IMG/VR virus record: IMGVR_UViG_3300031992_000070
Span: 16,912 to 80,911 of that record
Reading direction: 5' to 3' (one strand)
Length of the DNA: 64,000 nt
From: a virus
Lineage: Duplodnaviria; Caudoviricetes
Shown: in pieces, positions 1-64,000 of the stretch
Numbering within the stretch: position 1 is the stretch's first letter
Layout of the letters: each line of letters begins with the position of its first letter
Translations under genes and position numbers: made by a program
The notes under the pieces: generated by a model
Databases searched by the model: none
The model's input: the letters and a program-made list of their open reading frames with translations, nothing else
What the model was told of the DNA's origin: nothing

Positions 1-399
1 TCCAATGCCGTACAAAGGCTGGAAGACGTTGAACAAGAACCATTCGTAGTACACAACAATGTTATACTCTGATTTATCTTCCTTTTCTTTCAGAACATCA
101 ATCAGACGCTGGTAAGAATACCCGCTTTCTGTCTTGATTGCCTCAAGATTATCGTTGGCAATTTCGATAATGCGTTTTGTGTACAGGTAAGGTCTGCTAA
201 CACCAGCACTTGTAATGTTTGAATAGACGTGACGGTGGTAGTTCGTTTCAATAACACAGCCATCAGCATCGGCAACAAGTCTGACACCTTTGTCGCTAAA
301 GAAGATACTGATTGTGTCTTTTGTCTTTGGCACAAACACAATGGCGTTTTCAATACGCTTTTGTAACTGTGCGTTTGTTGGTTTTTTCTTTTGTTCCAT
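1..399 (-). CDS. Hypothetical phage protein, truncated by the left window edge
   Basis: ATG at 399 (MEQKEKTNKRTVTKRIENAIVF...) reads open to position 1. It is not in the ORF track because it has no stop in the window. Confidence 0.7.
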   Translation of the reverse strand, partial: MEQKKKPTNAQLQKRIENAIVFVPKTKDTISIFFSDKGVRLVADADGCVIETNYHRHVYSNITSAGVSRPYLYTKRIIEIANDNLEAIKTESGYSYQRLIDVLKEKEDKSEYNIVVYYEWFLFNVFQPLYGIG

Positions 400-552
400 A
401 AACTTATTGTTCGTCGTTTTGTGATTCTATATACTTTATTCTTGACTCTATCTGCTTTATTGCGCACGGAATGCTTGATGTTGGATAAATCTTTTCGACA
501 TCCCGAAGGACGGAAATCTGTGCGCGAAGCTTGTAAAAATTCCAGTTCATTC

Positions 553-1089
553 TTACTTGCGATTTTTGTTGCTCATGTATATGTTGTATAGTCGCATCTT
601 GATAGTTTCTTCGTTTGTCGGAATTTTACCTTTCTTGATGCGGTTCATACGGTTATACTCTCGCAAATACGCCTGTGCCTGTTCAATGTTCTGTATTTCT
701 GGGAAAATCCATTCTGGCAGCTTGTTTGCGTCTTCAATAGCCTCTTCAACCGTTCCTTGGTTTTCAAGTTCTTTTGCTTCCGCAGCAAGTTGCTCTGCGC
801 GCTTTTTCGACTCGCTGTCAAGGTCTGCGTCCGTTGTGTCGTTGTCCATGTACGACGGAACGACAAAAACTTTTTCAATACCCATGAACGGCTCTACACC
901 GAATACTTTCTTAATTCTTGGCTCTTTGTCCTCGTCCTCGTTGAAAGTACAAACGGCAAAAGCCTGACGGTTCAGTGTAAGGTTGATGACAGCAACACCG
1001 TCTTGGAAAGAGTCCTTTCCGTTCCATTCTTTTTTAGGAATGCTTGGAATGTTGAGATAGGCTATAACCTCTTTTTCAAATTCTATCAT
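553..1089 (-). CDS. Hypothetical protein (178 aa)
   Basis: ORF immediately downstream of a TAnnTTTG promoter at ~1116-1123 and co-oriented with neighbours. Confidence 0.75.
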   Translation of the reverse strand: MIEFEKEVIAYLNIPSIPKKEWNGKDSFQDGVAVINLTLNRQAFAVCTFNEDEDKEPRIKKVFGVEPFMGIEKVFVVPSYMDNDTTDADLDSESKKRAEQLAAEAKELENQGTVEEAIEDANKLPEWIFPEIQNIEQAQAYLREYNRMNRIKKGKIPTNEETIKMRLYNIYMSNKNRK

Positions 1090-1115
1090 AACTTAACGTT
1101 TAAATTAAACTTTGT

Positions 1116-1148
1116 GCAAAGATATGAAATAGTTTGGAATATTCCAAG
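1116..1148 (-). promoter_or_regulatory. Bacteroidota sigma-A promoter
   Basis: Minus strand CTTGGAATATTCCAAACTATTTCATATCTTTGCA: TTG(-33) and TATCTTTG(-7). Confidence 0.7.
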
Positions 1149-1161
1149 GATTTAACAATTA

Positions 1162-1894
1162 TTATATGCGAAGAAAATCCTTGACGCTCTGTATCATACG
1201 TTGTCCTTCTTCTGTAGGCTTGCCGTGTTTGTGCGGAACAAGCACTTTAAGCCTGCTGTTTATAACGAAGTATTTCCACCCTTTCTTTATCCTCGCATGT
1301 TCTTGCTGTTTAGCCTTTTCAAGTGCTTTTTCGTCCTTGTCGGAAACGCCTTTGTTTTCATATACCCAGTTTGCCATAATTTATATTGTCAGCGTCCTTT
1401 TACAATGTTGTTTTCGTCCTGCTCGTAAAGCCGTTGGTTTGTGCATTTTCGCAGGAATTTTACAGAAGTCCCGTCTTCAATCACAAGTGCCAATCCTTTT
1501 GTAAAACGCAGGCATTGGTTTTTTATCGGGCATTGGATACCCATACAATATACGTTGCCATTTTTCATAAGCATATATTCTTTTTCCATTTGCAAAAGGA
1601 CTGGTCTTGTCTTTCTGGAGAACTGAACCGAGTCGCGTCCACCTTTATTCCAATACCAGTCCTTCCATTTGCTTATTTCCATTACTGCGCAAAGTTCTTG
1701 AACACACCACCGTTATTCACAAAGGACATGATTGGTACTTTGTAGTATAGGTTTCCGCAGTATTTCAGCGGCTGAATCATATCGCTTGCGAAAAGCCCTT
1801 TAAAATGCTCGTCAACAAGGACGACATGTTTTGGTATGTTCAGTTCTCTTTCAAGTCCGCTGTGTGAATGCAGCACGTTCATTTTCAGACTCAT
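1162..1894 (-). CDS. Three small hypothetical genes (1162-1377, 1389-1682 with a Cys motif, 1682-1894)
   Basis: Tightly packed, co-oriented ORFs following recT. Confidence 0.6.
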
Positions 1895-2757
1895 TTCTTG
1901 CCCTCCTTCTTGTCTTTAACCTCTTCGGAACTATCGAAATCTTGGAACTTCTGTGCCACATCTGCGGCTTTCTGTGCGTCAACAATAGCCTGTTCATCAT
2001 TATCCGTGTATTCGTATTTATTTTCCTCACGCATAACACTCTGGTCTGCACGAATAGCATCTTGAAGTTCGGTAGAAAGGACACCGTTTTTGCTAAGGTT
2101 CAGTTTGATAACCGTCTTTCTTGCCATGTCGTCGAAATCGGTAGTCCATTTACTTTGCTCCCTAATGTAAGGTGTTTTTGACTTGTATGTCTGTGAATAT
2201 CGTAATGCGTGTGCGTTCATTTCCTCCTTACTCATATACAATGTGCTTTCAAAGCCGTTAATCAAAAGGAAATAATTAACATATCCGATGATAGGAGTTT
2301 CAAGTCTCTTAGCCTCATCTTTAATCCAGTTCCATTCGATTTCACCTGTAAGGCGATTGCGCTTGACTAATTCGCCATCACGAACATCTGTAGTATTGAT
2401 TCGCTTGTATTGCCCTGTGCGTAACGCAAGTTGCTGGAAACCCTTGTAACCCAACTGAAACTGTGCCTCTGTTACACCACGCTTGTTATTCTTGTACGGT
2501 ACGACGTGCGCCATTCCCAATGTCGGCTCTATTGGCAGGTTTAATGCGGTAGCCTTCAACGCTGCAAACATAAGCGTATAAGGCTCGCACTCCTGTAGGT
2601 TTGCGTTATTGGCTACAAGTGCCGTCAAATTGCTTACAAACTGACCTTTTCTTTCGTGCAAAAGGTCGGTTAAATACTTTTGCGTTGCAGGACTTGTGAT
2701 AGTCTGGTTAAATGTTTTCAGACTGTAAACTTGTGATTTTGTTACTTCGTTTGCCAT
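1891..2757 (-). CDS. recT: RecT-family single-strand annealing recombinase
   Basis: Typical RecT motifs: AALKATALNLPIEPTLGMAHVVPY, AQFQLGYKGFQQLALRTGQY, MARKTVIK. Confidence 0.9.
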   Translation of the reverse strand: MANEVTKSQVYSLKTFNQTITSPATQKYLTDLLHERKGQFVSNLTALVANNANLQECEPYTLMFAALKATALNLPIEPTLGMAHVVPYKNNKRGVTEAQFQLGYKGFQQLALRTGQYKRINTTDVRDGELVKRNRLTGEIEWNWIKDEAKRLETPIIGYVNYFLLINGFESTLYMSKEEMNAHALRYSQTYKSKTPYIREQSKWTTDFDDMARKTVIKLNLSKNGVLSTELQDAIRADQSVMREENKYEYTDNDEQAIVDAQKAADVAQKFQDFDSSEEVKDKKEGKK

Positions 2758-2768
2758 AATCTTAATTT

Positions 2769-3773
2769 TTACTCGTTATTATCCTTTATTTTTATCGTTA
2801 CGTATGCACGCTTTTTTGTAGTCTTTTGGTATTGCTTCTTTAACTTGTTTGCAATACGCGGCCTTTTAGCCTCTATTTCGTTTGCGAAAATAGCTTTGTA
2901 ATCCACGCTAACGCTTTCGGATGCCTGCACCAGTGTAATTGCCCACGCATCATTTTTTATGCTTTTTACGCCCTTTTCTTGCATAAAGTCGCAAAGCCTT
3001 TTTTTGAACTCATCGACCTTGGTTTCGCGTTCTTTGATTTCTGCAAGGATGGTTGTGATGGTGTCAAATTCCTGTTTTACTTTCTCTGGCAGGTATTCGC
3101 TTTCTATTTCATCGCCATCATAATAGCTGTCAAATGTTTCCAAGAAATCATTAACAATATCCATCGCATCTGAAAGTCTGTACATTCTCGCTTCTTTGTC
3201 TATACTCCGCAATTGCTTTACGGTGAGTCTTGACGTGTCGAACTCAAAACCGTCTTCAAGGTTCATTCCTTCCGTCGAATAATGCACCAAAGAAAGTTTT
3301 ACCTTATAACCCCCAAGTTCTTTTGCAATCTCATTAGCAATCACCCAATGAATAATCAACTGTGCCTTATACGTGGCTCTTGTTTGTTCAAATGTAAACT
3401 TAGTACATTTAACCTCGTACACATTAAGCACTTTGTTTTCGTCATCTTGCAGCACAATGTCGGGGTGCGCAAGTAGCTTAACATTCTTGCGGCTATACTT
3501 CTTACTAACCCAGCATGGATTGGACTGATACCTATCGTTATTGGCTTTCAAATGCTCAAATACAAGCATTTCCAACTCATCTCCCGCACGAACAGCAGCA
3601 GTGTAAGGAATATCCTCCTGCTCTATCAGTCCTTTACACACGGCAAGTCTTTTGTATGCAGACTTTGGAATGACACCGCTTTCCGCAACTTGCAAAATAA
3701 GTTTTCCATCGCTACTTCCGAGCGCACCGCATCTTGAACTGCGGATTTCATTTTTGTAATCCAATTCTTCCAT
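2769..3773 (-). CDS. YqaJ/lambda-exonuclease-like nuclease (RecE partner)
   Basis: R..LGSSD, GDELE, AHPD...YEVK..Y.AQL PD-(D/E)xK pattern; lies next to recT. Confidence 0.8.
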   Translation of the reverse strand: MEELDYKNEIRSSRCGALGSSDGKLILQVAESGVIPKSAYKRLAVCKGLIEQEDIPYTAAVRAGDELEMLVFEHLKANNDRYQSNPCWVSKKYSRKNVKLLAHPDIVLQDDENKVLNVYEVKCTKFTFEQTRATYKAQLIIHWVIANEIAKELGGYKVKLSLVHYSTEGMNLEDGFEFDTSRLTVKQLRSIDKEARMYRLSDAMDIVNDFLETFDSYYDGDEIESEYLPEKVKQEFDTITTILAEIKERETKVDEFKKRLCDFMQEKGVKSIKNDAWAITLVQASESVSVDYKAIFANEIEAKRPRIANKLKKQYQKTTKKRAYVTIKIKDNNE

Positions 3774-3787
3774 AATAATTCTTTTGT

Positions 3788-4132
3788 TTAATCGTTATTG
3801 TAAGGTCGTGTCTGTATGCACAGAACCTCGTTTGCGTTTAGTGCGTTTACAAGTACGGATTTGCCGTGTACCTCGTCATAGAAGCTACTCATAAATCCGA
3901 AGACTATGCACGGTACTCCAGTATGTGCCTTTATCTTTTTAAGATACTCTACAACTTTCGGCTTAAACACCATTATTTTTAGCGTCTGTCTATAGTTGTT
4001 TTCTGTAGAGTTGGCATTTGCTTTTGATTCAACGTCAAGGCCGAAATACATAAACGTTCCTCCGTTTTGCGTTTTGCCTTCTTTTAGCACAGAGCCTATC
4101 CGTCCTTGTAGAATTACAATGTTTTTATCCAC
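3788..4132 (-). CDS. SSB-like OB-fold protein
   Basis: NIVILQGRIG...GKTQNG N-terminus typical of SSB; GTG start; sits in the recombination module. Confidence 0.6.
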   Translation of the reverse strand: MDKNIVILQGRIGSVLKEGKTQNGGTFMYFGLDVESKANANSTENNYRQTLKIMVFKPKVVEYLKKIKAHTGVPCIVFGFMSSFYDEVHGKSVLVNALNANEVLCIQTRPYNND

Positions 4133-4151
4133 GTCTATTTATTTTAATTAG

Positions 4152-4225
4152 TGGTCTTGGGTGGAATCGAACCACCGATTAACGCCTTTCGGTAAGCGTT
4201 GCTTCATCCAACGAAGTTCAAGACC
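4152..4225 (-). tRNA. tRNA-like gene with a non-canonical 10-nt anticodon loop (isotype unassignable)
   Basis: GGTCTTG/CAAGACC acceptor, CTTC-GTTGGAT-GAAG D arm, AACGC-TTACCGAAAG-GCGTT arm, GGTGG-TTCGATT-CCACC T arm, A73. Confidence 0.75.
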
Positions 4226-4388
4226 AAGTTGCCCCACCGCTGTAGGGCTTAGTTGAATTTTTAAATAATTGTTTAACTTTTAACCATAACAATGATACAC
4301 CCTCACGGGCTTATATACGATGCAAAGTTACAAATAAACTTTGAATATTTCAAAATCCTATAACATAGTTTAAGTTAAAAAACCAAAA

Positions 4389-6143
4389 CTACATTTTTAC
4401 GCTTTTCAAAAGTTCATCGTAGTCCTTTGCTGCGTGGCAAACAGCGTTCATCGCGCTACCGATAACACGGCCTTGGATAGTATCGCTAGTCCAGTGATAA
4501 CGGGCGATGGTACGGTTGGTTGCAAAGGCATTCATTTCACGTAGGATTAAGTCTGCCTTATACGGATATATTTCAGTAAGTGACATACCTCCGCACCAGC
4601 TGCCGCTTGAATGGCCGCTCGGATATGAGTTGGCGTACAGTTCGGTTCGCTGTATTTCCTCAAAGTCTTCTGGTGAATCAACCTTGTCTGGTTGAGTCCA
4701 ATTGCCGTTTGCATCGTAGTATCCCGTGGGGTTTCCGTCCCCATCCTCAATGAACCAATCTGTTGAAGCGTTCCATCTGTTGTCTGTTTCGGAGTGCTTC
4801 TTACATTCCTGTTCCCATGAACATGCTGGTCGTAATCGGCCATACTCTATCGCACCGAGTGACTGGTCTGCATGTTGCAGGATTCCGCGTGCGCTGCCGC
4901 CTATCTGTTTGATAAGGTTTATAAAATCAGCTAGTTTACTATTAGGGGTGATGTATTCGCCTATAGTTTTCTCGCCGAACACCGCATTGAACTCATATCC
5001 ATGAACATCTTTTTTTCCACTTCCGAAAAAGTGGTTGGTGTCCCAGTCTTTGTCTGCTATTGCCTGTACCGTGGTCTGTTTTGGCAGATTTTCGCTTGAA
5101 ACAATAAAGTTGTGAATGTCCATATCCATTTGCAAGCATCCGTTTTCAGTCTTTGCGTCAGGGAACGTAGGATTATTTTTGCTTCTGTCTTTATAAGCTG
5201 GCGCGTAAGGTGCAGGTGCGCTTGCCATAAACTTTCGCAAGTCAATATAGAAAGCATCGTCAGTGACGTGGTTGCGTGGCTCGACATCCCATAACTCATA
5301 TAGTGTCTTGTCGTATTTACGTCCTCCGACCTCACTGCGCATTGTGTCTGTGTCTGGCTTTAGGATTGAGCGCATGGCGACGTAGACCACAGATGCAACA
5401 AGTCTTGCAACGTTAGGGTCGCTGCGGAACTCGTATCCGTAGATGTTGCTGTTCATTGTGTAGCCGCCAGCCTCGTAGCCAACCTTAAATATATAGTTTC
5501 GTTTCTGTGGGCAAAGTTCAGACGTATGCAATGCTATTATCCAACCCACCATCGTCTTAAATGCAGCGTCCTCGTCTGTTCGTTCGCCCCAATAGTCGTA
5601 CACGATGGGAAAGTTTGTACGGCTGTAAAGCAGCGGCAGCGTGCATCTTGCGGGCTTGTAGTATTGCCAATAAACCTCGTCATATAACTTGGAAAGATAG
5701 TTGTAGGTCTGTGAATCCTTTGCAATATTGATGGTGGAGGTAAACTTGTCCAGCACATCGTTTAGGACAGTATAGTCCACCTTTTCTTCGGGTTCAGGAG
5801 TCGGCTCTGGTGTGGGCTCAGGTTCTGGAGTAGGATGTTGTGCTTCAATCTCAGCTTCCGTCGCCTCACGGAAATATCGTTCCCACATCTTTATCGCAGG
5901 GTCGATGTCAGCACCTAGGTAGACTATTCCAACCTCATAAGGCTTGATTTCATCGGTACACATATACCAAGTTCCAGAGTCGATGCTCTTTAGCTTGCTA
6001 GAACTGCCGACAATCTGATGCGCTTGTGGCTGTGGCTGGTTAATGACTTGCAGAGTTTCCTCTGCGGTTTTTCTCGTTGTCATGTAAATGATGACTGCGG
6101 CTAAAGCTATAGCAACCGCGATAATAACCCATAATGTTACCAT
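4389..6143 (-). CDS. Membrane-anchored PAP2/class A acid phosphatase-like protein
   Basis: N-terminal hydrophobic anchor, PTPEPE linker, catalytic motifs GRLRP, SYPSGHS and RTIARYHWTSD. Confidence 0.85.
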   Translation of the reverse strand: MVTLWVIIAVAIALAAVIIYMTTRKTAEETLQVINQPQPQAHQIVGSSSKLKSIDSGTWYMCTDEIKPYEVGIVYLGADIDPAIKMWERYFREATEAEIEAQHPTPEPEPTPEPTPEPEEKVDYTVLNDVLDKFTSTINIAKDSQTYNYLSKLYDEVYWQYYKPARCTLPLLYSRTNFPIVYDYWGERTDEDAAFKTMVGWIIALHTSELCPQKRNYIFKVGYEAGGYTMNSNIYGYEFRSDPNVARLVASVVYVAMRSILKPDTDTMRSEVGGRKYDKTLYELWDVEPRNHVTDDAFYIDLRKFMASAPAPYAPAYKDRSKNNPTFPDAKTENGCLQMDMDIHNFIVSSENLPKQTTVQAIADKDWDTNHFFGSGKKDVHGYEFNAVFGEKTIGEYITPNSKLADFINLIKQIGGSARGILQHADQSLGAIEYGRLRPACSWEQECKKHSETDNRWNASTDWFIEDGDGNPTGYYDANGNWTQPDKVDSPEDFEEIQRTELYANSYPSGHSSGSWCGGMSLTEIYPYKADLILREMNAFATNRTIARYHWTSDTIQGRVIGSAMNAVCHAAKDYDELLKSVKM

Positions 6144-6151
6144 AATTAAAA

Positions 6152-6724
6152 CTATCTAATGTCTACAAAATCTATCAGTAAAATATCGTCTTTAGTTCCT
6201 TTGGCAAGATTTTCTTTGTTGTGGATGGCAGCATATAGCCACGGCCACCAGTCATCTATGATTCGCGGGTAGCATACCGACGAATATTTCTCGTCGCAGG
6301 TAGGGTGACATCTGAAGCTATAGTCGCAAGTCCAATTATACAGGTTTCGTCCGCACCAGAACTTGATTTTAGGATAGTCTGACACGGAAACATAACAGAA
6401 ACTTCTGAAAAACTCTACGGACTTCTCATATTGCTTTCTTGTCCTAGCCTCATGTATAATACGGACAAAGCAGTCTCCTTTATCGTTAAGGAACGCGAGG
6501 TCGTCCTTTAACTGCTGTTCGCTAATTTCGTAAACAACAAGTCCGTGAGCTACTTGCATTTTCCACTTCTTCCACCTTACGCGCAGGTCAAAGCACCGCA
6601 CTCCGTACTTTTCGTACTGTTCTCTGATGTCCACTCTCTGACATTTCGCCATAAAGTGGAACGGCCACATCCACCAGTGCTTCGGTGGAAGGTATGACCA
6701 ACTGTTGTGACTACCTAGTATCAT
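6152..6724 (-). CDS. PI-PLC X-domain-like phosphodiesterase
   Basis: ILGSHNS...KCQ...EQY..GVRCFDLRVR pattern of the PLC-like phosphodiesterase fold. Confidence 0.75.
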   Translation of the reverse strand: MILGSHNSWSYLPPKHWWMWPFHFMAKCQRVDIREQYEKYGVRCFDLRVRWKKWKMQVAHGLVVYEISEQQLKDDLAFLNDKGDCFVRIIHEARTRKQYEKSVEFFRSFCYVSVSDYPKIKFWCGRNLYNWTCDYSFRCHPTCDEKYSSVCYPRIIDDWWPWLYAAIHNKENLAKGTKDDILLIDFVDIR

Positions 6725-9700
6725 TTTTCTTTCATTGCTTTAAAACGTTTCAATACTTCTTTGTAATAATCTGGTGTTGACTTATCTGGAAACATCATTC
6801 CTAAATCAATCAGCAGTTTATCTATCTCCACAATATCCTCCCAAGTGAGTTTATTGTCTTTCTCTGCTTGGTGGTAGCCTAATAGAAATGCTTCTTTACT
6901 ACTACAATCTCTTAACCTACCATCTTGGAAATGTTCTAAGTATCTATCTTCTGCCTTACTCATAATCTTTCGTATATTGTCTTTATTCTTTTTCCATCTT
7001 TTCCTATAACAGCTACAGGAACAACATTAAACGGCTTACAAAACTTCCATATTAACCTTTTGTTAAGAGGATTTTTGAGCCATTTTTTATAGATTCTACG
7101 TTTCATCTTTCATTGCTTGTTTGAATTTTTGTTTCTATTTCTTCATAATCTGCCAACTTAGACTCTCTTATTCCATCAGGACTAATAATTGCTACTTTAT
7201 CTTTTGGAAATTGTTTCATAAAGATATAGTTTTGTATCAATTTCTTTTGATAGCCACGTCCACCACAGAAAACAACGTGACCACCACTCTCTAATGCAGC
7301 ATCTATCCTTGCTTTAATTTTTCTATTCATCTTTCATTGCTTTATTTAAATTTATAATATATTCATCATCAATTACTCCATTGCGATGTTCGTTGAGATA
7401 CATACATACTTTTTCTATCATTTCTTCCCTTGCAATCTCCACTGCTTCTAATGCTTCGTTTGTTGGAATCCAAGGAAAATTCTCAGTTATATGATTAACC
7501 TTTCCTCTTATTCTCTTTTTAATAAATTCTTCAGCCCTACTCATAGTTCTATTTCTTAATTACGATTACTTTTACTTCTGAGCCTACGAGATAATTATCT
7601 GCTGGTAATCTGAAGGAAAACAACGCAGCACCTTGGAATCCAAAACATTGTGCATCAATAGCTTTTGCCATCATCTGCTGCTCCATTTTGTTCATACCTG
7701 CAAGCATGGCATGGTCTTCTGCAAGTTCAATGGTAGATTGGTCTTGCTCTTTCTGCCATTTAGCAACCCTCACAGCAATCCTGCTTAACTTGGCAAATGA
7801 CACCTCTTGGAATTGCTTGGATAGTTCGTTGATATACTCACCTAAGTCATCACCTACTGGTTCTTCTTGCGAATTATTTCCAAAGTTGCATGAATTATCA
7901 AGATTTAGCAAGTCAGAAGTGTATGCCCATCTTTTAACCATCCCATAATTATTAATAGATTGTCGATGGATTATTCTTCCGTCGTTTGTTTCAATGAGCA
8001 AATCATCACGTTCAGGCTTTTCACTTGCATCGTGCCAAATGCTTACAGGCTCTTCTTGCAAGGAGTCAATAAAAGCAAGCAGTTCTGTCAATACTGATTT
8101 CTGGCCATCAGCAAAGTCTGTGCGTATTCCAAGTATTTTCTCCCTAAGCCTTTCAACCTCTTCACGAATCTTCTCTTTGTCTGTCATATCTTATTCGCTT
8201 ATTAAGTTCATAACTTTATTGTACGATTCTGCGTTTAAATTGTACCTTGTTCCGTTTTTAAGGATAAGTATATAGTCTGTGTAGCTAAAACCGCCTTCTA
8301 TATGACAAGAGCTAATTTCGTCAACATTGACCATTATCTCGCCACATCTGCCTTGAGTGCGTAAACTAATAAATTGTGCCATAACTATTTATTTTTAAAT
8401 GCAATCACAAGACTTAAAATAAGTGTGCATAATAGCATTGTAACACAAATTGTTGTAACTTCTTCATGCATATCATTACTTTCCTTTCTGTGCCTTATTA
8501 CTTACATGCATACCAAGTTCAAAGAAATGCTTGGCAATAGCCTTACCGACAATACCATTTACCAACTTGTTATATACAGGGTCTTCCTCAACAAAATCCT
8601 TGTATTCTTTCTCCAAGTCCACCTCTTTCACCTCAAGGGTGTCGATGAACATAATAATTCTATTTAGTTGATGTGCTGTCCTCACAACCCACTCCTTGTC
8701 ACTTTCACATATTATATGGTCGAGCAACTTGCGTTTTCTTCTTTCTATCTCCGCCACTACAGCGGATTTGTCTATTAGTTTCATAAGCCTAAATTATTTT
8801 ATTTATTATTTAAAATATACGTAATAGTGTATAATCGCCAAAATAACGGTGAATAAAGCGCCAGCAAACCATATTAAAGCTTCACCTAAATATCCTTTAT
8901 CATCCATACTATTACTCTCATTTCATATAGTTTATGAATTTCTCAATGTCTTCATCAATTAGACAACTATGAGTATCTTCATTATAAAAGTTGTTTAGCC
9001 ATTCCGCAGCTTTGTCAATAAAGGCATCAGTGCGGGTGTACTCAACAAAGATATTACTATGAGGATTACTTTCAAACCAACCATCATGTGCATTTGGTTG
9101 AACATATATTTTATCTGGTGCGTTTGTTTTCATAACTTCAACCTTTTAGTTTCTTTAAATCTTGATAGAGTGAATCAAATATAGGAAAGCAATATCTTTC
9201 ATCACCGTCGTATCTTTTATCTTTAAGCCATTGTTTAAGAGTATCCATCTGCTCATCACTAGGCTTCCACTTTGACTGAGGTCTGAGCGAGTGAAGAGCA
9301 GATAACACTGTATGTTTATCAACTCCACGCCAACAGTTAAAATGGTTGTTCTGTTCCACAAAAGCAATCGCAGCTTCTAATATATTTTTGTCTAACTGGG
9401 TTAATTCAACTTTTGGCTGTACTCTGTCTTTGAGGGATTTGAGCCAATCTAAATCTTTTTGAACGACATCTTTATTTACGTCGGCGGTTTCACTGTGTAG
9501 AATGTTTATAAGGATTTCACAAATATCATCATAATATGGACTATCATATTCACTCCAAGAGGAATTGGGAATTTCCCTCTCGTTCCCATTTGCTCCCTGC
9601 TCACCTTGTTTTTCAAGTTCTTCTAACCTTTTAATGGCATTTTCACGATAGCCTTTTATGCACTCAAGTTCTTTCTCTATAAACTTATCTTTTTCACCTT

Positions 9701-10309
9701 GCTTTTCAAGCCAAGCAACAGAATCTGTTAAAAGAAATATAGTCTTACTGTCAAGCACATTATTTAGCCTATAATATTCTAAAAAATCAATAAGTTCTTT
9801 CCTTATCCTCTCATCCTCGCTCTCTGGAACAAAGTCTGCGCATATTCCACGTGCAACTTCAACTGTAATTTTTCCACTATTAACCATCTCTTGTAGTTTG
9901 GCTATAGTGTCTTTATGTAATTTCTTGTAGTCCATAATCACAACAAATTTAATTCATGTAATTTCTCAATCATAGTCACGCAAGCATCAACAATGTTGTC
10001 TGCTTTAGTATGTAAATCACTTATGTGTGGATATGTAATATAGTTGTCATCAAGTGCTATTATTGGTTTACTGCCTTGAATTTCTGGTAAAATACCAAGC
10101 AATGCTGCAAGACTCCAACATCTAATATCGTAGTTAAAATCTTCTTTGCCATCTTTGAACAATGGTGTAGGACAAATAGATTCTACATCTGGTGGAAAGT
10201 AATCATTATCAATCTGACAAAAATAATACATATCTGCACTCTCTATTGGCAGTATCTCTGCCAACTTGCGGCTCTGTTCTAAATCAGTGTAACTTTTAAT
10301 TGTTGCCAT
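6721..10309 (-). CDS. Block of small AT-rich hypothetical genes (6721-6963, 7103-7330, 7323-7544, 7549-8187, 8191-8382, 8476-8784, 8918-9133, 9138-9941, 9938-10309)
   Basis: Co-oriented, overlapping or abutting ORFs with shared short motifs (QEEPV, EKQGE, ESEDERIRKE). Confidence 0.7.
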
Positions 10310-10342
10310 ACTTTATCCTTTCTTTTAATTGTTACTTATTAG

Positions 10343-10468
10343 TGGAGAAAGCAGACTCGAACTGCTATCTTCTGATGGTATGTTATGGGATGCCTCCCAA
10401 TGGCGCAGATTTTTTATGTACAGTCACTGCTATGACCACCAGATGTTCTGCCTTTGAACTATTTCCCC
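10343..10468 (-). ncRNA. tRNA-like RNA with an Ala-type acceptor (G3-U70, A73) and a ~55-nt insertion replacing the anticodon loop
   Basis: GGGGAAA/TTTCTCC acceptor, GTTC-AAAGGCA-GAAC D arm, 9-bp TCTGGTGGT/ACCATCAGA stem enclosing the insertion, GCAG-TTCGAGT-CTGC T arm. Confidence 0.7.
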
Positions 10469-10546
10469 AAACGCCCCACCGCTGTGAGGCTAACTGTTAT
10501 AAAATTCATAAATATGAAAGAATACCCATCGCGGGCTTATATCAAA

Positions 10547-10806
10547 AGTGGCACATTCTGCCAAGGTGTGTTGTTACACCAAAGACGCCTACGCATTGCG
10601 TGAAGGTCATTAACCTTGCTCATTCCTATTTTCCCACAGCTACATCAGAAATGTGCACCATAATTGTATTTTATTCCGTTATCAGGCTTTATAATCATAC
10701 AACCGCAAGATACTATTTTCCGTTTTGCCACATGTGGTAGTTCGCGTCACTCTTTAAAAGATGGCTACCTCCAAGCCTACTTTCCTTGTCTGTAAAACGT
10801 GCCACT
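10547..10806 (-). ncRNA. 260-nt structured RNA containing a 23S rRNA H43/H44 (L11-binding) mimic; possibly GOLLD 3'-domain-like
   Basis: 13-bp closing helix; segments GTAGGCTTGGAGGTAGCCATCTTTTAAAGAGT and GTGTAACAACACACCTTG; own promoter at ~10826-10860; no ORF on the transcribed strand. The GOLLD resemblance is from memory, not from a search. Confidence 0.7.
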
Positions 10807-10879
10807 ACATTATCAAAGAACACTTTGCAAATTTACAACTTTAATTTTGAATATTACAAGTTCGTTAGAATAGATTAAC

Positions 10880-11629
10880 TTAAATATCTTTAATCTTATT
10901 TGTTCCGAAAGTTCCGTTGTTAATCCATCTGAAATACTCGCTGTTCATTTCATCCTGCCATTCCTTTTGGTCGTCATACATCATATCATCAGATACATAA
11001 GAGAAAAATCTCAAGAGAATTTCATTTACCATATATCCGCGCAGGATGCCGCCTCCATCCATAAACACGTCGTATGGAGCAATCCCTTTGTCTTCGTTGT
11101 TCTTTGATGACTCGTCGCCAACTACGTCAAAGTGCATCCAGCGCAACACAATGCTTTCAACCTTTCGTGCAAACTCTATATTTTCCAATCCTAAAGGCTT
11201 TAGATACCTTTCCGTGTATCTGTTGAATGCGTGCGGAACGATGTCAATAACCATACCAAGACCTCTATTGCTTCCGTTTACCTTGCTTTTCATCGCAAAC
11301 GGGTCGATTGCAAGAATACCCTTTCCAGTATTGCCGTCAATCTTGTTGCTTCCGTTTTTTCTTTTCTTTTCTATTTCGTATGTGGTATAACAGAAACTCC
11401 AGAACTGTCCTTTCTTTACAGCTTTCTTTGACTTACAGATAATAAGCATCAGCCATTTGTTGTTCCTGTCATCATTAAACCGTATTCTCTGTACATAAGG
11501 GAATCTTGTACCGCGTCCAAACTTGTCCCATATCTCACTTTTAAAATCATCGTAGACGCTTATTGCAGTATTGTAGATTCGGAATGCTTCAAATGCTTTT
11601 TCCTCATCGTTCATCGTAGGTAATACCAT
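10880..11629 (-). CDS. Hypothetical protein (249 aa, start MVLPTMND)
   Basis: Probable true start at 11629 after an A-rich leader; the track start at 11776 overlaps the upstream gene. Confidence 0.7.
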   Translation of the reverse strand: MVLPTMNDEEKAFEAFRIYNTAISVYDDFKSEIWDKFGRGTRFPYVQRIRFNDDRNNKWLMLIICKSKKAVKKGQFWSFCYTTYEIEKKRKNGSNKIDGNTGKGILAIDPFAMKSKVNGSNRGLGMVIDIVPHAFNRYTERYLKPLGLENIEFARKVESIVLRWMHFDVVGDESSKNNEDKGIAPYDVFMDGGGILRGYMVNEILLRFFSYVSDDMMYDDQKEWQDEMNSEYFRWINNGTFGTNKIKDI

Positions 11630-11645
11630 ATCCTTATTTTTGTTT

Positions 11646-12560
11646 TTATTTAAATTTATATACCTTGTTGAATTTTCTCTTTTTTGCCATTTTGTAGTAG
11701 TTGATAATGTCGCATCCGCTTTTGAAACCCATAAGCCACTGTGTGCGTGCATACATAACCCATCTTCCGTCATCAAGGGTTCTCAACGCAAAGTTGTACA
11801 ACTCCATGCTTTTCCATCTTGCGCAGTCCTCCATAAGATGCTGTGCAAATACAGAGAAGTCTTTCTGTATGCTTTTGTCTGTATTATCCCAGAATACAGG
11901 AGTATAGTGTCTGTCGAAAAAATCCTTCCCGTGTTCATCAATCATAAAATCATATACCCTGCGTATATCGTTCATTCGCTTGAAAGTCCAAGCAACAACT
12001 TCGTCGTGCAGCCAGTAGAACTCATCCAACACATTAGATGTGTCATCAATATTCCTTTGTACGGGACGAACATCTATATAGCTTGAGCCTCCGTATATAG
12101 TCGTGCTGTAGTCAACGGTAGCAGCTATAAGGTCTGGTCTTCCTCTTTCATACAATGTCCTGTAGAACGTAGGATAGTCGCATCCTTTACTGCGGAATGC
12201 ACCGATACCGACACTACGACCTACTTTTGTATTGAACCTGAATCTCTTCATTACACATAACAGTTATCTGTTGTCAATCTTTTCGTGCGTAGTGTTAATG
12301 CGGCCTTTGTCAAGCAGATAGTGCATGATGTCTTTCAGATTCTTGTCGCGGTCTTTCTTTGCGCCAGACCACATTGCAACTACCTTGCTTTGCAGTTCAA
12401 GGTATGCCTCTGACTGACCTTTTCGCAGCATATTCAAGTATTCCACATACACCTTTGTTATGTCTTCGTAAGACACTTTCTCACTAATCATCAAATCAAG
12501 AATGATTGCCGCAATAAATTCCTTTGGCAGCGACTTTAATGCTTTTATTATTTCTTCCAT
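11646..12560 (-). CDS. Two hypothetical genes (11646-12251, 12264-12560)
   Basis: Co-oriented ORFs with normal spacing. Confidence 0.7.
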
Positions 12561-12793
12561 AATATTTATTATTAAAATTCAATATCGCATCTACTAATAG
12601 GCTCGTCATCGCCACCAATCCTTGTAATGTAAATATTTCTTATTGTTGCACCAAACTCTTGTTCAAGCTCGTTTGCAAGTTGTATAAACTGTTGTTTATA
12701 ATCTTTAATTGTTCTCATACTCTTGTTGTTTGTTTAATTAATTATTATTGTACTTGTAAATTAAAGCAGTGTTTTGATTCTGATTCCTGATTA

Positions 12794-13225
12794 AGCACAA
12801 TACTCCCAAAGTGCTGTTTAGACACTCTGGTAATTGTGCTATTGACTTGTCCGTCATCGTCATCCGTCAATCACACACAATGTCGGTTTAAGCGAACATT
12901 GATACTTGTCACATCCGTTCTTAACAACGTCGCACAAGCGGACAAGACACTCGTTAAAGCGTACCCTCACTTACTGGCTTTGTGCTTTCCCTCTTGCCAG
13001 TTTTATTTCCTTGGAATCGAGGTGTGACAACTGATACAATTACTCTTTCAGCATTTACGGACGTTCAAATCCCAAGTAAGTGAAACAGAGAAAGCCAACA
13101 CATATAATGAACAATCCCTATCAAGTGATGGTGGCACTCAATAGGGATAAATCCTTTATAGTGTTGGCTATAAGCCTATTCTATCGTATTATGTCCGCTA
13201 CAACAAGTCCACCATCCTTGTTTTC
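12794..13225 (-). ncRNA. Candidate ~430-nt structured ncRNA
   Basis: Promoter TATCTTTG at 13232-13239; no minus-strand ORF of 60 aa or more; at least six nested helices of 5-9 bp. Confidence 0.55.
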
Positions 13226-13343
13226 ACGTTGCAAAGATACAAAGTATGTTTTAATATTGCAAGTTTTGGAAACATAAATTAAGATATTTAACTTTTATTT
13301 GCCAAAATGCAAGCCAGCGGCGGGCGGTGTTGAGAGTGAACGG

Positions 13344-13481
13344 CTATTCTTCTTCGTTATAATCGTCATCATCATCAAGTCGCCTATCACAAATACAAAT
13401 ACCATTACATAATTGAATGTGCAGACCTTGGTCACACCAACGGCAACCGTCTTCGTTTCTAAAATGAATACACTGTTTCAT
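13344..13481 (-). CDS. 45-aa Cys-rich peptide with an acidic tail
   Basis: MKQCIHFRNEDGCRWCDQGLHIQLCNGICICDRRLDDDDDYNEEE; starts 2 nt after the stop of 13484-13921. Confidence 0.55.
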   Translation of the reverse strand: MKQCIHFRNEDGCRWCDQGLHIQLCNGICICDRRLDDDDDYNEEE

Positions 13482-13483
13482 AA

Positions 13484-15018
13484 TCAATCCTTCTTGTTTT
13501 TAATTAAACCGTTAATCCACTTTTTCATATTATCAAGAATATAGTCACCGCACTCCATAATTTGACCACAGGGGAACGCTTTCGTATAATTCCACTTACT
13601 ATCTCCCATTGCTTCAAACACCATATCATTTGTTGGTGTATTGATTGTGACAGCATCAAACACAACAACACAAAGGTCATCCGAGTTTCTGTGCTCATAA
13701 ACGCAATAGTTGCGCTGCTCACCATTGTACTGAACACTAAAGATGTAACCCTGTTCACGGCAATTCTCGTAGCGACCTACTTCAACCCTTGCGTCGTATT
13801 CGCGAAATTCCTTATTCCAAGTCTTATCAATGGCATTGTTCTTTGTAACCCGCAGATATGCAAGTACGCTTTGTGCCTGCCAGTTTGCACCGTCTTCCAT
13901 GTAACAATTAATATTCGTCATAGCAATTATCTTTATTTATATAACTCATTTGCCCTGTCAACTATTTTCTGACGACACTTCTTGTCAAGGTCGCCAAACC
14001 AAGACATCGTTTGGTCGTGCGAATACTCAACTTTACCTGTCCATTTATTAAAGATATGGTCGCCAAGCATCTCACCAAACAGATACCGTGCCTCATTAAG
14101 ACACCACCGATTGTACATATAGTACATGAAATTCTCAACCTCGCTATTCATCTTCTTTTTCCAGTTTATACCATTCAACATCAGGATTATCTAATCCCCA
14201 AAACTTTTTCAGATATTTTCTCGTTTCATACTCACGGATACGTTTGTCTACAATATGACCAAACATATCGCCAGTACAAGAATAGGTCGTGGTAATGATG
14301 TGCTCGTTGCCACGTTCCTTAATTGTCGCTTTCCAAATTTCCATATTTATATTTGTTTTAAGCCGTTAAAATTGTGGCGGCTTGTAACTATCAAGCAAAC
14401 CACACAAAATGCGCCTAGAAAGCCTTAAAGTGTGCTTAAATCAATTATATGGGTTTCCACGTAAGTAAGCTTACCCTCATAACCGCGACGCTTTAGTTCT
14501 TCCATCAGTTCACGCGGTGTGAAATCCTTTAGTCGCGTCATCTTTACATTATTGATTGCTTTGTTACGACCATTTGCAACTTTTTCTGCCATACAAGACT
14601 TACAGAAATCGGTTACTTTTCTTTCGCCCTTCATACCCCTAATACCTCTAACGGCAAACTCGGTAATCGGCAATTCTTTGCCACAACATTTACAAACTTT
14701 TGTTTCCATAATTTAAATGTCATTTAAGTTAATATCAATACAATCCGTACTTATGTACTTTGAGAATTTTAACCCAGTAAAAGGGTCGGTGGCAGATAGC
14801 CAAGAAAGCACCAGCTTTTCAAGACCATCTTCGTCGGATAAATCCGCATTGGCCTTTATTTCTTCAATGAATCTTGCCAACGCAATAACAACACCATTAA
14901 GACAAGACAAAGTATGTTCCATAGGAATGCCATCAAGACTTTCAAGCATCGAACTTGATACACTTAATGCAATCTCTTTGTCAATGTCCTTACTATTAAT
15001 CGTTCTTTTCATAGTCAA
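13484..15018 (-). CDS. Small hypothetical genes (13484-13921, 13933-14151, 14144-14344, 14425-14709 with CxxC motifs, 14713-15018)
   Basis: Packed co-oriented ORFs; 14425-14709 has VCKCCG...FCKSC, zinc-finger-like. Confidence 0.7.
14360..14428 (+). repeat. Dispersed imperfect-palindromic element, copy A
   Basis: AAGCCGTT...TAACTATC...AAAATGCGCCTAGAAAGCC. Confidence 0.55.
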
Positions 15019-15269
15019 TCATTTTTTAATGTTTCAAGATAATCTTTCGGCAGATAATACTGCGCAACACGCTTGCGAGGTGACACCTGAATCTTCTCTG
15101 TAATGATAGGCAAGTCCTCTTCACGCAACTTAAAGATGATAGCCGACAGTCTTAACGAGCCAAACTTATTCAACGCCTCAAGCGGTGTGATTGTGTTGCC
15201 ATTCAACAGCCATGCACGCACGTTAGCTTTCTGTGTACCAAATTCATCGTTCCATTCGTAATCTTTCAT
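15015..15269 (-). CDS. Winged helix-turn-helix DNA-binding protein
   Basis: QKANVRAWLLNGNTITPLEALNKFGSLRLSAIIFKLR, a common phage HTH pattern. Confidence 0.7.
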   Translation of the reverse strand: MKDYEWNDEFGTQKANVRAWLLNGNTITPLEALNKFGSLRLSAIIFKLREEDLPIITEKIQVSPRKRVAQYYLPKDYLETLKND

Positions 15270-15281
15270 AATCCCAAAATT

Positions 15282-17850
15282 TTAATTGTTATACTTTAAT
15301 TTCTTAATCTTAGACAGGCGACCACCAAGTTTTACCTTTCGGTTTCTGTTGTCAATCCATCTGATGTCACACATAAATGCGTATGTACCATCTTCAAGCA
15401 GATACTTGTCAAGCACACCTTTGTGGGAAATCTGCTTGTAGAACTGTAGACCGCTTTTAGAATCTTCAAGATTGGCAAAGTATTCCTTTATGCTATATCC
15501 GTACATATCCTCACCTTCTTCTTCGTCTATTGACAACAGCTTTCCCCTGAACTCATACTTTACATCTTTCTCGATACCATTGTCTGCAAGTGTCTTGTCC
15601 CACTCTGGTCTTGTCAAAGACTCCTTGTATGACTTGAGCGCAAAGAAAGCAACGTAGCATTCGCCAATACCGATGTATTCATTTTCGATTGCATCCTTAA
15701 TCTTGGCTGTCAGGTCTTTCTCGCCATCCCAGTTAAGACCACCTTCCTTGTCTTCATAGAACTTGCAGATATTCTTGTAGAGTTCATCATCGGTATCTCC
15801 TGTGAAATCCGAAAAATACTGAGACAGATAGTCAAATGTTCCTAACTTAACCTTGTCACCTCTATCCCATTCTGCCTTAACCCATCCATCTCCGTTCTCT
15901 TTAATAAACGAGTCACACACAGCAATTGCGTAGTCAAATCTAACAGCCTTGCTCAAGTAGTGGTCGGCTGGTCTCCAAGAACCACCTTCCCAACCATATT
16001 CATCACAGCCACCAAGATATACCGTGAAACACTCAAACAACTTTACCGTAATGTCTTTAAGGTACTTACCTTGTGCAACAAGTTTGTCTATACAGGATGA
16101 ACCGACCTGTTTCCATTCACCAGTTACCTTGTTTTTGACAACAAATGACTTCACTCTTCGTGTATGGGTTCCACCGCAATAGTCGCACTTTGTGTATTCC
16201 AAGCCGAACTTGGATGGCATTTCCTTGAATAGTTTTTGGTCAACCATCGTAACAATACCATCGTTGTAATATACTGCTGCGACAAGCGACCAGTCGCCAG
16301 CACACATGTCGCCAATTGTTACCTTGATTGCATCGAACTTTTGTCTGTATCTTTCATAACCATTTTCGTCAGCCATACCACCCTGATAAACAACGGTGGT
16401 AGTCTTGACAACTTTCTCAACCTCGCCGTACTCGACGGTTGGCTTGTTGTCCCAATGCTTGAACATCAACTCAAGTTTTCTTTCACATTTCTGACGCTGG
16501 TCAGGCATAATATAAAACTCCATAATCTCTTTGTTTTAAGTTGTTTCTCTTTTCTTCATATATCTCGTAGATAACTCGTATTCGTCAGCAAGATAACCCA
16601 TCTCATCATCTTTATGTTCCGCTTTCCATAAATTAAGTGCATTGATGTAGTCATCTTTGTAGGGGGTATTGGTATAGTCAATCTCAGTATATGCAACCTC
16701 ATCAGGGGTTTCGTGATAATATATGGCATACCACTTAGTATCTGGCATCATCTTGTTAAGAAAGTCCACAAAAGGCTTAACTTCTTTCATAGCTTTTTCT
16801 TCCTCGTTTTTTCTTTTGAGTTGACGCATTTCTTTTACCCAAGCCTCTTTGACATAATAAGGGACTTCCACTCCATTATCTTCAAATGCTTTTGTTGCCC
16901 GTGCAATCCATTCTTCTTTCTCACGCATTGCAGCATACATAGGGTCATCAGCCCGCATCTGCATTTCCTCACACCAAAACTCATATTCCTCCTGTGCATC
17001 CATTACGTTTTCAACGTACATTGGCTCACCTGCTTCGTTTCTTACTAAATGCTGATACATAATACTTAATGTTTAATTGTTAATACTTACTATGTTCTTC
17101 TTCCCATTTAACTGCATCCTCAAATGTGGCAAACCACATTAAGATGTCAAAATCCGAACGATGGTATCCGTCTTGACCATTGTAGCCACGAAGATAACCA
17201 TCGGCATCAAAGTCATCTACACAGAAGATGTTGTACACACCATCATCTTCCTCAACTATAAAATACCGCATTTCCTTTTTCATATTACCAAATTTTAATA
17301 GGTTTCCTGTCTTTCGTTCCTTTCGTAGCGAGATTCCTAACGGCATTGCCAAAGGACTTGTAATAACCATAAATCCACATTTCGTCTTCATCTTTGCCTT
17401 TGAACTGTTCGTTCAATTCCCACACATCACCATCGTACAACTGAATGTTGGCATAGTGCGTCCACATTGTTTCATCACCATGCCGACCACCACCAGTATA
17501 TTCAACCCTGTCAATCGTGACAAGTTCAACCTCACCACGTTCGTTTATCAAAGGTATTGCGCCCCAAGTCTTTTCGGGAAAATACTTTTGAAGAACGGCA
17601 TCCATAACTACTGGCATCCGTTCAGCCTCACTTGCACTCCAATAGACCATAATCTTTACTTTTTTATCAATGAATAATCTCCATGATTCTGCATACGGAT
17701 AACAACCTTTTCAAGCAGTACCGTAGCCTCGTATAATAACGTCTTTTCTTTTTCTGACAACAACTTGTATTCCTTGTTGTCAAATACACCGCAGTAGTCA
17801 TCAAGAATCTCTACCGCAACATTCAGTCTTTTTGCATCAATCGTAGCCAT
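15282..17850 (-). CDS. Hypothetical early genes (15282-16523 413 aa, 16536-17060, 17080-17391, 17285-17650, 17656-17850)
   Basis: Co-oriented ORFs; 15282-16523 carries a CDYCG...GSSC motif. Confidence 0.7.
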
Positions 17851-17920
17851 AGTTCTTTTTTTTGTTTAAGTTAATAAATAGCGAGCAACCATTCAGCCGC
17901 CCGCGTGCAGATAGTGAACA

Positions 17921-18004
17921 TTACTTTCTGAACCCGCGACCGCCAAGACCAATGAAGATGTCTGGACGGATAATAAGTGTGATAATAATCAATAATGTAA
18001 TCAT
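17921..18004 (-). CDS. 27-aa hydrophobic peptide
   Basis: MITLLIIITLIIRPDIFIGLGGRGFRK; starts 20 nt after the resolvase stop. Confidence 0.45.
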   Translation of the reverse strand: MITLLIIITLIIRPDIFIGLGGRGFRK

Positions 18005-18024
18005 TTCTTTTGTTTATTTTTTAA

Positions 18025-18819
18025 TTAATCTACTCCATACGAACGCTTGAATGACTGCATATAACTACGCACTCTCTGTGCATTATCATTGCTTGGAAGT
18101 CTGAAATTCCACCTGACAAACAGCGTATTATCAAACTCCTTGTAGTCAGCCATTAGGCTTAATATGTTTGACCTGTTAGGCTCTTTACAGTTTATGTGTT
18201 CCCAATCCCAATCCGACGGGTCGCCATCAGTGTAGTCTGGAAATACCTTTGACAATACTTTTGCAAATACCGTAATGTCACGACATTCCTGATGTCGCTT
18301 TCTTTTCATTTCTCCTTTTTTCATCTGTTCTTCTTCTTTTTGTTTTTTAGATTTCCTGTTAAAACTTTCTCTCCATTTCTTACAAGCACCGCCAGTCGCC
18401 TCGCCACGTTCCTTCTTTGCAGCAAGAGCTTGTTTAGTTCTCGTTGATACCATTTCCCGCTCGTATTGCGCAACGGCGGCAAATACACCGAGTATCATTG
18501 AATTGACAACAGGCATATCCGTAAAGTGAATGTCTATACCTGTGTTTATTACCTTGAAAGTAAACTCCACATCCCTGCTCATTCTGTCCAACTTCGCAAT
18601 AACTAAACTACAATCATTCTTCTTGCAGTAGTCAATCGCTTGCCACAGACCCTTTCTGTCACGATGTGTTCCACTTTCTACATCAATAAATTCTTGGACA
18701 TGGCAACCGTTGTTCTGTTTAATAAAGTTCTCGCACATATTCCTCTGTGCAGAGATACCAAGTCCTTGCGCGCCTTGACGCTGTGTCGAGACACGAAGAT
18801 AGGTTACATATTGTTTCAT
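18025..18819 (-). CDS. Serine recombinase, resolvase/invertase type
   Basis: YVTYLRVSTQRQ catalytic motif, DVESGT..DRKGL, IAKLDRMSR, ERE..S.RTKQALAAKK. Confidence 0.92.
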   Translation of the reverse strand: MKQYVTYLRVSTQRQGAQGLGISAQRNMCENFIKQNNGCHVQEFIDVESGTHRDRKGLWQAIDYCKKNDCSLVIAKLDRMSRDVEFTFKVINTGIDIHFTDMPVVNSMILGVFAAVAQYEREMVSTRTKQALAAKKERGEATGGACKKWRESFNRKSKKQKEEEQMKKGEMKRKRHQECRDITVFAKVLSKVFPDYTDGDPSDWDWEHINCKEPNRSNILSLMADYKEFDNTLFVRWNFRLPSNDNAQRVRSYMQSFKRSYGVD

Positions 18820-18822
18820 TGT

Positions 18823-19413
18823 TTATTTATTTAAATCATCAACGTATTTCCATTTATATCCACCAGCGGTTTTTCTTATACCCACACACGATGCATATAT
18901 TCCACTCATCTGTATTCCAAGACTTTTACTTGCTTGCTTGACACTACTCCATTTCTTAACTTCAATATCTTCTGGTGTAAATTGAGCCACCCATAAAGAA
19001 TGTTCGCTATGAAACTTTCGTATGCTTTCAACCCTCTTTTTGTTAGCATCAATATATTTAGACCTTGCAATAGGGAAATTTGTGTTTTCTCTTTGTGTAC
19101 ACCACCTCAAATTAGTTGCACGATTATCTGTCCGAATGCCATTTATATGGTCTATAAAATCCTTACCATCTACTTTTTCTAAAAATGCTTTTGCAACAAG
19201 CCGATGTACAGTAAAAGCCTTTCTCTTTTTTTTATACCACAACGATACTACTTTATAACCAGTGTTTAATAACTCTTGTGATATAATTTTTCCTTTCACT
19301 TTTTGTGGTGTTGAAGAACGCAAAATAGTTCTATCAACCGATTTTACTCTTCCAAGGTTGCTCACTTGATAAAGCCCTTCGTAGCCAACTACGTCTTTCC
19401 ATATCTCTTCCAT
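18823..19413 (-). CDS. NUMOD4-HNH-NUMOD1 homing endonuclease
   Basis: EIWKDVVGYEGLYQVSNLGRVKS (NUMOD4), VHRLVAKAF..IDHINGIRTDNRATNLRW (HNH), KTAGGYKWKY (NUMOD1). Confidence 0.92.
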   Translation of the reverse strand: MEEIWKDVVGYEGLYQVSNLGRVKSVDRTILRSSTPQKVKGKIISQELLNTGYKVVSLWYKKKRKAFTVHRLVAKAFLEKVDGKDFIDHINGIRTDNRATNLRWCTQRENTNFPIARSKYIDANKKRVESIRKFHSEHSLWVAQFTPEDIEVKKWSSVKQASKSLGIQMSGIYASCVGIRKTAGGYKWKYVDDLNK

Positions 19414-19573
19414 AAGTATAAAACAAAAGGTAACTTTCAAAATGCGGTCTCCTACCTCCGCAGATTTACTCGTTACCATTGTTAAGTTCGTTGATGCTTA
19501 GTAGGAGTTAAGCGTCATATACATATGCAAAGATACAAAGAATATTTGGAATACGCAAATATATTAACTTAGA

Positions 19574-22500
19574 TTAACGCGCAGGTATGTTGCATACTCT
19601 TTCCTCCTCTATCGTAAATGTTCTCGACACTGTTACATACTGTCTATTAAGACATTCCTTTGCCTCACGCTTTGTGTTGAACCGACCAACACAATAAGAA
19701 CGGCTACCGCTGCGGTAATCGCAATGCGCCATAACCCTGTAAATCTTCTTTGCCATATAACTATAATTTATCAAAACACTTTCTTAATATATTCCTCTGC
19801 CGCTTCCATATTCTTTCGGTTGCCAGCAAGTCTTGAAGCATCACTCCACACATAATTAACAGGCTTGTATTTTGGAATGTCGTAACAACAAGCAATCTTA
19901 CCTAAGTCACCATTACATGTGTATCTGTATATGTTCAAATAGGAATAACAGTTGTCGTTCTCAGCAACAATCTTATATTTTTCACCGCCAATAAGAACAA
20001 CAGTCTCTGATGAATAACTTGGAGACTCGTTCCTTACTTTAATTTCAATTTCCTTTTTCATTTACTTTTTATTGTTTAAAGATTAATACTTATTTACTTA
20101 TTAAATTCTTTCATAGAGAAAAACTTCGCTACACATCATATCTCTGTATGTCATCCGATATTTGTCTGTACAGAATATTTCATCGTCAGTGTCATCTTCG
20201 CCGTCAATCGTGTAACCGTCTTTGACAGAACAGCGATTTATCATATACTCTATTACATTTTCATTTTCGCCAAACTCAATCAGTTTCTGTAACGTTTTCC
20301 ACTTTCTTTGCTTGAACTCGTCAAGTGTGGCTACCAATTTATACTCCATAATTAATAAACTTTGGTTTTGAAATAAGATATGTGAAAAGTTTTCTTTGTT
20401 TCTCCATCATTCCAATAGTCATCAACGATAGCATAGTGCATACCATCCTCAAAGAACTCGTCAACCTCAGACCATACAACATACGAATGTCTGTCGTTCT
20501 CGTCTGGCTTGTGAGTCTTGTAATAATTGAGGTGCTGTAAATAATTCTTTCGTGCATCACCTTCGTTCTTGTAAACATTAACACTGCTGGAGTTGTACCT
20601 GACAACCCAGACATAATCACCTTTCTGCACCATAGTTATTTTGTTTTATTAAGTTCTTTTACTAACGCATCTGCATACTCAACCGATGTCTTTGCAACAT
20701 CTTCTGCATTACCAAAATACGATTTCCCTGATAGTAGTGCCTGTCCAAACATAATTGCTGCAAGAGTTCTTGTGTCTAAGTTTTTAGAAATGTCGTTAAG
20801 CAAACTTGGAACACGACCCATGTACTGCATTTCAATTTGAGTCATAATATTCTATATTAATTAATTATATTTATTTAATTATTTTTATTATGCGCGTGCG
20901 CAATAAAGTATCACCCACAGATTCTATAATCATGGACTAATCTGTCTTCGCTATTGTAGTAGAGAATCAAACGATTGCCGTTATCATCCTCATCAAAGCA
21001 CCGCTTCATAATGTAGCTGCCATCATCACAGCCATCATCAATACAGTCATCGTACACATGTGGATTGCCAAGCGCATCTTCCGCCTTGTCAATATCTATG
21101 TCCATGCAGTTTTCGTAGATAAAATCTTCGTCGTATAACATAATTCCTATAAATTTAAGTAAGACATAATTTTAATATTGCTAATCCAATATGATTTCCA
21201 AATAGAGGGAAATAACACACCGCTTACATAAAGCATAAGGTCGTAGCACAAACCAGCAAGCGACCACCAACCGCCGCTGCAGGTAAGTACGACGGCTACA
21301 AACAGAGCCACCGTACAAACCAGATAATTAACAACGTTTTTCATATCAGTCAACGTATTGATAATAATAATCCATTGCCTTGTCGTGCTGCTTGTTGTCG
21401 CTGTCGAACCAATCGAAATACAAAGCCTGTACCATATAGAAAAGTTCGCTGTACATCTTGCCGTATTCGTTGTTGCCGCGAGCAGCATGTTCCCAAGACT
21501 TGAGGTTTATCACAAGTAGAATTTCAGCAAACCATTCAACATCATCACGCCAGTTGTCAAGCGCATTTTTCAATGTGTCAGCAATGGCAGACATACCCTC
21601 GACAGGTACACACCACTCAGCAATACTAAAGTCGCTGGTGTACGTGGTCTGACGTTTATAATCCTCCCGCAGATTCATCTCAAAGTTACGCTCACACCAT
21701 GCCCCGTATGTGAATGGGTCGCGGATATTGCGCTGAATTAACTCGCCGCCAATAGCGTCATACTTGTGCGCTTTTACAAAGTCGCACATCTCCTCAACTC
21801 TCTGTTTGTAATCACTCTGTGTCATAATTAATCCTCCGTTTTAAATATGTCTAATTTCCAAAAAATCTCTTCCTCATCATCAAAGTTCTCATAGAACCAA
21901 TCGTCTGACAAATTGTTGTCTGTTTCAAAATCATCTGCCAAATCTCTGATTCTGTCTACGATGGTGTTATTGGCCATACCAAGGTGACATCTGGATTTGC
22001 CCATAACATCTAAAGCCTTTTCAACTTCGTAGTATGGTATATCCCAATTCTCGTTGCAATACTTGATAAAGTCTTCCTTTTCCATAAGTTATTTATTCTC
22101 GTTAATCTTGTTGTTTATCCAACACAATGCGGTGTTGATGCCGTACAGATACTCCATAAACTCCTTGGTTGACTTTCTTTCGTCAAAACCAAAGTAAGAG
22201 CGAGTGCAACCACCGCTCGGCAATTTCTCATACATTGACCAGCCGCCATAGTGCGGGATGTAGTCGCATACAAAATTTCTCCCTGTTAGTTCGTTGAGGA
22301 ACTTAACCCTATCCTCAACCTGTTTCTTTGTGTACCTCATAACTTTAATTTAATTAATGATTAATACTATTTCTTTCGCATTTCACGCACCCATTTGCGA
22401 GTCTCTTTCAAGAGATTATCCCAGTCAACTGCTGTGTGATTGATAGCGCGATGGTGTACCGACTGGTCGTTTCTTTTTTCTTGATAGACCATGCGAATAT

Positions 22501-23206
22501 CCCAATCAGGTTCGTCAAGGTTATACAACTCAATCGGAGTAATGTCATTGAGTTTCTCGTCAAGAACCGAATAACAATGCAACTCCCAATCGCAATCTAC
22601 CGCTGCGTCAAAGTTATACCCACAGCACTGATAATGAATATTTACAATTCTACTCATAATTTAATCTCCTATGTTTTATTTATATCAAATTCTTATTAAG
22701 TTTAAAATTTCCCAGTCTTTATTATATGTTTTTATGATGGCTTTAAGAAAGTCCATGTAATTTGTTTTGCGCCTCTTGTAGAAGAACCATCCCGTCATAT
22801 CAAAGCCAAGTTCCGTCATTTTCAGAATATATTCGTCTTTGTTGTGGTCGATATATTTCCATTCAACTTTCTCAACGACTTCTATTTCGTGGGTTTGTCC
22901 GACAAACGTGTGTATAAATCTGTTATCTTCTTTAATCAGATTTACATCGTCAATAACCCATAGTTTTCTCCTCGCCGTAGAAACAACCTCGCCTACAACT
23001 GGTAATTTTGTCGAATCAAATTCACGGACACGTTCGTTTCCTGTGGCTTGATACCTTACGACACGTTCAGTACCAGCCTCATAAAAAAGGTCTTCATATT
23101 CCAACTCAACTGATTCAATTACCTGACCGTTCTCTGCATTTACAAATGTAATAAACGGACATCCGCATTCCTGTGGAGCATTGTAAATTGCAATAATCTT
23201 TTTCAT
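19574..23206 (-). CDS. Array of small early genes (19574-19774, 19771-20061, 20101-20349, 20352-20633, 20636-20845, 20911-21141, 21346-21825, 21828-22085, 22089-22340, 22367-22657, 22685-23206)
   Basis: Dense 66-173 aa ORFs with AT-rich spacers; several are strongly acidic. Confidence 0.7.
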
Positions 23207-23263
23207 AATCTTATTTTTTAATTAATACTAAATTCTGTTTATTGTTCGTGTCTTTTGAAAAAC

Positions 23264-23298
23264 GTCCCTCGGCAGTCACGTCACGACCACCAAGGGAC
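23264..23298 (-). terminator. Probable intrinsic terminator
   Basis: GTCCCTTGGTGGTC-GTGACGT-GACTGCCGAGGGAC hairpin followed by GTTTTT on the minus strand. Confidence 0.6.
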
Positions 23299-23331
23299 AT
23301 ACAAGTATTAATCAAAAAACACGCAAAATAG

Positions 23332-23385
23332 TGGGTGCAGCGGTCTCACTCCGCTTTGTCCGACTCGCTAGGTCGGTCAGCACCC
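23332..23385 (-). ncRNA. Minimal D-armless tRNA-like structure
   Basis: GGGTGC/GCACCC stem, CCGAC-CTAGCGA-GTCGG arm, AGCGG-AGTGAGA-CCGCT arm, 3' ACTA. Confidence 0.45.
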
Positions 23386-23408
23386 CGTGGCCGTGTTGAC
23401 AGTGAACA

Positions 23409-24212
23409 CTATGCCGCACCAGCCTCAATGTACGAGTTGATTGTTGTTGCCAAACTATCAATGCTCGTTCCGTACCGAACAATATCCGATGTGCTCAACA
23501 ATACACCCTTGATTCCAAATGTGTTCCTGATTTCCGTGCCAGACATAACCGAGCCATTATTTCTGAAATATTTGTCGCTTGCTCCGTGATGCCAGCGAAG
23601 AAAACACATACGACAGAATGCGCGGTTCGTAAGCGGAAATGCAATGTTCAGCAAGTTGAGCGGTGCGCGGCTATCCTTAATCTTAACAAAGAGTGCTGCG
23701 TAATTGTTGTTGCGCTCACAACCGCACATCGCGTATAGGTTACAACGAACGCCCGCACGCTCCGTTGCTGCAATCACATTCGCAATCTTTGCAGCAGCCT
23801 CGGCTAACTTATCAAGGTCTATACCATCCCAAATAGACGTATCGACATACACGTCGATGACTGGTTTCTTTGGATATTTCCTGTCAATTTTCAGCATAGT
23901 CTTTGGCACACCCCGCAAGAAATTTGGCACGCAAGGCACACAACCGACAACCGCACTTTCGAGGTTGGGTGCGCCCGTTCCACGTTTCTTTGCAATTATA
24001 TTTCCCTCTGCCTTAATCTTTGCAGCCGCTTCCGCATCGCCATTTTCCAAAAAGTTTATTGACTCTGGAAGTGTCGCGCCACACCAAGATTTCTGACGCG
24101 ACTCACTCCACTCTGATACACACTCCGATGTGCCTTTCCAGCATGCCCTCGGCTCTTTGTCGAGGGCTGCTGTAAATTCGGCTACTGAATTAAATCTTCC
24201 TATCGTTTCCAT
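23409..24212 (-). CDS. Putative VWA/CobT-like partner of the MoxR ATPase
   Basis: Directly downstream of the AAA gene; VIDVYVDTSIW...AERAGVRCNLYA...VKIKDS pattern like phage VWA partners. Confidence 0.6.
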   Translation of the reverse strand: METIGRFNSVAEFTAALDKEPRACWKGTSECVSEWSESRQKSWCGATLPESINFLENGDAEAAAKIKAEGNIIAKKRGTGAPNLESAVVGCVPCVPNFLRGVPKTMLKIDRKYPKKPVIDVYVDTSIWDGIDLDKLAEAAAKIANVIAATERAGVRCNLYAMCGCERNNNYAALFVKIKDSRAPLNLLNIAFPLTNRAFCRMCFLRWHHGASDKYFRNNGSVMSGTEIRNTFGIKGVLLSTSDIVRYGTSIDSLATTINSYIEAGAA

Positions 24213-24219
24213 AACTCAA

Positions 24220-25989
24220 TTACTTTACAAGTGACTTAAATGCCTTGTGGTACTTTGTAGTACCTTCGACTCTGTTTGCAATGATGCGGACATCCTGCTG
24301 TGACCAACCACCGCACAATCCGTATGTAAGACATTCCTTGTCTGACAACCCCATCTCCTGAAAAGCCTTGATAGCCTTGCTTGCGCGTGGACTTGCGGTG
24401 TACGTGAGGTCGGCAGCATCGAGAGCCTTGCGGACATCCTTCATAAATGCCACAAGTTCTTTGTCATCGCGAGCCATCTGCATATCCTGTTTGTCGGTGT
24501 AGTCGATTGCAACTGGCGTGTATCTATCGAGCGTAGACGCATCCAACTCAAATCTGGCGTGGTATTTCTTGTCACCACCCCAACCTGCCGTGTTGTCGGC
24601 TGCAATGATGTGGAAATCGGGGTGTGCTGTCAACATCCCGACCTTCGGGAAGTTGTACCAAAGGTTAGCAAGCATAGAGTTGAATGCCACCTGAACCTCT
24701 GCTGATGTCGTGGATGCCTCATCGAAGAGGAATATGCCACCCTCCTTGGCTGCCTTGTAGAACACCGTCTGAACCAACTCTCCCATAGCATCCGTATAGC
24801 CTTCCAACTCATATTTCTGCTGCAATGAACTAACGGAGTAGAACGGCAACCCAAGGTGGTCGGCAATCTGCTTGCACAATGTTGACTTACCTGAACCCGC
24901 TGGACCGAACAACCAAGGATAACGCCCAATGGCTCTATCGTTCACAACCATATTCAGAACCAGATTGAATAAAGGATGCAATGTTTCATCCTTTGCTTCC
25001 TTGACCGCCTTAATTTTGCGAGCCTTGACAGGGTCTGACTTTTCCAACTTGTCAAACTCGTCGCGGACAATCTTCCTGATTGCATCCTCATCAACGTCAC
25101 CACCCTTGCTCTTCGTGCGAGCCTGACGCAATGCCTCTGCAATCGCCTTGGCGGTCTCATCTATATTGTCATCATCCTCTTGAGGTGCGGCCTCATCCTC
25201 GGTCTCTTTCTCGGCTTTTTCAACACCCTTCTTGGATGCCGTGCGACCCGCGCCCTTTGCTGGTGCCTTCGGTGCTTCTGGCATTGGCTCGCCATCGCCA
25301 TCGCTCTCGCTCTCGGTAGACCCGCCATCGGTGCTCTCCGTACCACTAGAACCATTACCATCGCTCTTGGCATCGCTCTCGGTGTTTGCATCGGCATTTT
25401 CGTTGTTGCCGTTGCTGCTGCTTGACTTGTCACCCTTGTACTCATCATCTACAACCTCCACAGAGTAACCCTTCTTGATAAGCTTGGACATCACCCTCTT
25501 GAGCATATCGGCTGAGAAACTGATGCTACCGTCTACTCGAACGTCAATACCCGTTGCGTCGCTGACGAGGCTTGAATCCCCGTCGAACGTCACATAATCA
25601 TTACCATCCCTGACGAGGAAAATGGTGTTGCCGTCGAATGATTTTGAATGCGTCCACACAACGCGAGCGGAGTCTGGTGCCTGCTGCGGGTGCGGCATAT
25701 CACTCTTCGGTGCTTCCTGACGTGGTGCGCGTGCCTTGCGCTCCTGCTTACTCTCTCCTGCACCCTTGACGGGTACGATAAAGTTCCAACCATCCTCGGT
25801 GTCCAAGAGGTACTTCGTGTACGCACCAGCCTCCTCGTGGCCGATGACCTTGACGTGATACTTTTCGCACCACTTTACCTTGGGTTCTGACTTACTCAAA
25901 TAATACGCTGTGCCATTACGGAACACACCATTACTGATTTCAACTCTCTCCTGTGTAGCGATGTTTGCTACGACTAACTTGTTTGCCAT
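24220..25989 (-). CDS. MoxR/CbbQ-like AAA+ ATPase with a MutS-domain-I-like N-terminal region
   Basis: Walker A GPAGSGKST, Walker B FLFDE, AHPDFHIIAADNT, LDASTLDR; N-region IFLVRDGNDYVTF...SFSADMLKRVMSKLIKKGYSVEVVD. Confidence 0.85.
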   Translation of the reverse strand: MANKLVVANIATQERVEISNGVFRNGTAYYLSKSEPKVKWCEKYHVKVIGHEEAGAYTKYLLDTEDGWNFIVPVKGAGESKQERKARAPRQEAPKSDMPHPQQAPDSARVVWTHSKSFDGNTIFLVRDGNDYVTFDGDSSLVSDATGIDVRVDGSISFSADMLKRVMSKLIKKGYSVEVVDDEYKGDKSSSSNGNNENADANTESDAKSDGNGSSGTESTDGGSTESESDGDGEPMPEAPKAPAKGAGRTASKKGVEKAEKETEDEAAPQEDDDNIDETAKAIAEALRQARTKSKGGDVDEDAIRKIVRDEFDKLEKSDPVKARKIKAVKEAKDETLHPLFNLVLNMVVNDRAIGRYPWLFGPAGSGKSTLCKQIADHLGLPFYSVSSLQQKYELEGYTDAMGELVQTVFYKAAKEGGIFLFDEASTTSAEVQVAFNSMLANLWYNFPKVGMLTAHPDFHIIAADNTAGWGGDKKYHARFELDASTLDRYTPVAIDYTDKQDMQMARDDKELVAFMKDVRKALDAADLTYTASPRASKAIKAFQEMGLSDKECLTYGLCGGWSQQDVRIIANRVEGTTKYHKAFKSLVK

Positions 25990-26429
25990 AATTCTAAATG
26001 TTTTTTAAATTAATACTTATTACTTATTGAACTCGATTTCACTGATGCTTATATCCGCAATATCGTCTTGCGGATACTGACTGTTTGAAAGGTTTACGCA
26101 CGCATCCATTAACGCCTCGTCTACATTGTAACCCTCGCCTACCTGTGTAAAGGTCACACCTGTGACCAATAACACCTTAAAGAAATACTTTTTCATAACT
26201 CATTTGTTTTTTTTACTGATTAATACTTAACTTATAGATACAAGCGACGCAACCAAACATCGCGCCGCACAAAATTGTTCCTGCTAACATATTTACCCCT
26301 CCTGCATTAAAAGGTAAATACTCGCCATCAAATTGGCACGATAACACTCTGAATCCTCGACGCTGAATTTTTCGTCTGCTAAATAATACTCTTTCATTGC
26401 TTTGCTTTTGATTAATACTACTTTCCTGA

Positions 26430-26726
26430 TTAAACTCGCTTTGCCTTGCATACGCACGTAATACGGCTACCATCAAAACGTCTTGTCGTTATCATTGTGC
26501 CGCAAGTACCTGCCTTTTCCTTTGAAAAACTATTCTTAGCACGTTTTGGCGTTCGTACACCCTTGCAAGATGCAAAAATACCATCCGTTCCAAGCCGTTC
26601 CAAGTCACGCATACATAATGCGTAATTGCTTAAACGCTGTCGGTTCGGGCGGTGTTGATAGTGGTCGTTCCCACCCTTTGCTGCAATTGCGCCCAATTCT
26701 GGGCAAAGTTGTGCCAAAGTTGCCAT
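26430..26726 (-). CDS. Hypothetical protein (98 aa)
   Basis: ORF starts 24 nt downstream of the predicted hammerhead cleavage site. Confidence 0.6.
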   Translation of the reverse strand: MATLAQLCPELGAIAAKGGNDHYQHRPNRQRLSNYALCMRDLERLGTDGIFASCKGVRTPKRAKNSFSKEKAGTCGTMITTRRFDGSRITCVCKAKRV

Positions 26727-26740
26727 AGTTATATGCTTTT

Positions 26741-26825
26741 GATTAATACCGACACCCCACCGCCAAGCCGAGAAAGTGAGGTGTTTCGTCGCAATTTTCA
26801 GCGACTCATCGGGGTATCTTAAATC
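26741..26825 (-). ncRNA. Type I hammerhead ribozyme (U4C core variant)
   Basis: Stem I ATACC/GGTAT (plus GATT/AATC), core CCGATGA, stem II GTCGC/GCGAC, GAAA, stem III CACCTCAC/GTGGGGTG, GUC cleavage triplet at 26753-26751. Confidence 0.8.
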
Positions 26826-26831
26826 GTAGAT

Positions 26832-27473
26832 TTACTTTTTGAGAGCCTTGAACCAACGGCTATCCTTACGGATAACCTTTGTCCATTCGGGTTTCTGAGC
26901 CGTTCCACAATTGATGTAACCTTCGGTTAAAGCCTCGGCTTTGGCGATTGCTTTAGCAACCCTTGCCGTCCATTTGCCGTATTCGGCACACTGAGCCAAA
27001 CCATCGACAACTACATCCGTAGTTGGGGCAATGTGCTTTTTCTTGTCGAAGTTCTTGTCGGTTTCCGACAAGATAGTGCGCTTTTCGTAGACCGAAACTC
27101 TCGAATAGTCGCCACTCTCCTTGAGAGTGTAGAGGGTGTAGTCCTTGCCACCTACCTCTACGAGGTAAGCAACTGACTTGAACATCATCGGGTTGTTGTT
27201 CTCGTCAATAAGTCCAAAGGACTTACCAATGTTCTTGTCGAAGCAACCATACCAAGCCGTGAAGAAATCGGCTGCCTTAAGAGTTGCTAAACTCTTAACG
27301 TGAACACCGAGGACGTTCATTGCCTTAAGGCAAGCCTTACCCTGAGCATCGTTGATAGGCATTGTAAATGCCTTGGCGGTCTGGTTCCAAGTGTGGGCAA
27401 CACTCTTAAGAGTGTTCTTGGCGTTCTTGACGGTGTTGTTCTTGCGTGTGTTGTTACTTTTACGTGTTGTCAT
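26832..27473 (-). CDS. Hypothetical basic protein, first gene of the leftward arm (213 aa)
   Basis: Probable start MTTRKSNN at 27473; the longer track ORF runs through structured RNA. Confidence 0.7.
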   Translation of the reverse strand: MTTRKSNNTRKNNTVKNAKNTLKSVAHTWNQTAKAFTMPINDAQGKACLKAMNVLGVHVKSLATLKAADFFTAWYGCFDKNIGKSFGLIDENNNPMMFKSVAYLVEVGGKDYTLYTLKESGDYSRVSVYEKRTILSETDKNFDKKKHIAPTTDVVVDGLAQCAEYGKWTARVAKAIAKAEALTEGYINCGTAQKPEWTKVIRKDSRWFKALKK

Positions 27474-27539
27474 AAAATGCGGCTTAACCGATGTTGCCGT
27501 AGGGCTGAAATGATTAATACTCAAAAAACTTGTTTTTTG

Positions 27540-27800
27540 TGGACTTTCGGGAGTCGAACCCGAATCCAATATCGAAGATATTGCGATGTCCGCCACCAAC
27601 ATCATTGCCGCGATTTTCAATACTCCGTATTGAAGTGCTATCCGTAGAAGCCCTTGCCCCAAATTCATCAATGCTACGCATTGCCAAGTATGCCGCGAAT
27701 TTTGCCTTGGAGACTAATGCTACCTTGCATCAAACCAAAGGTTTGTCGGTATGTTCCTCCCGATTGGCTACTCTAAAGAGTAGTTGCTCAATCCAAGTCC
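27540..27800 (-). ncRNA. 261-nt RNA with tRNA/tmRNA-like termini
   Basis: 5' GGACTT pairs with 3' AAGTCC-A; T arm TCGGG-TTCGACT-CCCGA preceded by GGA, as in tmRNA 3' ends; internal perfect hairpins. Confidence 0.5.
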
Positions 27801-28039
27801 GCTTTTACGCCAACCCTTTTGGGGTTGCATCTTTGTGAGGTTTCCCTTAAAGGGAAAAATGCTTGTGGCTACCTCACGATGCCTTACTACTACGTAGTAA
27901 CTGGCGGCTCTCTCTCGATGCTTTGCATTTCCGTTTGACACCCCTTTTCCCCTAAAGGGGAAGTGTCGCACCGCTATCGGTTCGGTGGGTTGTTCAAAAT
28001 TTCAAAGAAATTTGGGTTGGCTATTCCCGTAGGTTGCTA

Positions 28040-28135
28040 TATCTTTGCCGTAGCGATTAGTGAACCATCAACATCTGACCGCTGTCGTTTGATGTTGACG
28101 ATGCAAAGGTCGGAAATATCTGGCAAACTACAAAT
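28040..28135. promoter_or_regulatory. Face-to-face sigma-A-type promoters
   Basis: Plus strand TATCTTTG at 28040-28047; minus strand GACCTTTG at 28104-28111 with upstream TTTG. Confidence 0.5.
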
Positions 28136-29330
28136 CATTTTAACAATTAATTTTTGTCTAAACAAGCAAAATCTTCGGAAAAGCCTTTAAATAAAGGAGT
28201 TTTAGGCAATCAAAAAGACTCTTTTTTATGTTAAATTCTAAATAATTTCGACTATAATGCTCTGAAACACCTTTAAACACTATACTTTCAAGCATTTCGT
28301 TAAAGTAAAAGTTTAAGGTATTATGATAAATAGATACCAAAAATAAGCGTTTTTAGTGAAAATATCTTTAGTAATCTTAATTTTTTTTGGAATAAATATA
28401 CCGCATAAATATTCATTTTTGTATTAGTGTAATAGTAAGATAGTACACTTAAAATTGTAAAGAAAAAGTCAATTTAGACAATTTCTAAATATAGAATTTT
28501 CTAAATAAGTATATATCTATAATATACTCTTTAAATAGATTATTTATTTAGATTATTTCTAAATAAGATAGTACTTTAATTATCTGATAGTTTAACTAAA
28601 GTATAGTATAGAAATAGAATATAATTATAAATAAGGCTAAAATAAACTTTAATAAAAAGCCGTAAATAATTGAATATCAATAAGATACGATAGATAATAA
28701 TACGTCAAAAATAGCAATAAATAACGAACGTTATATAAAAATATTTGAATATTACAAAATATTCGTAATTGTCTGAAAACCAATAAGGTACGCCAAAGTT
28801 ATTTGACTGAAATGTAAAGAAATAGTCGGGGGAGGGGGTTAATTCGCGCCCCAATGACAGGGTGCAAACGCCCCTGTTTTCAAAAAAAGAAAATTTTAAA
28901 AATAAAAAATTTAAAACGCGAAAAAAGAAAAAACGAAAATCTGAAACCGAAAAAGAAAAAAAACGCGAGAAAAAAATCTGAAAAAGTGGGAAAATCAAGA
29001 TTTAGTGTCTTGTGTGTTGGTGTATTATGTTGTTAGATTCGTTTTAAGGCACTTTTTAGGCTTTCTGGCGGGTTTTTACCTATTTACCTTATAACTTATC
29101 CACTTTGATGAAATTCGTGGCTTAGAACGGCTTAAAATGCGTTGTTGTTATTCTGGTATAAGAATTATTATGCTTTTGCGGTACGATAAAAAGGGTTATT
29201 GCGAAAGTTACGCGCGTGCGTATGTGTGTATATAATAAATATACTTATTTAATAAGGGTACTTTTCAATAAGTGTAGTGATTTAATTGCCTAAAAACTTG
29301 CATATTTCAATATTTTTTAGTACCTTTGCA
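28130..29330. other. Non-coding AT-rich strand-switch region; candidate genome terminus, pac site or origin
   Basis: No credible ORF; very AT-rich ~28200-28800; GGGGGAGGGGG at ~28828 followed by A-tracts ~28880-28990; genes diverge from here. Confidence 0.5.
29044..29142 (+). repeat. Dispersed imperfect-palindromic element, copy B
   Basis: AGGCTTTCTGGCG...TAACTTATCC...GCTTAGAACGGCTTAAAATGCG. Confidence 0.55.
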
Positions 29331-29390
29331 ATGTAGGATAGTCAGGGGTCATGACCTGATGATAAGGGTAAAGCCAATCGCCCTTCCTAC
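29321..29390 (+). promoter_or_regulatory. Promoter plus three-helix leader of the endonuclease gene
   Basis: TACCTTTG at 29321-29328; GTAGGA/TCCTAC, TCAGG/CCTGA and AAGGG/CCCTT helices. Confidence 0.55.
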
Positions 29391-29411
29391 ATTTAACGAG
29401 GTTGGTAATTT

Positions 29412-30173
29412 TTGATTGGTATGAGAAGAACAAGAGAGCAGATTGTTGCAGAACAAGATGAAAGATTGTTATGGAACGGAAATAAGCGTAGGGAAGATTT
29501 TAGAAATCGCTACATTGAAAAGTTTAATGCTTTATATGGTGACAAATATGATTATCTTGATGCTGATTTTCACACACATAATGGTCTTATTAATGTATTG
29601 TGTCCAGAACATGGTTTGTTTAAAGTGACCATACAACAGCATTTGCATGGCAAGGAATGTCCGAATTGCAAGCCTTGGAGAAAGAATCAAGTAAAAACAG
29701 AAAAAACAAGACCAAATGGTGTTGTTTTAAAAGAATTGGCTTACAATCGTATCAGCACACCTATTGATGCAGAAAAGAAAAATGAATTGTATATATTAAA
29801 AAAGATGCATCCATATATTTCTTCTCGTTCGGAAGGAGAAATATTAATAGCAAGGTATTTAGACAAAAACGACATAAAATATTATCGTGAATGGAAATTG
29901 CCTAATGAATACCTGCTAAACCCCCGCAATTATATGCTTGTTGATTTTTATTTGCCAGACCACAATACGTTTATTGAATTTAACGGTGTTCAACATTTCA
30001 AGCCGATAGGTTGGTTTGGAGGTAATGATGTTTTTAAAATGCAACAAGAACGTGATTATGGGCTAAGATTGTATTGTAAGGAACATGGCATAAGGCTAAT
30101 TGAAATTTCGTACAAAGATGTGGGAAAAATCGCGGAAATTTTGAAAACGAAAGTTAAAAACCTTAATAAGTAA
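29412..30173 (+). CDS. DUF723-like zinc domain fused to a DUF559/Vsr-like endonuclease (homing endonuclease-like)
   Basis: YGDKYDY..VLCPEHGLF..HLHGKECPNC; SEGEILI..VDFYLPD..IEFNGVQHF. Confidence 0.8.
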   Translation: MIGMRRTREQIVAEQDERLLWNGNKRREDFRNRYIEKFNALYGDKYDYLDADFHTHNGLINVLCPEHGLFKVTIQQHLHGKECPNCKPWRKNQVKTEKTRPNGVVLKELAYNRISTPIDAEKKNELYILKKMHPYISSRSEGEILIARYLDKNDIKYYREWKLPNEYLLNPRNYMLVDFYLPDHNTFIEFNGVQHFKPIGWFGGNDVFKMQQERDYGLRLYCKEHGIRLIEISYKDVGKIAEILKTKVKNLNK

Positions 30174-30265
30174 CCTTATTTAGTTAATTTATTTGTTTAA
30201 TAAGTGTACTTATATATATCTTTGCACTAAGTTTAACGTAAAACAAAAGAATTTATTAAGTTATT

Positions 30266-31279
30266 ATGACGAACAAAGTAAGTGATATTCCGCAGGAGCT
30301 GATGTCTAAGATGCGTCAGTCCTTTGAGGCCGAGCCGAAGATTCGCGAGTTGCGTGTCAACCAGCAGATGCTGATGCGTACTGGCAGGTACGATGCCGCG
30401 TTGGCTGTCGCACAGAATGTAGAGGTTCTGTTCAACCGTGTTGTCTTTGAGTATCTGGAGAACGCGGAGAACGAGGTTGAGAAGATAGACATAGCGACGA
30501 TGGAGATGCCGACAGGTGACAAGGAGGACTTGATGCGTCATCTTCTTGTGTGTTTTATGTGTGCGGACATCATCAAGTCTTCGATACAGGATATGGACAC
30601 GATTCTGCACCGCTACGACAAGACGATGTACATGGAAATGTTCAACGATATGCGTCAGGTGATGGATATGGCCGAGCAGAAGCTGAGTTACTTGCAGCAG
30701 AACAGCGGCTACCTGAAAGACCTTGTATGGGGTGAGAAGTGCGACAATATGTACGATATAATGGTCAGCAAGGCTGGTTCTATTATGCGCAAGATGAAAG
30801 ATGACCCGAACTGGGGTAAGAATACGGAAAAGTTCAATGAAAAGAAATAGAGCCTTTCTAAGCGCGTTAAAAGTCCTTTGTGGTAACTTATACCGCTTTG
30901 GCATTGAAATGCGCCCTATGGGCTTAAAAAGTGGCAAAAACAACGTTTAACGATAAACAATAGGATTATGATTAACAGAGAGTACGAGAGAATTGCCCCT
31001 TGGAAGAAGGAGCTGTCTATGAAAATTGGGCTTTACGGCCTTAGTGACTTACGCAAGCTCGCCCCTATCGGGGATTTGGGCTACGAGAACGGCTGGTACT
31101 GGGACTATATGGGTCGCAAGGGATGGTTCTACGGCGATATGGAGAAAGCGGTTATGCGCGCTTTCCATGAGCAGGGCTTCAAGTTCGACAAAGGGTGGAG
31201 TACGGGCTACCTAAAGACCGACCACCACAGCTTATGCACGGAGTTAGGTTTGTCTTACAGTGTTGACAGCGGTGACTGA
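30266..31279 (+). CDS. Two hypothetical genes (30266-30850, 30968-31279)
   Basis: Co-oriented ORFs after a TATCTTTG promoter at ~30217-30224. Confidence 0.7.
30850..30930 (+). repeat. Dispersed imperfect-palindromic element, copy C
   Basis: AGCCTTTCTAAGCGCGTT...TAACTTATACC...AAATGCGCCCTATGGGCTT. Confidence 0.6.
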
Positions 31280-31439
31280 TATGCGTATTGTCAAGAAAGT
31301 GGGCTTTGGCGGCTAGGATGGTGAGTCGTGGACGAGTTATCTTGTCTTTGGCAGGTTCTGGGTTCACGTCAACCGTCGCCGCCGTTGGCCTTTCGTTAGT
31401 TTCAAGGAAATACCGTTTTAAAAATTAAATATTATAGTT

Positions 31440-31808
31440 ATGGATATTACAGGTACAGTAGTTACAGTCTTGCCCGAACAGCGTTTCAACGGCAAGAATG
31501 GTGAGGTGGTAAAGAATCAGTTTGTCATCGAGCACGGCGGTCAGTACAAGAAGAAAGCCGTCTTTAGTGTTCTTGGCGAGGACAAGTGGAAACAGATGAA
31601 TGTTGTGCAGGATGCGGATGTGCAGGTGTCATTTGACGTTGATGCCCGCGAGTGGAATGGCAAGTGGTTTGGCGAACTGATGGCGTGGCGCGTGCAGAAT
31701 ATCAGCGGCCAGCAGCAGGCATCCGCAAGTGCAAGTCAAACACCTGCACCGCAGGCACAGATTCCGCAGGACGGCTCACATGTGGACGATGAGAACCTGC
31801 CTTTTTGA
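31440..31808 (+). CDS. DUF3127-family OB-fold (SSB-like) protein
   Basis: MDITGTV..VLPEQ...WK.Q.V..VQVSFDVDAREWNGKWFGEL.AWRV and the acidic tail DDENLPF. Confidence 0.85.
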   Translation: MDITGTVVTVLPEQRFNGKNGEVVKNQFVIEHGGQYKKKAVFSVLGEDKWKQMNVVQDADVQVSFDVDAREWNGKWFGELMAWRVQNISGQQQASASASQTPAPQAQIPQDGSHVDDENLPF

Positions 31809-31840
31809 ATATTGGGTGAACAGACTAAAGTCTTTAGGAT

Positions 31841-32170
31841 ATGTCGAAACAACGTAACGAAACGCTTCAAGCCCTGTGCCGCGACTATCTGTTGCGGTTG
31901 CGGTACATGGCAAAGAAGCACGGCATTGACGTGGATTCTATCATTCGTGCCAACAGGCGCAGCGAGTGCGAAGCCACGCAGAAAGAGGTAGAGATGCTTG
32001 CACGTTGTGTTGACGATGAGCGCATTTCACGCACGGACATACCGAAGCTGCTTGGTGAATCATACCGTCAGAGCGAAAGCAGCGGTGTGTTCGACAGGAT
32101 AAAGAAACTGCGTCGCGTCGGTATCTATTCAAAGGTTAGTGCATTGATTTACAAAAACAGAAGAAAATAG
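31841..32170 (+). CDS. Hypothetical protein (109 aa)
   Basis: ORF abutting the methyltransferase start. Confidence 0.7.
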   Translation: MSKQRNETLQALCRDYLLRLRYMAKKHGIDVDSIIRANRRSECEATQKEVEMLARCVDDERISRTDIPKLLGESYRQSESSGVFDRIKKLRRVGIYSKVSALIYKNRRK

Positions 32171-32172
32171 TT

Positions 32173-33012
32173 ATGGAATATACAAAAGAACATCCGTTAA
32201 GAGTTGTGACTCTTTGTTCTGGCTATGATAGCCAGTGTCTTGCACTTGAGCGTCTAAAGGCTTATTATCAAGATTTTGATTATGAGCTTATCGCTTGGTC
32301 AGAGTTTGACCCAGAAAGCACAACGCCGCTTGAAAAGCAGCCTGCCGTAGTTGCACACAATGCATTGTTTCCGCAGTGGGCTGACAGGAATTTGGGTGAT
32401 ATGACAAAGATTGACTGGACCAAAGTTGATGATTTTGATTTGTTGTTCTATTCGACTCCCTGTCAGAGCATTTCGTCAGCAGGCTTGCAGCACGGATTTG
32501 TGGAGGGTAGCGGCACAAGGTCAAGTATTATCTGGAACGTGCGTGATGCCGTCAAGGAGAAACGGCCTAAATTTCTTTGTCTTGAAAACGTGAAAGCGAT
32601 GGTCAGCGGCAAGTTCGTGGGGATGTTCAATCTTTGGCAGAACGAGTTGGAAAGGCTTGGTTACGCAAACTTTGCACAGGTGTTGAATAGTAAGGATTAT
32701 GGTGTTCCTCAGAACCGTGAAAGGATTTTCTTGGTCTCCATCCGCATAGATGATGAGTCGCCAAAATACAATTTCCCGAAACCATTCCCGCTTGAAAGGA
32801 AACTGAAAGATGTGCTTGAGGACAGTGTTGATGAGAAATACTATTTGTCTGATGAGCGTGTGGAAGGGTTGTTGAATAGCACACAAAAGGAGTCCGAGCG
32901 CGGCAACGGTTTTGCTTTTAGTCCTACCGATGGCAATGGCGATGCTCATGCCATAAAGACGCAGGATGGTAGTCGTAAAACCGATAATTTCCTGTTTGAT
33001 GATTATGAGTAA
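32173..33012 (+). CDS. C5 DNA cytosine methyltransferase, N-terminal polypeptide (motifs I-VIII plus first TRD-like segment)
   Basis: TLCSGYDSQ (motif I variant), STPCQ (IV), LENV (VI), PQNRERIF (VIII). Confidence 0.9.
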   Translation: MEYTKEHPLRVVTLCSGYDSQCLALERLKAYYQDFDYELIAWSEFDPESTTPLEKQPAVVAHNALFPQWADRNLGDMTKIDWTKVDDFDLLFYSTPCQSISSAGLQHGFVEGSGTRSSIIWNVRDAVKEKRPKFLCLENVKAMVSGKFVGMFNLWQNELERLGYANFAQVLNSKDYGVPQNRERIFLVSIRIDDESPKYNFPKPFPLERKLKDVLEDSVDEKYYLSDERVEGLLNSTQKESERGNGFAFSPTDGNGDAHAIKTQDGSRKTDNFLFDDYE

Positions 33013-33157
33013 GGTGAAAGTTCCGCTTAACACTGATGTTGATGGTTGCTGTATGACTATCAAGACAAGTTATAGTCGTATGACATACGCGAATTTCCTT
33101 GGTCACCAGCACGACGGTTATGCCGCAACTGCTATTTGTGAGTATGAAAGCGAATAA
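33005..33157 (+). CDS. Methyltransferase TRD-like mini-ORF 1 (50 aa)
   Basis: MSKVKVPLNTDVDGCCMTIKTSYSRMTYANFLGHQHDGYAATAICEYESE; ATG inside TATGA. Confidence 0.65.
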   Translation: MSKVKVPLNTDVDGCCMTIKTSYSRMTYANFLGHQHDGYAATAICEYESE

Positions 33158-33314
33158 GGCAACTGGCGGCAAGAGGCTTGCATCAATGGTGTCCAAGATA
33201 GATAGGGCTTACCTTTGGATTGACACATACAATCAAAGGGTAGATGATATTGCTGGCACAATCAAGGCTCGTATTGACGGAAACTGTATGTACTATGTAA
33301 GTGTTGAGAAATGA
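33144..33314 (+). CDS. Methyltransferase TRD-like mini-ORF 2 (56 aa)
   Basis: MKANKATGGKRLAS...WIDTYNQRVDDIAGTIKARIDGNCMYYVSVEK. Confidence 0.65.
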   Translation: MKANKATGGKRLASMVSKIDRAYLWIDTYNQRVDDIAGTIKARIDGNCMYYVSVEK

Positions 33315-33481
33315 AAGATATGGATTGTTTCGGTCTAAGCCGTAGTAGAGACCACAAAGGCGTTATAGTTAAAAGGAGTCTTGTTCCTTACACGAACTGT
33401 ATTCACACAATGGTCGGTAGTGGCTGGAAAACAATGGAGGTTTTAGTGGTTGAGGTTTATGAAGAAAGTAATGTTTTATAA
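33311..33481 (+). CDS. Methyltransferase TRD-like mini-ORF 3 (56 aa)
   Basis: MKDMDCFGLSRSRDHKG...YTNCIHTMVGSGWKTMEVLVVEVYEESNVL. Confidence 0.65.
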   Translation: MKDMDCFGLSRSRDHKGVIVKRSLVPYTNCIHTMVGSGWKTMEVLVVEVYEESNVL

Positions 33482-33626
33482 CATAGATTCTGATGAATGT
33501 GCGAAAGCCATTCTCTCTGGCTGCTACAAGTTTGGTGTTGCCACGTTGCTGCGACCAGATGGTGCTACGATGACAAGCGTAATTGAGGTAGAGGATGAAA
33601 ATAATATCGTGTGCAATGAGAAGTAG
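33459..33626 (+). CDS. Methyltransferase TRD-like mini-ORF 4 (55 aa)
   Basis: MKKVMFYNIDSDECAKAILSGCYKFGVATLLRPDGATMTSVIEVEDENNIVCNEK. Confidence 0.65.
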   Translation: MKKVMFYNIDSDECAKAILSGCYKFGVATLLRPDGATMTSVIEVEDENNIVCNEK

Positions 33627-33744
33627 GTCGAGTGGCGACTGGCATTCATCCGAACACAGGCAGATACTTGAACTCGGAACGGACATATCCAATTCGGTCA
33701 CAAGTGTTCAGAAAGACAGTTTAATATGCGAGATTTATGATTAG
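33595..33744 (+). CDS. Methyltransferase TRD-like mini-ORF 5 (49 aa)
   Basis: MKIISCAMRSRSSGDWHSSEHRQILELGTDISNSVTSVQKDSLICEIYD. Confidence 0.65.
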   Translation: MKIISCAMRSRSSGDWHSSEHRQILELGTDISNSVTSVQKDSLICEIYD

Positions 33745-33865
33745 TTACATTATGCCAAACCCTCAAAAAAAATTTGGAGAATGGAGGTTGGATGCTAATA
33801 TAGCACCATCTATACTATCCACAGATTACAAGTCTCCACCAATAATAGTAGAGTGTTATGAATAA
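33737..33865 (+). CDS. Methyltransferase TRD-like mini-ORF 6 (42 aa)
   Basis: MISYIMPNPQKKFGEWRLDANIAPSILSTDYKSPPIIVECYE. Confidence 0.65.
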   Translation: MISYIMPNPQKKFGEWRLDANIAPSILSTDYKSPPIIVECYE

Positions 33866-34355
33866 TAACGAGTGTAAAATAAAAATAGTAGGCTATTACA
33901 TTAAGCCGAATAGGCATAGACCAGCAAAAGGAGTCGTTTATAACGCAAGCGGTATTTCGCCATGCGTTACGGATTATTCCCTTGGTGGCAATCTTGTGCC
34001 TACGATTATAGTAGATGACCATTTAAAAAGCAAAACAAATATGGAACAGACAAAAAGTAGTAAAATCGAGTTGCCAGAAGAATTGAAAGGCAAAAAGTTC
34101 AGAATCAGGAAACTTACTCCAAGAGAGTGTTTTCGTCTAATGGGTGTTAATGATGCGGACATTGACAAGATGCAGGCTGCGGGCATTTCAAATAGCGGTC
34201 TTTATAAACTGGCTGGAAATAGTATTGTCGCTGGAGGTAACTATGTTGATTACAATGGAAACGTAGATGGTGTACTATTTAATCTCTTCCGCAAGATGTT
34301 TATCGAAACGGGAGTTGAGAAAAGCGAGGAGCCTCAACAATTAACATTGTTTTAA
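33858..34355 (+). CDS. C5 DNA methyltransferase, C-terminal polypeptide (last TRD-like segment plus motifs IX-X)
   Basis: GVVYNASGISPCVT..GGNLVPTI; RIRKLTPRECFRLMG (IX); LYKLAGNSIV (X). Confidence 0.9.
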   Translation: MNNNECKIKIVGYYIKPNRHRPAKGVVYNASGISPCVTDYSLGGNLVPTIIVDDHLKSKTNMEQTKSSKIELPEELKGKKFRIRKLTPRECFRLMGVNDADIDKMQAAGISNSGLYKLAGNSIVAGGNYVDYNGNVDGVLFNLFRKMFIETGVEKSEEPQQLTLF

Positions 34356-34558
34356 TTAAATAACTCTAAAATATTTTGAACTATGGTATATATGTAGTAT
34401 CTTTGCACAAGAAAATTGCACCACGCATCGCCAGCGACAATAGATGCGGAAGTGATTAGGATATTAACGTTAAACAACTTGTTTGAAAACGGATGGTACA
34501 AAGTTGGAGTCGCTGCCGATAGAGTATCATCCGTTTGACTTAAAAATCAGCGACAATT

Positions 34559-35104
34559 ATGCTACAAGCGAAAACAGAAGAACAAAAAGCTCGGATTAAA
34601 GAAATCTTTGGCCATACGTCGGTATGGGAAGGTGATTCTGGCGACGGCATCCATATTGACGATTGGGTTTCCTATGACGAAATGGCAGAGATAGTAGACT
34701 ACCTACGTTCGGTCAACAAGCCGAAGAAAAGTGAACTGGACATGTCTATCGTTGCGACTGAAATGCGTGAGGTCGTAGATACATGGCTTGCTTACAAGAA
34801 AGAGAAAGGACAGTCGTATAAACCGACGGGATTTAAGACATTCTACAAGAAACTTTGTGAACTTAGCGGGAAAAACCCGCATATAGCGATGGCAATAATA
34901 GAACAGTCAATGCAGAACAACTACGCAGGATTATTCCCACTTAGAAACAATAATAACAACGTGAATTATGGAAGAGAAACAATCACCGACAAGATTAGGA
35001 GAAGCGTTGAAGAAGCAAACGTCTTTAGTCAGCAACTCACAGAACGAATTGGCAGTCAGCAGCAAGCCGACGTTTGTAACGGAGATAACGACGAGGTATG
35101 GTAG
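34559..35104 (+). CDS. Putative replication initiator/replisome organiser
   Basis: C-terminal WLAYKKEKGQSYKPTGFKTFYKKLCELSG...IIEQSMQNNYAGLF resembles phage initiator C-domains; structured leader upstream. Confidence 0.55.
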   Translation: MLQAKTEEQKARIKEIFGHTSVWEGDSGDGIHIDDWVSYDEMAEIVDYLRSVNKPKKSELDMSIVATEMREVVDTWLAYKKEKGQSYKPTGFKTFYKKLCELSGKNPHIAMAIIEQSMQNNYAGLFPLRNNNNNVNYGRETITDKIRRSVEEANVFSQQLTERIGSQQQADVCNGDNDEVW

Positions 35105-35636
35105 CTTTGTGCAACTTAGCAACAAGTTCTCCTATGCAAACAAGAATACGTTCGTGCAAGATGCTACGGCTTGTTTCCGCAGGGACAGTCCTACGTTCGT
35201 GCGGATAGACATCACATACGGCAGAGGCTCTTCCGCAAACTGGATATACAACATATTACAGGGTATGTTCATATTCCTTGGCGTGACGAACGACAAGTTC
35301 AGCAAGGAGCAGGTCTACAATCTCGCATGCAGCATCTATGCAAACTATAAGACGCTGAAAGTTGTTGAGTTCCTTCTGTTCGTTACACGCTTTGAGGGCG
35401 GCAGGTACGGAAAGTTCTACGGAGATACATCGTATGCCCTTACAGTCACGGATGCGCTGAACAGATTTATGGTCGAGCGGGAACACTACTATGCTGACAT
35501 TGAGCGTGCGCGTGCCGAAAAGAAGATTGAGGAAAGCAAGAAGGATACAATCACTTTTGAGGAATACAGGCGTATGAAAGAAGAAAGCGGAGAGCACGTT
35601 TCAAGTATGCTTGATGAACTTTACGGCAATGGATAA
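34968..35636 (+). CDS. Replication-associated protein (DUF6633-like, helicase-loader position)
   Basis: Overlaps the initiator gene; EFLLFVTRFEGGRYGKFYG motif. Confidence 0.55.
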   Translation: MEEKQSPTRLGEALKKQTSLVSNSQNELAVSSKPTFVTEITTRYGSFVQLSNKFSYANKNTFVQDATACFRRDSPTFVRIDITYGRGSSANWIYNILQGMFIFLGVTNDKFSKEQVYNLACSIYANYKTLKVVEFLLFVTRFEGGRYGKFYGDTSYALTVTDALNRFMVEREHYYADIERARAEKKIEESKKDTITFEEYRRMKEESGEHVSSMLDELYGNG

Positions 35637-35883
35637 GGAAGAATACAACAGACTGCTAAAGGACTGGCGGTGGAAAGAACGCCGTAGAGAAATCCTTGAA
35701 AGGGATGATTATACGTGTCAAGAATGTTACGCCGACAGAAACGACGGTGTTGTATTAAACGTACACCACAGGTATTATATAGACGGTAATATGCCTTGGG
35801 AATACCCAGACGAAGCATTGGTTACTTTGTGCGAAGATTGCCATAGAAAAGAACATAAATATAACGAAATTGATGTTTATTAA
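35629..35883 (+). CDS. HNH endonuclease
   Basis: WKERRREILERDDYTCQEC...LNVHH...LVTLCEDCH. Confidence 0.85.
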   Translation: MDKEEYNRLLKDWRWKERRREILERDDYTCQECYADRNDGVVLNVHHRYYIDGNMPWEYPDEALVTLCEDCHRKEHKYNEIDVY

Positions 35884-35969
35884 TATAATAATCATTAAAC
35901 GATTTGGAATATTTAAATAAAACTTATAATTTTGCAAAACAATTTTTTATTAATTAAATTTTTAGCGTT

Positions 35970-36907
35970 ATGAAAACAAAAGAAAAGGAAATTCAGAAAA
36001 AGATTAAGGAACTTTGCGAGTTGATGGACGAAGACGAAAAGTTCTTTTTCTTCCGAAAGAAAGGAAATGCAGTGAATATAGCATTGCCAAGTGCAAGTGA
36101 GAGAAACGACGATAGGGTTTCAGCCGCATTGTCTTCCGTTATCGAAGCCTACTTTCTTGACAAAGGTGACGAAGGTGTTGACAGGCTTTCTGAAATCATT
36201 GTCAATTCTATCGAAGCACTTATCGGAATATCGCCTTTGGCTGGCGCAAAGCTTACGTCGCGGTTCGCAAAGGCTGCGTTGCTTGGTATGAAAATGACAT
36301 TGGATAGGATTAAGGACTTGGATGAAGATGATGATGACGAAGAGGGTGTCGAGGATTGCGAAAACTGCGAGTTTATGAGAACATGCGAAAACGAAGATGC
36401 AGTCAAGTACCGCAAGACGCATGGCATACCAAAGCCCAAAAAGAGAGCCAAGAAAGACAAGTGTAACGAAGATTTAAACTGATTTTCAGTATGGAAAAAC
36501 AGAAACTCTTTATCAAACTTCCAAATGGCAGGTATCAGGCTTATCGAGAGCCTGAGCCTCCTTTTGACAATGTACTATACAGGAAAGTGCTGCACGGAAA
36601 GAAAATCGTGTATGAGCCACAATCCATGTGTATAGACAAAGATTTGGATGAGGGCGTTTGGGTGGTTGTTAAGCACTTGTACGGCAAGTCATATTCAACT
36701 GGAAAATATCTCTATGACTGCTTTATGTGCTTAAAGGCAAGTGATATTCAGGACGTTCAGTTGTCAAAACTTGGCGGGATGGATAAACTTGCCGACTATC
36801 TTAGTCATAATTGGGATAAACTGCCAAAAAACAAGTCGCAATACGACCTGTGTCGCGCAATAGTCGGATTACTGTTTAACTACGAAAAAGAAAAAGACAA
36901 GAAATGA
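35970..36907 (+). CDS. Two hypothetical genes (35970-36482, 36491-36907)
   Basis: Co-oriented ORFs. Confidence 0.7.
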
Positions 36908-37155
36908 CAATGGAACTTACAGAAATAGAAGACGAGATGGGAAATGTCTACAAGCAACAGACTGGAGGTAGCCACTACCAGAATTTGAAAATAACACCAA
37001 TTGAGTATGCGATGGAAAACAAGCTTGACGCATGCCAGTTCTCGGTTGTCAAGTACATAACGCGTTTCCGTGACAAGAACGGACTTGAAGACCTTATGAA
37101 AGCAAAGGACTTTATAGATATGTTAATCGCATCTGAATATTGTAATCAAAAATAA
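36904..37155 (+). CDS. DUF3310 (SaV-like) protein
   Basis: QTGGSHY...PIEY...VVKYITRFRDKNGLEDLMKA. Confidence 0.85.
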   Translation: MTMELTEIEDEMGNVYKQQTGGSHYQNLKITPIEYAMENKLDACQFSVVKYITRFRDKNGLEDLMKAKDFIDMLIASEYCNQK

Positions 37156-37244
37156 AGCCTTGTGAGCGCATTTCTTTTTGTTTGTGGCTAACTATACCAC
37201 AAGTGTAGTAAAATGCGCTTAGAACGGCTAAAAAACGGCTTAAA
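37156..37244 (+). repeat. Dispersed imperfect-palindromic element, copy D
   Basis: AGCCTTGTGAGCGCATTT...TAACTATACC...AAATGCGCTTAGAACGGCT. Confidence 0.6.
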
Positions 37245-37711
37245 ATGGAAATTATGGATAAAAGGGAGATGGAAGAGGCACAAAAGATGATAATGCCGAA
37301 CAAATTGTGCATACACTGCATTCACAAGAAAAGGCAAAAGCGAAAGTATAAATCGCAGATATACTGCGAAATGCAGCCGTCGCCGTATAGTGACAGCGGG
37401 TTCAAGACAATCAAGGCGCACGACTATGCGTGCGGATTATATAAACAGAAAGAATAAATGATATGAATAATTTGTTATTTTTTATTATAACTAATGGATA
37501 TAGTGTAGAACGTTGGCACAATATGTCTATGTTTCCAAAACTTAGTATAATGCTTTGCTGTGTGTGCATTTATATTGCATTAATGTCTGTTATTATTGAC
37601 ATGTATCGCACAAATTGTAGTATATCTGAAAAAATAACGGAAATATGTCTTGGTATGTGTTTTTCTATTTTTGCATTATATCTTTTAGTAAATTCTATTA
37701 TTTATTGGTGA
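37245..37711 (+). CDS. Cys-rich small protein (37245-37457) and small membrane protein (37463-37711)
   Basis: LCIHC..YCEM..ACG motif; two hydrophobic helices in the second ORF. Confidence 0.55.
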
Positions 37712-37713
37712 TT

Positions 37714-38121
37714 ATGGCAGATTTTACTGTACTCGGACACATAAGCAACATAAAGTTCCTTCAAGACAGCATTCTTGTTATTGTGGATGAGAACAAGAAC
37801 GGATACACGAAACCGAACGGAGAAAAGGTAGAGCCGAAAGTGCTTACTTGGAAATGCATCTTTAGCGGCAACGCAAGCAAACGTGACTATGTGAGCAAGT
37901 ATTTCAACCAAGGAATGCTTGTGCAGGTAAAAGGAGAGATTGTCCCGTATGCGGTTGAACACGGACAGTTGATAGAAGGGTATTCGGTTTTCATCCAGAC
38001 ACTGAATCGGGCGAGTTACCCGACAACAACAATTAAACAGGAAAGGAGACTAATCAAGGATAGCCAGTTGAACAGCACGGAAAGACCAGACTTGGAGACA
38101 TACAACCAACCAGACTTTTAG
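37714..38121 (+). CDS. SSB-like OB-fold protein
   Basis: MADFTVLGHI...TWKCIF...GMLVQVKGEI; C-terminal PDF. Confidence 0.55.
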   Translation: MADFTVLGHISNIKFLQDSILVIVDENKNGYTKPNGEKVEPKVLTWKCIFSGNASKRDYVSKYFNQGMLVQVKGEIVPYAVEHGQLIEGYSVFIQTLNRASYPTTTIKQERRLIKDSQLNSTERPDLETYNQPDF

Positions 38122-38169
38122 AATGTAACGTTACAACAAAATATGTATAACTTTTAATTTGTGTAAATC

Positions 38170-38547
38170 ATGACGCAGGAAGAGAAAATAAAGGATTTGG
38201 AACAACGTTTGGCTATGATGGAAGCAGACAATAGTGCATTGGCGGTTGACATTGAACACTACAAGAAAGTTGCAGCAGGGCTTAAAGGGCGCAACAAACA
38301 GCTTGCCGAACGAATCGAACATTACAAACAGCTCGACTTGGAAGGCGACGGACTATATGAGGAAACTCTTGCAATGCTTGAAGAGAAAGAGAAAATTATT
38401 GCTAGCTTGCAGTCACAGGTATGCAGGCTTACGGTTGAAAACAAGAAACTCAAAGTGAGCATAGAAGGAAAGGAACGCCTGATAGAAGAGCTTGAACTTG
38501 CAACAATCAAGCTACACGCGCCTTGGTGGAAAAGGATTTTTATGTAG
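38170..38547 (+). CDS. Coiled-coil protein ending in PWWKRIF
   Basis: Heptad-rich sequence with the common phage C-terminal WWKR motif. Confidence 0.65.
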   Translation: MTQEEKIKDLEQRLAMMEADNSALAVDIEHYKKVAAGLKGRNKQLAERIEHYKQLDLEGDGLYEETLAMLEEKEKIIASLQSQVCRLTVENKKLKVSIEGKERLIEELELATIKLHAPWWKRIFM

Positions 38548-38574
38548 TAACAACAGACCTTGCCATTAAAAAAG

Positions 38575-38603
38575 AAGCCACTATCCATCACGGACGGTGG
38601 CTT
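38575..38603. terminator. Probable bidirectional terminator between converging blocks
   Basis: AAGCCAC...GTGGCTT hairpin with an A-run upstream and a T-rich tract downstream, between convergent genes. Confidence 0.6.
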
Positions 38604-38690
38604 ATCCTTTTCTAACGCCTTAGAAACATCTTTTTACCTTAAAAACAATTCATAACCAAACAACTCATAGACAATCATAAAATTAAAGTG

Positions 38691-39152
38691 TTAAGCATTA
38701 CTTGGTGATGTTAGCGTATGAAGCGTGATTGTTCCCATAATATACGAATTTCTTCCGCGATGCAGCTTCTGTATCGTAGGCTTGTACGATTTCAGACATA
38801 CTACATGGGCATATTTGTTCACGTAAGCGGATTTCAGGTAGAAATCCCCCTGCTTGCACATATAGCTGATGAATGCGTCGTGTACCGTCTGTGTGTCGCT
38901 AGCACCGTATCTTTCACCAACGACGAACGTTACCGATATATCAACGTTTGCGCGAACGATTGAGCCGCCAGCAAGAAAATAGTCCTCCGTCTGACTGTTT
39001 ATCCATTTTGCGGTGTACACGTTCTGTGCTTCGCCAAGTTCGTTGTACCCGTCAACCGCGAGGATTTTAACGCCAGCAAACTTTGTCGTTATATCCTCCC
39101 AACTGCTAGCGTTCCTGCTAACAAAGTATTTGTTCCTTAATTCCTGTGCCAT
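38691..39152 (-). CDS. Putative distal tail/baseplate protein
   Basis: Position just downstream of the tape measure block; beta-rich sequence. Confidence 0.5.
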   Translation of the reverse strand: MAQELRNKYFVSRNASSWEDITTKFAGVKILAVDGYNELGEAQNVYTAKWINSQTEDYFLAGGSIVRANVDISVTFVVGERYGASDTQTVHDAFISYMCKQGDFYLKSAYVNKYAHVVCLKSYKPTIQKLHRGRNSYIMGTITLHTLTSPSNA

Positions 39153-39156
39153 AATC

Positions 39157-39756
39157 CTATAATCTTAGTTCTTTGTCGAAAATCTTTACGTTCCCAAGGC
39201 AGTATTTTCCAAGTTCCACCTTTGCGTCTTTTGAATACCTGTAAACAACCACATCGCTGCTTTCGTCCAAGTCCTCTATCGTAATAACACTCCTGTCGAA
39301 AAGCTTTATGTTCGCGGAATTGAACCCTTCACATACAAGATGCACGTTGCTGCGGTTGCTTATGTATATTGTCGGGCATTTGGTCTGCGGGACAACAACG
39401 TTCGCTCCGACAGTCCACATGATGCTTGAAATATCCGTCGATATGTTCAGGTCGTTCTCGTAGTCCCAGTCAACATAAAGCGAATACGTATATCCTTTCA
39501 CGTCATCACAGTCGTTGAACACAACACCGTTGATGTAGTCCTTGAAATACTCCTTGACATATTCTTTGGTAATACCGATGCCCTTGTACGCGTGCGTAAC
39601 AACGTAAGGTATCGACTGTTGGCAAAGCGAAAGCTTTATAAGCATGCTCTTGTCATCACCGCACTTTCTCCAATGCGACTTATAGTCGGCGCATAGCGGT
39701 GCTGTTATCGCACCGCTTAATGCCGCCTTGTAAAAATCGAATATTCCCTTATCCAT
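39157..39756 (-). CDS. Hypothetical virion-region protein (199 aa, start MDKGIFD)
   Basis: Own promoter TATCTTTG at ~39762-39769; the track extension overlaps the tape measure gene. Confidence 0.6.
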   Translation of the reverse strand: MDKGIFDFYKAALSGAITAPLCADYKSHWRKCGDDKSMLIKLSLCQQSIPYVVTHAYKGIGITKEYVKEYFKDYINGVVFNDCDDVKGYTYSLYVDWDYENDLNISTDISSIMWTVGANVVVPQTKCPTIYISNRSNVHLVCEGFNSANIKLFDRSVITIEDLDESSDVVVYRYSKDAKVELGKYCLGNVKIFDKELRL

Positions 39757-39796
39757 ATTGCAAAGATAGTAACTTTTTTGTTTGTAACCAAATATT

Positions 39797-42700
39797 TTAT
39801 GCCATTTCAACGCGAACCGCAAGTCCGTTAGGACTACTCCATCCTTCAAGAATTGACTGTATCGCCATCTGTACTTGGAACGACTGCTGCAACTGTAGAA
39901 GCATCTGTCCCTGTACGCCAAGCTGTATGTCCGCATCGCCTCCAATAAGAATGTCGCGTATCTGCGTGAGGATGTCCGACTGGTAGTAGACCTGCTGCGA
40001 AACACCGTTCATGTAAGCCTCCAACGCGCCTGCGGTATCTTCGGTTATACCCTGAATACCTTGTTTTAGGGAAGATAGTTTTTCTTTGTCTTTTTCGCTC
40101 CCAAATTCGATGCCAAAAAGTTCCATATACTCTTTAAATTCGTTTTGGACATCACTACGCCAACTAGCAGACGTATCCCTTATGCTTTGAATGTCTTCTG
40201 GTCGAGGTCTTGCAGCATCAGAATATGCTTTTGCGTATTTTTCTTTCGCTTCCTCGTAAGATTTTTTAACACGCTCAATAACATCGTCTGAAACATAAAG
40301 GTCTCTGTCTTGTGCAAACGCCATAATAGCTTCATAGGCAACGTAAGCTTTATCCATTGCAGTCTTTGCATCCAGCACATTCTCGTCGAGCGATGCCCTT
40401 AATTCGGCTCGTTCTGATATATCTTTTAGCATTTCTTCAATTCTATCACCTATAAGTTTGCTAACTATAGATTTGGAGACCATGCTGTCTATCATTTCAT
40501 TAAACGAATCCTTGTAAGCGTCCATATATTTCTCGCCTTTTTTGAAAGCGTCAATCATACTGTCAACAAGATTTTCAGCCCAATCTTGAGAATCTGAAAT
40601 GTCTACAAGTTCTTTTGCTACATTTTTTGCAGCATTGGAAACTTCTCGCTCTAATTCATCAACCTTATCCTCAAGATTTGAGATTTTTTCAAAATCTTTG
40701 TCTTTGTTATCTCTTGACCTTTCAAGTGTAAGCTGCCTTTTAACATCATCAAGTTCCAATTGTTTGTTAGTTAATTGCAGCTTCTTTAATCCAATGTCGT
40801 CAGCACCATACGAGTCTTCTATTGCTCTTTTTAATTTATTGTATGATACTGCAAGCCTGTCAATTTGACGTTGGATTTGTGTTACCTGCTTGTTAATTGC
40901 TTCATTTGACGCCTCTGAAGCCCATCTGATAATACTACTTGCAGCCCCAGCTATACCACCGATTATAGCACCATACGCTCCACCAACTTGAGCACCAGTA
41001 GAAGCACCCTTTCCAGCACTTTCTATAACAGAAAACAATCTGTCAACATCACTAGTGTCAACACCGCTTATGGATTTTGCAAGGTCGTCAAAAACACTGA
41101 TTGCAGATTTTACAGCGTTTACTGTTTCATATATACTTCCAACCCAAGCAGTTGCGTCAACCTTTCCAAACTTCTCGCGCTCTTCGTTAAGCTTTTTTAA
41201 TTTATCTCTCGCTTCTTTAAGTTTTGACTGCGTTTTTTCATCTGCAATTCCGTTCGCTATATTTAAAGCTTCAATTTTTGAAAGTTGCTCTATTTCATTT
41301 TTTGTTTTTTCTATTTCTTCGTCAAACAACTCCATTTTTTCTTTCGCTCTATCAAGCATATTGCCGATATATCCGAAAGGATTGTCTTTTCTTTGCTCTT
41401 TGTATAGGTTTCTTAACGCCTTGTTGATTTTAATTATTTGATTCCCGTCTAACCCTTTTGCAGTCTTTTTATAACTTTCTATTTCAGATATAAGCATTGA
41501 AATTGCACTCTTTGACATATTCGCAAGTTCTCCAGTGGCAATAATCCATTCTGGAGATTTCTGGAAAGCTTCAAAGTTCTCCTTTGCTATGCCTTGTTCT
41601 TGACTGTTATCAATGGCGGTTACAATGTTTAGTTTTGCATTATCATCGCCAGCAATGTTTTTGACAAGATTTTGCAGTTGCTCTATAAGTTTCTGTTTCT
41701 CCTGTGGGTCGGTAGCCGCAAGAATCTGTGTCTGTAAGTTCAAAGCCAAAGATTTCTCGTCTTCGTTTCTTCCAAATTGCTGCGCAAATGTCACACGCTC
41801 CTTAACGGCGTCATTCTGGATTTTGCTTATCTTTGTTTCATACTCCGCATACTTTTCAAGCAGCTTGTCCCAGTCTTTAATCCTTTCCTCCGTTTCCTTT
41901 CTTTGGAATCCTCTTGCAGCTTCAACAGCTTTTTTTACAAGTTCAAGTTGCGCATCTGTAAATGTTTTGTTTTCTTCAAATGCACGCAAATAATCATCCG
42001 TGATGTCAAGCACATTTGGAAGTTCTGTCTTTGCACCCAATTCGCTAAGTTTGCTATTCAGTATCTTTGATGCGCGTTCTGCATACTCGCTTGCCGTTCT
42101 TGGCAAATCGTTCACGTCAATACCCATCCAGTCGGCAAACATATTACCCAACTCTGGGTCTGCATCTAAAGATACCGCCAGCTCATACTCGTCCTTTAGG
42201 CGGTCGAGTTCGTTGTTCAAACCCTTGGTAATCTTGGTGAGGTCATAAGCATCAGCATCAACATCAACCTCGCTATATTTGACTTCAAGTTCTTTAATCT
42301 CTTCTGGCTTGATGTTTTTGGCAATTTTGGCAGAGTCCAATTGTAACTTTAACATGTCCAAAAGCGCATGCGGATTGTCCGTACCAGCAAATTTGGATAT
42401 ATCAAAAAGCGGTATGTTATTCTTTCCAAGTATAGAGTTGATGCGTGCAATAGAATTTCCAAATTGGTTTGTTATCTTTGTTAAGGCATCACCACTATTT
42501 GCGCCAGCATCGACAAGTTTTTTGTATTGGCTGCGCACCCTATCAATAAGTTGCAATTCGTCTTTTAGTGCTTTTGTCAATTCGCTTTCAGCAGCCTTTT
42601 GAGCCTTGCTTGCGGCAGTATTTTCTTTCTTTGACTCACCACCTTTTTCAACGGCTTTGTTATAATCCTTCTGTGCCTGTGTACGCTCTTTAAGTGCTTC

Positions 42701-45700
42701 CGTGAGTTCTCTGTCATCTTGACTAACACGGCTTAAATCAACAGCACCTGTTTCAGCACCCTCAACCTCCTTTGCGCCTTTCTTTCTTAGTTGACTAATG
42801 CGCTTGTCAAGACGCTGCATTGTCTTCCAAGCATCATCAGCCGCTTTATCGTATTCTTCAAGCTGCTTGTAGACCGACTTTCCATCCTCCGTGCTAATAG
42901 TCATCTTGATAAACACGCTCCAAGTGTTAGCATCGTTTATCCAATTTTTTAATCGGTTGAAAACACTATCTGTTGCAAGGTTGTGCGATTTCTCGTATCT
43001 ATTAGCCCAATCGTGAACTCTTTTTTGCCACTCTTCGGACTGGAAGTCCATAGCTTTCTTGCCGTGGTCTGTCATGGAATTGTACGCAGCCGTGAGTTCG
43101 CTTATGTGACGTTCCTTAATGTATTTTGTGAAATCGTTCCAGTAAGCACGGTTTTCACCGTTGAACTTGTCAAAATCGCGCTTTTGTTGCTCAAGCGTTT
43201 CCAAGTTCTTCTGTATCTGCTGCTTTGATATTTCATCAGATGCTGTTGCGAGTGCGTTCTTTTCGTCGGCAATGCGGATTTCAAGTGCTTCTTTTGCAGC
43301 TTTAGCACGGGCAACCTCAACCTCTCGTTGTAGCGTAAATGCTGTTTGCGGGTCAAGATTACTTTGAGTTGCAAGTCTGTCCGTAACTTGCTTAAACACC
43401 TCATCAATCTTTCCAGTATCACCAGACCATCCGTTAAGGTTGATAAAGTCGATAACAGAATCGGTTGTGACTTTAAGGTCTTTGCGGAATCGTTCAAGCG
43501 CAGTTGCATAGTCTTTGTCAATAACCTTTGTGAATTTATCATTGGGGTCTTGACCTGCATCTTGAAGTCTTTGTATTTCTTTTTGTAAGTCTTTTACATT
43601 GCCAATCAATCCATCTGCGCCTTGCCAAGCATTCCACCAAGCAGCCCAACTTTGCGTCACCTTGATGCCGTCCTCTCCAATTTCCTTTAGTGCTGCTGAA
43701 ACTGTCTGAATGTCGTCAAGTATTTGGAATCCCTGTCTTAGTCTCTCGCTGACATTTTCGATAGAAAGTAGTTTGCTAATGTATTCATCGCTTGCGTGCG
43801 AAGATAATTCAATCTGCTCACGCATAGCCTCCCACACTTTTTTTGCCTCCGATGCAGAAATGTCTTGTCCTACAGTCTGGTTTGCATAAGCGGTTGCAGC
43901 CGCCTTTCCTGTTGATGGGTCGTATATATTCCCAATAGCCGTTTTTTGCGTAGTGTAAAGGCTGTCACGAACATTTTTGTATTGCTCTGCAAATTTCTTT
44001 AAGTCCTCGTATGTAGTTTTCGCGCCATCACGCAAAGATTTGTTAAACTCTTTAGTTGCTCTATCTGCATTGATAAAAGCGTCTCCTATCTCTGTTACAA
44101 GCAGAGCAGCCATTGTAAACCATGCCAACGGAGAACGAACAAGGGACATAAATGCGCTTCCAAGCGTTCTTACTGTAGCAGCAAGACGTGTGCCAAGTAA
44201 CGAATTGAGCGTCATGTATTTGTTAAGAGAACCAAAGCCTATACCTGCCGCATGAGCACAGACACCCAAGAATTGCAGGGCTTTTGCAACACCAAACACA
44301 AGAGCAACTTCGTTTAGCGCGCCATAAAGATTTTTCCATTGCAAGAATAAACTTCTTAAAGCACCGATACTCCAAGTAAGAACCCCTTGCGTTTCTTTAC
44401 CCATATCATTAAGCATATTGTTCCATGCCAACGTAAGGTTTGCAAGACGAACTTTAAGAGTGTCGGCCATTTTTGCTTGGAAATCAAAGAACTTGCCACC
44501 TTCATCAGTCATCTTTGTAATAACAGACATGACAGAATTATAGTCAATGGCTTTCTTTTTCATGCGGTCATATACGTCGGCTGTACTAACCATCTTTCCC
44601 TCTAGCTCCGTGTAATAGTCGGAAAGTTGCTTTACAAGCGGAATACCAGCATTTGCAAACATACGCGCATCACGACTATTTAGGTAGCCATAAGCCTTAA
44701 TCTGTCCAAGTGCGTAAGTTAAACGTTCCATTGGAACGCCAACGGCAGATGCCATATCTGCCAATCGCCTTGTTGTATCTACAACGTCCTTTGCGGCAAT
44801 ATCGTATGCCGTTAATTGTTTTGCAGCATTTGACAATTCAATAAGTGTGTATGGCGACACAAGAGCCATCTGTGACAACTCATTGAATATTTGCGTTCCA
44901 CGTTCTGCGCTATTGATAAGAATACCAAGCGCACGTTCGTTCATTTCATATTGCGAACGAACCTCAATAAGGTTCTTGATGAAGGCTGTTGACGCGCCAA
45001 CGGTAAAGTAGAACGCAAGACGGTTCTTCATGTAGTTCCAAGAACGGCCGAGCGCATTGTTTGAACCAATCATTTGTTGATTCTTCTGCATCACATCGTC
45101 CATCTTCTTTTTAAGACGGTCGTATTCTGCATTTACAGTAGAAATTTCTTTCTTTTGTGTTTCAACGTTTAAACCGCTACGTAAAGATGATAGTCTTTGC
45201 ATCTTATATGCAATATCATCAAGCGTCTTTTCAGACAATCCTCCTTTGCCGTTTATACCAATAATAGACTCTAATGACACTGGTCTTGCGGCTTGTGAAC
45301 GTATTTTCTGCATAGCGCGTTCGACCTCATGCATAGAAGCAACAAGCGTCTTACCTTGGTCGCTATTCCTATCAGACTTTCCAAGCGTATCGTAAGCCTG
45401 TTTTAGCTGTTTTAGTGTAGATGCCAACTTATTGTAAGAATCCTTTTCAGCATCAGCCATCTTTACTTGTTGCTCCTGTATTCCAAGAACAGATGCAATG
45501 GACTGACGTAGGCTGTCGTAGCTTTGGAACGGCGTAGTACCACCAGAACGAATGCCGCTTGCTCGTTTGTTTATTTCTTCGTTGACTTTTTTCTGGTCTT
45601 GATAAATCTTTTTTAATTCCTCACCAGTAAGACGGGTAGCTTGTGCAACTTTTTCTTCTTCGGCAGCTTGCTGTAGCATTGAGGATTGTTCGCTTTTATG

Positions 45701-46615
45701 AAGCTGCAAAAGCTGTTCTTCTAGTGCAATACGGCTTTTTAGAGGTGTTGTATCTTTTTCTAGGTTATATACGCTTACTCCATTAACAACTGCGTAACCC
45801 TTTTCTTTCCATTGTGCGCTTTCCCTAATCGCTTGCGCTTGCTTGCGAATTTCTTCTGTGTATCTTTGCGCGGATTGTGTAGCGGTGCTATATGATGTTG
45901 ATTGATTTTGCAATTCTGACTGTCCCTTTTTAAATTGCTCGTTCAGTTGAGCAAGTTCAGGATTTACTTTTTGCAGACTATTTACATAGTTTTGAATTGT
46001 ATGGCCTTGCGGTGCAATAACATCACCCATCTGCTGAATGGCGTTTTGCAATCCTCTAATCTGCGGTATAAGCGTGCGAACCTCGTCGCCATATTTATGC
46101 ACACCTTCGGTTGCAAACTGATATAATCCCTTATCACCAGTTTTTGTTGCACTTGATGCCATAGCAACAAACGAAGAGTATTGTTGACGGGCTTCACGTA
46201 GCCGTTCACGCAATAAGTCAAGTTGTATATTCATTGTTTGCAATGTATCCGCATTGCGTATGCTACCAGCATCTCCAGTACGGACAGATACCTGACTTGC
46301 TTTTCTTATCGCAGCGGCCTGTTGGTCGAGTGTTGTGTTATATTCTTTTGCAATTTGATTGTTACGCTGAATAACCTCGCCTTCTTGCGAGAAAAGTTTT
46401 GCACGTCTTGAACTACCACCGTCAGCAGTGCCTCCAGAATCAATTTTGATATTACCAAGGTTCTTGATGGCTTTCTCCATACGACCAACCTCAGACGTAA
46501 AGTTGTCTGCCATAACCTTTGTTTTTTCGGCTACCATCGACACAAGCTTATTGATAGACTGCTCAAGTTGAGAACTATCAAGACTCGCAGCTATAATTGT
46601 TGCACTATCTGCCAT
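39797..46615 (-). CDS. Tail tape measure protein (2272 aa)
   Basis: Long helical protein with a central tape-measure domain (EMNERALGILINSAERG...SPYTLIELSNAAKQL) after the tail chaperones. Confidence 0.92.
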   Translation of the reverse strand: MADSATIIAASLDSSQLEQSINKLVSMVAEKTKVMADNFTSEVGRMEKAIKNLGNIKIDSGGTADGGSSRRAKLFSQEGEVIQRNNQIAKEYNTTLDQQAAAIRKASQVSVRTGDAGSIRNADTLQTMNIQLDLLRERLREARQQYSSFVAMASSATKTGDKGLYQFATEGVHKYGDEVRTLIPQIRGLQNAIQQMGDVIAPQGHTIQNYVNSLQKVNPELAQLNEQFKKGQSELQNQSTSYSTATQSAQRYTEEIRKQAQAIRESAQWKEKGYAVVNGVSVYNLEKDTTPLKSRIALEEQLLQLHKSEQSSMLQQAAEEEKVAQATRLTGEELKKIYQDQKKVNEEINKRASGIRSGGTTPFQSYDSLRQSIASVLGIQEQQVKMADAEKDSYNKLASTLKQLKQAYDTLGKSDRNSDQGKTLVASMHEVERAMQKIRSQAARPVSLESIIGINGKGGLSEKTLDDIAYKMQRLSSLRSGLNVETQKKEISTVNAEYDRLKKKMDDVMQKNQQMIGSNNALGRSWNYMKNRLAFYFTVGASTAFIKNLIEVRSQYEMNERALGILINSAERGTQIFNELSQMALVSPYTLIELSNAAKQLTAYDIAAKDVVDTTRRLADMASAVGVPMERLTYALGQIKAYGYLNSRDARMFANAGIPLVKQLSDYYTELEGKMVSTADVYDRMKKKAIDYNSVMSVITKMTDEGGKFFDFQAKMADTLKVRLANLTLAWNNMLNDMGKETQGVLTWSIGALRSLFLQWKNLYGALNEVALVFGVAKALQFLGVCAHAAGIGFGSLNKYMTLNSLLGTRLAATVRTLGSAFMSLVRSPLAWFTMAALLVTEIGDAFINADRATKEFNKSLRDGAKTTYEDLKKFAEQYKNVRDSLYTTQKTAIGNIYDPSTGKAAATAYANQTVGQDISASEAKKVWEAMREQIELSSHASDEYISKLLSIENVSERLRQGFQILDDIQTVSAALKEIGEDGIKVTQSWAAWWNAWQGADGLIGNVKDLQKEIQRLQDAGQDPNDKFTKVIDKDYATALERFRKDLKVTTDSVIDFINLNGWSGDTGKIDEVFKQVTDRLATQSNLDPQTAFTLQREVEVARAKAAKEALEIRIADEKNALATASDEISKQQIQKNLETLEQQKRDFDKFNGENRAYWNDFTKYIKERHISELTAAYNSMTDHGKKAMDFQSEEWQKRVHDWANRYEKSHNLATDSVFNRLKNWINDANTWSVFIKMTISTEDGKSVYKQLEEYDKAADDAWKTMQRLDKRISQLRKKGAKEVEGAETGAVDLSRVSQDDRELTEALKERTQAQKDYNKAVEKGGESKKENTAASKAQKAAESELTKALKDELQLIDRVRSQYKKLVDAGANSGDALTKITNQFGNSIARINSILGKNNIPLFDISKFAGTDNPHALLDMLKLQLDSAKIAKNIKPEEIKELEVKYSEVDVDADAYDLTKITKGLNNELDRLKDEYELAVSLDADPELGNMFADWMGIDVNDLPRTASEYAERASKILNSKLSELGAKTELPNVLDITDDYLRAFEENKTFTDAQLELVKKAVEAARGFQRKETEERIKDWDKLLEKYAEYETKISKIQNDAVKERVTFAQQFGRNEDEKSLALNLQTQILAATDPQEKQKLIEQLQNLVKNIAGDDNAKLNIVTAIDNSQEQGIAKENFEAFQKSPEWIIATGELANMSKSAISMLISEIESYKKTAKGLDGNQIIKINKALRNLYKEQRKDNPFGYIGNMLDRAKEKMELFDEEIEKTKNEIEQLSKIEALNIANGIADEKTQSKLKEARDKLKKLNEEREKFGKVDATAWVGSIYETVNAVKSAISVFDDLAKSISGVDTSDVDRLFSVIESAGKGASTGAQVGGAYGAIIGGIAGAASSIIRWASEASNEAINKQVTQIQRQIDRLAVSYNKLKRAIEDSYGADDIGLKKLQLTNKQLELDDVKRQLTLERSRDNKDKDFEKISNLEDKVDELEREVSNAAKNVAKELVDISDSQDWAENLVDSMIDAFKKGEKYMDAYKDSFNEMIDSMVSKSIVSKLIGDRIEEMLKDISERAELRASLDENVLDAKTAMDKAYVAYEAIMAFAQDRDLYVSDDVIERVKKSYEEAKEKYAKAYSDAARPRPEDIQSIRDTSASWRSDVQNEFKEYMELFGIEFGSEKDKEKLSSLKQGIQGITEDTAGALEAYMNGVSQQVYYQSDILTQIRDILIGGDADIQLGVQGQMLLQLQQSFQVQMAIQSILEGWSSPNGLAVRVEMA

Positions 46616-46636
46616 ACTTATTTAGAGTTAAAATTG

Positions 46637-47026
46637 TTATTCTTTCTTCTTTTTCTTCTTGCCTTTGTTGACGGGGATTTCCATTTCCTCGCCAGCTTTC
46701 AGCTGCTTTGTATTTCCGAGACCACCCATGAACTTTTCAAGTTGCTTCTGTGCCTCGTATGCGTCCTTATATCCGTTCCAAGCCTTCTTGTCTGTGCCCT
46801 TCAAATACTTGGTGTGCGTGTTGTCAACGGCCATAAACTGAATCTGTGCAATGCTCAGACGATACAGATAGTCGTCTAATCGGTATTGGGTGAAGGCTCG
46901 GAGGAAGTCGCTTGCGTCTGCAATGACAGTGCTTCCATAAACAGTGATGCTGTCTCCTCCGATTTCTTCTTCCGCATCAGAAGTGAATCCGTAAGCGTAC
47001 TCACCGATTTTTTGAGTAAAAAAAAA
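46637..47026 (-). CDS. Tail assembly chaperone T segment (-1 frameshift product)
   Basis: -1 frame ORF entered at GGTTTTTTTTT (T9 run at 47018-47026). Confidence 0.7.
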   Translation of the reverse strand, partial: FFFTQKIGEYAYGFTSDAEEEIGGDSITVYGSTVIADASDFLRAFTQYRLDDYLYRLSIAQIQFMAVDNTHTKYLKGTDKKAWNGYKDAYEAQKQLEKFMGGLGNTKQLKAGEEMEIPVNKGKKKKKKE

Positions 47027-47490
47027 CCACTCAAGTCGATTGACTTTATCGCACCTAGAACTACCGCAGCCCACTGGTTCGTGTCAAACGTACTGTTCAT
47101 TACCTTTGCCTTCATCATAGCCACCATCTTGTCGTTTCTTGACATAACATCCTCAACATCATCGTAAGAACGTATATCGTCTGGCGTAAACCTGTGATTG
47201 CACAGGACAATGGCCATTATCTCACACATCGCATCCAAATCCGTACACAATGCCGTTATAACCTTCTGGTCGGTATCCAGCGTTTCATCCGCTTTGCGCA
47301 TATCCATAACCAACCTGCAAATGCGGTACAACGAATAATAGCGCATATTCTTCACTACATATTCCTTGTTGCCCAGCATTACCAGCGAAGGACTGTCATT
47401 GATAATGTCAACTATATCACGCTTTATGTCTATCGTGAAGTCTGACATCTCGTTTCCAGCTTTAGGCTCTTCCTTTTCTTTCTTCTTCAT
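46876..47490 (-). CDS. Tail assembly chaperone G
   Basis: Lies between the major tail and tape measure genes and contains the slippery site. Confidence 0.75.
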   Translation of the reverse strand: MKKKEKEEPKAGNEMSDFTIDIKRDIVDIINDSPSLVMLGNKEYVVKNMRYYSLYRICRLVMDMRKADETLDTDQKVITALCTDLDAMCEIMAIVLCNHRFTPDDIRSYDDVEDVMSRNDKMVAMMKAKVMNSTFDTNQWAAVVLGAIKSIDLSGFFLLKKSVSTLTDSLLMRKKKSEETASLFMEALSLQTQATSSEPSPNTD

Positions 47491-47530
47491 ATCGTGAACG
47501 TGTTTTTAATATTGCAATCGTGAAACGAAA

Positions 47531-47566
47531 GGGGCACACAAATGGGACTATCCCACCGTGCGCCCC
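47531..47566 (-). terminator. Hairpin/attenuator after the major tail gene
   Basis: GGGGCGCAC-GG-TGGGA-TAG-TCCCA-TTT-GTGTGCCCC followed by TTT. Confidence 0.6.
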
Positions 47567-47595
47567 ACGTTCACGAAAACAAAAGAGTTTGTTTT

Positions 47596-48108
47596 TTACT
47601 CACCAGTATCGCCGATAATCTTGTACATGTGGTCGTTCTGGTCTGCATCAGTGTAAACCAAAGCGGTAATGGTTACACTGTAGTTCAGAGCACCGTCAGC
47701 ATCCTTCTTGAGAGTGCCAACCGTCAAGCCCTTGTAGATAACCAGCGAACCAAAGCCACGTCCAAAGTCCAGCTTCCATTCCTTCTCGGAAGTGTAAGCA
47801 GAAGGAGCACCCTCGTACACTTCTGACGTAGTGCTTGTTCCTGCTGTGTAAGTACCACCGAATACTGCGGGAAGCTCACTGAGGTCATAGTTGGCCAGTT
47901 CAAACGTCATCGTCACAGGATTACCCTGATAGAAAATGTCGAACGGAGCATCATAGAACTCGGCCTCAATCTCCGTAGACTCAGGCTCGTCCTGTGCAAT
48001 GGTAAGACCACGAAGAACACCCATGAACTTTGTGTATTCAACACTTGCGGCAGAACCGACGGCACGGTATCCAAGACCAATCGGCTTCAAAGTTGTTTTC
48101 TTTGCCAT
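47596..48108 (-). CDS. Major tail tube protein
   Basis: Synteny; acidic beta-rich 170-aa protein (TIAQDEPESTEIEAEF...VTMTFEL). Confidence 0.75.
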   Translation of the reverse strand: MAKKTTLKPIGLGYRAVGSAASVEYTKFMGVLRGLTIAQDEPESTEIEAEFYDAPFDIFYQGNPVTMTFELANYDLSELPAVFGGTYTAGTSTTSEVYEGAPSAYTSEKEWKLDFGRGFGSLVIYKGLTVGTLKKDADGALNYSVTITALVYTDADQNDHMYKIIGDTGE

Positions 48109-48147
48109 AATTTTACCCTTTCTTTAATTTAATGTTATTCTTAATTG

Positions 48148-49855
48148 TTATTCAATCTGTTTGTCGATGACTAATACAAAAGACTTTCTATATATATGAT
48201 ACTGATTACCCTTTTGCGAGGTTTCATCATCATCTGCAGAGAGTTCAGAACCTTTAAGTACGTAATAGTCTGTGTTGCGAGATTCTGTAGCAAGGTTTAC
48301 AACGGTATTTATACCATCTTCAAATGCCTTGTATTTCTCCGTATCAAGTCTTCCGCGAGGTTTTTTCGGAACATACGCAGTAACATAGCATCTTGCCCAT
48401 CCGTAAGCATCGCCATCAAATTCGCTTTCGTCATTCAAAACACCTACTCTTAACGAGATAAACCCGTTTGAGGTATCGCTTTCGGTATTTTCCGTAGGCT
48501 CACCCATTTTATACACATTCTCTGACACAGTGCCATAAAACATGTCGTACAAGTAGTTGTAGATGTCTATTCTTGACTCTTTGAACATAATTAACTAGCT
48601 CTATAGATATTGAATGTTACATTACTTGACTTGAGGTCTCTTGAAACAACATCGTAGTGTCGTGTCATTACCTGCCATCGCAGTTCTTTTCCAGAACGCA
48701 ACGAGAATCCAGTTTCCCAGTATCCCCAATAAGGTGCAAGCACGGCAAAAAACACTTCCCACCCTTTTTCGTTTGTAGGCTTGTAACCCTGAATGAATCT
48801 CTGTGCCAAATAATGACCGCTGACAGATTCGCCCATTGGTCTTGAATATTCATGCAAATGAGATACTTCGCTTGCGGCTTGCGCCCTATAATAGCCAGAC
48901 TTTTTTCTATCTCCGTTAAAATACACGCCCCAACAAAGACTGTCAAGAAGGTTTCCTGTCCTATCCAAATTGTTTGCGTGCGGAAAAACGGATATGTCAT
49001 TGCCTATTTGCTGAATCTCATGCATCGCATATTCAATAAGCCGTTCGGTCTGCAAGTCAGACATCTTTTTAAATATATGCCCCTCTATCGCCTTTTGCGG
49101 AAATATGACCTTTGACTTTTTCATAACCTACCAGACCTTTCTCGTCGAATATATGCTTACGCCGCCTATTTGCGACGGCTCTGCGTTGTCTACAACAAAC
49201 TGAATCGTTTCACCGTAACGAACAAGTGAAATTCTGTCTCCCTTCCTTGGAATTATGTAGATATCCTCATCATCCTTTGTTAGTGGAATGGATATGATGT
49301 AAGATGATGTCTGTAGCACACGTCCTTCATTGTCCGTTACCATGTGCTCATCCATTACGCCATCGTACAGAGTTACCTCCGTATCGTTTTCGTCACCATT
49401 CCCTTCAATGATTCTGGTAATAGTTCCTTGGTATGGGTATTCAAGAATCTCGTCCCTTGTCATAGCCGCTCAACGTCTTCAATCGGTATAAACCTAATCT
49501 TCTTCTGTATGCCCTCTAGTATCTCGGCCTTTTCGTCATCGTACAGTTTGTACATACGGATTGCATACTTGATTTTCTCATCCTGATAAAAGTCCTGCTC
49601 TGAGCCAATGGTCTTTTGGTAGCCATTGTGTGACTGTTGCAATGACGAGGTATTAGACGGGCTTAGAAGTACGGCTGCAAATATAATGTCAGCTGTCATT
49701 AGTTCCCTGTCGCGCTTCGTTACATTGTCGCCGTAAGCATCGTCGTCAGGGTTAATCCCTCTCTCCAATGCTATCTTGACAAAATTCTGCTCGTCAAAAC
49801 GAGTGTATGTCGTGGATGCTTTAAGCCATTCTAATACCGTCATTGCCTCAATCAA
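48148..49855 (-). CDS. Head-tail joining genes: tail terminator (48148-48588), neck (48591-49124), head closure (49128-49463), adaptor (49460-49855)
   Basis: Canonical order and sizes between the capsid and tail tube genes. Confidence 0.65.
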
Positions 49856-49888
49856 CTAAAAACTATTGTCATGATGAAAAACCTATTA

Positions 49889-51163
49889 TTATGCTGTTCT
49901 CGTAATGTCTACGACTACGTGATACTGCGACTCGTCAAGCACAGTTGCGTAACGTCCAATTACATCCGTATGGTAAGCCTTGAGCATACCGTTGGGAACG
50001 GTCTTGTTGATGACGTTCAGGAAGCCCTGCACCTTTGCCAGAGAGAACTCGATGTTCTTGTTCACCTCGCCAGACTTCATCAGTTCCACATCGGCAACCT
50101 GTGCGTGTACAAGTACGCCTGCATAGCCAAGAGGACGAAGAACAACAACGTTAGGATTCCAACCCTTCACGGTGTGATAGGTGGTGATACCCTGAACGGT
50201 CTGCTGTTCACGTACAATGCGGATTGGAGAAATCTTTGAGATAGCGGAACGGCTGTAAGCAACCAACTGCTCGTAGGTGATTGTGTCAACGGTTGTGGTA
50301 GAAGAACCGCTGTTGACGATAATCACCTTGTCTGGAGCGTAGAGCGCAATGTAGCGGTTTACCTCCTTGATGAATGCGGCATTCTTCAGGAGGATTTTCA
50401 CAACTGTATCCCAAGGAATATCCCACTCGAACGGTGTGCTCTCTGGGATGTTGTTTGCCTCCTTAAAGTCAAGCTCAATCTGACGCATCTGTTCGGGGAT
50501 GTCTGCGTCGGCAGCAGACCAAACCTTGGTGATAGCGTGCTTGTAGTTAGATGCAGGGATGTAAGGCGACTGATACACCTGTACACCGCTAAAGCCCTGA
50601 GTTGTCTTCGGGTTTTGTGCAGTACCAAGGTTAATCATGTTGCCATACTCACCACCTCGGCTCAGAGTCATAGCGGCCATATTGGAAACACGGAGGTTGT
50701 GCGTCTTAACCAAGTCTGCAACGCCACGTACATAGCCCTCTACCAAAGACTGGTCTGAACCAAGTTCACGAAGACGTGCCTGCAACTCCAACTTTGACAT
50801 TGATGTCTCAAAAAGTCCCTTACCATACTGGTAGATTGAACCAGTCTTCTCGGTAAATCCTTCGGCATCGAGCTGCATTGTCTCAGACAGAGGAGCCATT
50901 GCGTCTGCCATAGGAACGGTGCGGTTAATCTTCTGACGAACAGTCCAAGCTGGGTTTTTCTTCAAGTCGGCAATGTCGATGCTGTACTCGTTGCCCTCCA
51001 CACGGAAATGCTCCTGCCAGAAGAATGCGTTTTCGTCAATCTCGATTGTATTGTCGATAAGCGTCTGCAATAAACCCTGATTAGTTCCGTCGAGCAGACC
51101 GTGCTTATACAGTTTGTCGATAGCCTCATCTGGAGACCACTGGAATTTTAATGCGTTTGCCAT
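49889..51163 (-). CDS. Major capsid protein
   Basis: 424 aa, strongly biased codon usage, follows the scaffold and decoration genes. Confidence 0.8.
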   Translation of the reverse strand: MANALKFQWSPDEAIDKLYKHGLLDGTNQGLLQTLIDNTIEIDENAFFWQEHFRVEGNEYSIDIADLKKNPAWTVRQKINRTVPMADAMAPLSETMQLDAEGFTEKTGSIYQYGKGLFETSMSKLELQARLRELGSDQSLVEGYVRGVADLVKTHNLRVSNMAAMTLSRGGEYGNMINLGTAQNPKTTQGFSGVQVYQSPYIPASNYKHAITKVWSAADADIPEQMRQIELDFKEANNIPESTPFEWDIPWDTVVKILLKNAAFIKEVNRYIALYAPDKVIIVNSGSSTTTVDTITYEQLVAYSRSAISKISPIRIVREQQTVQGITTYHTVKGWNPNVVVLRPLGYAGVLVHAQVADVELMKSGEVNKNIEFSLAKVQGFLNVINKTVPNGMLKAYHTDVIGRYATVLDESQYHVVVDITRTA

Positions 51164-51181
51164 AATATAATCCTCCTTTCT

Positions 51182-51859
51182 TTAAATCCAGAAAATTCCG
51201 TCAATCAGTGAGCGGTTGTTAGCAAGCACATAAGCTGGCAGTGGCTGCATGCGGGCAATCCAAGCCTGCTTATTGTAGACGGTAGAAATAGAATAGTTAG
51301 CCTGACCATTGAGTCCAAAGCCCTCTGTGGGCATCAGGTCGCGGTCAGCCTCAATGAATGTGTTGGGCTTCGGAACAAGAACAGTAGCGGTCTCGCTTGC
51401 CGCATTACCAGCAGCCTCAACAAGTATGTCGCCTACGGCAAGTGCACCAAGGGCAACACTAAGCGTCACGGCAAACCGCTCGTTAGTCTCGTCATAAACC
51501 ACGTTAGTTACAAGTGCCGACTGACCAGTGCCAGTAGCAGTGGAAGGTGCTTTCATAATCAGCATACCAACCTCTGGGGCATCGCCATAGCCATCACCAT
51601 TGACGTAGATGGTTGTGTCTGTTGCGGCAGAGGTAGCAGTCTTAACACCGAATGAACGGAAAATCAAGCATCCCTGTGCAGGTGTGTACTGTACAAGCTG
51701 TGCAGCATACAGATGGTCGAAGCCCTTCTTTGGATTCAGGATAGTACCGCCAAGCAGTACGTTTCCGCGCTGCTCGCCGTTTGAATCCTTAACCCATACC
51801 CACTTTCCACCGCGAGTCTTCTGCGATGTTTCGTAGAAATAAGCCAAATTCGTTACCAT
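51182..51859 (-). CDS. Capsid decoration/cement protein
   Basis: Between scaffold and MCP; Ala/Thr/Val-rich, ends in GIFWI. Confidence 0.6.
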   Translation of the reverse strand: MVTNLAYFYETSQKTRGGKWVWVKDSNGEQRGNVLLGGTILNPKKGFDHLYAAQLVQYTPAQGCLIFRSFGVKTATSAATDTTIYVNGDGYGDAPEVGMLIMKAPSTATGTGQSALVTNVVYDETNERFAVTLSVALGALAVGDILVEAAGNAASETATVLVPKPNTFIEADRDLMPTEGFGLNGQANYSISTVYNKQAWIARMQPLPAYVLANNRSLIDGIFWI

Positions 51860-51888
51860 AATCTTTTTAATCTTTAGTTATTAAAAGT

Positions 51889-52521
51889 TTAACATACCTT
51901 TATTTTAGGCAAGGACTCAAGGAACTCTTTTTCCTGTTTCTGCGTCTGCTTTGGAGCGAGAGGTTTTATATCGCCAATCGAATCCTTAAAGATGTCCTGA
52001 AAACGGGTTGTCAATCTCTTTGCCTGTTCCTCGTCCGTCTCATCCAAGTTGACCGCAAAATCCGTCGCATAGTTTTCAAACGACTTATGCAGGTCTTCCC
52101 GAATGCCCTTTTTTGCAAGTGCCAAAACCGCCTTGTACTTGTCTTGTTTGCGCTGTGCATCCTTGAACTTTTCCAATTCATCGAGTTTGTCTTGTAATTC
52201 CTTGGGAATCTCAACCTCTTTTTCTTTTGGCTTCTTTGCAAGTTTCTTGGTCAACTCCTCAATCTGACGTGTTAATTCGGATTTCTCCGAGTCGTAAATA
52301 GTCTGCTTCTTTGCAAGACCTTTGACTGCTGCACTTCTGGCTGTGTCAAGATTGAACTTGATTTCGTCATCAATACCATCGTCATCAATACCTGCATCGG
52401 GATGTCTTTTTACAAAAAAATCCGCAAACTTTTCCTTAAACTCGTCAGTAAGTGTCTCGCCGTCGTAACTTCTCTCGTTACAGTAATCGTTTGCTCTCTG
52501 CAAAACTTCTTCTTTTGTCAT
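51889..52521 (-). CDS. Capsid scaffolding protein
   Basis: Charged coiled-coil protein at the head of the capsid operon. Confidence 0.6.
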   Translation of the reverse strand: MTKEEVLQRANDYCNERSYDGETLTDEFKEKFADFFVKRHPDAGIDDDGIDDEIKFNLDTARSAAVKGLAKKQTIYDSEKSELTRQIEELTKKLAKKPKEKEVEIPKELQDKLDELEKFKDAQRKQDKYKAVLALAKKGIREDLHKSFENYATDFAVNLDETDEEQAKRLTTRFQDIFKDSIGDIKPLAPKQTQKQEKEFLESLPKIKVC

Positions 52522-52556
52522 AGTTCTCTCCTATTTTAAAGTGTAAAACAAATTGT

Positions 52557-52686
52557 TTGTGCAAAAATAGTAATAAGGTGTAATCATTAAAAATTATTTT
52601 GGCACACATTTCGTTTACAAGATACAAAAGAAAACGAACTTTCCATTGTATCATAATGAAACACATTGTTTCAATGTGTATCTTTG
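52557..52686. promoter_or_regulatory. Divergent promoters for the head-tail and terminase operons
   Basis: Minus strand TATTTTTG (~52563-52570) and plus strand TATCTTTG (~52679-52686). Confidence 0.6.
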
Positions 52687-52706
52687 CAACGAGAAATTTC
52701 TTTAAC

Positions 52707-54482
52707 ATGGCTAGAAAACGTAATGACATAGTGTTATCTCCATTGGAGGATGGCAACCAGAAATACGCCATTCGTTCCAATGCTGATTTTGTTGTACTTG
52801 CTGGGCCGACTGGCTCTGGTAAGACATACGCACTGTACTATGCCCCAATCGAATATCTTGCCATGAACGACAATGCAAAAATTGTCTGTTTTATGCGTAA
52901 CGTGTCGGATTTCTGGGGTGCTGGAAAGGTTAGTGACACGGTAAAGTCAATGTATCCGCTTGTAGACCGTTCCGTAAAGCGTCAGCCGCACGACCCGATA
53001 GGAGAGATTATACGTAAGCAAGAGGATATGGGTATGAAGCTGTACAACGGAAGCGAACTTAAATTCCAGCAGCTTGACAACGAGAACCCGATAGTCCTTG
53101 ATAAGATTGCAAAAGGTTTGCAGGCAAAAAAACTTATCTTTGATGAGGCCAATAAATTCGCTTGGCGAACAATAACGACATTTATGCCGCGTCTGCGTTC
53201 CGATAGTGCTGGTAAGGCACAGATATACCTTGCGCAGAATCCAGAACGCGAATGCCCGCTACGCAAGATATGCGGAAAAGGCGAACATGGCGGCGGGTGG
53301 ATAAATGACGATGGCACTGTTGATGCATCTATGGATGGAGTCGTTATGTTCTTCTATATGCACGAAGGTGATATGGACAAGATGTATTGGGGGCGTACCA
53401 AGCGTGAAGTCTATGAGAAATGTAAAGACCTTATAGATATGCGTATGGAACAAGACCCCGATATGACATACGAGGATTTCATTCTTTCTATGGTGTTCTT
53501 CACATTCGACATACGCGACAACAAGAAGATGCTTGCAAAGAACAAGTCTTATCGTGGCATGACTGCAAACTCTGCAACGGCAGCATCGTCATACGCAAAC
53601 AACTGGAACTATTCAATTACGGATGAACAGACCAACGAGGATGACTTGTTGAACGTTGAGCTTACGACTACAGACGTTGAACGTATGTTCCGTCCATCGC
53701 AAGTTCCTACAAACAGTGAGCTGTTAAAACGCCGCATGACAATGGATATGGCGACAACAGGATTCGATAACCTTATATTCAAGTATTGGGAATTGTGGTC
53801 GCATTACGGATGGATATGCCGTGATTTCAAATACTGCATCAACAACAAGAACAGGGATGCAGTTATAATGGCTATTGATTTCCGTGACAAGCACAATCTG
53901 CAAGAAAAGGATATGATTATAGACGTGCAGGGATTTGGCTATCTTGAAGAATGCTTTCCAAGGGCAACGTCTATAAGTGGCGCAAAAGCACCGACAAACA
54001 GGAGTAAGGCGCAGTTCAGGGCATTCAAGGATGAAATGGCTCATGTGGCAATGGAAATGATTCAGAGCGGACTTATACACTATGAGCCAAGCCTTGCAAA
54101 TGCTCATTACAACCACAAGAACATGAAACGTGAGGGCGGCACGACACTGATGAAACACATGGTATTTGAAAGCCGAATCTTCCAGTTTCAGAAAACACCG
54201 AACGGTCGCATAGAGATGATGCCAAAGGAAAAGATGAAAACCATACTTAAAGGTATGTCACCAGACCTTTTTGACAACGTTATTCTTCTGTGCGGTGGAA
54301 CAATATATGATTGTTATAGAATGCTGCGTGACGATGCTGGTGTGATACGCAAGAAGATGCAAGCGGAGGATATGCTCGCCATGTTGAATGTGAATGGTGA
54401 AGATGTTGTAGACACAAGAATACAGCGTCCGAAAAAGATAAGGAATGCAAGTGAAATTTTAAATGTTTTATCAACGATATGA
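52707..54482 (+). CDS. terL: Terminase large subunit
   Basis: Walker A GPTGSGKT, Walker B LIFDEA, motif III AQNP, nuclease TMDMA...SPDLFDN; start MARKRND. Confidence 0.9.
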   Translation: MARKRNDIVLSPLEDGNQKYAIRSNADFVVLAGPTGSGKTYALYYAPIEYLAMNDNAKIVCFMRNVSDFWGAGKVSDTVKSMYPLVDRSVKRQPHDPIGEIIRKQEDMGMKLYNGSELKFQQLDNENPIVLDKIAKGLQAKKLIFDEANKFAWRTITTFMPRLRSDSAGKAQIYLAQNPERECPLRKICGKGEHGGGWINDDGTVDASMDGVVMFFYMHEGDMDKMYWGRTKREVYEKCKDLIDMRMEQDPDMTYEDFILSMVFFTFDIRDNKKMLAKNKSYRGMTANSATAASSYANNWNYSITDEQTNEDDLLNVELTTTDVERMFRPSQVPTNSELLKRRMTMDMATTGFDNLIFKYWELWSHYGWICRDFKYCINNKNRDAVIMAIDFRDKHNLQEKDMIIDVQGFGYLEECFPRATSISGAKAPTNRSKAQFRAFKDEMAHVAMEMIQSGLIHYEPSLANAHYNHKNMKREGGTTLMKHMVFESRIFQFQKTPNGRIEMMPKEKMKTILKGMSPDLFDNVILLCGGTIYDCYRMLRDDAGVIRKKMQAEDMLAMLNVNGEDVVDTRIQRPKKIRNASEILNVLSTI

Positions 54483-55999
54483 TTAGAGAACATAACATCA
54501 AATGGTTTATGGAAGACCCCACAAGGCTTATGCTTATGAAGCCTTTTACCCGTGGAGGCAGTATGAAATCGCACGGATATGAAGGGGAGGATGTACTTAA
54601 CAACACGTTCCTTAACACAGGATTTGCAAATCTTGGGCTTCGACCTATTTCACAGGACACATACATTACGGAATACAGGCCAGACCTCCATCACATTATA
54701 CTGAATCAGTCAATACCGCACATCAAGGTTGTAATCAACGGCACGGAGCTGCCATCAAACCTTATTAATATTACACAGACGTGTTCATTCCAAAAACTGA
54801 TACACTCTGCGCATGTACGCAACCTTACGGCAAACCCGCTTGAGTTCACCCTTTGCAACCAAGAGCCAGACGAAAGTGAAACAAAGGCTTTTAGCGACGT
54901 GAAACAGGAATGGCTTTGGCGCGACTGTGAGTGGAACAAGTATATGTCGATAAATATATGCAAACAGCTTGGAAATTGCGGAACGCTATTCTTCTACGAC
55001 AAGTCATCTGGCAAATACGGGATAAAGAACTACTCCTATGAGGACGGCTATCAGATTGTACCGAACTACGACGAATACGGCATTGAAATTGCACGTTCGC
55101 TCTTCTATGAGGTTGACGGAAATGTCGTCATAGACACCTACGACACAAAGAACCATTATCATATAACAAAAGGACTGGAAAACAACTGGGAGATAGAGGT
55201 TGAACGTCACGGATTCTCACGTTGCCCGTTATTGCATAAGCGCGGAAAGGTAGCTTGGGAATATGCAGAATCCTCATGCGAGATGTGGGAACTTATGGCA
55301 AACATACAGGCAATCGCCCTAAAGCGTTTCGGAACTTTTGCGCTTGTGTTTACTGGCGACATGGATGCAGATTCATTCAAAAGGGATTCAAGCACACTGA
55401 TTATCAATCTTTCAAGTGACACGTCAAACGGAAAGCAGGATGCAAAGGTGCTTGAGTTCCCAGAGCCGCAGACGATGGACGGATACCTCAAGACCTTGGA
55501 AGAGAAGATTTCGCTATTTAGTTCTACGTCTTTTATTACGCCAAAGGACATCACCGCGACCAACAGTGGAGGCAACGGTATTGCGCTTGCAATGTCAAAC
55601 GACTATGCACTTGCTACCCAGTCATCTTTGGACTGGCAGCGTTTTATGAACGACATGGTATATCTGCATCAGGAGGGTCTTGACCTTGAACTCAACAACG
55701 GTGCTGCAAAATATGCAAAGCTTAAAATTGGCGCAAAGATTGTGCCTTGGTCGCTTGAAACGAACAACACCAAGATTCTTAACCTACAGATGGAATCACA
55801 GTGGCTGTCTACGCGTACAATCATAGAACGCTCTCCAGACCGAGCACCTGATGAGGAACAGCGCATTATCGAGGAACGCGGAGCACTTGTACCTTTAAGT
55901 TCTTCTAAAACCGTTGACCAAGAAAAGGCCGCAAACATAACAAGAAACAATAGTAACGAAATAATCGACAACCGAGCAAATACTGGCTTGGATGCGTAG
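54479..55999 (+). CDS. Portal protein (SPP1-like)
   Basis: 506 aa following terL; SGGNGIALAM motif and typical portal C-terminus. Confidence 0.85.
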   Translation: MIREHNIKWFMEDPTRLMLMKPFTRGGSMKSHGYEGEDVLNNTFLNTGFANLGLRPISQDTYITEYRPDLHHIILNQSIPHIKVVINGTELPSNLINITQTCSFQKLIHSAHVRNLTANPLEFTLCNQEPDESETKAFSDVKQEWLWRDCEWNKYMSINICKQLGNCGTLFFYDKSSGKYGIKNYSYEDGYQIVPNYDEYGIEIARSLFYEVDGNVVIDTYDTKNHYHITKGLENNWEIEVERHGFSRCPLLHKRGKVAWEYAESSCEMWELMANIQAIALKRFGTFALVFTGDMDADSFKRDSSTLIINLSSDTSNGKQDAKVLEFPEPQTMDGYLKTLEEKISLFSSTSFITPKDITATNSGGNGIALAMSNDYALATQSSLDWQRFMNDMVYLHQEGLDLELNNGAAKYAKLKIGAKIVPWSLETNNTKILNLQMESQWLSTRTIIERSPDRAPDEEQRIIEERGALVPLSSSKTVDQEKAANITRNNSNEIIDNRANTGLDA

Positions 56000-56007
56000 G
56001 GGATAGT

Positions 56008-56472
56008 ATGGAAGGTACGGAAATATACACACTGATAAGCACCATATTAACGCTTATATGCGGTGGAGGGTGGTTTATTAACTGGCGTGCAAAGAAACGG
56101 AAGGAAACGGCAGAGGCTCGTCAGACAGAACTCAATGCCACCATTACTGAGCAGGATATGTATCAGCAGATGCTGCAAGATATAGAGGGTCACAACGAAA
56201 GGCTGCGTCGATACAACTCCGAGATAAGCGACGAATGCGAACAATTACGGAAACGTGTTGCTGAAAACGAAAACAAGATACGCGAACAGGATGAGAAGAT
56301 ACGGGAGTATGATAAGAAACTGACTTCACAGGACAACAAGATAGAGTCACTTGAACATCGGCTTGAACTCGTAACCGAAATGATGTGCGGAAAGTCAAAC
56401 TGCATGCAGCGCACAAAGGTTTTCCTGAGTCCCGTTGACGATGATAGTTTTACGACAAGAAAAGACAAATAG
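56008..56472 (+). CDS. Holin-like membrane protein with coiled coil
   Basis: One N-terminal TM helix plus coiled coil, directly upstream of the putative lysin. Confidence 0.5.
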   Translation: MEGTEIYTLISTILTLICGGGWFINWRAKKRKETAEARQTELNATITEQDMYQQMLQDIEGHNERLRRYNSEISDECEQLRKRVAENENKIREQDEKIREYDKKLTSQDNKIESLEHRLELVTEMMCGKSNCMQRTKVFLSPVDDDSFTTRKDK

Positions 56473-56474
56473 CT

Positions 56475-56918
56475 ATGGAACTGTTGCTTAAAAGAATTGC
56501 AAGAAAACCGACATACACAATAGGTAGGCTATACGTAAACAATGTGTATGTGTGTGATGTGCTTGAAGACTATGACCGCATCTATTTTGGCGGTTCTAAA
56601 GTTGCTGGCAAGACGGCAATTCCTTGCGGAAGGTATGAGGTTCTGTTAAACAACTATTCGCCAAAATTCGGCAATAGAGAACCTTACAAGTCGCTTTGTG
56701 GAGGGTGCGTGCCGCTAATTAGCAACATTCCGAATTTCAGCGGTGTACGCATACACATAGGGAATACTGAGAACGACACCGACGGCTGTATCTTGGTGGG
56801 CAAAAACACCGTAGTAGGGCGCGTAACAGACTCTAAGGCGACATTTACGATGCTTATGAACAAATACCTTACACCAGCTAGGAACAGGAAGGAAAAAGTG
56901 TATATAACTATAAAATAA
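56475..56918 (+). CDS. DUF5675-family protein, putative endolysin
   Basis: TIGRLY..LED..TAIP.GRY..IRIH.GN...DTDGCILVG; located in the lysis cassette. Confidence 0.75.
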   Translation: MELLLKRIARKPTYTIGRLYVNNVYVCDVLEDYDRIYFGGSKVAGKTAIPCGRYEVLLNNYSPKFGNREPYKSLCGGCVPLISNIPNFSGVRIHIGNTENDTDGCILVGKNTVVGRVTDSKATFTMLMNKYLTPARNRKEKVYITIK

Positions 56919-56925
56919 TACTCGT

Positions 56926-57534
56926 ATGAAATGGAATAACGGATGTTTCACAAGGCTTTGGAATGAATGCTATTACACAACCAACCGTGGTTGCGGAATG
57001 CCTTTGTATGCGATAATAATCGTTTCAATGTTGTTTATTCTATGCTCTTGCGCAACAAAGCGGAAATCGGTTGAAACAAGCAAGACCAAGACGGAAACCG
57101 TCAAAAGCACGAAAGAGAACACGTCCGCAAAAACCGACTCTTCATCAACCGTACATATTGTAAACATAAAGGATACGGAAAAGACCAACACCGAAAAGAA
57201 CATCGAGAAATCCGACTCAACGGTAATCACGGTTGATTCAAGCGGCAATGTAATAAAGCATGAAGTATGGCACAACAGAAAGGAAACCACATCAAGCAAC
57301 CGTGAATATGAAAGGCTTCTGAAAGATTCCATAGCAAGTCTCAGGCTTGTAAGGGATACGCTTGAATACTATAGGGAAATATGTGATTCTCTGCTAGAAA
57401 ACGATTTTCACAGAGAATATACTGTTGTCGAAAAGCAAAAAATTCCTAAATGGTGCTACTATTGTTTGGGAATATGTATAATTATATCTATATTTGCAAT
57501 CGTAAAAATAGTGTTATGGCTCAGGAAACGATAG
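56926..57534 (+). CDS. Putative unimolecular spanin
   Basis: Lipobox-like ILCSC near the N-terminus and a C-terminal TM helix (WCYYCLGICIIISIFAIVKIVLWLRKR). Confidence 0.65.
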   Translation: MKWNNGCFTRLWNECYYTTNRGCGMPLYAIIIVSMLFILCSCATKRKSVETSKTKTETVKSTKENTSAKTDSSSTVHIVNIKDTEKTNTEKNIEKSDSTVITVDSSGNVIKHEVWHNRKETTSSNREYERLLKDSIASLRLVRDTLEYYREICDSLLENDFHREYTVVEKQKIPKWCYYCLGICIIISIFAIVKIVLWLRKR

Positions 57535-60500
57535 GACAGAACATAACGTTCGAGATATACAACGCTGACGGCACGTCGTTCAACGGTCTTGTGCTACACA
57601 AGTCAACGTTTGAAAGTGTCGTTATGTCACTTGGCGACAAGATTACTGGCGATGTCTACTATCCTACAAACGCGCTTGTCGTGACGATGCAGGAATACAT
57701 CGTGTACAAAGGTGTGAAATACTCGCTTGTAAACCCGCCTACGATAGTTCGTGAAGGTATGGCAAGCGACAATTCCGAATTGAAAGGAATGACAAAATAC
57801 TCGTTCACTTTCTACCACCCGATGTACATGCTTGCGAATTTCCCGTTTTCTGATGTTGCCGTAAGTTCAGACCAGAGGCGTTATCTTTCAGAAAACAAGA
57901 CTTTTTACTGGATAGGAAACCTTGTGGACTATGTTGCAAAGCTCAACAAGAATCTAGAAGGTACGGAGTGGTGTGTAGAGATTGGAACGACAGTTCCTTC
58001 GGAAGAGCGTACAAAGTTGAGCGAAGTGCTTTCGTTTGACAAGCAGACGATTGCTGATGCTTTGAAAACGGGATACGAAACATGGGAAGTGCCCTATGTC
58101 ATAGACACGATAGCATCAACAGATTCAAGATACTTACAAGGGAAACGTTTCTTGGTGCATTTTGGTCTGCCATCGGAGGAGATTCTTGTTGAAAATGAAC
58201 AGCACGAACTTGTTCCATTTGTGTTCCATTTTGGTCAGGGTGTTGGACTAAAGAATAATTCACGCACTCCGCGCAACAACAAGATTGTGACGCGTATTGC
58301 TGGATATGGAAGCGAAACGAACGTGCCGTATGGATACCCGCAGATTCGATGGATTGGCGATGCCTCTTGGGATTTTACAATAAACAACGATTCGGATGAC
58401 CCGCATAGTTACCCGATATATGACGGCATAATGAACGGTGAACCCGTGCGTCTTATCAAGCATCCGTTTACACGTAGTACACTGATGCCAAGTATCTATT
58501 ACGATACCGTCAACAAAAAGGTCAACCCTTATGCAACTGGCTACAACCCGTCAATTGAGATAAAGGACTACTACGATGCTGACAACACGTATGAAAATCC
58601 GATAAACCCACTTGAGCCATCTTATGAGATTCATGAGTTTGAAAAGATAAAGCCAGAACTCGGACAGAAATCTATAACTGGCGTTGCAGCATACAGCGAC
58701 AAGGATTTGGAAGCGATTAGCCTTGCATCGTTCCTCAACATTCTTGACGGATTCCAAACGGAATCAGAGTTCACAAAGGAAAAGGAAGAAATTGACAAAA
58801 TATCAAGCACGATAGGAACGATGCAGTCCAATAGCGGTAGCGTAAACACGCGCTCATACTATTGCAACTGGTCTTTCACGAAGGACGAAAGGTATGCCTA
58901 TGTGAAGTTTGATTCAAATTCAATTAACTTTGAATATACCGTACTTATGGTAAGCCCGTCACAGAGCGTTGAATGGGATGACTCTATGGACGGTGACGGA
59001 AATTACAAGCAAAGCTATTTCAAGATAACTCTGCCGCAGCTTGACTTTGACCTTTATGCATGCGCCGCTATCACGCAGGATATGAAGATAAATATGCGTA
59101 GCGGTGCTTGTCTTGGATGTTCATTTCCTGTTGCGGTTGACTGGGAGGACTACAAGGCAAATTTCTACGACGAAGACGGTAATTTTGACCCAGATGGTTC
59201 ACAGCGCGACTTTGAAAAGTACCCTAATAGCTTGCGAGGAAGCATAACGCTTGTTGTTCAGAAAGACATAGACACGTTCGGTACTCTGATGCCTAACAGG
59301 TATCAGAAGCCTGCCGCAAACGATGAGTTTGTTATTCTTGGAATATCCTTACCGTACACATACGTCGTAGCTGCCGAAGAGCGGCTTGACGATGATATGA
59401 AGCAGTACATGCGGGACAACAACGTGTATTACTTTGACTACCCGCTTAAATTTGACGAGCATTTCCTTGCCACTCATACTGGAATATTGGAGCAGATGAA
59501 GCCGAACATCGTTGTTCGTTTCGATTATGCAGGGACTACGCATGCGCTATACATAAAGCAGATGTCGGTAAAGTTTTGGCAATCACCATTGCCGCAGTAC
59601 GACATTACGCTTACGGATGATGTTGAAATTGTACTTAACCAGATTGGCCGCGTTACAGATGAAGTTTCGCACCTTCGCGTTCTTCTCGGACAGGGAGGAG
59701 GCTCGGTTGACTTGAGCGCATTAGACCAGCGTTATCTGTCGAAGATTAGCGATGACAAGGCAAAAGGGCTTATCACATTTATTCGCGGCCTCCAGATAGG
59801 CGAGAACTTTGTAAGCGGTCTTTTGGGTGAAGGAGGCATATTCAGAAGAGATGCGGACGGAACTACATACCTTGAAACAGACAAGCTCTATGTCCGCATG
59901 CGTGCATATTTTGATACCGTTGAAGTAAGAAGGTACATCCACAGCGGAGGTAACAGGATAGCATCAAAGGCAGGCATCAAGTGTACTCGCGTAGAGTATA
60001 TAGACGAAAACGGCAATATTACAAACGATGCAGATGATGCGGTAAAGTTCCGCTGCTATTTCCGTGCAAACGACAACGGTGTAACAATAACAAATGACTT
60101 TGAGGTAAACGACCTAGCTTTCTGCAAGGAAACGAACGTCGATACAGAAAGCATCAACCAACACGGGTATTGGCGCAAGGTTGTCGGCGTAGGCAATACC
60201 GTTTCAGATGAAGGAGAACTTTACATAGACTTGTCTGCATCCGACTGCCAAAGCGGTTCAGACATTCCTATTGCGCAGGATGATATTATTCAGCTTGGCA
60301 ATACAACCGACACTACACGCCAAGGCGCAATTGTTGAATACGTAGGTGGAGAGGATGCTCCAGCATATCAGATATACCAAGGAATAAACTCTTACTCCTT
60401 AAACAACAAGAACTACGTCCGCTTCGGCTATGACTCGGAGTCTGGCGGTGCACAGGCATTCATCGGCAACCCAGATGGCAGCACATACCTTTGGTATCAC

Positions 60501-63500
60501 AATGTTACCGAGGGAGGTGTTACACATCCGAAGCTTGAAATCAAAGCCGAAGTCAGCCTTTCAAGTACGTTTGGCGGTAAAAGTTTTGAAGAACTTGTTG
60601 TTGAGTACGCACCAGAAGGATGGACGGAGGAAGAGATAACCCAGCTTATTGTTGACGAGACAGACCCGATGTTTAGTGATATAGAAACCGCGCTCGACAC
60701 CATTCAGAGGCAGGTAGACGGCAGTATATCCACATGGTTCTATGACGGTGCGCCGACATTGAGCAACCTGCCTGCATCGCAGTGGGATACGGCAGACAAG
60801 AAGAACGAGCACTTGGGTGACCTCTACTACGACAACCTTACAGGCTACGGATACAGATTCAAGTATGATGAAACAAGCCGCCAGTGGAGTTGGGTGCGCA
60901 TAACTGATGTCGATGTTACAAAGGCACTCGCCGATGCCGCAAAGGCACAGGATACGGCAGACCACAAGCGCAGGGTGTTCGTCGTTCAGCCGACACCGCC
61001 TTATGACCAAGGCGACCTATGGGTAAACGCAACATACCCTAGCGGGAATACCGAAACGAATGCAGCACAGAACAAATACTATAACGATGTCCTTCGTTGT
61101 AATACTACCAAGGCTAGCGGCACTACGTTTGCCATAGCAGACTGGGAACTTGCATCAAAGTACACTGATGACGGCAAGCTGAATGCATTCCTGAACGGAT
61201 ATTCTGGTACGCTTACCGCAATAACAGAACAGATTGACAAGAAGTCGGAAACGTGGTATCAGGGCACTGACCCTTCAACAGCATGGACTACGGTAGATGC
61301 GAAAGAACAGCATGTAGGCGACTTGTGGTATGATACAACCAACAAAATCCAATACATCTACAACGATAACGGCCAGTCCGCTAATCCTCGTTTCTCTTGG
61401 GGCGAAACGGAGTTCGATGTACCGCAAGACGTATATGACCTCATAGACGGCAAGAACTCAATCTATACCGTATGGGGTGCTTGGGTGGTTGACGGTGTAA
61501 ACCAACTTTTGGAACGTGATTTGTTCATACCAGCTACCGACACGACACAAGGAAGCGTTACGTACAAGGCGAACAAGGTCTACAGGTGCATTAATACCAA
61601 CCCTGTCGCTTTCCAAGAGATAAACTACACGGATGATACCGCCTTCAACAATTTCTTTGCAAATACCTATCAGCCTTTCGTAACGCAGATACAGAGTCAG
61701 GTTGACGGCAAGGCCGAGACATGGTATCAGGCAACAGACCCGTCAGCGGCATGGAATACAAGCGCGTTGAGGCAGGCTCACGTAGGCGATATATGGCACA
61801 ACACAAGTTCAGCAACCGTCAGCGGTGTGGAAGCTGGACAGGATGCTATATGGAGTGGCAGTGATTGGAAACCGAGTACCGTTCCGCAGGAAGTGTACGA
61901 CAAGATAGACGGCAAGGCAGACATATTCGTTTCAAAGCCTTCAACGTACAATGCCAACGACATGTGGATTATAGAAAGCGGCTTGGCTTCTAGCGACATG
62001 CCTTCTGGCTGTGTTGTTGGTGACATCGTAATATCAAGTGCAGCACGAAAAAATTCCTATACAAAGTCAGACTGGAAGAAGAAAGACCGCTACACGGACG
62101 ATTCTTCGTTGATTGCATTCATTGGCGGGTACACTGGAACGGCACAGGAACTACAGAATCAGATAGACAAGAAAGCCGAGACTTGGTATCAGGCCACAAA
62201 TCCTGCAAGTGCATCTGGATGGGTTGCCGAAGACCACGTTGGCGACCTTTGGTATTGCACCGCAGACATCAGCGGAACGTCATACAAGGCAGGTACTACA
62301 TGGTACTACAAGGACAACGGTGCTAGCGCAAACCCGCGCTACGCATGGGTTCAGCAGGATATACCAGATGCAGTGTTCGACATGATTGACGGTAAGGCGC
62401 AAATATTTGTGTCGCAGCCGTCGAACTATCATGCAAAGGACTTATGGATACTTGCCGCAGACACTACGGTCAACGGTGTAGCCTGCAAGCAGGGCGAGGT
62501 TCTTGTGTCAAGTGCCGACTCGACTACATACAATCAAGCCCACTGGTCGCGTAAGTTGCGCTACACGGACGATTCTGCACTCAACACGTTCCTCAATGGT
62601 TATGCTGGCACGCTTACGGGTATTACAACCTTGATTACCAATGCACAGAACGCGGCAGATGCGGCTCAACAGAGTGCAGACGATGCGAATGCGCTTGCCG
62701 CAACGGCCAACTATCTTAAACAGGCATTTCTTGACAACACAGGACAAGCACAGACAACGGACATTACTGGCGGTTTGGTGCTTTCTACAATCGTTGCCCT
62801 TCGTGATGCTAACAAGAAAGTGTGGTCTGGTATCAGCGGTGCTTACCAAGCGCAGGAAACGGGGACTGGTTACAAAGGTCACGGCATAGCTGCATGGTAC
62901 GGCGGCGGTATGGTTGACGGAGAGGTAAGCACATCTTCATCTAACGCTGCAAAGTCGCTGTTCCGCTTCGACGGTTCTGGCTATGTTGCAAGCAAGAATA
63001 TTTCTTGGGACAAGAATGGTAACGTCACGATACAGGGATACTCAATCAATGCAACGACGTTGCAAATGGGTGGAAGCAATGTTGTAACAGAAAGTGTGCT
63101 TTCAAACTACGTCACCATTGCAACCGCACAGACGATTACTGGCGCAAAGACATTCGGAACGGCAGACGGCTCTTACATACAAATAGGTGCTGTACGCATC
63201 GTTTACGATGCAACGAACAATGCACTTAAAATCGTCGGAAGCAACGGCAGTTCTGCTGCTAATTTATATGCAACTGGTAGCGTAAGTGCCCTTGGTGCTG
63301 GAAGCGGTGGTTCAAGCGGTGGCGGTGATGTTACTTGGGCTTTGCTTGCGTCGAGCAGTGATACCCGCCAGATAGCGCTTTCGCATCTTACAACGGCATT
63401 GTCAAGCTACGCCACTCAGTCATGGGTGCTTTCCCAGATTGCGGGTTCTTCTACTGGCGGCACGGTGACCGCTGTTAAGGTCGGTACAACAACATATAGC

Positions 63501-64000
63501 CCTACCGATGGTGTGGTAACGTTGCCTGTTCTGCCTTTGACTGGTGGAACGATAACAGGAAATAGCGGCGATACACCACTTCGAATAAAACAAACTGGAT
63601 ATAATGCTACATGGATAGGTTTTGAGGATGCTGACGGGACTATTGGCTATTTGGGTGTACACAAGACACTAGGAGCGGTGGTCTATCAAAATTCATTGCC
63701 TAAAAAAATTTGGCATGAAAATAACGATGGAAGTGGTAGCGGGTTGGATGCAGACTTGCTTGATGGACAGCATGGAAGCTATTATGCGAAGGCTGCTGAT
63801 GCAACAACTTTACAAGGATATTTTACAAATGGTGTTGCCAATAATGCACAAAATTCTGTATATGCAAATTATCTAAAATGTTATTATAATGATACATTCA
63901 ACACAGTAAATAGGATATACGCTAAGTGGAATGCAGATAAAAGTAGATACGAACTAACGGAAGAGTCTAACAACTACACGGTATATGTTGCAAAGTGTGG
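57516..64000 (+). CDS. Large tail hub/fibre protein (>2160 aa), truncated by the right window edge
   Basis: ATG at 57516 (MAQETIGQNITFEIY). Frame spot-checked at ~60960, ~61200 and 63600-64000; repeats ETWYQ..DP..HVGDLWY and fibre motif KIWHENNDGSGSGLDADLLDG. Confidence 0.85.
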   Translation, partial: MAQETIGQNITFEIYNADGTSFNGLVLHKSTFESVVMSLGDKITGDVYYPTNALVVTMQEYIVYKGVKYSLVNPPTIVREGMASDNSELKGMTKYSFTFYHPMYMLANFPFSDVAVSSDQRRYLSENKTFYWIGNLVDYVAKLNKNLEGTEWCVEIGTTVPSEERTKLSEVLSFDKQTIADALKTGYETWEVPYVIDTIASTDSRYLQGKRFLVHFGLPSEEILVENEQHELVPFVFHFGQGVGLKNNSRTPRNNKIVTRIAGYGSETNVPYGYPQIRWIGDASWDFTINNDSDDPHSYPIYDGIMNGEPVRLIKHPFTRSTLMPSIYYDTVNKKVNPYATGYNPSIEIKDYYDADNTYENPINPLEPSYEIHEFEKIKPELGQKSITGVAAYSDKDLEAISLASFLNILDGFQTESEFTKEKEEIDKISSTIGTMQSNSGSVNTRSYYCNWSFTKDERYAYVKFDSNSINFEYTVLMVSPSQSVEWDDSMDGDGNYKQSYFKITLPQLDFDLYACAAITQDMKINMRSGACLGCSFPVAVDWEDYKANFYDEDGNFDPDGSQRDFEKYPNSLRGSITLVVQKDIDTFGTLMPNRYQKPAANDEFVILGISLPYTYVVAAEERLDDDMKQYMRDNNVYYFDYPLKFDEHFLATHTGILEQMKPNIVVRFDYAGTTHALYIKQMSVKFWQSPLPQYDITLTDDVEIVLNQIGRVTDEVSHLRVLLGQGGGSVDLSALDQRYLSKISDDKAKGLITFIRGLQIGENFVSGLLGEGGIFRRDADGTTYLETDKLYVRMRAYFDTVEVRRYIHSGGNRIASKAGIKCTRVEYIDENGNITNDADDAVKFRCYFRANDNGVTITNDFEVNDLAFCKETNVDTESINQHGYWRKVVGVGNTVSDEGELYIDLSASDCQSGSDIPIAQDDIIQLGNTTDTTRQGAIVEYVGGEDAPAYQIYQGINSYSLNNKNYVRFGYDSESGGAQAFIGNPDGSTYLWYHNVTEGGVTHPKLEIKAEVSLSSTFGGKSFEELVVEYAPEGWTEEEITQLIVDETDPMFSDIETALDTIQRQVDGSISTWFYDGAPTLSNLPASQWDTADKKNEHLGDLYYDNLTGYGYRFKYDETSRQWSWVRITDVDVTKALADAAKAQDTADHKRRVFVVQPTPPYDQGDLWVNATYPSGNTETNAAQNKYYNDVLRCNTTKASGTTFAIADWELASKYTDDGKLNAFLNGYSGTLTAITEQIDKKSETWYQGTDPSTAWTTVDAKEQHVGDLWYDTTNKIQYIYNDNGQSANPRFSWGETEFDVPQDVYDLIDGKNSIYTVWGAWVVDGVNQLLERDLFIPATDTTQGSVTYKANKVYRCINTNPVAFQEINYTDDTAFNNFFANTYQPFVTQIQSQVDGKAETWYQATDPSAAWNTSALRQAHVGDIWHNTSSATVSGVEAGQDAIWSGSDWKPSTVPQEVYDKIDGKADIFVSKPSTYNANDMWIIESGLASSDMPSGCVVGDIVISSAARKNSYTKSDWKKKDRYTDDSSLIAFIGGYTGTAQELQNQIDKKAETWYQATNPASASGWVAEDHVGDLWYCTADISGTSYKAGTTWYYKDNGASANPRYAWVQQDIPDAVFDMIDGKAQIFVSQPSNYHAKDLWILAADTTVNGVACKQGEVLVSSADSTTYNQAHWSRKLRYTDDSALNTFLNGYAGTLTGITTLITNAQNAADAAQQSADDANALAATANYLKQAFLDNTGQAQTTDITGGLVLSTIVALRDANKKVWSGISGAYQAQETGTGYKGHGIAAWYGGGMVDGEVSTSSSNAAKSLFRFDGSGYVASKNISWDKNGNVTIQGYSINATTLQMGGSNVVTESVLSNYVTIATAQTITGAKTFGTADGSYIQIGAVRIVYDATNNALKIVGSNGSSAANLYATGSVSALGAGSGGSSGGGDVTWALLASSSDTRQIALSHLTTALSSYATQSWVLSQIAGSSTGGTVTAVKVGTTTYSPTDGVVTLPVLPLTGGTITGNSGDTPLRIKQTGYNATWIGFEDADGTIGYLGVHKTLGAVVYQNSLPKKIWHENNDGSGSGLDADLLDGQHGSYYAKAADATTLQGYFTNGVANNAQNSVYANYLKCYYNDTFNTVNRIYAKWNADKSRYELTEESNNYTVYVAKC

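Follow-up and report, generated by a model that had tools for sequence, protein, structure and literature searches.

A tRNA-shaped phage RNA gene with a structured insert in place of the anticodon loop

Background

Several described RNAs come close to the gene reported here. The tRNA genes of the Lak megaphages of Prevotella contain "enigmatic" conserved inserts, tens of nucleotides long, that leave a normal anticodon (Devoto et al., 10.1101/356790). ROOL and GOLLD are structured RNAs encoded by phages near tRNA genes, some of them in the rumen, and they form oligomers through kissing loops (PMC12286853). tmRNA (SsrA) combines a G3.U70 acceptor stem and a T arm with a large internal domain in place of the anticodon; it lacks an anticodon stem, its D arm is reduced, and it contains pseudoknots and a conserved tag frame. 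The scaffold of Ponchon and Dardel is said to keep the acceptor, D, and T arms of a tRNA, to extend the anticodon stem, and to replace the loop with a cargo RNA, and in E. coli it reportedly shows the processing and stability of a tRNA. It was engineered for recombinant RNA expression and makes stable RNAs in that host (PMC3753655). YrlA, a Y RNA-like RNA of bacteria and phages, is non-decoding and includes a tRNA-like module (PMC4201824).

The gene that we describe has the same design as the engineered scaffold; that one is man-made, whereas this one is natural, phage-encoded, and under selection. Like the Lak genes, it is an over-long tRNA gene of a gut-type phage with an insert in the anticodon region and no ribozyme or known splicing route. 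The Lak genes differ in that tRNA type and anticodon can be assigned once the insert is removed, whereas excision here restores no canonical arm, and the insert here is carried by an extended stem and changes as a module while the body stays constant. The RNA differs from tmRNA in its full D arm and 9-bp anticodon stem and in having neither pseudoknots nor a conserved frame. At the locus Rfam reports no Y RNA family, and YrlA reportedly has the opposite topology, with both ends of the RNA on the "anticodon" side and the acceptor-like stem closed by a loop. ROOL and GOLLD resemble the gene as phage-encoded structured RNAs; they differ in being 500-800 nt long and not tRNA-shaped, they give no match here, and dimerisation of the present RNA is a prediction.

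The tRNA-shaped gene

The gene is found in an IMG/VR virus record (IMGVR_UViG_3300031992_000070, 80.9 kb, complete by CheckV) from a tailed phage that encodes a terminase, an SPP1-type portal, and RecT. The window, to which coordinates refer unless a contig is named, is the stretch of 64,000 nucleotides at positions 16,912 to 80,911 of that record. The tRNA-shaped gene is real, and the genes around it are all on the same strand (Table 1). The Rfam tRNA model RF00005 matches it end to end with 41.8 bits (E 1.2e-7; gathering score 29) and places a 63-nt insertion at the site of the 7-nt anticodon loop. The minimum-energy fold is a cloverleaf, and an equally good fold was obtained in only 2 of 200 shuffles. 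Given the Rfam score, the shuffles, and about 13 homologous loci, the tRNA shape goes beyond chance.

An earlier note, made from the sequence alone, had described acceptor pairs of the alanine type with A73, a normal D arm, and a 9-bp stem around about 55 nt; all are present on the minus strand. The acceptor pairs are G1-C72, G2-C71, G3.U70, G4-C69, A5-U68, and A6-U67, and the RNA has U8 and A9. The D-loop G18 G19 (tRNA numbering) and the T-loop UUCGA are invariant in 12 sequences. The anticodon stem is a continuous helix of 9 bp (UCUGGUGGU/ACCAUCAGA) that encloses 55 nt; its fifth pair is G.U in the window, A-U in L170, and A.C in L171. Two features had escaped the earlier note. The discriminator is an A at 10343 and CCA is not encoded, and the acceptor/T stack is only 11 bp (7+4 or 6+5) in this copy and in its two closest homologues. 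A 12-bp stack appears in the window copy only in the shifted register used by ARAGORN, with U-1 paired to A73 and the G.U then at 4:69. The other members of the family have a 12-bp stack.

Table 1. Features of the tRNA-shaped gene and its flanks in the window, in the 5' to 3' order of the RNA
Feature	Coordinates	Strand	Sequence or remark	Basis
Upstream small hairpin	10524..10538	-	AAGCCC-GCGA-UGGGU, then a U-rich run	common to cassettes
Leader hairpin	10473..10490	-	GCCUCAC-AGCG-GUGGGGC; ends 4 nt before the tRNA 5' end	
tRNA-shaped gene	10343..10468	-	126 nt; RNA position 1 = 10468; type A	
Acceptor stem	10462..10468 with 10344-10350	-	GGGGAAA with UUUCUCC; G3.U70	Rfam register
D arm	10445..10459	-	GUUC / AAAGGCA / GAAC; D loop carries G18 G19	fold and Rfam
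Extended anticodon stem, 5' strand	10435..10443	-	UCUGG + UGGU; pairs with 10371-10379	
Structured insert	10380..10434	-	replaces the 7-nt anticodon loop	fold and type A comparison
Insert hairpin P3	10405..10430	-	GCAG / 18-nt loop / CUGC	compensatory change in L171
Self-complementary hexamer in P3 loop	10417-10422	-	UGUACA	
Mini reading frame	10383..10427	-	GUG...UAA, 14 codons, VTVHKKSAPLGGIP and stop	window copy only
Insert hairpin P4	10386..10399	-	UGGGA-GGCA-UCCCA	compensatory change in L170
Conserved block	10377..10389	-	CCCAUAACAUACC; linker (A)AUAAYAUA and first bases of the closing stem	
Variable loop	10366-10370	-	AGAUA	
T arm	10351..10365	-	GCAG / UUCGAGU / CUGC; 4 bp	Rfam register
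Conserved trailer	10310..10342	-	CUAAUAAGUAACAAUUAAAA...; reaches the AUG of the next gene (9938-10309)	

Homologues and insert types

About 13 homologous loci in contigs of metagenomic phages came out of protein-anchored and pattern searches; they have the leader hairpin, the tRNA body, and the trailer in common. Four other searches returned nothing beyond chance: blastn against 50,697 phage records and a single-sequence covariance model over 33 related viral records found no homologue, the exact 5' and 3' tRNA words had no match in viral contigs, and a scan of one genome per prokaryote species gave chance hits only. The Rfam tRNA model matches all homologues with 41-54 bits (one at 28.3), against 51-67 bits for ordinary tRNAs of related phages.

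A single tRNA body is combined with three types of insert. Type A is found in the window, L170, and L171; type B in L157, L161, L165, L172, L177, and L190; and type C in L155 (identical to L025 and L166), L156 (identical to L173), and L162. L177 joins a body like that of type A to a type B insert. In L172 and L165 the tRNA-like gene lies downstream of a homologue of 10880-11776, as in the window, and in L157, L156, and L162 it lies upstream of homologues of the genes downstream in the window. The syntenic phages are at about 70-90% DNA identity. L034, the closest relative by protein, lacks the whole cassette of about 1 kb: window positions 9938-10880 (spacer, tRNA-like gene, and 123-aa ORF) correspond to about 105 nt at L034:3732-3837. 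The locus is therefore dispensable, accessory, and modular. Other viral contigs contain about 29 homologues of the 123-aa ORF, which has no family assignment. No description of such a tRNA-shaped family was found in the literature, and these RNAs, with a modular domain in place of the anticodon loop, apparently form a small undescribed family.

Structure of the insert

The three type A sequences contain four compensatory pairs. One lies in the acceptor stem (A6-U67 to G-C in L171) and one in the D stem (U-A to C-G in L171), and two lie inside the insert, in P3 (A-U to G-C in L171; GCAG/CUGC against GCGG/CCGU) and in P4 (G-C to U-A in L170; UGGGA..UCCCA against UUGGA..UCCAA). Set against a reading frame that is not conserved (see below), they indicate that the insert is under selection as a folded RNA and not as a message. 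Covariation among homologues had been proposed in the earlier note as a check, and body and insert contain these compensatory pairs. We also considered, and rejected, base pairing between CAUAC of the insert and GUAUG at the start of the following gene, which shows no covariation, including in type C and three type B members.

Types A and B have in common a hairpin whose loop contains a 6-nt self-complementary word. This is UGUACA in the window and in four distinct type B sequences (L190, which has the same hairpin as L157, makes five), GGUACC in L170 and L171, and UGCGCA in L161. The loop hexamer is 100% self-paired, two of its three pairs are changed on both sides, and 6 of 500 shuffles were as good; the palindrome evidence comes from 6 distinct sequences, and the outer change could alternatively be one in the closing pair of a GUAC tetraloop. 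Two independent double changes thus leave the hexamer self-complementary, and it may serve a loop-loop (kissing) homodimer.

All three types share a single-stranded linker, (A)AUAAYAUA, just 5' of the 3' strand of the closing helix. Between insert types, structure is kept only in this linker and in the one hairpin. The complement of the linker was sought across the phage genome as an antisense target, and none stood above chance. The linker was also considered as a mimic of the phage pre-start motif TAACAATTAAAA, and was rejected for its weak resemblance; words like TAACAATTAAAA also precede other gene starts in the phage. The insert matches no Rfam family at E up to 10. It is not folded like a small tRNA, as Rfam and ARAGORN find the outer tRNA only and the hairpin loops are of 4 nt and 18 nt.

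Reading frame, decoding and alanine identity

The GUG...UAA frame reported in the earlier note, with the UGGGA-GGCA-UCCCA hairpin just before UAA, is present in the window sequence. A 1-nt indel in the A-rich loop shifts this frame in L170 and L171 and the stop is lost, and translation of all homologues revealed no comparable frame in types B and C. An open frame of 14 codons within 55 nt is not unusual. ARAGORN reports no tmRNA, by default or with introns allowed, the tmRNA families of Rfam give no hit up to an E of 10, and the nested-structure fold predictions showed no pseudoknot. The option of a mini-tmRNA-like RNA, raised in the earlier note, fails on frame conservation, which the note had itself named as a test, and on the tmRNA models; the note had already voiced doubt about true trans-translation. 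ARAGORN also called a permuted tmRNA in a 102-kb phage contig (L151:7120-7429, plus strand; tag GDVNIVDYTGLKEAA, then stop), where Rfam finds no tmRNA. This call is probably false.

By default, ARAGORN makes no call at the gene. If introns are allowed, its call is tRNA-Asp(GUC) with an intron of 56 nt, the register shifted by one base and G at position 33; it calls Tyr(GUA) in type B and "Stop"(UUA) in type C. We rejected these isotypes, which are mutually inconsistent and require G33 or mismatched stems. The window copy lacks the anticodon arm of a decoding tRNA, in which a 5-bp stem closes a 7-nt loop with U33 and a purine at 37, and it lacks the 12-bp stack. By brute force we generated every single excision in the anticodon arm and counted an arm as canonical if it had U33, R37, and four or more of the 5 stem pairs; none was produced for type A, type C, or L172. 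One excision in three type B members gives a Tyr-GUA-like arm with U33 and A37, which has a U.C mismatch and is at chance level. In L172 this candidate is destroyed and an alternative helix of the insert is strengthened instead. Type A has G at the position that would become 33, and type B varies there between G and U.

We searched the locus and the phage for means of splicing. A bulge-helix-bulge is absent (the stem runs through 9 pairs without interruption by 3-nt bulges), and neither a group I intron nor another ribozyme was found by Rfam, the insert being 55 nt against a core of about 200 nt or more. The splicing endonuclease family PF01974 is absent from the phage, and no genes for RtcB, an Rnl-type ligase, or a splicing endonuclease were found in it, the T4 Rnl1 search having had no working control.

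AlaRS ignores the anticodon, and its full acceptor-stem set is G3.U70, G1-C72, G2-C71, G4-C69, and A73. The tRNA-Ala set G3.U70, A73, and G2-C71 is present in the window, L170, and L171, so the identity proposed in the earlier note holds for these three and does not extend to the family. The G.U is at G2.U71 in L172 and L155 and is missing from L156 and L162, and L157 and L161 have C73. Type A RNA could plausibly be charged by AlaRS once CCA is added; given the drifting G.U and the C73 of some members, alanine charging is not a conserved requirement of the family. The phage encodes no alanyl-tRNA-dependent transferase of the FemAB, LPG_synthase_C, or Acetyltransf_6 families.

Flanking elements and other tRNA-like genes

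The leader hairpin has a fold z of about -3.5. The 81-kb genome contains only two copies, each just 5' of a tRNA-like gene. Hairpins of this kind with covarying stems also precede ordinary tRNA genes in other phage contigs (Glu-UUC, Arg-UCU, Leu-CAA, and Met), which marks the hairpin as a tRNA-gene leader in this phage group and suggests that both odd tRNA-like genes are expressed and handled as tRNA genes. We also considered the leader as an N4-type hairpin promoter, a doubtful reading: both copies are at tRNA-like genes, and the 2272-aa ORF has no recognisable polymerase domain. Across contigs the AGCG loop is invariant (AGCA in L190), the stems are of 6-8 bp, and the hairpin lies 2-4 nt before some ordinary phage tRNA genes (L049:11983-11753, L054:2010-2100, L151:7890-7992, L011:1640-1735, and L031:1895-1991). 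It looks like a tRNA-linked signal, which could act in processing, as a promoter, or as a cassette border.

No canonical tRNA was found in the phage genome; 10343-10468 and a gene at 4152-4225 (minus strand) are the only tRNA-like ones. The second gene scores 37.5 bits with the Rfam tRNA model and has a 10-nt anticodon loop (UUACCGAAAG), A8, and a 4-nt variable loop. Its leader hairpin at 4231-4248, five nucleotides before the gene, has the same AGCG loop, and a hairpin farther upstream at 4298-4312 repeats the AAGCCC-GNRA-GGGU pattern. Two more unusual genes with this leader occur in other contigs. An 89-nt tRNA-like gene at L049:11824-11912 (minus strand; Rfam 44.4 bits), in a cluster of seven tRNA genes, has a 24-nt hairpin insert in the anticodon region, and one at L159:830-911 (minus strand) has a long variable arm and an odd anticodon loop (UAAACA).

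The 412-nt non-coding spacer at 10469-10880 contains a partial match to the bacterial 23S rRNA model at 10721-10799 (minus strand; 13.9 bits, E 0.039), which covers model positions 1079-1158 (the L11-binding GTPase-associated centre) and is followed by terminator-like hairpins at 10549-10563 and 10524-10536. The tRNA-like gene is present in L172 and the spacer is absent, so the 23S-like RNA and the tRNA-like gene are not obligatorily linked. An A/T-rich word, (A/T)TAACAATTAA(A/G)A, has 8 matches before start codons where 1.8 are expected, about 10-40 nt before minus-strand starts (for example at 2760-2773, 15280-15293, 17071-17084, 23216-23229, and 48139-48152), and AACAAT lies upstream of 17 of 120 ORFs. 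The A/T-rich word may be a translation-initiation motif of the phage. Elsewhere in the window, at 18025-19479 (minus strand), a small serine recombinase (Resolvase domain) adjoins a homing-type endonuclease (HNH/NUMOD4).

Discussion

Our best explanation, to which we assign a probability of about one half, is that the gene encodes a non-decoding, structured RNA on a tRNA scaffold, matured like a tRNA, whose domain binds a partner and may dimerise. The acceptor stem, D arm, T arm, and elbow nucleotides form the tRNA body. Host RNase P, a 3' trimming enzyme, and the CCA-adding enzyme would mature the RNA and it would have tRNA-like stability, as the leader hairpin and the CCA-less trailer are like those of ordinary tRNA genes in related phages. 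The anticodon stem, lengthened to 9 bp, bears a 55-nt junction domain of two hairpins and a conserved single-stranded AAUAACAUA. This domain would be the working part, exchanged as a module (A, B, or C) on one scaffold at one genomic position. With no anticodon loop, the RNA would read no codon. The cell would take it for a tRNA while it binds a protein or another RNA, so that it could serve as a decoy, sponge, or adaptor, and a second copy may pair with it through the loop hexamer.

This scaffold reading is consistent with the fit of the tRNA model to all homologues, the syntenic place below the homologue of 10880-11776, the compensatory pairs, and the linker that recurs in all insert types. 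The excision results, G or G/U at position 33, and the failure to find a ligase or endonuclease gene also point towards it, as do the loop hexamer that stays self-complementary, the lack of an ordinary tRNA in a phage whose other tRNA-like gene has an abnormal loop too, and the engineered scaffolds of the same design. Against it stand the absence of the cassette from L034, the lack of an antisense target in the phage genome, the little insert structure that is kept across types, and the precedent of Lak-type inserts that leave a normal anticodon (10.1101/356790). We regard as rather doubtful the further proposal of a tRNA-mimic class, in which such RNAs would be natural scaffolds, matured like tRNAs and alanylated in some members, whose exchangeable, fast-evolving domain would form homodimers through the covarying palindromic kissing loop and offer conserved AAUAACAUA to a host factor; the RNA would act as decoy or adaptor in phage-host conflict and not in decoding.

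The earlier note had left three options, a tmRNA-like RNA, an intron-containing tRNA, and a decoy, and the last, as a non-decoding RNA, fits best. An intron, excised by a host or phage pathway to give a functional tRNA as proposed for the Lak megaphages, is weakened. We consider it unlikely and keep it as the main rival because Lak tRNA genes do contain conserved, unexplained inserts (10.1101/356790). ARAGORN calls Asp(GUC) in the window and Tyr(GUA) in type B when introns are allowed, three type B members can yield an arm with U33 and A37, and a structure that guides splicing would itself predict a conserved insert structure. However, the Asp loop has G33, the type B arm is at chance level with its U.C mismatch and is destroyed in L172, and neither type A, type C, nor L172 gives a canonical arm. 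The 9 continuous stem pairs leave no bulge-helix-bulge, no group I or other ribozyme matches, the insert itself lacks a tRNA shape, ligase and endonuclease genes are missing from the phage, and the type A acceptor/T stack is only 11 bp. For a mini-tmRNA that is alanylated, enters stalled ribosomes, and has its internal frame translated as a tag, one can cite the G1-C72, G2-C71, G3.U70, G4-C69, and A73 of type A and the 14 codons that end after a hairpin in the window copy. We give this almost no credence: that frame is lost in the two closest homologues and absent from types B and C, ARAGORN and Rfam find no tmRNA, a full D arm and a 9-bp anticodon stem stand where tmRNA has none, pseudoknots are absent, and G3.U70 varies in the family.

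Two other explanations were weighed. The gene could belong to the 5' leader of its downstream neighbour as a processing or "punctuation" element: its tRNA shape would recruit RNase P and RNase Z, whose cuts would set the 5' end of the mRNA, and the insert would have a regulatory role or be incidental. An ORF starts about 20-45 nt downstream of each member of the family, with the conserved trailer. These ORFs are not the same from locus to locus, so the cassette moves together with the translation-initiation region. Starts of the form GUAUG are enriched behind the cassette, at 7 of 10 compared with 9 of 105 genes genome-wide. We judge such a role quite improbable, since acceptor and T arms would suffice for such cuts, which leaves the compensatory changes and conserved motifs of the insert unexplained, and type C and three type B members show no covariation in the CAUAC:GUAUG pairing. 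A decaying tRNA pseudogene, broken by a small selfish or accidental insertion, would agree with the dispensability seen in L034, with the defective acceptor/T stack of type A and the extra mismatches in L171, and with the drifting position of the G.U. It is very unlikely in view of the compensatory substitutions in body and insert, the invariant elbow nucleotides, and the persistence of the element at one locus in phages that have diverged to about 70-90% DNA identity.

Phage tRNA genes are usually read as devices for codon supply or against nucleases. If the scaffold reading is true, the tRNA fold would also serve phages as a stable carrier, matured by enzymes, for RNA functions of other kinds, the same trick that RNA engineers have used and independently devised, and the gene would provide a concrete case among the over-long tRNA genes that are so far unexplained in gut and rumen phages.

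Follow-up and report, generated by a model that had tools for sequence, protein, structure and literature searches.

The window analysed here is a stretch of 64,000 nucleotides from an 80.9-kb phage genome. Predicted genes for a tape-measure protein, RecT and RecE identify the phage as tailed and siphovirus-like. It is likely of a gut or rumen type; a Bacteroidales host is suggested by a single protein similarity, the terminase sharing 51% identity with its counterpart in Bacteroides phage C3_41T2LP. A gap of 570 nt separates the open reading frames (ORFs) at 10880–11776 and 9938–10309, neither of which matched a Pfam or PHROG family. Within this gap, the minus strand from 10806 to 10547 is predicted to be the gene for a stand-alone structured non-coding RNA of about 250 nt. 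The antisense ORFs at 10300–10740, 10664–10795 and 10454–10603 yielded no family in a coding-potential check.

The RNA contains a copy of H43, H44 and the top of H42 of 23S rRNA (Escherichia coli positions 1051–1108; C10788 is set as position 1051), which is split by an insert (Table 1). A sequence-only reading had proposed this arrangement, which is confirmed here: the strings that it quoted all occur at their places on the minus strand, and both half-modules are present once in the window. The H43 core pattern has one match in the 64 kb, at 10777–10751, and the H44 module pattern also has one, at 10583–10566, with 0 expected for either (100 shuffles).

Table 1. Parts of the predicted RNA and the adjacent tRNA-shaped gene (E. 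coli 23S numbering in brackets).
Feature	Positions	Strand	Remarks
Outer closing helix, 5′ strand	10794–10806	−	Minimum-free-energy (MFE) and centroid folds; family equivalent covaries in 11/11 pairs
Internal loop, ACAGA opposite GC (10561–10560)	10789–10793	−	Resembles the AGACA stretch of the real H42 5′ strand
Top of H42, 5′ strand (1051–1055), CAAGG	10784–10788	−	Pairs with 10566–10562; R1 alignment; 5/5 pairs covary in family
H43 hairpin (1056–1081)	10758–10783	−	A1061, G1067 (10772), G1070, U1072 (10767); 1058:1080 is A-U
Junction strand (1082–1090)	10749–10757	−	U1082-A1086 pair, G1087 (pairs with C1102), A1088, G1089, U1090
Insert, 165 nt, between 1090 and 1091	10584–10748	−	Branches from H44; closed by GACGC/GCGUC
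UUUG linker between insert and H44	10580–10583	−	Each U kept in ~97% of the 75 listed members fetched by the 5′ half
H44	10567–10579	−	G1091, U1092, loop GUAACA (1093–1098), A1099, C1100, A1101, C1102, A1103
Top of H42, 3′ strand (1104–1108), CCUUG	10562–10566	−	Partner of CAAGG at 10788–10784
Outer closing helix, 3′ strand	10547–10559	−	MFE fold; followed by U-rich tail, 10546–10543
tRNA-shaped gene	10343–10468	−	Rfam tRNA model 41.8 bits; called by ARAGORN with the intron option only

The closing helix, previously put at 13 bp, appears in the minimum-free-energy fold; 10806–10794 and 10559–10547 form at most 13 bp, and 9–10 bp if transcription starts near 10802. As this outer helix closes the molecule, the RNA cannot be part of a ribosome. 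Continuity with the rest of 23S rRNA is absent, and the RNA is flanked by phage genes. The insert, estimated before at about 170 nt between GACGC and GCGTC, measures 165 nt (10748–10584), and its closing helix covaries in the family described below. The whole RNA has an unremarkable fold energy (z −1.42), and that of the insert is no better than those of shuffled sequences (z −0.73). A weak terminator-like alternative hairpin lies at 10563–10549. The RNA had also been credited with its own promoter, and a consensus-like site does exist: a sigma-70-like element at 10838–10809 on the minus strand (TTGTAA, 18 nt, GATAAT) has 9 of 12 consensus matches. The number of such sites in the region, two against 3.0 expected from shuffles, is not above chance. 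A possible promoter element of the Bacteroides type, an octamer similar to TAnnTTTG, lies at 10835–10828.

A family of phage RNAs

A degenerate H43 pattern matched at least 119 viral contigs. Two of those listed (L038 and L103) continue as real 23S rRNA, and in the other listed contigs divergence begins after ...AAAGAGU. After a further 44–355 nt a conserved module resumes: first the UUUG linker, then H44, then a strand able to pair with the five bases that precede H43. A scan with the 3′ module only found at least 120 loci, of which at least 97 were new, and at least 126 distinct members were collected from viral contigs in all. Twenty-four members with short inserts were aligned (alignment A1), and a covariance model was built from this alignment with the window excluded (model R1). 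R1 matched the window RNA over its full length with 96.3 bits (E 2e-29; model positions 1–191, window 10798–10552, minus strand); the RNA is single-copy in the phage genome. The window also follows the family pattern, with the H43 core and, after the helix-closed insert, UUUG, G, Y, GUAAYA, R, C, A and C, and its GACGC/GCGUC helix aligns with the covarying insert helix of the family in R1 and A1. Its sequence thereby places the RNA in a large phage family that is common across many habitats and several lineages.

Three cultured phages carry members at sites that are unannotated in their GenBank records. The member of Pseudomonas phage pf16 (L457:1489–1693; R1 111.5 bits) lies between tRNA-Asn and tRNA-Pro, that of Aeromonas phage 4_4572 (L459:1489–1788; 106.7 bits) just 5′ of tRNA-Met, and that of Cronobacter phage GAP32 (L458:1487–1746; 82.3 bits) between two hypothetical genes. 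BLAST indicated further candidates in Xanthomonas phage XacN1, Serratia phage BF, Erwinia pEa_SNUABM jumbo phages, Pseudomonas phages Astolliot and Milchi, and Paenibacillus phage Pd_22F. In cellular genomes, the 18-base 3′-module pattern gave 99 matches, against about 140 calculated for chance, and 11 of these are real members (L126, L131, L136, L137, L165, L172, L175, L186, L188, L191 and L198). Most are on contigs of metagenome-assembled genomes, one is on a scaffold from a Clostridiaceae isolate, and one is on a contig assigned by binning to a Thermoplasmatales archaeon; the members with cellular labels are probably prophages or mis-binned phage contigs.

The inserts are the variable part of these RNAs. 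No motif common to the listed loci was found among them, the window insert resembled no insert or locus that was fetched, and a search of the phage collection for a DNA-level homologue with which to compare it gave no match. In a metagenome scan, four RNAs with an identical H43 loop carried unrelated inserts. In one subfamily (L011, L065 and L091; A1 columns ~115–135) the inserts contain a second H44-like hairpin, which has the loop UUAAUAG and, after it, bases similar to CUCAC; it looks like a duplication of part of the domain within the insert.

Covariation and tertiary contacts

Standard pairs occupy 89% of the cells in A1, against 66% in shuffles and 34–54% with slid partners; the picking rule demanded pairing at the top of H42 and in H44, which inflates the percentages for those helices, and left the outer and insert helices, as well as the tertiary positions, unconstrained. 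Members were selected by sequence pattern, and the counts carry no correction for phylogeny. All 11 pairs of the outer closing helix and all four of the insert-closing helix change on both sides in A1, and all five pairs at the top of H42 covary. Each half of the domain was read only in members fetched by the other half, invariance within the picking half being true by construction. Among the 98 listed members fetched by the 3′ module, nine positions of the 5′ half are invariant (G1055, U1060, G1063, U1066, G1071, A1077, A1085, G1087 and U1090), and the pair 1082:1086 is U-A in 66, C-G in 16 and A-U in 14. Rare double changes occur at 1057:1081, 1062:1076 and 1064:1074 in the same 98. The pair 1058:1080 is G-C, A-U or U-A in A1 and C-G in further members, and thus takes all four Watson–Crick types. 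Conversely, G1091, G1093, A1098 and C1100 are invariant in the 75 listed members fetched by the 5′ core, and in the H44 loop U1094 is kept in 74 and A1095 in 72 of them.

Published work on the real domain describes two such tertiary contacts: C1072 contacts C1092-G1099, and G1071 contacts G1091-C1100 (PMC2952862, PMC8614978). At 1072/1092/1099, the 98 listed members fetched by the 3′ module have CCG in 63 cases, UUA in 26, UUG in 7, CUA in 2 and UCG in none (Fisher p 5e-24, shared ancestry ignored); the 75 fetched by the 5′ core have CCG in 49, UUA in 17, UUG in 7 and CUA in 2, and the rule likewise holds in A1. In the second triple, G1071 and G1091-C1100 are invariant in listed members read by the opposite half. 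A subfamily whose inserts start with GUUGCRA spans three states of the first triple (L033 and L096 CCG, L062 UUA, L002 UUG), which indicates that the triple has switched more than once. The window, with U1092 at 10578 and A1099 at 10571, has the second commonest state in the family, U/U-A (26 of the 98). In real, continuous 23S rRNAs with U1072, U1092-A1099 was found in 116 of 118, which establishes U/U-A as the compensatory form; these rRNAs (L224–L343, genome contigs) belong mostly to Patescibacteria (Parcubacteria and Saccharibacteria) and some filamentous cyanobacteria. The earlier view of the U·(U-A) triple as a compensated form is thus borne out both across the phage family and in 23S rRNA, and so is the view that the tertiary fold is under selection, as helices and tertiary contacts are kept by compensatory change in the family.

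Position 1067 is A in 69, G in 26, C in 2 and U in 1 of the 98 listed members. The G1067 singled out in the sequence-only reading is present in the window and is ordinary, being shared with those 26 members and with sampled Bacteroidales 23S rRNAs (L348–L353), which also have the GUAACA loop. The Bacteroidales rRNAs differ from the window RNA in having a CCG triple, U-A at 1058:1080 and one extra base in the H43 3′ strand. The window RNA is therefore not a fresh copy of host rRNA. That it is a functionless fragment captured from host rRNA, or a contaminating piece of rRNA, is highly improbable. The core does share sequence identity with 23S rRNA, and a few viral contigs, as noted for L038 and L103, do hold real 23S rRNA; against this, all members share features absent from rRNA (the insert at 1090/1091, UUUG, A1101 and the closing helix), and the compensatory nature of the changes contradicts such an origin, as do the differences from Bacteroidales 23S rRNA.

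The part of the closing helix beneath the top of H42 keeps its pairing across the family but not its sequence. Mimicry of lower H42 and its kink-turn, considered on account of the ACAGACA stretch, was not supported, as AGACA occurs at this site in 4 of 126 listed members, about the chance frequency. The member with the shortest insert (44 nt), L077:1471–1595 on the minus strand of a 527-kb viral contig, goes further, its flanks reproducing both strands of lower H42 in real 23S rRNA (AGACA on the 5′ side, GUCGAG on the 3′ side); it is thus a longer mimic, which may include the kink-turn.

Genomic setting

All 179 tRNA genes near 102 distinct listed loci lie on the same strand as the RNA. This placement in phage tRNA clusters suggests that the RNA is made with the other translation-related RNAs of the phage and released by tRNA processing. 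The window has no tRNA array; its RNA is followed at about 80 nt by a tRNA-shaped gene, and the one other tRNA, an odd one, is 6 kb distant. It is very unlikely that the RNA serves as a folded spacer in tRNA-cluster transcripts, where it would direct cleavage by RNases or stabilise the neighbouring tRNAs. Such a role would fit its position close to tRNA genes, at distances from a few bases to some tens and without exception on their strand, but any stable hairpin would serve and the rRNA-specific tertiary contacts would be left unexplained; moreover, the window RNA lies outside a tRNA array and the GAP32 RNA between protein genes.

In the tRNA-shaped gene at 10343–10468 the acceptor, D and T arms are all intact, but the anticodon loop, which should be 7 nt, is replaced by 63 nt. 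Its anticodon stem is extended to 8 bp, the base at the U33 position would be G, and ARAGORN reads it as 'Asp GUC, 56-nt intron'. It may share a transcript with the mimic RNA and is separate from the mimic itself. Similar tRNA-like genes, with 28–54 extra bases in the anticodon region, occur about 25–40 nt from the mimic at L346:731–850, at L041:8638–8759 and in L066, where two of them (7240–7350 and ~6880–7020), with the same acceptor stem, flank the mimic. A hairpin common to the insert of the window's tRNA-shaped gene and the mimic insert of L016 was discarded as a single match at the level of coincidence. The only tRNA of the window at the Rfam gathering score, at 4152–4225 on the minus strand (37.5 bits), was not called by ARAGORN and has an oversized anticodon loop, 8 bases standing at a point where 5 model positions are skipped. 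A phage tmRNA gene is present in L024 as well (4045–4349).

Clustering of the 2,126 ORFs within 5 kb of the RNA gave, as recurrent families, HNH and GIY-YIG homing endonucleases, RNase H, TerD and an OmpA-like protein. None of these is specific to the RNA, and apart from the homing endonucleases, which lie among unrelated genes, no candidate partner recurs nearby. The RNA is absent from the nearest relatives, Bacteroides phage C3_41T2LP and L121, a relative linked through the protein of the upstream gene, which makes it an accessory cassette.

An Rfam scan had been proposed as a check. For the bacterial large-subunit rRNA model (RF02541) there was a weak hit to the H43 part alone (13.9 bits, E 0.06, model positions 1079–1158; gathering score 50). 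For GOLLD (RF02032) and ROOL there was no hit in 10250–10950 even at E values up to 10, the 64 kb as a whole contained no GOLLD match that reached the gathering score of 150 bits, and no other Rfam 15 family matched the stretch at gathering score. GOLLD genes do occur within the tRNA arrays of some mimic-bearing contigs (L066:4799–5223, L047:1359–1772 and L020:685–1176; 165–272 bits), where they are separate genes about 2 kb away that do not overlap the mimic. The suggestion that the RNA is a minimal GOLLD was thus not upheld; a reduced GOLLD- or ROOL-type RNA, for which the company of GOLLD genes on those contigs would speak, is hardly credible in view of the Rfam scan, the separateness of the GOLLD genes and a window insert that resembles no fetched locus.

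Proposed function and relation to known systems

In the mechanism that seems most likely, the 5′ and 3′ ends of the RNA would meet and rebuild the top of H42, H43 and H44, which form the uL11-binding domain. With this fold the RNA would serve as a trans-acting decoy, away from ribosomes, for a protein able to recognise the domain. Judged from sequence comparison, the chance that the phage RNA adopts the fold of the rRNA domain and, outside the ribosome, engages a factor specific for it is about even (roughly 0.5). The isolated 58-nt rRNA domain folds independently and is a complete high-affinity uL11 site, which makes free host uL11 the simplest, and the most likely, partner. Binding would yield an off-ribosome uL11–RNA particle or deplete uL11; depletion would need large amounts of the RNA, because most cellular uL11 is already in ribosomes. 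As no genes for uL11, bL12 or uL10 were found in this phage genome, any such partner would be that of the host. Position 1067 is central to the contacts of EF-G and thiostrepton, and its variation makes mimicry of the factor-binding face less likely; it does not argue against uL11 binding. The sequence-only reading also named translational GTPases and RelA, besides L11, as factors that the RNA could titrate. Titration of uL10–bL12 by the family appears unlikely, since in most members it is the pairing, not the sequence, that is kept beneath the top of H42. The accessory status of the RNA, its unexceptional fold energies and the variable insert are points against the decoy reading.

The second candidate partner for the decoy would be a toxin, or an effector of host defence, that targets the domain in rRNA. 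A stoichiometric decoy would do little against a toxin that acts catalytically. Taken strictly, as an anti-toxin decoy, with the RNA soaking up or misdirecting an enzyme that modifies or cuts 23S rRNA at H43/H44 and uL11 binding being incidental, this explanation seems unlikely. Phage tRNA clusters, in which the RNA is located, are already linked to evasion of RNA-targeting defences, this phage also has tRNA look-alikes incapable of decoding, and the H44 loop is nearly invariant (G1093 and A1098 in 75, U1094 in 74 and A1095 in 72 of the 75 listed members). The toxin Tre23, which ADP-ribosylates H44 at 1095–1098, shows that toxins target this site and sets a precedent for attack on it (PMC8661411). 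However, the fold itself also needs the conserved H44 loop, and the decoy would have to outcompete thousands of ribosomes. It also counts against this explanation that, to our knowledge, no defence system aimed at the H43/H44 site has been described.

Alternatively, the domain might be a structural scaffold, a compact ion-stabilised junction that presents a variable insert in which a lineage-specific function resides, with no factor that reads the ribosomal site taking part. The inserts of 44–355 nt with no common motif, the variation at 1067 and the known ability of the domain to fold on its own are in keeping with this role. It is nevertheless improbable, as the core is conserved far beyond what a scaffold needs, with the exposed A1095 kept and nine positions invariant in the 98 listed members, and the window insert has no sign of selected structure.

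If recognition by uL11 or by a factor that recognises the stalk base does take place, the RNA would reveal a viral route for tampering with, or shielding, the host translation machinery. Tentatively, such rRNA-domain decoys could form a new class of viral counter-measure, in which a mock stalk base formed with host uL11 would dampen stress signals linked to the ribosome or capture an immune effector directed against ribosomes; the decoy RNA would work alongside the non-decoding tRNA look-alikes of the phage. The family is also a natural variant series of a classic RNA tertiary fold, compensated base triple included, and its members in cultured phages of Pseudomonas putida, Cronobacter sakazakii and Aeromonas hydrophila make the question accessible at the bench. 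It is common in phages yet undescribed: no account of the family, or of any copy of an rRNA functional centre, was found in Rfam 15 or the searchable full-text literature.

Compared with the GTPase-associated centre of 23S rRNA, the phage RNA keeps nearly every conserved base, the H43 and H44 pairs, G1087-C1102, 1082:1086 and both base triples with their natural covariation. Unlike that centre, it is a separate small gene with its own closing helix and has an extra arm at 1090/1091 followed by the conserved UUUG, with A at 1101; most members lack the lower H42 and kink-turn sequence, and 1067 is freer. Off-ribosome mimics of rRNA sites are known from the mRNA leaders of ribosomal proteins, such as the rplJ leader bound by L10–L12 and the leader sites for L1 and S8. 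These are partial, cis-acting elements of cellular mRNAs that control translation of the downstream gene, whereas the phage RNA is a near-complete tertiary domain, free-standing and not upstream of a ribosomal-protein gene.

GOLLD and ROOL are large ornate non-coding RNAs of phages, often found among tRNA genes (PMC12286853). The mimic is likewise non-coding, phage-borne and often located in tRNA arrays, but it is much smaller, matches neither in sequence or structure, and has as its conserved part an rRNA domain that is absent from both. Phage tRNAs that offset anticodon nucleases, and pseudo-ToxI, a phage mimic of an antitoxin (PMC3475682), are also phage RNA copies of host RNAs recognised by proteins, and plausibly counter-measures. 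Those decoys copy tRNAs or antitoxin RNAs, whereas the RNA described here copies a functional centre of rRNA.

Follow-up and report, generated by a model that had tools for sequence, protein, structure and literature searches.

Each target-recognition domain (TRD) of the multispecific C5-methyltransferases (C5-MTases) of Bacillus phages reportedly sets one specificity, as described in the Trautner papers. These enzymes, M.phi3TI (M13488), M.SPRI (K02124), M.H2I (M72412), and M.rho11sI (X05242), are single ORFs of 439-503 aa in which tandem TRDs of approx. 40-55 aa, finishing with a hydrophobic strand and Glu, lie between motifs VIII and IX, the region in which C5-MTases read their target (PMC3404938). 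In M.AquI and M.EcoHK31I, the core is distributed over two polypeptides, and M.AquI divides into motifs I-VIII and IX-X (PMC3404938). Both are monospecific, their variable region lies within the two chains, and they have no free TRD genes or array. A specificity subunit that is separate and exchangeable, HsdS, is found in Type I restriction-modification (R-M) systems (PMC12707154), which methylate adenine and have large bipartite S subunits. In phase-variable MTases (phasevarions), repeat slippage switches the reading frame (PMC12707154), and the repeat switches the whole enzyme.

The locus described here, carried on a phage DNA stretch of 64,000 nucleotides (the window), shares features with each of these systems. 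It belongs to the same catalytic family as the Bacillus-phage enzymes and likewise has several TRD-like units; however, its TRDs are separate genes, its core is split, and in place of a single polypeptide there are eight ORFs in three frames, with a pool of at least 20 module families and, in relatives, a switch tract in individual modules. The core is in two polypeptides as in M.AquI and M.EcoHK31I, but six further TRD-like ORFs are part of neither chain. As in Type I R-M, specificity would reside on a separate, exchangeable polypeptide, here for a C5 enzyme with 50-residue single-TRD peptides, to which the S subunits have no reported homology. A frame-switching repeat like that of phasevarions is seen in relatives of the locus, not in the window copy, and there the runs belong to individual specificity modules of a phage locus. 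No published description of the array layout was found in the literature searched, which did not cover most subscription journals. Quimbyviridae were considered as carriers of such a methylase and rejected, as their overlapping ORFs encode a DGR reverse transcriptase (PMC8008677).

In the window, six ORFs of 42-56 aa are chained by overlaps between the two halves of a C5-MTase gene (32173-34355). The parts of the locus are as follows.

32173..33012, plus strand: catalytic chain with motifs I-VIII (residues 1-~235) and a C-terminally fused TRD-like module, M0; PF00145, E 1e-43
33005..33157, plus strand: free module M1, 50 aa, family 0; 43-member family, pN 0.30 versus pS 0.96
33144..33314, plus strand: free module M2, 56 aa, family 8; 19-member family, pN 0.25 versus pS 0.85
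33311..33481, plus strand: free module M3, 56 aa, family 2, with entry by a -1 ATGA overlap; backed by homologues and a structural model
33459..33626, plus strand: free module M4, 55 aa, family 0; near-identical copies in kin L189, L192, L193, and L199
33595..33744, plus strand: free module M5, 49 aa, family 7; match to the variable region of L011
33737..33865, plus strand: free module M6, 42 aa, family 20; found in kin L191, L200, and L202, absent from L192, L193, and L199
33858..34040, plus strand: module M7, family 4, joined in frame to the IX-X chain on its N-terminal side; homology to Bacillus multispecific TRDs
34041..34355, plus strand: closing chain, 104 aa, carrying motifs IX-X; starts at a conserved internal ATG with A/T-rich surroundings

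PF00145 matches only the first ORF (residues 10-250) and the last (33858-34355, residues 59-124, E 7e-7), and a Pfam search gave no significant match for the six mini-ORFs. A first-pass annotation of this DNA had described the eight ORFs with motifs I-VIII and IX-X on separate ones, seven NATGA junctions (six in the +1 and one in the -1 phase), and eight related core motifs from GDAHAIKT to GISPCVT, all of which were recovered with the coordinates and lengths it gave. In particular, the junctions comprise five TATGA, one AATGA (33311, the -1 ATGA overlap), and one GATGA (33595), with overlaps of 8, 14, 4, 23, 32, 8, and 8 nt in order, and the core motifs start at 32938, 33044, 33246, 33389, 33495, 33682, 33797, and 33951. 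The statement that homopolymers are lacking is correct for the junctions but not for the interior of module 6, which contains one in-frame A8 run (33765-33772). A chain of six overlapping ATG ORFs (at least 40 aa each) compares with a maximum of three in 1,500 dinucleotide shuffles. Moreover, the same genes are called with offsets identical to those of the window in Logan assemblies of SRR9006729 and SRR9006730, which makes an assembly error unlikely, although raw reads are not part of this evidence. Only two of the six mini-genes are called in the matching Logan contigs, as expected if standard annotation overlooks such modules. Promoter and terminator scans gave results at chance level.

The hallmarks of C5-MTases (catalytic PC, ENV, and motif VIII; motifs I-X) are present, spread over two ORFs. 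The catalytic chain matches M.HhaI (E 8e-27), P96-C97 is invariant and E138-N139-V140 and motif VIII are conserved in 81 relatives, and the chain evolves with a pN of 0.13 versus a pS of 0.86. Motif I (window 32173-32240) is atypical, with LCSGYD for the usual FxGxG; this variant is common to the whole clade, and C15, G17, Y18, and S20 of the region are invariant across the 81 relatives. The last ORF has a second conserved start at 34041, which corresponds to a conserved Met approx. 18-22 codons ahead of motif IX; a Met no more than 32 codons from motif IX is found in 35 of 39 scored loci. The IX-X segment is a stand-alone ORF, with an in-frame stop just upstream, in at least seven relatives, including L010, L024, L090, L094, L096, L111, and L140. 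Among the kin, L202 has a 104-aa IX-X ORF, exactly the length of the closing chain, and has lost both fused modules while most of its free modules are still intact, and L192 has a 123-aa ORF, an out-of-frame C9 run severing its last module from IX-X. The scaffold thus probably consists of the catalytic chain and an autonomous IX-X chain that starts at 34041. In the closing ORFs of L134, L136, L137, L152, and L160, a longer, unrelated, helical-looking segment precedes motif IX and replaces the usual short leader. When viral contigs were scanned with the C-terminal ORF, no match emerged.

The relationship of the modules to TRDs is best documented for M7, M5, and M3. Families 1 and 4, the latter including M7, match TRDs of the Bacillus multispecific MTases (E 1e-4 to 1e-15); the M7 family HMM finds the phi3T, H2, rho11s, and SPR enzymes at E 1e-10 to 1e-15, and among the modules this family alone matches characterised enzymes, and several of their TRDs. 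M5, whose start codon is backed by homologues, matches the in-chain variable region (residues 235-278) of the single-chain relative L011 (z 14.8; family HMM E 1e-11). The M3 profile retrieves 169 short stand-alone homologues and 609 matches in longer proteins, nearly all of which carry PF00145 among the 120 listed, and in 98 of 99 scorable single-chain MTases the match is located in the stretch from motif VIII to motif IX. In its structural prediction (mean pLDDT 82.5), M3 combines a beta-hairpin with a loop and an end strand; the best structural match of its 52-residue model reached only Z 2.0, without a Foldseek hit or a usable protein-atlas match. In the AlphaFold model of L011, the core is confident and like M.HhaI, but the variable region has a pLDDT below 50, too low to inform on module packing. 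A direct tie to MTase variable regions exists only for families 1, 4, and 7 and the M3 family, and the assignment of M0, M1, M2, M4, and M6 relies on weaker profile links and position alone. At a lenient pairwise threshold, profile comparison joins 21 of 22 families, the exception being a Cys-rich unit; the family consensus has a variable first half, a T/C-I/L core, often a Gly-rich loop, and a closing hydrophobic strand with E-x-Y-E. These comparisons support the view that the eight window units between motifs VIII and IX are TRD-like, and the same claim in the first-pass annotation holds at the level of sequence, through the family HMMs, the match of M5 to L011, and the placement of M3. The Cys-rich 36-aa unit (family 18) is not TRD-like but lies inside arrays (L089:1744-1850, L118:1471-1580, L140:1310-1415) and has the same Y-E junction at its end; a role as cargo or regulator is possible.

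The catalytic ORF, used as a query, retrieved 178 loci. The split layout is present in all 41 complete distinct relatives of the window's clade that have both halves, with the core motif halves 324-3049 bp apart, and the spacers are chains of modules of approx. 45-70 aa that vary in number and order. At least 20 families have four or more members, and they recur in different orders, as should be the case for the relatives with variable module number and order that had been proposed as a check. Compared with their own families, the window modules have saturated synonymous sites (pS 0.72-1.0) and a pN of 0.25-0.30, which indicates purifying selection. Relatives at 55-58% identity form a cluster with one single chain of 343-356 aa. 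A large phage- or prophage-like group (L011-L080, L166) has a single-chain enzyme with one M5-family TRD, and one contig of this group lies in a Segatella copri bin; the enzyme is a ready control for the specificity of the M5 family. In Dulem virus 40 (PP511379, L179:2480-4420), an annotated lemur faecal phage, a related methylase is found in two CDS of approx. 258 and 373 aa.

Arrays of kin at 82-93% nucleotide identity differ in their modules, and DNA homology to the window stops at the junctions (33316-22, 33458, 33598-601, 33740, and 33856). These breakpoints, read from sequence comparison, support both the conclusion that whole modules are gained and lost at junctions among close kin and the earlier claim to that effect. 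It had also been proposed that a shared phase frees such recombination from frame constraints; this phase is not needed. Modules of families 0, 4, 7, and 20 are entered in the +1 phase in the window and by a -1 ATGA overlap in kin. Only the ATG is therefore constant at the junctions. Of the expectation that NATGA junctions are conserved in relatives, the ATG remains, whereas the phase differs, with +1 overlaps at approx. 200 of 317 junctions; these census counts are approximate, since the caller favours T-ATG-A and some starts are wrong. The prevalence of the +1 phase is a side effect of how the protein ends: the Tyr/Asp-Glu codons of the conserved end motif read xAT-GA.

Many relatives carry homopolymer runs in their modules. 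G7-G11 runs, typically on Gly-Gly codons, number 113 in 61,089 bp of arrays versus 5 in 259,315 bp of flank; C7-C10 runs also occur in the arrays, with shorter lists than the G runs. Confident scoring was possible for 158 G runs; the frame is kept in 68 and lost in 90 (about 57%), and all scored tracts are in frame in only 2 of 23 tract-bearing complete loci. Tract lengths are polymorphic: over 2,710 bp, L094 and L096 differ by a single G, which flips a module, and five of the six indels between L094 and L111 fall within such runs. The tracts in relatives are thus interpreted, from polymorphism between assemblies only, as a hypermutable frame-shifting switch for each module. Such a switch is absent from the window, where all eight modules are open: no G run of seven or more occurs in 19 complete loci, the window included, positions 32801-34100 contain no G or C run of four or more, and the whole genome has none of seven or more. 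Family 0 modules with a G run one base short read from their first half into the next module, which gives a chimeric ORF and not a truncation (L100:1908-2150, L140:888-1130, L001:6819-7099).

We propose that the locus encodes a phage anti-restriction C5-MTase assembled from separately made parts of one operon. The operon would yield the catalytic chain (I-VIII), the closing chain (IX-X), made from 34041 or, with M7 attached, from 33858, and six peptides of 42-56 aa, each equivalent to one TRD of a multispecific MTase. The codons at the end of each peptide (hydrophobic strand and Y/D-E) would supply the next ATG and hence translational coupling; the separate, coupled ORFs of the first-pass annotation stand as ORFs, and the translation of each peptide is inferred without expression data. 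Overlaps of up to 32 nt in the window and approx. 60 nt in relatives count against separate peptides, as do several module ATGs without A at -3, a base that favours initiation in Bacteroidetes (PMC6847099). The two core chains would then assemble, and one module at a time would fill the variable-region slot and set the target, so that up to eight motifs would be methylated in this phage; cytosine C5 methylation and the association of the chains into an active enzyme are inferred, with no activity data. As each module is its own gene, its insertion or deletion, or in many relatives its silencing through slippage of a G or C run, would leave the core and the downstream modules unharmed.

It is considered likely that the enzyme forms from the two core chains and accepts a single TRD peptide at any time, the target sequence depending on which peptide is bound. 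Scarcely less likely is the broader proposition of a DNA methyltransferase class whose specificity is supplied in trans by interchangeable peptides of approx. 50 residues, each encoded by a gene of its own that is open to gain, loss, or phase switching. Docking in trans and distinct specificities are both inferred in the absence of binding or methylation data. Two-chain C5-MTases and fragment complementation are established, in favour of the proposed enzyme, but splits of M.SssI in the distal variable region complement poorly (PMC3404938), and no precedent for a three-part C5-MTase with a free 50-residue TRD was found in the searchable literature. An arrangement that does not require trans docking is that of an M.AquI-like two-chain enzyme in which function is limited to the modules attached to the catalytic or closing chain, the middle modules being a store of cassettes moved into the fused position by recombination at the junction motif. 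The swapping of modules at junctions and the many different families found fused to IX-X are compatible with this unlikely alternative; however, the middle modules keep their start codons, are under purifying selection, and carry switch tracts of their own, which would be without effect on silent cassettes, L202 retains free modules in the absence of both fused ones, and no conserved DNA recombination site was seen at the junctions, only 11-23 nt of similarity at the junction motif.

The first-pass annotation had also entertained programmed ribosomal frameshifting at each junction, which would give one Bacillus-type multi-TRD polypeptide, at least at a low level. In-frame fused multi-TRD enzymes are the known form, and +1 overlaps occur at six of the seven window junctions and at most of those in relatives, but the junction census revealed no common slippery sequence ahead of the ATG, kin differ in whether a given module is entered by +1 or -1, and the window would require seven shifts in succession. 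In addition, a frameshifted fusion would lose IX-X in nearly all tract-bearing loci (21 of 23), whereas with separate genes each switch is non-polar; the out-of-frame tracts, together with the own start of IX-X, argue for separate peptides and, with the mixed junction phases, render frameshifting very improbable. There is a slightly fainter chance that the peptides are made but work apart from the methylase core, e.g., as site-binding or decoy proteins against host restriction enzymes. The hairpin predicted for M3 on its own and the one array family that is not TRD-like would agree with such a role, yet the modules are invariably placed after motif VIII and before motif IX of the core genes, the same sequences are in-chain variable regions elsewhere, and without modules some cores (L202) would have no recognition region. 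Decay of a multi-TRD methylase into a pseudogene, which the first-pass annotation expected to show as breaks at random positions, and an assembly artefact are both largely refuted and have hardly any credibility left: although some relatives (L195, L202) have broken modules without a tract, the breaks are confined to one motif, the split is shared by all 41 relatives, selection is strongly purifying, independent assemblies agree, and the shuffle test was negative.

If the peptides dock in trans, they would explain how specificity changes on one core, which the Bacillus enzymes leave open. Interchangeable peptides would give a phage population combinatorial methylomes, and biotechnology a core that one added short peptide retargets. 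The system also hints at bet-hedging by uncultured gut phages against restriction, largely overlooked by gene callers. The arrays would further offer dozens of minimal 5mC recognition modules, a natural collection from which peptide sequence could be related to DNA target, and a modular tool to methylate DNA before transforming hard-to-transform gut bacteria.

The genome around the window is a single contig of 80,911 bp that encodes a large terminase and RecT and RecE-like proteins, and the methylase locus has an SSB gene on one side and an O-like replication initiator on the other. Contigs of relatives are binned with Bacteroidales, Prevotellaceae, and others, from which a gut or rumen Bacteroidales host is inferred. 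CCGG, GATC, and CCWGG sites number 0 in the genome versus 277, 466, and 64 expected. GGNCC is nearly absent, and at least 12 6-bp palindromes, e.g., GAATTC and GTCGAC, are at zero. The missing CCGG, GATC, and CCWGG sites and the many missing 6-bp palindromes suggest heavy restriction pressure on the phage, and the avoided sites may be those that the module set does not cover. One enzyme core probably shields the gut or rumen phage against many host restriction enzymes, the protection itself being inferred. The replication module is flanked by a homing-endonuclease-like ORF (29412-30173) and an HNH-like ORF (35611-35883), both recognised by sequence motifs only.
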